Below are positions 1-6,640 of a stretch of 6,640 bases of DNA, piece after piece. The notes under the pieces are model-generated. The model saw only the letters and a list, made by a program, of their open reading frames with translations. It had not been told where the DNA came from and searched no databases. How positions within the stretch are numbered: position 1 is the first letter of the stretch; each line of letters starts with the position of its first letter. Source of the DNA: a virus; the IMG/VR virus record IMGVR_UViG_3300025851_000085. One strand, given 5' to 3'. Both the position numbers and the translations under genes were made by a program.

Positions 1-127
1 AGCACAGCAAACGATTAAGAAAACAACAAAACCTGACATTCCGCTATCAACATTTGATAAAGGCGATTTTTTTACAAATTCAGTTGACGCTTTAAGAAAT
101 TCTGACTTGGGACAGATTTTTATAAAT
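1..127. repeat. Left copy of the exact 127-bp terminal direct repeat (identical to 6514-6640)
   Basis: Base-by-base reading gives agcacagcaaacgattaag...gacagatttttataaat at both ends. The repeat lies inside coding sequence of gene I. Confidence 0.95.
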
Positions 128-343
128 TGCTCTCAGCATCGGTCTGATGGTGTTTTTGATTATTGCTTTAACAATGAAAATGGTGATGTTGTTCGCCCTG
201 AAAATGCAGGTTATCAAGTTTTATACAGTTCTGAATGTCACTCTAAACTTATAAGGGGAAAAATAGAATTAGACGTATATTGCAACCCCGTTTCCTACGC
301 AACAAATGAACCTACACAAAAAGAACCTGGCACTGAAATATAA
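2..343 (+). CDS. gI: 3' end of gene I (pI/Zot-like assembly ATPase): periplasmic C-terminal domain, continuing the ORF at 5597..6640 across the circular junction
   Basis: Position 1 equals position 6514, and the codon phase from ATG 5597 puts codon starts at 6515 = 2. That is the same frame as the listed 107..343 ORF. The stop is TAA at 341-343. The joined ORF is 419 codons. Confidence 0.85.
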   Translation, partial: AQQTIKKTTKPDIPLSTFDKGDFFTNSVDALRNSDLGQIFINCSQHRSDGVFDYCFNNENGDVVRPENAGYQVLYSSECHSKLIRGKIELDVYCNPVSYATNEPTQKEPGTEI

Positions 344-550
344 TTCAGATTTTCTTATATAGCGTAGCGAAAACTTCTCGGTTCTATCGTCAACATATTA
401 GCTTGCGATTTCTGGGGAGTTTTTTCTATTTCAGCGAAACTAAAACCTAAAGGGCTGATGAAAGATATTGTTACGACAGTAGTGAAGTTGTTTTACTAAA
501 TCATAGAAATAAAATAAACATCTGCCGTCCTGCAAAACTTCTCTTTTAAA

Positions 551-579
551 AAATACCTTATAGCCGCTATAGGGTATTT
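551..579. other. Hairpin with 13-bp stem and 3-nt loop (aaataccttatag ccg ctatagggtattt)
   Basis: Positions 551-563 pair with 579-567, giving 12 Watson-Crick pairs plus one T:G (558:572). Read on the minus strand, the stem is followed by a T-run. Confidence 0.6.
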
Positions 580-614
580 ATAACAGCCATAAGATATTTA
601 TTTTTAAATTAAGA

Positions 615-642
615 TTGCGTTTTTAAATTAAACTGTTATTGT
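615..642 (+). promoter_or_regulatory. Candidate sigma70-type promoter for the 675-2253 operon
   Basis: TTGCGT (615-620), a 16-nt spacer, then TATTGT (637-642), about 30 nt upstream of ATG 675. The hexamer matches are weak (3/6 and 4/6). Confidence 0.25.
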
Positions 643-674
643 TAACTTAACTTACTAAAAAAAGGTATCAAATT

Positions 675-926
675 ATGAAACCACTAAATGAAAGTCGTGT
701 AATGATTCATCAAATTAATGATTTTGTTTTAGATAGAATCAGAATTATAAAATCAGAAGGGGGTTATGTTGCACACCTCCATATTGATGGAGATATTTTT
801 GTTTTAATAACTCAAAAAAATGAAATTAGAAAATTTAAAACAATTGATGCTGCCTTTAATGTTTTACGTGTTTATTGTGAAAGCCAGTGTGTTCCTTTTG
901 AAGTCAGACGTTCTTTAGCCGCCTAG
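675..926 (+). CDS. Hypothetical 83-aa soluble protein, first gene of the replication-module operon
   Basis: ORF with AAGG 9 nt upstream of the ATG. It is packed 9 nt from the next ORF. No signal peptide or transmembrane segment, and no family recognised by eye. Confidence 0.6.
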   Translation: MKPLNESRVMIHQINDFVLDRIRIIKSEGGYVAHLHIDGDIFVLITQKNEIRKFKTIDAAFNVLRVYCESQCVPFEVRRSLAA

Positions 927-935
927 GGGGTTATT

Positions 936-1136
936 ATGATTGATACAGCTTATGTTCTTATGTTTAACAATAGGTTTTTCAGAAAGTTTGGAAAATCAAA
1001 AAGGGTGCAAACTGCTTGGAGCTTAGCAGGAGCGGAATTGTTTTTAAGTACAGATGATGCTTTTGATGTTCAAATTAAATTAGAAGCTTTAGGAAAGAAA
1101 AACTTTCTAGTTAAAACGGTTCGTTTAGACGTTTAA
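936..1136 (+). CDS. Hypothetical 66-aa basic protein
   Basis: ORF with a strong SD (GGGGG, 5 nt spacer). It sits tightly between the 675 ORF and gene II (10-nt gaps). No family recognised. Confidence 0.6.
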   Translation: MIDTAYVLMFNNRFFRKFGKSKRVQTAWSLAGAELFLSTDDAFDVQIKLEALGKKNFLVKTVRLDV

Positions 1137-1146
1137 AGGGTGAAAA

Positions 1147-2253
1147 ATGAAAAATCAAACATTATCTGATGGGTATTTTTTCGACTGGCTTTCAATGTCA
1201 CAATTGCACCCAGAAGCCAATTTACCCATTGTTGCCTCTAGGCTTAAAACTGACACATGCTTAAAGACAGGGGAGGTTATACTTTATAAAGTTCCTATGG
1301 TTCATGAGGGTAGTTATTCAACGTCTATTGAAGTTAAATGTGATGGTAATCGCATTACCGTTAAGGGCAATCCATCACGATTTAATAGGGCTGATAATCT
1401 TTTTGGTTATTCTAATCTAGAAGATTGTGTTTCGGTTTATAATAAAATCTTAACTTCCTTGGATTTACCACCATTTACAGAAACAACAAAAATTGACAAT
1501 GTTTGGAATTTTAAATCTAATTGTTTTAATCAAATGCCAAACGGTGCAATTGTATTACAAGTTCACGTAACCAAAAATTACTTTGTTGGTGAGGGCAATG
1601 TTAAAAATTTCATTCGTTCTTTAGGTTCTTATGCTTACCGCTCAAAATTACCTATGATTTACCCAAATGGTTGCACTATTGATTGGAGCGCAGGAAGTAG
1701 GACGCTTTATATAAAACTCTACTGCAAATATACTTCCATGCTTAAAGAGAGAAAAAAGCTAGTAAGCCGCTATACTGAAGCTGAGATGGAGTATTATGAT
1801 AGGGTTATGCAGTATTGCTTAGAAAATGGTATTGCACGTTTAGAGTATGAATTTAAAAGTCAGTTTTTAGCTACAAGAAATTTAAGGTTTTACGGGGTTG
1901 GTGATATGAACGATTTATTAAAGTTTAGATTTGTAGAAGATAAGTTAGAAAAAATGGAAAATATTGTGACCGATTACACCTCTATAGCTGATGAATTATT
2001 ATGTACGGGTATAGTAAAAACTCGTCAATCTGCCAACTCAACTCAGTCTTATTTTTTCATGTGGTTACATGGTCAAGACATTAGAAAAGCCATAACTAAA
2101 AGTAATTTTTACGTACATCGTAACCGTTTATTATTACTTGGTTATGATATTTGTGACCAAATTAATGTTTCAGCTATGCCTATTCGCGTTAAAAATACCT
2201 CAATTCTTTCTATTTCTGAGGCGATAGTTCCAGATTGGTATTATGTTGCTTAA
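1147..2253 (+). CDS. gII: Replication initiation (nicking) protein, phage gene II / CRI family
   Basis: 368-aa ORF with SD AAGGGTGA. By eye it aligns with recalled M13 pII motifs: VKGNPSRFNRADNLFG with ASPAKVLQGHNVFG, GIARLEYEFKSQFL with GLVRFEARIKTRYL, and the C-terminal VPDWYY with RPDWYN. Confidence 0.85.
   Translation: MKNQTLSDGYFFDWLSMSQLHPEANLPIVASRLKTDTCLKTGEVILYKVPMVHEGSYSTSIEVKCDGNRITVKGNPSRFNRADNLFGYSNLEDCVSVYNKILTSLDLPPFTETTKIDNVWNFKSNCFNQMPNGAIVLQVHVTKNYFVGEGNVKNFIRSLGSYAYRSKLPMIYPNGCTIDWSAGSRTLYIKLYCKYTSMLKERKKLVSRYTEAEMEYYDRVMQYCLENGIARLEYEFKSQFLATRNLRFYGVGDMNDLLKFRFVEDKLEKMENIVTDYTSIADELLCTGIVKTRQSANSTQSYFFMWLHGQDIRKAITKSNFYVHRNRLLLLGYDICDQINVSAMPIRVKNTSILSISEAIVPDWYYVA
1906..2253 (+). 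CDS. Possible nested in-frame gene X-like product (C-terminal 115 aa of the initiator)
   Basis: The in-frame ATG at 1906 (GVGD-MNDLL) aligns by eye with the M13 pX start (EGDS-MNIYD). The resulting length (115 aa) is close to pX (111 aa). The SD is poor (GGGG 8 nt upstream, or GGTG too close). Confidence 0.35.
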   Translation: MNDLLKFRFVEDKLEKMENIVTDYTSIADELLCTGIVKTRQSANSTQSYFFMWLHGQDIRKAITKSNFYVHRNRLLLLGYDICDQINVSAMPIRVKNTSILSISEAIVPDWYYVA

Positions 2254-2282
2254 AGAATGCGGTAGTTGTTACACCGCATTCT
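2254..2282. terminator. Hairpin between the convergent gene II and minus-strand genes (10-bp perfect stem, 9-nt loop)
   Basis: agaatgcggt (2254-2263) pairs with accgcattct (2273-2282). On the minus strand it is followed by a U-rich CUUUAAG. On the plus strand there is no U-tract. It overlaps the minus-strand stop codon at 2281-2283. Confidence 0.45.
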
Positions 2283-2421
2283 AGTCCTGAGTACGGGACT
2301 CGGTGTCAATTTCAACTTCACCCCCCACAATAAAAGTTACCAACTCGTTCAGGGTAATATCGAGGCTTATCGCTAGCTTTTCAAGACCGTTTTGGGTCTT
2401 TTCGGTTATCTTGATAATCAT
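2281..2421 (-). CDS. 46-aa ribbon-helix-helix-like small DNA-binding protein (putative regulator)
   Basis: Hand translation gives MIIKITEKTQNGLEKLAISLDITLNELVTFIVGGEVEIDTESRTQD, ending in TAG. The SD is AAAGGA with an 8-nt spacer. The pattern is strand-helix-turn-helix, as in CopG/Arc-type proteins. It falls below the ORF-track size cutoff. Confidence 0.55.
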   Translation of the reverse strand: MIIKITEKTQNGLEKLAISLDITLNELVTFIVGGEVEIDTESRTQD

Positions 2422-2554
2422 TGTACATATCCTTTAGTACGTCCGCAGTCGAGATTAACTTACCCCTTTCTGCTGAAATTTCAAGCGCTAGAATCATAAT
2501 TTTTTCAGCAACATCTTCGTAACATCTTATAGTTTTTGTTTTCATGCTTGACAT
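2381..2554 (-). CDS. 57-aa (or 54-aa from ATG 2545) ribbon-helix-helix-like small DNA-binding protein (putative repressor)
   Basis: Hand translation gives MSSMKTKTIRCYEDVAEKIMILALEISAERGKLISTADVLKDMYNDYQDNRKDPKRS, ending in TGA at 2381-2383. AAGG lies 10 nt upstream of the second ATG (2545). The layout is RHH-like, with a G-K-L-I-S-T turn and helix cap. It is divergent from gene V. Confidence 0.55.
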   Translation of the reverse strand: MSSMKTKTIRCYEDVAEKIMILALEISAERGKLISTADVLKDMYNDYQDNRKDPKRS

Positions 2555-2642
2555 ACCTTAATTTATTTTCTAGTGTATACACCGTATACAGTGTTTTAAC
2601 TTATTAGCTGTTTTTTAATTTAATTACTTTTTAGGTGTTCTT
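2555..2642. promoter_or_regulatory. Divergent control region between the minus-strand regulator genes and the gene V to gene I operon, with an operator-like palindrome
   Basis: Perfect palindrome TGTATAC-acc-GTATACA at 2574-2590, which amounts to two GTATAC hexamers 9 bp apart. A consensus -35 TTGACA lies at 2548-2553 on the + strand, with a poor -10 (TAGTGT) 17 nt downstream. The AT-rich tract 2611-2630 has several TAATTT/TTTAAT -10-like hexamers. Confidence 0.5.
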
Positions 2643-2948
2643 ATGAAAATTTTAGTCGTTGGTTCTCGTTATTGTGTTGGTAATAAAAAAGCAGGTGGTT
2701 CTTTTGAGTTTAGCCAAGTATTTGCCGCTTCTCCCATAAATAATTTCCAGTCTGAAAACTTTAGTGTTGTATCGTCCGCAGGTTGTGAACCTGTAGAATT
2801 AAATTGCACTAAAGAAGTAGTAAATCAATTACAAGGGATTTCCCTACCCCGTGAAGTTGAATTTATAGTAACAAATGAGCTAAGAAATGGACAACTTGTT
2901 CCTGTTCTTGAGTCTGTTGATACTTCAAAAATGAGCAAGGTTGCATAA
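2643..2948 (+). CDS. gV: Probable ssDNA-binding protein (gene V-like)
   Basis: 101-aa ORF with SD AGGTG (5 nt spacer), in the position of gene V ahead of the coat genes. The N-terminal segment GNKKAGGSFEFSQVF resembles the recalled Pf3 SSB GTSAKGNPYTFQEGF and the M13 gVp SRQGKPYSLNEQ segment. Confidence 0.6.
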   Translation: MKILVVGSRYCVGNKKAGGSFEFSQVFAASPINNFQSENFSVVSSAGCEPVELNCTKEVVNQLQGISLPREVEFIVTNELRNGQLVPVLESVDTSKMSKVA

Positions 2949-3061
2949 TGACTGAAGTAACCCTAAGCGCTGAACAATTTGACTTTCTTGTCGAGATTGT
3001 AGCCTTGGGGCTTATGCTTATTTCTTTTTATTCTGGTATCAAATTAGGTTATTCAAAATGA
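2948..3061 (+). CDS. 37-aa small hydrophobic protein (pVII/pIX-like minor virion protein candidate)
   Basis: MTEVTLSAEQFDFLVEIVALGLMLISFYSGIKLGYSK. The start overlaps the gene V stop (TAATG at 2946-2950). AAGG lies 7 nt upstream. It has one hydrophobic helix. Not in the ORF track. Confidence 0.55.
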   Translation: MTEVTLSAEQFDFLVEIVALGLMLISFYSGIKLGYSK

Positions 3062-3180
3062 TGTTATCTCCATATTTATCAGAATTATTAAACACTGAAC
3101 TGGGGCAAGCTATTGCCGTTTCTGTTTATGTTTTTGCTTTTATTTCTCTTGGTTATTTAACCATGATGAAAAAGGATTAG
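3058..3180 (+). CDS. 40-aa small hydrophobic protein (pVII/pIX-like minor virion protein candidate)
   Basis: MMLSPYLSELLNTELGQAIAVSVYVFAFISLGYLTMMKKD. The start overlaps the previous stop (ATGA at 3058-3061). It has one hydrophobic helix and a basic tail. Not in the ORF track. Confidence 0.55.
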   Translation: MMLSPYLSELLNTELGQAIAVSVYVFAFISLGYLTMMKKD

Positions 3181-3184
3181 CCCT

Positions 3185-3310
3185 ATGGTTGATCCTGTCA
3201 TTTCCTCCTTAATGGGTAGCTGTTTTTTAATCTGGCTTACTGGTTTTGGAATAGGAAAAATCTGGTCTTTTGTCGAGACCATTTACAAAAAAGCTACTGG
3301 TACTCATTAG
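3185..3310 (+). CDS. 41-aa small hydrophobic protein of unknown role
   Basis: MVDPVISSLMGSCFLIWLTGFGIGKIWSFVETIYKKATGTH. SD AAGGA with an 8-nt spacer. It has one hydrophobic helix and a basic C-terminus. Not in the ORF track. Confidence 0.5.
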   Translation: MVDPVISSLMGSCFLIWLTGFGIGKIWSFVETIYKKATGTH

Positions 3311-3354
3311 CTTTTAACTTTTAACTTACTGCGGTGACGCACGAGGATTTTTAC

Positions 3355-3588
3355 ATGAATAAGCTACAAATGTTTGTTGGTTCTGCTATTGCTACTGGTT
3401 CAATGGCTGTTATGGGTGTGGCTAATGCCGCTTTAGATGGTACTGCTGTTACTGCTCTTGAGACTGAGGTTTTAGCCGATGTTGCAACTGCGTCTGGTTC
3501 TGGCTTTACCGTTTTTACAGTCGTAATTGCAACGTCTGTTGGTTTTGCATTATTAAGCAAATTTATTAATAAAGGCGCTAACGGTTAA
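3355..3588 (+). CDS. gVIII: Major coat protein precursor (pVIII-like), 77 aa
   Basis: ATG 3355 has SD GAGGA with a 7-nt spacer. The signal peptide is MNKLQMFVGSAIATGSMAVMGVANA, with an A-x-A cleavage motif. The predicted ~52-aa mature protein has an acidic N-terminus, a hydrophobic core and a basic C-terminus (KFINKGANG). The track start (GTG 3334) is in the same frame but lacks an SD. Confidence 0.85.
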   Translation: MNKLQMFVGSAIATGSMAVMGVANAALDGTAVTALETEVLADVATASGSGFTVFTVVIATSVGFALLSKFINKGANG

Positions 3589-3612
3589 TTTTAAACCTTA
3601 GTTCTTTAGTGG

Positions 3613-3650
3613 TCGGTGGTGGGGGCGCTTGTCGTCCCCCCATTGACCGA
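3613..3650 (+). terminator. GC-rich imperfect hairpin downstream of the coat gene (terminator and/or origin element)
   Basis: tcggt (3613-3617) pairs with accga (3646-3650), and tggggg (3620-3625) pairs with ccccca (3637-3642), with an internal loop between them. It is a strong GC island in an AT-rich genome. Ff phages carry a strong terminator at this position. There is no clean U-tract after the stem. Confidence 0.5.
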
Positions 3651-3678
3651 TAATGAATTATGATTTTAAGGTAATATC

Positions 3679-5256
3679 ATGTACAAACTAGCCATCTTTC
3701 TTTTTTTCCTTTTTATTTCATCTTCAACTTTTGCCGTAACTTTTAAGCCGATAGGTAAAGCCAAATATTTTCCTCCCGTTCCTTATTCTTCAGCCGCTAT
3801 GAATACTGGTAAAATTCGTGGTGCCGTTACTATTGGCAATGCCTTTGCTATCGCTAAAATTAAACCGATGTCTGCTTTAGGTGTCGCTAAACAATTAGCT
3901 AAACGTCACCCTTTCACCTTAGCCGCTATGTTGGCATATGGTTATTACGAAGATGACATTGGGCAATGGATGGCATCACCACAGACCGATAACTTATTAA
4001 CCAAATCACCAAAAATCGAACAAATAGACGGTGTAACTGCTGTTGATAATATCGGTTACGATTATTTGGTTGGTGGTTCACATACTGAGCTTGATGTTGA
4101 TTCACTTTGTAAAAGTGTATTTCCTGAAACTGACCTACGTAGAAATGTTTCGGGTGCTTGGGAAACACTTTCTGTTGATGATACGGCAAAAAGTTACGGT
4201 GCTACCTGTACTATGGATAGATGGGACAATTGGGGTGGTCCACATTATGTTCAAACTGAACACCCTAGAATAATGATTGCTTATACAGATACTATGGTAG
4301 TTAGAAGTTGCCCTCCTGATGGTTACGCTTCTTATATAATACCCATTACAGAGGAAGATGGAACTATAGGTGCCTGTACCTCACACGAAGCACAAGAGGC
4401 AACAAAACCACAAATTTTACCAATGGATACTGCTGCTGATAATATGGGCGATAGTGTCATGGATACAATGCAACAAACTGACCCTGCAACACAATCACAG
4501 GGTGATACATGGGCTCCTTATGTAGACCCTTCAACGGGTAATGTCGAACCAGAATTTATTTCTTCATATAACGTCCCTGATGTTTCCCCAGAATTCAATG
4601 AAATGCTTAAAAGTGTTGCTAGTGGTCAAGCTCAAACTGCTGACCCTTTAGCCGCTCATTATGTTGACCCTGCAATGCTTGGAGCTACTCAAACCGCTGT
4701 TACTCAAGCTATGAATGATGCACCATTTATCGACCCTACAACTAGCACAATCGTTGAACCAACAACCTCCACGGAAGGAGCCGCTACACCTGAAACTATT
4801 CCTACTGGCGCAAGTGATTCTCCAATAAATATCACTATTGAAATGCCAGAAGATGACACGATTTCACAAACTGAATATGAAGCATCAAACGCGGCATTTT
4901 TTGACCAATTCGCGCAAGCTTCTGCTGATTCTCAAGCTAATGTTGATTTGAATATTGAGGAAATGAAAACTCAAGATTCTGATTTTATAGATAGCCTTAC
5001 ACCTGACATTATCGACGCTTCGGGGATACCTGATTTTCCATCATTAACGGGTCTTTGGTCTATTGGTGGTGGTTCTTGTGTTGCTTATACAACGGATTCA
5101 TCAATAGCAGGAAACACACGCACAATTACTTATGACAAACATTGTCCGACTTACAACAATGTTGTTCATCCTTTATTGGTTTGGTTTTTATATATCTCCA
5201 CAGCTTTATATATTATCCATTTAGCTGGGCGTACTTTTAAATCAACTGTTAGTTAA
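3679..5256 (+). CDS. Minor coat / host adsorption protein (pIII-like), 525 aa
   Basis: It occupies the position between gene VIII and gene VI. The N-terminal signal peptide is MYKLAIFLFFLFISSSTFA. The N-terminal domain contains Cys residues, followed by an acidic T/P/Q/D-rich linker (about aa 236-395). The C-terminus has a hydrophobic anchor (LLVWFLYISTALYIIHL) and a short basic tail. No sequence family recognised. Confidence 0.75.
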   Translation: MYKLAIFLFFLFISSSTFAVTFKPIGKAKYFPPVPYSSAAMNTGKIRGAVTIGNAFAIAKIKPMSALGVAKQLAKRHPFTLAAMLAYGYYEDDIGQWMASPQTDNLLTKSPKIEQIDGVTAVDNIGYDYLVGGSHTELDVDSLCKSVFPETDLRRNVSGAWETLSVDDTAKSYGATCTMDRWDNWGGPHYVQTEHPRIMIAYTDTMVVRSCPPDGYASYIIPITEEDGTIGACTSHEAQEATKPQILPMDTAADNMGDSVMDTMQQTDPATQSQGDTWAPYVDPSTGNVEPEFISSYNVPDVSPEFNEMLKSVASGQAQTADPLAAHYVDPAMLGATQTAVTQAMNDAPFIDPTTSTIVEPTTSTEGAATPETIPTGASDSPINITIEMPEDDTISQTEYEASNAAFFDQFAQASADSQANVDLNIEEMKTQDSDFIDSLTPDIIDASGIPDFPSLTGLWSIGGGSCVAYTTDSSIAGNTRTITYDKHCPTYNNVVHPLLVWFLYISTALYIIHLAGRTFKSTVS

Positions 5257-5266
5257 GGCGTAAATT

Positions 5267-5587
5267 ATGGGAATTATCGTAACTTTTTTTACAACAATGT
5301 TCGGGGGTATGACTTCCCTCATTGGTTTGTTTCTAGCTCGTAAAGCTACCTTTTCATTAGCTTATATTGTTATCTATATTGCTTTAACGGGGCTTTTCAT
5401 GGCTTCTATTACTTCGTTGATTGGTGGGCTATCAAGTTCTGCTCCTTCAAACGGTTTATTGCAAGCAGGTTTATCTTTATTACCATCTAATTCGGGTCAG
5501 TGTATCGGTGCTATTTCAGCCGCGCATATAGCCTCATATTTATTCGTAATGAAAAACAAATTACTTAACTTAAAAGTAAAATCTTAG
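5267..5587 (+). CDS. gVI: Minor coat protein pVI homologue, 106 aa
   Basis: Very hydrophobic ORF between the pIII-like gene and gene I. AGLSLLPSNSGQCIGAISAAHIASYLFVMKNKLL aligns by eye with recalled M13 pVI GVQLILPSNALPCFYVILSVKAAIFIFDVKQKIV. SD AAGG. Confidence 0.8.
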   Translation: MGIIVTFFTTMFGGMTSLIGLFLARKATFSLAYIVIYIALTGLFMASITSLIGGLSSSAPSNGLLQAGLSLLPSNSGQCIGAISAAHIASYLFVMKNKLLNLKVKS

Positions 5588-5596
5588 GGGTTTATT

Positions 5597-6640
5597 ATGG
5601 CGGCATTTTTTGAGGGTTCGAGGGGATCGGGAAAATCTAAATATTCGGTTGAACGTATGCAAAACCGTTTAAAATCTGGTCGCGCTGTTGCAACTAATCT
5701 CGATTTATTTCTTGATAAATTACTTCCTGACAACCCTAAAGCGCATTATGTTCGCCTACCTGATTTTCCGCGCTCAAGTGATTTATTGTTACTTGATAAT
5801 GCCTATCCTGAACTTGACCATGACGACCCAAAAACATACAACGATGATAAGTTTGGTTGTGTTGTCCTTGATGAACTTTTAACTTCTTTTAACTCTAGAA
5901 CTTGGAACGACCCAGACAGGGTAGAGGTTGTAAATTGGATAGTTCAAAGTCGAAAATATGGGTGGGATTTATGTTTAATTGGTCAATCTATTGATGGTGT
6001 TGATAAGCAAATAAAAGAAACTGTAATTGATGAACTCTATTCTTTTCGTAGTTCTCAAAATATGTTCGGGGGTGTTTTTTGGAATTTATTTTTCAAACCT
6101 TGGTGGACTAAAGTTGTCCCTAAATTTCATATTTGCACACGTTATGATGGAAGAAAAAAAGATAAAAACCAGAAGATAGGGGGAGACCATTTTAGACGTA
6201 ACGATTTACACGATTGTTATAAAACTGGTCAACAATTTAAAAAAGACGTTCGTTTAATTGCTCCAGAAAAGGGTAATAAAATGATAGAAATTGATGATCG
6301 GGCGAGTTATTCCGTTTTGCATCCTCATTATTTTGGAGTTCCAAAAGTTGAAAAAGCAAGCGCTGAAAGTGAAACGGTAAAACCAGAAATTCCAGAAATT
6401 CCAGAAGAATTAAAAAAACGAGCTAAGGTAATAGAGGCTCAAACCTCACCGTATTTTTTGCTAGCGCTTCTCGTTGTTTTTGGTGGTCTTTACTATTTCA
6501 TTAATGATTGGTCAGCACAGCAAACGATTAAGAAAACAACAAAACCTGACATTCCGCTATCAACATTTGATAAAGGCGATTTTTTTACAAATTCAGTTGA
6601 CGCTTTAAGAAATTCTGACTTGGGACAGATTTTTATAAAT
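5597..6640 (+). CDS. gI: Gene I assembly ATPase (pI / Zot family), 5' 348 codons; the ORF is open to the window end and continues at 2..343
   Basis: Not in the ORF track because there is no stop within the window. SD AGGGG with a 6-nt spacer. Walker A is GSRGSGKS and Walker B is GCVVLDE. Segments match recalled M13 pI by eye: ATNLDL, RLPDFPRSSDLL with RIPDKPSISDLL, FNSRTWNDPDR with FNTRSWNDKER, and SRKYGWDLCLIGQSIDGVDKQ with ARKLGWDIIFLVQDLSIVDKQ. A transmembrane segment YFLLALLVVFGGLYYFI lies at about 6452-6502. Confidence 0.92.
   Translation, partial: MAAFFEGSRGSGKSKYSVERMQNRLKSGRAVATNLDLFLDKLLPDNPKAHYVRLPDFPRSSDLLLLDNAYPELDHDDPKTYNDDKFGCVVLDELLTSFNSRTWNDPDRVEVVNWIVQSRKYGWDLCLIGQSIDGVDKQIKETVIDELYSFRSSQNMFGGVFWNLFFKPWWTKVVPKFHICTRYDGRKKDKNQKIGGDHFRRNDLHDCYKTGQQFKKDVRLIAPEKGNKMIEIDDRASYSVLHPHYFGVPKVEKASAESETVKPEIPEIPEELKKRAKVIEAQTSPYFLLALLVVFGGLYYFINDWSAQQTIKKTTKPDIPLSTFDKGDFFTNSVDALRNSDLGQIFIN
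6383..6409 (+). repeat. 9-bp tandem repeat (ccagaaatt x2 plus ccagaagaa) encoding PEI-PEI-PEE within gene I
   Basis: Direct reading of 6383-6409. The repeat is in frame, in the cytoplasmic linker upstream of the pI transmembrane segment. Confidence 0.9.
6514..6640. repeat. Right copy of the exact 127-bp terminal direct repeat (identical to 1-127)
   Basis: Base-by-base identity with 1-127. Confidence 0.95.

Follow-up and report, generated by a model that had tools for sequence, protein, structure and literature searches.

The window, meaning the whole 6,640-nt stretch of DNA analysed here (IMG/VR record IMGVR_UViG_3300025851_000085; all coordinates are window positions), is very probably a complete circular genome of 6,513 bp from an uncultured ssDNA phage of the filamentous (M13-like) inovirus type, order Tubulavirales, which the assembler cut inside gene I, leaving a k-mer overlap as a 127-bp repeat. 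The phage is known here from sequence alone. Within a familiar group of viruses it is a new member of an ordinary kind. Its genome is a mosaic in which a structural module (about 2971 to 413) is joined to a module of Ff type for replication and regulation (about 414-2970).

A circular genome cut inside gene I

Positions 1-127 and 6514-6640 are identical, as the preliminary description of this DNA had noted, and 127 nt is the longest exact terminal overlap; the unit is therefore 6513 bp. The left copy (1..127) lies inside gene I, and the right copy (6514..6640) is its duplicate outside the 6513-bp genome. The reading frame that begins with the ATG at 5597 is open to 6640 and, once the sequence is circularised, runs on in the same frame as far as a stop at 343, which yields the 419-codon pI that had been predicted.

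Does the repeat belong to the virus or to the assembly? The identical 6513-bp unit, with 0 mismatches, is present in two JGI contigs from other samples, one starting at window position 1921, inside gII (L003, sample 3300008251), and the other at 3943, inside gIII (L004, sample 3300008222), each with a 123-bp terminal overlap. A 2250-bp contig from a further sample (L005, 3300008250) runs from 4637 across the 6513/1 junction, again with 0 mismatches, and the junction is uninterrupted in all three. In a sister genome, L050 (Logan SRR13106154), the unit measures 6507 bp and the terminal overlap 30 bp; among related circular contigs the overlaps measure 127, 123, 119, 77, 55 and 30 nt. Such lengths are typical of assembler k or k-1. 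Because the same unit is cut elsewhere, inside other genes, and L005 spans the junction, the window is an arbitrarily linearised circle with ends set by the assembler k, which bears out the earlier proposal.

A de Bruijn assembler would also yield a cycle from a rolling-circle concatemer, or from tandem prophages arrayed head to tail as they are in CTXphi, and from sequence alone a circle looks the same as a perfect tandem repeat. One relative is indeed integrated in a Colwellia metagenome-assembled genome (MAG), but the Xer-like recombinase found near it is absent from the present genome, as are an integrase and a dif-like site. Host flanks are missing from every contig (four samples), and the cut points (1, 1921 and 3943) vary by assembly, fall inside genes and share no common att junction. 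An array of this kind is thus very unlikely, and even so it would derive from, and produce, the same 6513-bp circle.

Gene content and distance from described phages

The circle (36% G+C) encodes a G2P/CRI initiator, an RstB-like ssDNA-binding protein, three tiny membrane ORFs, a 77-aa coat precursor, a 525-aa pIII, pVI and a pI/Zot ATPase. Pfam and PHROG searches support this inventory with matches to PF05707 (Zot), PF05144 and PF05155 (G2P), phrog_1675, phrog_702, phrog_929 and phrog_1944, and the membrane topologies predicted from hydropathy are consistent with structural proteins. The ORFs are intact and under purifying selection relative to L050, with, for example, 36 synonymous and 2 nonsynonymous codon changes in gI, 9 and 0 in gVI, and 7 and 1 in gV. 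The preliminary description had recognised a filamentous-phage gene set but missed two conserved minus-strand genes (2281-2545). The set that it called minimal but complete is an inovirus set, complete in the sense of the secretin-less type, because no gIV secretin was found in the genome.

The replication genes lie on the plus strand. Gene II (1147..2253), the 368-aa rolling-circle initiator of the G2P/CRI family, matches PF05144 (E=1.4e-7), PF05155 (E=4.4e-11) and phrog_702 (E=2.5e-66); a candidate in-frame gene X start is the internal ATG at codon 254 (nt 1906), with a Shine-Dalgarno-like GGGG/GGTG. Upstream are orf83 (675..926), which is conserved (9 synonymous against 2 nonsynonymous changes in L050; 51% amino acid identity in L009) but has no Pfam or PHROG family and no assigned function, and orf66 (936..1136), a phage protein without assigned function (phrog_37694, E=1.5e-10; phrog_7129, E=1.1e-9). 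The gene V analogue (2643..2948) encodes the 101-aa RstB-like ssDNA-binding protein and matches phrog_929 (E=1.6e-9); its match to PF07459 (E=0.0014) is below the family cutoff.

The structural genes follow on the same strand. Two small single-span membrane proteins, orf37 (2948..3061; hydrophobic residues 10-33; 6 synonymous and 1 nonsynonymous change) and orf40 (3058..3180; hydrophobic residues 15-37; intact in L050), are placed like pVII or pIX. A third small membrane protein, orf41 (3185..3310), is highly conserved, with 5 synonymous and 0 nonsynonymous changes in L050 and homologues in L001 and L002. Gene VIII (3355..3588) was assigned as the major coat precursor from hydropathy, position and weak family matches (PF19199, E=0.087; phrog_1646, E=0.036), PF19199 being carried by the same-position coat proteins of L008 and L011. 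In its product, a signal-like N-terminus that ends in ANA is followed by an acidic segment, then by a hydrophobic core and a basic tail; the protein is 100% identical in L050 and 80-90% identical in L001, L002, L006 and L016. A G+C-rich stem-loop (3610..3649, plus strand) lies 3' of this gene and is a candidate attenuating terminator, like that of Ff: the RNA fold of 3580-3685 has an energy of -38.4 kcal/mol (z=-4.5; 0 of 200 shuffles as stable), and 3589-3678 is 100% identical in L050.

Gene III (3679..5256), for the adsorption or minor coat protein, encodes an N-terminal signal (hydrophobic 1-23) and a C-terminal anchor (495-517); pIII is 80% identical in L050, 86% in L002 and 63% in the Colwellia MAG prophage. 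Gene VI (5267..5587) encodes a 106-aa minor coat protein (phrog_1944, E=2.7e-14; DUF5455, E=0.0011). The pI/Zot-type assembly ATPase is encoded by 5597..6640 and 1..343 (frame 2, stop codon 341-343, with 128-343 beyond the repeat). It matches PF05707 (E=4.4e-19), phrog_1675 (E=1.6e-48) and, in its C-terminal Zot region, phrog_1041, and has a Walker A motif (GSRGSGKS), one hydrophobic segment (residues 284-305) and a candidate internal pXI start (ATG) at codon 229.

Might the inovirus genes instead have been acquired by a small plasmid of the rolling-circle type or by a defective satellite? In favour are the small genome, its lack of a secretin and the existence of inovirus satellites such as RS1 and TLC. 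However, all the virion and assembly genes, from the three small membrane ORFs through pVIII, pIII and pVI to pI, are present, intact and under strong purifying selection against the sister genome, and PLSDB plasmids gave no nucleotide match. Many autonomous inoviruses also lack a secretin, among them CTXphi, fs2 and the Vibrio cyclitrophicus phages. An autonomous phage is therefore the preferred reading, and a plasmid or satellite origin is highly improbable.

The core proteins had been judged only distantly related to those of described phages, and the comparisons agree: blastn against GenBank phages, even in its distant mode, gave no nucleotide match, the best matches among described phages are 38% identical for Rep and about 31% over the N-terminal half for pI, and pIII has no match among GenBank phages. 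A near-identical described phage was looked for by genome comparison and none was found in GenBank. The lineage suggested to be undescribed is so in the formal sense, but it has close uncultured relatives in IMG/VR and among SRA assemblies, and one more is the prophage of a Colwellia MAG.

The closest described phages are the Vibrio cyclitrophicus inoviruses 10N.239.311.*_PE002 (e.g., PQ189297.1, 6398 bp). They have a G2P/CRI-family Rep (38% amino acid identity over 98% of the protein), a similar size, the same order of Rep, RstB-like protein, small coat proteins, major coat, pIII, pVI and pI, no secretin, and likewise a marine gammaproteobacterial host. By contrast, there is no nucleotide similarity and pIII is unmatched; their Rep directly abuts RstB and an HTH protein encoded upstream of Rep serves as their regulator, whereas here a 389-nt region with the minus-strand ORFs R1 and R2 separates gII from gV, and orf83 and orf66 are two extra ORFs 5' of gII.

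Ff (M13/f1/fd), If1 and IKe (genera Inovirus and Lineavirus) share the Rep family PF05144 and PF05155 (34% amino acid identity for If1), the N-terminal ATPase half of pI (about 30-32% identical), the overall operon logic, the stem-loop 3' of gVIII and the candidate in-frame gX and gXI starts. They differ in having the gIV secretin and another host, the C-terminal half of pI, pIII and pVIII show no relationship or one at the limit of detection, and the window genome has a third small membrane ORF and a minus-strand cassette that Ff lacks. The CTXphi, fs2 and VFJ type of Vibrio inovirus resembles the window genome in lacking a secretin and in having an RstB-like ssDNA-binding protein (phrog_929) and a Zot-type pI that includes the C-terminal Zot region (31% identity for fs2 and VFJ). 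Unlike in that type, Rep is G2P rather than RstA/Rep_trans and is not preceded by an RstR-type HTH repressor, and both a dif-like attP and toxin cargo are absent.

Relatives, host and proposed life cycle

L050 is 89% identical in nucleotides over the whole genome and has an identical architecture. The structural module is common to IMG/VR UViG_3300025738_000066 and 3300031523_000114 and to the prophage of Colwellia sp. MAG DT_20 (JABSOY010000009.1), at 75-79% nucleotide identity (the range found for L001, L002 and L006), with pI 86-87%, pVI 89-91% and pVIII 81-90% identical. It is shared by inoviruses of the Colwelliaceae. The replication module is a different matter: where replication genes are on the contig (L002 and L006; the Rep gene is not included on IMG/VR contig L001), they encode Rep_trans and a canonical RstB, and both IMG/VR contig L002 and the Colwellia MAG prophage have this CTXphi-type module instead of G2P. 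The DT_20 prophage, which lies adjacent to the Xer-like recombinase, also carries an HTH repressor.

The four best genome matches for pI are all Colwelliaceae: Colwellia MAG DT_20 (86%; integrated in a 268-kb contig), Thalassotalea PLHSN55 (72%), MEBiC 14330 (61%) and Colwellia E2M01 (59%). Judging by these hosts of relatives, the host is most likely a cold-marine Colwellia bacterium, in keeping with the 63% identity of pIII to that of the Colwellia prophage and with the 36% G+C; neither a CRISPR spacer match nor an integrated copy of the window genome was found. Since there is no integrase and no dif-like site, the phage probably persists as an episome in chronic infection. Colwellia psychrerythraea has been reported to lack dif/Xer (PMC2731167).

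On the model of Ff and CTXphi, pIII would attach to a receptor of a Colwelliaceae cell, and the ssDNA would be made into a double-stranded replicative form. Nicking of the plus strand by the G2P-type initiator would then start rolling-circle replication, the best candidate nick site being the conserved stem-loop directly 3' of gII. Progeny ssDNA would be coated by the RstB-like gV protein, and the pI/Zot ATPase would assemble orf37, orf40, orf41, pVIII, pIII and pVI around it. Because the phage encodes no secretin, the virion would be extruded via that of the host.

Non-coding elements and the minus-strand cassette

Two adjacent stem-loops (2254..2300; hairpin 1, 2254-2282; hairpin 2, 2283-2300) lie between the convergent gII and R2. 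The fold (-15.8 kcal/mol, z=-5.7) was matched in stability by 0 of 200 shuffles and is the same in all six relatives (6/6). Stem 1 switches between ATGCGGT/ACCGCAT and AAGGGAGG/CCTCCCTT among the relatives, and GT(A/T)ACACC, which covers the loop and the first part of this stem's 3' arm, is invariant. The element is a candidate plus-strand origin (nick site) or bidirectional terminator, and the hairpins might be no more than terminators.

Just 3' of gene I is a conserved non-coding element (355..420, plus strand), about 80-84% identical in nucleotides in L001, L006, L009 and L010 and conserved in relatives with either Rep type. In the window it forms a stem (AAAACTTCTCGG / CTGGGGAGTTTT) followed by a T-run, and it may be a packaging signal, a minus-strand origin or a terminator. 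The intergenic region 344-674 is 97% identical in L050.

Are R1 and R2 genes? R2 (2281..2421, minus strand) is a 46-aa ORF and R1 (2381..2545, minus strand) a 54-aa ORF of no assigned function, overlapping R2 by 41 nt. Both are very short and neither has a Pfam match, so that chance ORFs in a structured intergenic region, for example an origin, have to be considered. In R2, nonsynonymous changes against L050 (16) exceed synonymous ones (9), and DNA-level constraint could mimic protein conservation because hairpin 2 overlaps its 3' end. Yet both ORFs and their overlap stay open in six genomes whose Reps are 52-73% identical, with proteins 46-60% identical among those genomes (L008-L012: 46-60% for R2, 47-60% for R1). 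R1 changes mainly at third codon positions: against L050 there are 8 synonymous and 3 nonsynonymous changes (3/0/8 differences by codon position), and across relatives position 3 differs 247 times and position 2 126 times. It also matches phrog_2503 (E=4e-4). AF2 models built from one to three sequences give compact, confident folds (pLDDT 87 for R2 and 89 for R1). Chance ORFs are therefore unlikely, and R1 and R2 are better read as genes.

R1 is predicted to form a helical hairpin with a basic tail, and its model had no fold match in the structure search. R2 is a putative DNA-binding regulator with a predicted beta-alpha-alpha, ribbon-helix-helix-like fold; its best superposition is on the PutA RHH domain (2rbf_A; rmsd 0.8 A over 33 columns), which at E=2.6 is not significant, and hhalign gives 32% probability for CopG. 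Operator-like repeats (AGT-GTATAC-ACC-GTATAC-AGTGT, 2572..2594) lie between the divergent R1 and gV. Promoter-like sites are no commoner in the genome than in shuffled sequence. The repeats hold the only two GTATAC sites of the whole genome, 9 bp apart, and the relatives have 9-bp-phased GTATAC at the same place (GTTAAC in L010); the surrounding 2546-2642 is 100% identical in L050. It is probable that R1/R2 and these palindromes form a regulatory switch, in which the divergent cassette upstream of gV represses or tunes the gV-to-gI operon.

A circular inovirus genome and its gene content

Does the sequence represent a complete circular molecule? The window (6640 nt, 36% G+C) has identical termini at 1-127 and 6514-6640; this is the longest terminal match and gives a unit of 6513 bp. 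On the circularised sequence, the gI open reading frame starts with the ATG at 5597, crosses the junction and stops at 343, so that the 419 codons described previously are confirmed. The exact pI protein is also present on other JGI contigs. The 6513-bp unit is found with 0 mismatches in two contigs from samples 3300008251 and 3300008222, each 6636 bp long and with ends that overlap by 123 nt, which are cut at window positions 1921 (within gII) and 3943 (within gIII), respectively. In a third sample, 3300008250, a fragment of 2250 bp runs from 4637 uninterrupted over the 6513/1 junction. A single identical sequence in three samples with three arbitrary intragenic cuts argues for a circular molecule; this result is not expected of a linear genome, or of a prophage bounded by fixed ends.

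Related circular contigs have terminal overlaps of 123, 119, 77, 55, and 30 nt. Overlaps of such lengths are typical of k or k-1 in MEGAHIT, SPAdes, and Logan assemblies, and the 127-nt repeat thus reflects the overlap of the assembler rather than a terminal repeat of biological origin. The preliminary description had proposed both a complete 6513-bp circle with 127-bp redundancy and an assembly origin of the repeat. The first is borne out by the terminal identity and the identical units in independent assemblies, and the second by the different cut points of these contigs and the k-like lengths of the overlaps.

Eleven plus-strand open reading frames cover the circle with short gaps, and the only minus-strand genes are two small ones, R1 and R2, located between gII and gV. 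Genes for replication, single-stranded DNA (ssDNA) binding, coat, adsorption, and assembly follow in that order on one strand, the arrangement expected of a small (5-15 kb) circular inovirus genome. Upstream of gII lie orf83 and orf66, plus-strand conserved or phage ORFs of unassigned function. gII (1147-2253, plus strand) encodes a rolling-circle initiator (Rep) of the G2P/CRI type (phrog_702, E=2.5e-66), which scores above the cutoffs of PF05144 (31.9 bits vs 21.7) and PF05155 (43.6 vs 25). The gV analogue (2643-2948, plus strand) encodes a 101-aa RstB-like ssDNA-binding protein (phrog_929, E=1.6e-9). It is separated from gVIII by three small plus-strand ORFs of 37-41 aa with one membrane span each.

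Inovirus major coat proteins are small and alpha-helical (~50 aa when mature), with a signal peptide, an acidic N-terminus, a hydrophobic core, and a basic C-terminus. The 77-aa gVIII product fits in gene position and sequence features: its signal-like N-terminus precedes an acidic stretch, and a hydrophobic core leads to a basic tail. It is a probable major coat precursor with weak family matches (PF19199, E=0.087; phrog_1646, E=0.036); the proteins at the same position in two relatives, L008 and L011, carry PF19199. The sole return from Rfam was a match to the mir-991 precursor inside gVIII (3465-3549; 26.8 bits, E=0.038), which is far below the gathering score of 100 and was dismissed as noise. 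gIII (3679-5256, plus strand) encodes pIII, whose 525 aa include a signal at the N-terminus and an anchor at the C-terminus. It is followed by gVI (5267-5587, plus strand) for a pVI-type minor coat protein (phrog_1944, E=2.7e-14) and by the junction-spanning gI (5597 to 343, plus strand) for the pI/Zot assembly ATPase (PF05707, E=4.4e-19, 69 bits vs a cutoff of 20.3; phrog_1675, E=1.6e-48). The Walker A motif of pI, GSRGSGKS, occupies residues 7-14, and there is a single hydrophobic segment at 284-305. The family matches of gI, gII, gV, and gVI, together with the gene order, uphold the inovirus gene set claimed earlier and support that interpretation overall.

No secretin was found in the genome among the ORFs or by Pfam and PHROG family matches, and none of its ORFs encodes an integrase. 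CTXphi uses a host secretin; by analogy, the phage would have to borrow the secretin of its host. The window is the complete circular genome of a secretin-less and integrase-less inovirus.

A sister genome (L050, from the Logan assembly of SRR13106154; unit of 6507 bp, terminal overlap of 30 nt) shares the gene order of the window and is 89% identical to it at the nucleotide level. Codon-wise, synonymous and nonsynonymous changes between the two number 36 and 2 in gI, 9 and 0 in gVI, 3 and 0 in gVIII, 7 and 1 in gV, 5 and 0 in orf41, 6 and 1 in orf37, and 9 and 2 in orf83. These counts indicate strong purifying selection and argue that the ORFs are real. Divergence is concentrated in gII (79% nucleotide identity), R2 (72%), orf66 (83%), and gIII (81%, with 113 synonymous and 105 nonsynonymous changes); the remainder is 91-100% identical. 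The location of these hotspots in replication-specificity and host-recognition genes suggests recombination or diversifying selection there.

Relatives, probable host, and exchange of modules

Neither the GenBank phages (megablast and blastn) nor the PLSDB plasmids contain a nucleotide match to the window; thus, the genome is not that of a known phage or plasmid. Among described phages, Rep is 38% identical to that of Vibrio cyclitrophicus inoviruses and 34% to that of If1, and the N-terminal half of pI is ~31% identical to its counterparts in fs2, VFJ, and Ff, so the core proteins are as distant from Ff as they had appeared by eye. A tblastn search with pIII gave no match in GenBank phages. 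The proposal of an undescribed lineage holds formally, probably at the genus level, but many uncultured relatives exist and the phage is of a well-understood kind.

The phage belongs to neither of two well-known groups. The Ff group (genus Inovirus) is marked by the secretin pIV and by 11 proteins that are all closely related, whereas the window lacks a secretin and is only ~30-34% identical in Rep and in the N-terminal half of pI. CTXphi-like phages have an RstA (Rep_trans) initiator and a divergent RstR repressor, whereas the Rep of the window is of the G2P/CRI type; the same test was able to detect Rep_trans, as seen in the IMG/VR contig L002 and in L006, the prophage of the Colwellia metagenome-assembled genome (MAG) DT_20. 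Furthermore, CTXphi-like phages carry a dif-like attP for XerCD integration, in contrast to the window. When the genome was scanned with the 28-nt gamma-proteobacterial dif, from which the dif of Colwelliaceae, if there is one, may differ, no site had 8 mismatches or fewer. There is no XerC arm in the genome, and the sole near-XerD arm (1 mismatch) sits inside gI. With nothing credible in the scan, CTXphi-style dif integration was rejected. The phage probably stays episomal, a lifestyle that fits the reported absence of dif/Xer from Colwellia psychrerythraea (PMC2731167).

Which host does the phage infect? The closest pI (86% identity) belongs to the prophage of Colwellia sp. MAG DT_20, which is integrated in a contig of 268 kb, and the pIII of this prophage is 63% identical. 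Further pI homologues are found in Thalassotalea sp. PLHSN55 (72%, in a 5.3-kb contig at 33,563x coverage), Colwelliaceae MEBiC 14330 (61%), and Colwellia sp. E2M01 (59%). Judging from these relatives rather than from a direct link, the host is most likely Colwellia or a close relative within the Colwelliaceae. The PLHSN55 contig (NZ_JBPDIH010000020.1, 5345 bp) comes from an isolate genome assembly, and 33,563x is its stated coverage. Such depth implies that the culture contained virions or a replicative form of very high copy number, which makes PLHSN55 a possible culturable model for the clade. Colwellia sp. E2M01 likewise carries a related contig at high copy number.

Nucleotide homology to the IMG/VR contigs L001 and L002 and to the Colwellia prophage is confined to window positions 2971 to 413, at 75-79% identity. 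L002 and the Colwellia prophage, which have replication genes on the contig, encode Rep_trans (RstA-type) initiators and canonical RstB; the prophage (JABSOY010000009.1) also has an HTH repressor and an Xer-like recombinase. The Ff-type replication and regulation module of the window is also present in five relatives (L008-L012), where it accompanies more distant structural genes. With Rep as the query, IMG/VR gave no relative; this collection thus contains the structural module but not the replication module. The restriction of homology to the structural module, together with the Rep_trans initiators of L002 and the prophage, argues that the window is a recombinant of a Colwelliaceae structural chassis and an Ff-type replication and regulation module. 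It is a clear natural case of module exchange, in which the replication module that accompanies one structural chassis can be of the Ff type (G2P) or of the CTXphi type (Rep_trans).

The DT_20 prophage (L006/L013; region at about 4700-16100 of L006) has a CTXphi-like module of divergent HTH repressor, Rep_trans initiator, and RstB. In L006, ~4 kb of extra ORFs after pI are followed by the Xer-like tyrosine recombinase (123 bits vs the XerC cutoff of 335), which adjoins rph. Between the genes for RstB and the small coat proteins, L002 (1486-1746) and L001 (450-698) have a gene that the window lacks; its 82-86-aa product resembles a zinc ribbon, with cysteine pairs of the form CxC...CPxC.

No description of a Colwellia inovirus or filamentous phage was found in the literature. 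The genome provides a clean and complete reference for a marine Colwelliaceae inovirus clade without a described or cultured member, and does not challenge the current understanding of inoviruses. Colwellia is a key psychrophile of sea ice, the deep sea, and oil plumes, and filamentous phages often alter biofilm formation, motility, and cold adaptation of their hosts; the genome is thus a useful handle for ecology. It is also a possible phage-display or vector scaffold for cold-adapted hosts. Points of added interest are the likely Colwellia host, the module swap, and the unreported R1/R2 cassette.

Structured elements and a putative R1/R2 switch

Non-coding stretches at 2546-2642, 3311-3354, and 3589-3678 are 100% identical between the window and the sister genome, and identity is 97% across the large intergenic region (344-674). 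This exceeds the conservation of synonymous sites in the neighbouring genes, which argues that these stretches hold functional DNA or RNA elements. Over its full length, 344-674 does not exceed shuffled sequence in predicted structure (z=0.21), and the only notable structures are local hairpins.

Immediately 3' of the gII stop are two stem-loops (2254-2300, z=-5.7), whose fold is the same in all six relatives. Stem 1 has changed on both arms in a compensatory manner across relatives, from ATGCGGT/ACCGCAT to AAGGGAGG/CCTCCCTT, whereas all retain GT(A/T)ACACC, a motif at about 2270-2277 that covers the loop and the beginning of the 3' arm. A conserved motif atop a co-varying stem beside a rolling-circle initiator gene suggests a nick site, and the hairpin after gII is a candidate for that of G2P. 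Alternatively, the stem-loops might act as a bidirectional terminator between the convergent genes gII and R2. None of the hairpins described in this section was called by a terminator scan, because they lack a canonical T-run. In relatives, the conserved SGSPD at the C-terminus of R2 is encoded within hairpin 2 and shows no synonymous variation.

The hairpin after gVIII (3610-3649, z=-4.5) is strong and G+C-rich. In Ff, a terminator after gVIII sets the ratio of coat to assembly gene expression, and the hairpin in the window parallels it. An element of ~60 nt after gI (355-420) shows ~80% conservation in relatives irrespective of their Rep type, which places it in the structural module. Conservation extends to the sequence core AGCAAATTAGCTTGCGAT but not to the predicted secondary structure, and the element may serve as a packaging signal, a minus-strand origin, or a terminator.

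The preliminary description did not note the overlapping minus-strand ORFs R1 (2545 to 2381, 54 aa) and R2 (2421 to 2281, 46 aa), which lie within the 389 nt that separate gII from gV. Both ORFs and their overlap are kept, at 46-60% amino acid identity, in every genome that has the same Rep as the window (L008-L012; Reps 52-73% identical). Variation in R1 is mostly at third codon positions, and R1 matches phrog_2503 (E=4e-4). An AlphaFold2 (AF2) model of R1 is a two-helix hairpin (helices 4-27 and 33-49, no strand, pLDDT 89), for which a fold search gave no match. Assignment of R1 to the ribbon-helix-helix (RHH) proteins was rejected, given the lack of a strand, the lack of a PDB fold or sequence match, and an hhalign probability of 6% against CopG.

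RHH repressors (CopG/Arc/MetJ) bind phased repeats as dimers and have an N-terminal beta strand ahead of two helices. The AF2 model of R2 is beta-alpha-alpha (strand 2-6, helices 7-20 and 24-32, pLDDT 87). It superimposes on the RHH domain of PutA (2rbf_A) at 0.8 A over 33 columns, with a TM score of 0.68-0.70, at a Foldseek E of 2.6 that is not significant; hhalign against CopG gave a probability of 32%. R2 has no match in Pfam, and profile searches of PDB sequences with R1 and R2 returned only noise.

The only two GTATAC sites of the genome lie 9 bp apart at 2572-2594, between R1 and gV, and relatives have 9-bp-phased GTATAC, or GTTAAC in L010, in the corresponding place. R1 and R2 may form a small repressor cassette, divergent from the gV-to-gI operon, that acts on the GTATAC repeats. 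A scan for sigma-70 promoters found 20 sites vs 22 expected, which is not above chance, and no promoter is claimed; a TTGACA read by hand at 2548 has a poor -10 element.

A broader reading is possible but rather doubtful: that this is the first complete genome of a Colwellia filamentous phage, strictly episomal and secretin-less in a host reported to lack dif/Xer, in which a switch composed of the R1 helical hairpin and an RHH-like R2 would control the virion operon through 9-bp-phased GTATAC operators, and in which G2P would nick at the stem-loop after gII. The switch would lie between the replication gene and gV, and not upstream as in CTXphi-type phages. If this reading holds, the two-gene switch would be previously undescribed.

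The position of the cassette relative to Rep may vary. A distant relative on an Enterobacterales MAG contig (L017) has a weak R1 homologue at 2147-2305 (36% identity, E=0.007), which is located upstream of and divergent from Rep (2440-3531), not downstream.

What the first reader, a model, noticed from the sequence alone, without database searches (positions are those of the whole stretch)
2281..2554. Antisense pair of overlapping ribbon-helix-helix-like genes between gene II and gene V
In Ff-type phages genes II/X and V are contiguous and co-transcribed. Here they are separated by about 390 bp that encodes, on the opposite strand, two tiny ORFs missed by the ORF track: 57/54 aa (2554/2545 to 2381) and 46 aa (2421 to 2281). 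Both start with a short beta-strand-like segment (KTIRCYEDV; IIKITEKT) followed by two helices joined by a turn with an S/T cap, the layout of Arc/Mnt/CopG repressors. They overlap by 41 nt in different frames, and the second has its own good SD (AAAGGA). The module converges on gene II over a shared hairpin and diverges from the structural/assembly operon. It is therefore placed to uncouple replication from virion production, for example as a repressor or repressor-modulator pair, or as a heterodimeric RHH. This is the only antisense coding in the genome and the most likely site of lineage-specific regulation such as a carrier state or superinfection immunity.
Basis: partly seen in the sequence, partly recalled or inferred. 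Interest (0 to 1): 0.75.

Follow-up and report, generated by a model that had tools for sequence, protein, structure and literature searches.

The report
Antisense two-gene regulator cassette in inovirus
Two tiny overlapping genes on the opposite strand of a small filamentous phage genome are real and conserved, and they most likely encode a ribbon-helix-helix repressor and an acidic partner that control the promoter of the virion genes; this is a rearranged version of a known kind of phage switch.

Summary
Both minus-strand ORFs exist and overlap by 41 nt. The first more likely starts at 2545 (54 aa) than at 2554. The same pair lies between the gene V-like gene and rep in four diverged lineages (rep 52-73% identical). 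In every pairwise comparison the annotated frame is stop-free and has the lowest pN/pS and highest amino-acid identity of the six frames.

ORF57 is a divergent member of phrog_2503, an uncharacterised inovirus family that normally lies divergently upstream of rep, where CTXphi carries rstR. Profile comparison and structure prediction place this family in the ribbon-helix-helix (RHH) class. ORF46 has no detectable relatives outside this lineage. Its first 33 residues model as an RHH domain, but it is acidic (pI about 4.3) in all four lineages.

A GTATAC-N3-GTATAC palindrome occurs once per genome, always in the divergent promoter region. I take it as the likely operator.

The "shared hairpin" has variable stems but a conserved loop (TGTWACACC). 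By analogy with CTXphi, it is probably the Rep nick site, ori(+).

Repressor function and the uncoupling of replication from assembly are inferred, not shown. I rate this a new variant of a known kind, of moderate interest.

The parts
2381..2545 (-). ORF57, most likely 54 aa starting at M4 (an alternative ATG at 2554 would give 57 aa). Divergent member of phrog_2503. Predicted RHH-type DNA-binding protein and candidate repressor.
   Evidence: phrog_2503, E 2.2e-4; called as 54 aa; purifying selection in this frame; family alignment; AF2 pLDDT 86; NikR, Reg576 and PrpA RHH among the top folds, not significant; hhalign against the RHH reference.
2281..2421 (-). ORF46, a 46-aa acidic RHH-like protein. 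The conserved core is residues 1-34 (2421-2320). The tail and stop codon are variable.
   Evidence: conserved in four lineages, best frame; AF2 pLDDT 87: E2-6, H7-20, H24-32; PutA RHH 2rbf_A: TM 0.68/0.70, rmsd 0.8; CopG, ParG and antitoxin RHH models at rmsd 0.6-1.1; pI 4.2-4.4.
2430..2435 (-). Shine-Dalgarno sequence AAAGGA of ORF46, inside the ORF57 coding sequence and 8 nt from the ATG.
   Evidence: Conserved as AAGGGA in L009 and AAAGGA in L013.
2574..2590 (.). Candidate operator: the perfect palindrome TGTATAC-ACC-GTATACA, i.e. two GTATAC hexamers 9 bp apart.
   Evidence: only such site in the genome. GTATAC-N3-GTATAC occurs exactly once in each related locus, always upstream of the ORF57 homologue. 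L009 has three tandem copies plus one more copy nearer gene V.
2548..2576 (+). Candidate promoter of the gene V/structural operon: TTGACA (2548-2553), 17 nt, TAGTGT (2571-2576). The -10 element overlaps the operator.
   Evidence: my own PWM scan; best hit on this strand. The same TTGACA-17-TATTGT is found in L009. The stricter consensus scan did not report it. Inferred.
2572..2599 (-). Weak candidate promoter of the ORF57-ORF46 operon: TTAAAA (2599-2594), 16 nt, TACACT (2577-2572). The operator lies in its spacer.
   Evidence: low score. Inferred only.
2254..2282 (.). Hairpin between the rep stop and the ORF46 stop. Probable Rep nick site/ori(+), and possibly also a terminator of the leftward operon. 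The + strand loop reads AGTTGTTAC followed by ACC.
   Evidence: folds in all four lineages; z -2.7 to -5.7. The stem sequence is entirely different in L013. The loop motif TGTWACACC is conserved in L011/L012, L016 and L017 (GTGTAAC in a hairpin in L002). CTXphi analogy: and PMC4439123.
1147..2253 (+). rep (G2P/RstA-type replication initiator), convergent with the module. Context.
2643..2948 (+). Gene V-like/RstB-like ssDNA-binding protein gene, first gene of the rightward structural and assembly operon and divergent from the module. Context.
   Evidence: CTX_RstB, E 0.0014, below cutoff; phrog_929, E 1.6e-9.

Best explanation
The 274-nt stretch is a leftward two-gene operon, the only one in a 6513-nt circular inovirus genome.

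ORF57, the first gene (54 aa, 2545-2381), encodes a small neutral-to-basic ribbon-helix-helix protein of the phrog_2503 family. In related inoviruses this family occupies the slot that rstR occupies in CTXphi: after the origin hairpin and divergent from the main rightward promoter. It most likely binds, as a dimer or dimer of dimers, the GTATAC-N3-GTATAC palindrome at 2574-2590. That palindrome overlaps the -10 region of the best candidate promoter for the gene V, coat and assembly operon, and lies in the spacer of a weak candidate promoter for ORF57 itself. Binding would therefore repress virion-gene expression and autoregulate the module.

ORF46, the second gene (2421-2281), starts inside the first gene and has its own ribosome-binding site. 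It encodes an acidic RHH-like protein found only in this lineage. It most likely modulates the repressor by pairing with it or competing with it, rather than binding DNA alone.

The hairpin that closes the operon is probably the Rep nick site, ori(+).

Shown: the genes are real and conserved; family membership; predicted folds; the conserved palindrome and hairpin.

Inferred: DNA binding, which protein binds, the promoters, repression, and the role of ORF46.
For: - Real genes. Four lineages keep both ORFs, the overlap, the Shine-Dalgarno sequence and the ATG, while rep has diverged to 52-73% identity.
- Family. ORF57 matches phrog_2503 at E 2.2e-4. Clear members are D_HF5_61 (1e-27), Dulem virus 56 (1e-26) and phiAFP1 gene_2 (3e-12). 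They align over the whole length with invariant R7, L19, A20, E22, S24, D35 and Y44, and they lie divergently upstream of rep. Homologues in Pasteurellaceae prophages lie the same way.
- Expression. phiAFP1 ORF2 is transcribed during infection (PMC9769780).
- RHH class. The 12-sequence ORF57 family against an RHH reference alignment gives hhalign Prob 93.5, P 2.4e-7, score 33, against a maximum of 12.8 in 150 column shuffles. The ORF46 family scores 21.9 against a maximum of 16.4 in 200 shuffles. AF2 models have pLDDT 86-87. The best structural superpositions are RHH domains.
- Operator. The palindrome is unique in the genome and conserved in the same intergenic region in all lineages, although the flanks diverge. 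The best rightward promoter candidate overlaps it in both the window and L009.
- Charge. The ORF57 family has pI 6.7-9.8 and a basic N-terminus. ORF46 has pI 4.2-4.4 in all four lineages.
Against: - No Pfam, NCBIfam or PDB sequence hit reaches significance for either protein.
- All Foldseek E-values are 0.6-10, i.e. not significant for such short models.
- The N-terminus of ORF57 is coil, not strand, in the monomer model.
- The strict promoter scan finds nothing in the intergenic region, and my PWM hits are weak for the leftward promoter.
- Two GTATAC hexamers alone are not rare in this genome (71 of 200 shuffles). Only their spacing, position and conservation argue for function.
- No experiment on any family member shows DNA binding.
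- Pasteurellaceae and D_HF5_61 relatives carry different repeats (ACCGCATGCAA) in the equivalent region, so operator identity is not conserved across the family.
Confidence: 0.6

Rival explanations
1. Heterodimeric RHH. ORF57 and ORF46 are made in fixed proportion by translational coupling and pair through their N-terminal strands. The resulting asymmetric RHH dimer is the operator-binding species.
For: The overlap of the two genes (41-62 nt) and the internal Shine-Dalgarno sequence are conserved. Both proteins are RHH-like. Their charges are complementary.
Against: ORF57 homologues in other inoviruses work without any ORF46 partner. The candidate operator is a perfect palindrome, which suits symmetric homodimers. 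The two families are not detectably related (hhalign Prob 4%). Helix A differs in length by 4 residues.
Confidence: 0.15
2. Roles reversed or separate. ORF46 is the operator-binding autoregulator, like the minimal CopG. ORF57 acts elsewhere, for example at the adjacent origin hairpin or on replication and copy number, as plasmid RHH proteins (omega, ParG) do.
For: The ORF46 core superposes on DNA-bound PutA RHH at 0.8 A and keeps K4, K8 and T9 invariant. ORF57-family genes always lie next to the conserved-loop hairpin. Some family members give weak ParG or DUF5388 hits (E 0.026-0.12).
Against: ORF46 has net charge -4 to -5 and pI about 4.3 in every lineage. The ORF57 family has the basic N-terminal arm typical of RHH DNA binders. 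No ParA-type or toxin partner is encoded in the 6.5-kb genome.
Confidence: 0.15
3. The ORFs are not functional proteins. The conservation reflects plus-strand coding, an antisense RNA, or cis elements such as the origin.
For: The complementary frame gives an echo of the selection signal (anti1). The region adjoins a probable origin. Gene callers missed ORF46 in three of the four lineages (all but L009).
Against: Plus-strand frames carry stops or change length between lineages. Amino-acid replacements are conservative only in the annotated frames. ORF57 has protein homologues across many inoviruses. There is no Rfam match in the region. Both AF2 models are confident.
Confidence: 0.03

Closest known systems
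CTXphi regulatory cassette ig-1 (ori+) / rstR / ig-2
   Same: A leftward-transcribed small repressor gene lies between the origin hairpin, downstream of its 3' end, and a divergent promoter region that drives the phage's rightward operon. The Rep is of the same RstA/G2P type. In CTXphi the nick lies in the apical loop of a GC-stem hairpin, between G and T (PMC4439123). The conserved loop here contains TG|TWAC.
   Different: RstR is a larger protein (112 aa from the annotated CDS) and, from my own knowledge, a helix-turn-helix repressor, not RHH-like. In CTXphi the divergent partner is rstA (rep); here it is the gene V-like gene, and rep sits on the other side, convergent with the module. There is a second overlapping gene (ORF46). 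No dif-like attP or integration evidence was found.
phrog_2503 proteins of other inoviruses (Alteromonas phage phiAFP1 ORF2, Dulem virus 56, Inovirus D_HF5_61, Pasteurellaceae prophages)
   Same: These are homologous to ORF57 over the full length. They are small, antisense to the rest of the genome and followed by a hairpin with the same loop motif. phiAFP1 ORF2 is expressed (PMC9769780).
   Different: They share only 26-33% identity with ORF57. They lie upstream of rep, not between rep and gene V. They have no ORF46-like partner (Dulem virus 56 has an unrelated 91-aa gene instead). Different repeats occupy the promoter region. The PHROG entry and the phiAFP1 paper give them no function.
Pseudomonas phage PMBT54 ORF2 (annotated MatP_C, RHH-like)
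   Same: It is a 64-aa antisense gene placed immediately after rep and before the ssDNA-binding genes, so the same position is held by the same fold class in an isolated inovirus (PMC10534721).
   Different: It has no detectable sequence similarity to ORF57 or ORF46. It is a single gene and overlaps the 3' end of rep.
Arc/Mnt of phage P22 immI and CopG of plasmid pMV158 (from my own knowledge)
   Same: These are very small RHH repressors that bind short repeated or palindromic operators overlapping promoters. P22 uses two RHH proteins at overlapping divergent promoters. CopG controls a rolling-circle Rep.
   Different: There is no significant sequence match to Pfam RHH families. ORF57 has a 4-residue longer helix A and a longer inter-helix loop. 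ORF46 is acidic. Here the two genes are co-transcribed and overlapping.

Membership tests
Ribbon-helix-helix (Arc/MetJ/CopG) superfamily | N-terminal beta-strand followed by two helices (beta-alpha-alpha, about 40-45 residues) | tested here: met
   ORF46: the AF2 single-sequence model has pLDDT 87 with E2-6, H7-20 and H24-32. Residues 1-33 superpose on PutA RHH 2rbf_A at rmsd 0.8 A, TM 0.68/0.70, and on many CopG, ParG and antitoxin RHH models at 0.6-1.1 A. ORF57: the AF2 model has pLDDT 86 with H10-27 and H33-49, and residues 1-9 are coil in the monomer. hhalign aligns residues 1-9 to the RHH strand. Foldseek E-values are not significant.
Ribbon-helix-helix (Arc/MetJ/CopG) superfamily | Significant match to curated RHH sequence models | tested here: not met
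   No Pfam family reaches threshold for any member. The best hits are DUF5388 at E 0.026 and ParG at E 0.12. PDB sequence searches are also empty. PMBT54 ORF2, which its authors annotate as RHH-like, also gets no Pfam hit here, so this test is insensitive for such short proteins.
Ribbon-helix-helix (Arc/MetJ/CopG) superfamily | Profile-profile similarity to known RHH proteins in the correct register | tested here: met
   The ORF57 family (12 sequences) against a reference of 8 RHH domains gives Prob 93.5, P 2.4e-7, score 33.0, against a shuffle maximum of 12.8. The ORF46 family gives score 21.9, P 1e-4, against a shuffle maximum of 16.4.
Ribbon-helix-helix (Arc/MetJ/CopG) superfamily | Tight turn between the helices (G-x-S/T/N) with an N-cap on helix B | tested here: inconclusive
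   ORF57 has G28 (nearly invariant) followed by S32/T33, with two extra loop residues. ORF46 has the invariant S19-L20-D21 followed by T/S23, i.e. D-x-T instead of G-x-T, as in the PutA sequence used in A5.
Ribbon-helix-helix (Arc/MetJ/CopG) superfamily | Obligate intertwined dimer whose two strands form the DNA-reading sheet; binding to repeated operator subsites | not testable with these tools
   No multimer or protein-DNA prediction was available. A candidate operator made of two GTATAC palindromes 9 bp apart exists.
phrog_2503 (uncharacterised inovirus protein family) | Match to the family profile over its whole length | tested here: met
   ORF57 scores E 2.2e-4 and 21.7 bits, with residues 3-49 on profile positions 2-48 of 65. 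This is weak but full-length. Alignment with strong members supports it (invariant R7, L19, A20, E22, S24, D35, Y44), as do intermediate relatives P0012, P0020, P0023 and P0024.
CTXphi RstR-type immunity repressor | Helix-turn-helix (Xre-like) fold; divergent from rstA; confers immunity | tested here: not met
   The predicted fold is RHH-like, not HTH. The divergent partner is gene V, not rep. Immunity was not testable. ORF57 is a positional analogue only.
Type II antitoxin / ParG- or omega-type partition or copy-control RHH | Adjacent toxin or ParA-type ATPase partner | tested here: not met
   No such gene exists in the 6.5-kb genome. No PADLOC hit was found. ORF46 is too small and has no toxin family match.

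The most novel reading that the evidence does not exclude
In this lineage the regulatory cassette (origin hairpin, repressor, divergent promoter) has been moved from in front of rep to in front of gene V. It has also gained, partly by overprinting the repressor's 3' end, a second acidic RHH-like protein that acts as a built-in anti-repressor or heterodimer partner. The result would be a self-contained two-protein switch that gates virion production separately from replication, giving a plasmid-like carrier state in a non-integrating inovirus.
Probability: 0.2. Interest if true: 0.65.

Novelty: new variant of a known kind. Interest (0 to 1): 0.45.

Why it matters
Three things would follow if the explanation holds.

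- A function for an uncharacterised family. phrog_2503 is found in inoviruses of Alteromonas, in Pasteurellaceae prophages and in saliva and metagenome inoviruses. It currently has no annotated function. Assigning it to the RHH class, as the probable repressor in the rstR slot, gives that family a testable function.
- A natural experiment. The lineage studied here has the same cassette facing gene V instead of rep, and it has an extra overlapping acidic RHH-like gene. If the repressor model holds, comparing the two layouts would show how filamentous phages balance replication against virion export.
- A candidate origin motif. The conserved loop (TGTWACACC on variable stems) is a candidate ori(+) signature. 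It could help annotate origins in RstA-type inoviruses.

Tried and rejected
Searches that found nothing useful:
- Megablast of the whole genome against GenBank phages found nothing.
- tblastn of ORF46 and its L013 variant against phages found nothing.
- tblastn of ORF57 found only E=4, and tblastn of relative P0020 found only noise.
- The word-indexed protein search found no ORF46 relative, not even ORF46 itself, so it is uncalled in public data for this genome.
- The exhaustive HMMER search with ORF57 added only three small relatives plus repetitive false positives.
- Scans of IMG/VR and GTDB genomes with rep and ORF57 profiles found no relatives, so the host and any prophage form remain unknown.

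Ideas tested and dropped:
- Paralogy of the two ORFs is not supported (hhalign Prob 4%).
- Homology to PMBT54 ORF2 was rejected.
- A toxin-antitoxin or defence role is unsupported. There is no PADLOC hit and no partner gene.
- A -1 programmed frameshift fusion of the two ORFs is unlikely. ORF46 is in the +1 frame and has its own conserved Shine-Dalgarno sequence and ATG.
- No dif-like XerCD site scores above shuffled controls.
- No second copy of the operator exists elsewhere, including upstream of rep.
- Rfam gave only a chance sub-threshold miRNA hit elsewhere in the genome.

Full report
**What the window is.** The first 127 nt equal the last 127 nt, so the window is a circular genome of 6513 nt. 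It is a small inovirus. On the + strand it carries orf83 and orf66, then a G2P/RstA-type rep at 1147-2253 (Pfam Phage_CRI plus G2P_X_C; phrog_702 at 2.5e-66). Next come an RstB-like ssDNA-binding gene at 2643-2948 (phrog_929), small coat genes, a 525-aa gene III-like gene, a gene VI-like gene, and a Zot/gene I that wraps around the window ends. It has no close relative in GenBank phages. The best rep matches are 38% identical, in Vibrio cyclitrophicus inoviruses.

**The observation.** The two minus-strand ORFs, their 41-nt overlap, the AAAGGA 8 nt before the second ATG, the 389-nt gap between rep and the gene V-like gene, and the hairpin at 2254-2282 between the two stop codons are all present as described. 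In annotated relatives rep and the ssDNA-binding gene are contiguous and co-directional, so the gap is a real peculiarity.

**Are they genes?** I found the same arrangement in four lineages:
- the window itself (identical JGI contigs L004-L007);
- L008 (about 90% DNA identity);
- L009 (rep 73% identical);
- L013 (rep 52% identical).

Each has an ORF57 homologue that starts with MKTK. Each also has an overlapping ORF46 homologue that starts with MIIK, preceded by AAAGGA or AAGGGA, followed by a hairpin and convergent with rep. A public gene caller called the 46-aa ORF in L009.

For window versus L008, pN/pS is 0.07 for ORF57 (8 synonymous, 2 non-synonymous changes). It is 0.20 for residues 1-34 of ORF46, similar to rep at 0.24. 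Across all six lineage pairs and all six frames, the annotated frame is the only one without stops, and it has the lowest pN/pS and the highest amino-acid identity, for both ORFs.

The ORF46 tail (residues 35-46) and its stop codon are not conserved. In L008 and L013 the frame runs on through the hairpin.

The conserved start of the first gene is M4 (2545), giving 54 aa. The upstream ATG is TTG in L009 and absent at that position in L013. The AAGG lies 10 nt from M4 but only 1 nt from the upstream ATG. The JGI caller also chose M4.

**What is ORF57?** It matches phrog_2503 (function unknown) at E 2.2e-4 over its full length. Strong members of that family align with it along the whole protein:
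- Inovirus D_HF5_61 (1.2e-27);
- Dulem virus 56 (1.3e-26);
- Alteromonas phage phiAFP1 gene_2 (3.2e-12).

Homologues in Pasteurellaceae prophages align the same way.

In all of these the gene is antisense to the rest of the genome and lies divergently upstream of rep. That is the position of rstR in CTXphi. The phiAFP1 paper reports no database similarity for ORF2 but shows that it is transcribed, in the late class (PMC9769780).

Pfam and PDB sequence searches give nothing significant. A 12-sequence family alignment compared with a reference alignment of eight classical RHH domains gives hhalign Prob 93.5, P 2.4e-7 and score 33.0, against a maximum of 12.8 in 150 column-shuffled controls. The strand, helix A, turn and helix B are in register, with a 4-residue insertion in helix A and 2 residues in the loop.

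AF2 with an 11-sequence alignment gives pLDDT 86, with two helices after a 9-residue N-terminal arm. The Foldseek list is headed by NikR and includes Reg576 and the PrpA RHH domain (TM 0.66), all at non-significant E-values. I therefore regard the RHH class as probable for this family.

**What is ORF46?** It has no relative outside the four lineages in any search. AF2 on the single sequence is confident (pLDDT 87): strand 2-6, helix 7-20, helix 24-32. Residues 1-33 superpose on the DNA-bound PutA RHH domain at 0.8 A (TM 0.68/0.70). They also superpose on many viral CopG, ParG, antitoxin and HicB-type RHH models at 0.6-1.1 A. E-values are again non-significant because of the short length. hhalign against the RHH reference scores 21.9, against a maximum of 16.4 in 200 shuffles.

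ORF46 is acidic in all four lineages (net -4 to -5, pI 4.2-4.4). The ORF57 family is neutral to basic, with a basic N-terminus. This favours ORF57 as the DNA binder and ORF46 as a modulator. The two families are not detectably paralogous.

**Cis elements.** The intergenic region 2546-2642 contains TGTATAC-ACC-GTATACA (2574-2590), the only such site in the genome. Two GTATAC hexamers by themselves are not unusual. However, GTATAC-N3-GTATAC occurs exactly once in every related locus, always upstream of the ORF57 homologue, although the flanking sequence has diverged. L009 has three tandem copies and one further copy nearer gene V.

My PWM scan places the best rightward promoter candidate at TTGACA (2548)-17-TAGTGT (2576). 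Its -10 overlaps the palindrome, and the same TTGACA-17-TATTGT is present in L009. The leftward candidates are weak, and the strict scan reports none. The Pasteurellaceae and D_HF5_61 relatives carry different repeats (ACCGCATGCAA) in the equivalent region.

**The hairpin.** It folds in all four lineages. In L013 the stem sequence is entirely different (GGGAGG/CCTCCC), yet the loop keeps GGTGTTAC. A hairpin with other stems but the same loop follows the leftward genes in the Actinobacillus prophages and Dulem virus 56. A further one lies upstream of rep in silverpheasant213, and D_HF5_61 has a hairpin containing GTGTAAC after its leftward genes. On the rep strand the conserved motif is TGTWACACC.

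In CTXphi, RstA nicks between G and T in the apical loop of a hairpin of ori(+) (PMC4439123). The CTXphi hairpin CCCCCGT-CTAGTATT-ACGGGGG lies downstream of the 3' end of rstR. By analogy, the "shared hairpin" is probably the Rep nick site, and it may also terminate the leftward operon. The cassette of hairpin, leftward regulator and divergent promoter therefore equals ig-1, rstR and ig-2 of CTXphi. The difference is that in this lineage it faces gene V, and rep lies on the far side of the hairpin.

**Mechanism and limits.** The best-supported model has four elements:
- ORF57 is an RHH repressor that binds the GTATAC palindrome.
- That binding controls the gene V, coat and assembly operon and ORF57's own promoter.
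- ORF46 is a translationally coupled acidic partner that modulates the repressor.
- The hairpin is the origin.

None of the binding or regulatory steps has been shown. Whether replication is truly uncoupled from assembly depends on whether rep has its own promoter. The 331-nt intergenic region upstream of orf83 shows no consensus promoter, only a 29-bp palindrome at 551-579. Rep could therefore be the distal end of one long rightward transcript.

**Comparison with known systems and novelty.** Antisense small regulators are known in inoviruses, for example rstR. Pseudomonas phage PMBT54 even has an RHH-like antisense gene directly after rep, plus an omega-like RHH gene (PMC10534721), but it is unrelated in sequence. 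Four points are new here:
- the RHH assignment and rstR-like role proposed for phrog_2503;
- the displaced position of the cassette;
- the overlapping acidic second gene, which has no family;
- the conserved origin-loop motif.

This is a new variant of a known kind, of moderate interest.

Noticed in passing
window 1-127 and 6514-6640: The first 127 nt are identical to the last 127 nt, an assembly overlap. The true genome is a 6513-nt circle, and the Zot/gene I ORF (from 5597) wraps to about 343. Sister contigs L004 and L005 carry overlaps of 127 and 123 nt at other positions.
   Followed up: yes
window 2254-2282; L013 2128-2157; L011 about 8255-8290; L016 about 270-300; L017 about 1830-1860; L002 about 5965-6010: A hairpin with lineage-specific stems but a conserved loop (TGTWACACC on the rep strand) is found after the leftward regulatory genes in several inoviruses with an RstA-type Rep. 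It resembles the CTXphi ori(+) hairpin, which is nicked G|T in its apical loop. It is a candidate general ori(+) signature.
   Followed up: partly
window 3900-4700 (gene III-like) and 1100-1800 (rep N-terminal half): Between the window and L008 these two stretches fall to 60-80% identity, while most of the genome is 95-100% identical. The pattern suggests a mosaic or diversifying receptor-binding domain in gene III and recombination in rep.
   Followed up: no
window 551-579: A 29-bp near-perfect palindrome, AAATACCTTATAGC-x-GCTATAGGGTATTT, lies in the 331-nt intergenic region between Zot and orf83. No consensus promoter or terminator is found there. It could be a packaging signal, a minus-strand origin or a regulatory site.
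   Followed up: no
L008 about 5930-6140; L013 1990-2211: In two of the four lineages the ORF46 homologue has lost its stop codon (TAG to TGG in L008). It then reads 22-27 codons further, through the hairpin and antisense to the 3' end of rep. If transcripts end at the hairpin, these would be non-stop mRNAs.
   Followed up: partly
window 936-1136 and 675-926: orf66 matches phrog_37694 and phrog_7129 (E about 1e-10, function unknown). orf83 has no family. Both lie directly upstream of rep on the same strand and are under purifying selection (pN/pS 0.21 and 0.06 against L008).
   Followed up: no
L011 7868-7945; L002 4153-4223: Pasteurellaceae prophages and Inovirus D_HF5_61 carry two copies, 44-45 bp apart, of ATACCGCAT (extended to ATACCGCATGCAA in the Pasteurellaceae prophages). 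They lie between the phrog_2503 gene and rep and are the probable operators of those relatives. The half-site ACCGCATGCA loosely resembles ACCGTATACA in the window. The Actinobacillus prophage is present as a tandem array.
   Followed up: partly
window 3465-3549: A sub-threshold Rfam hit to mir-991 (26.8 bits against a gathering score of 100) lies inside the major-coat gene region. It is almost certainly chance.
   Followed up: no
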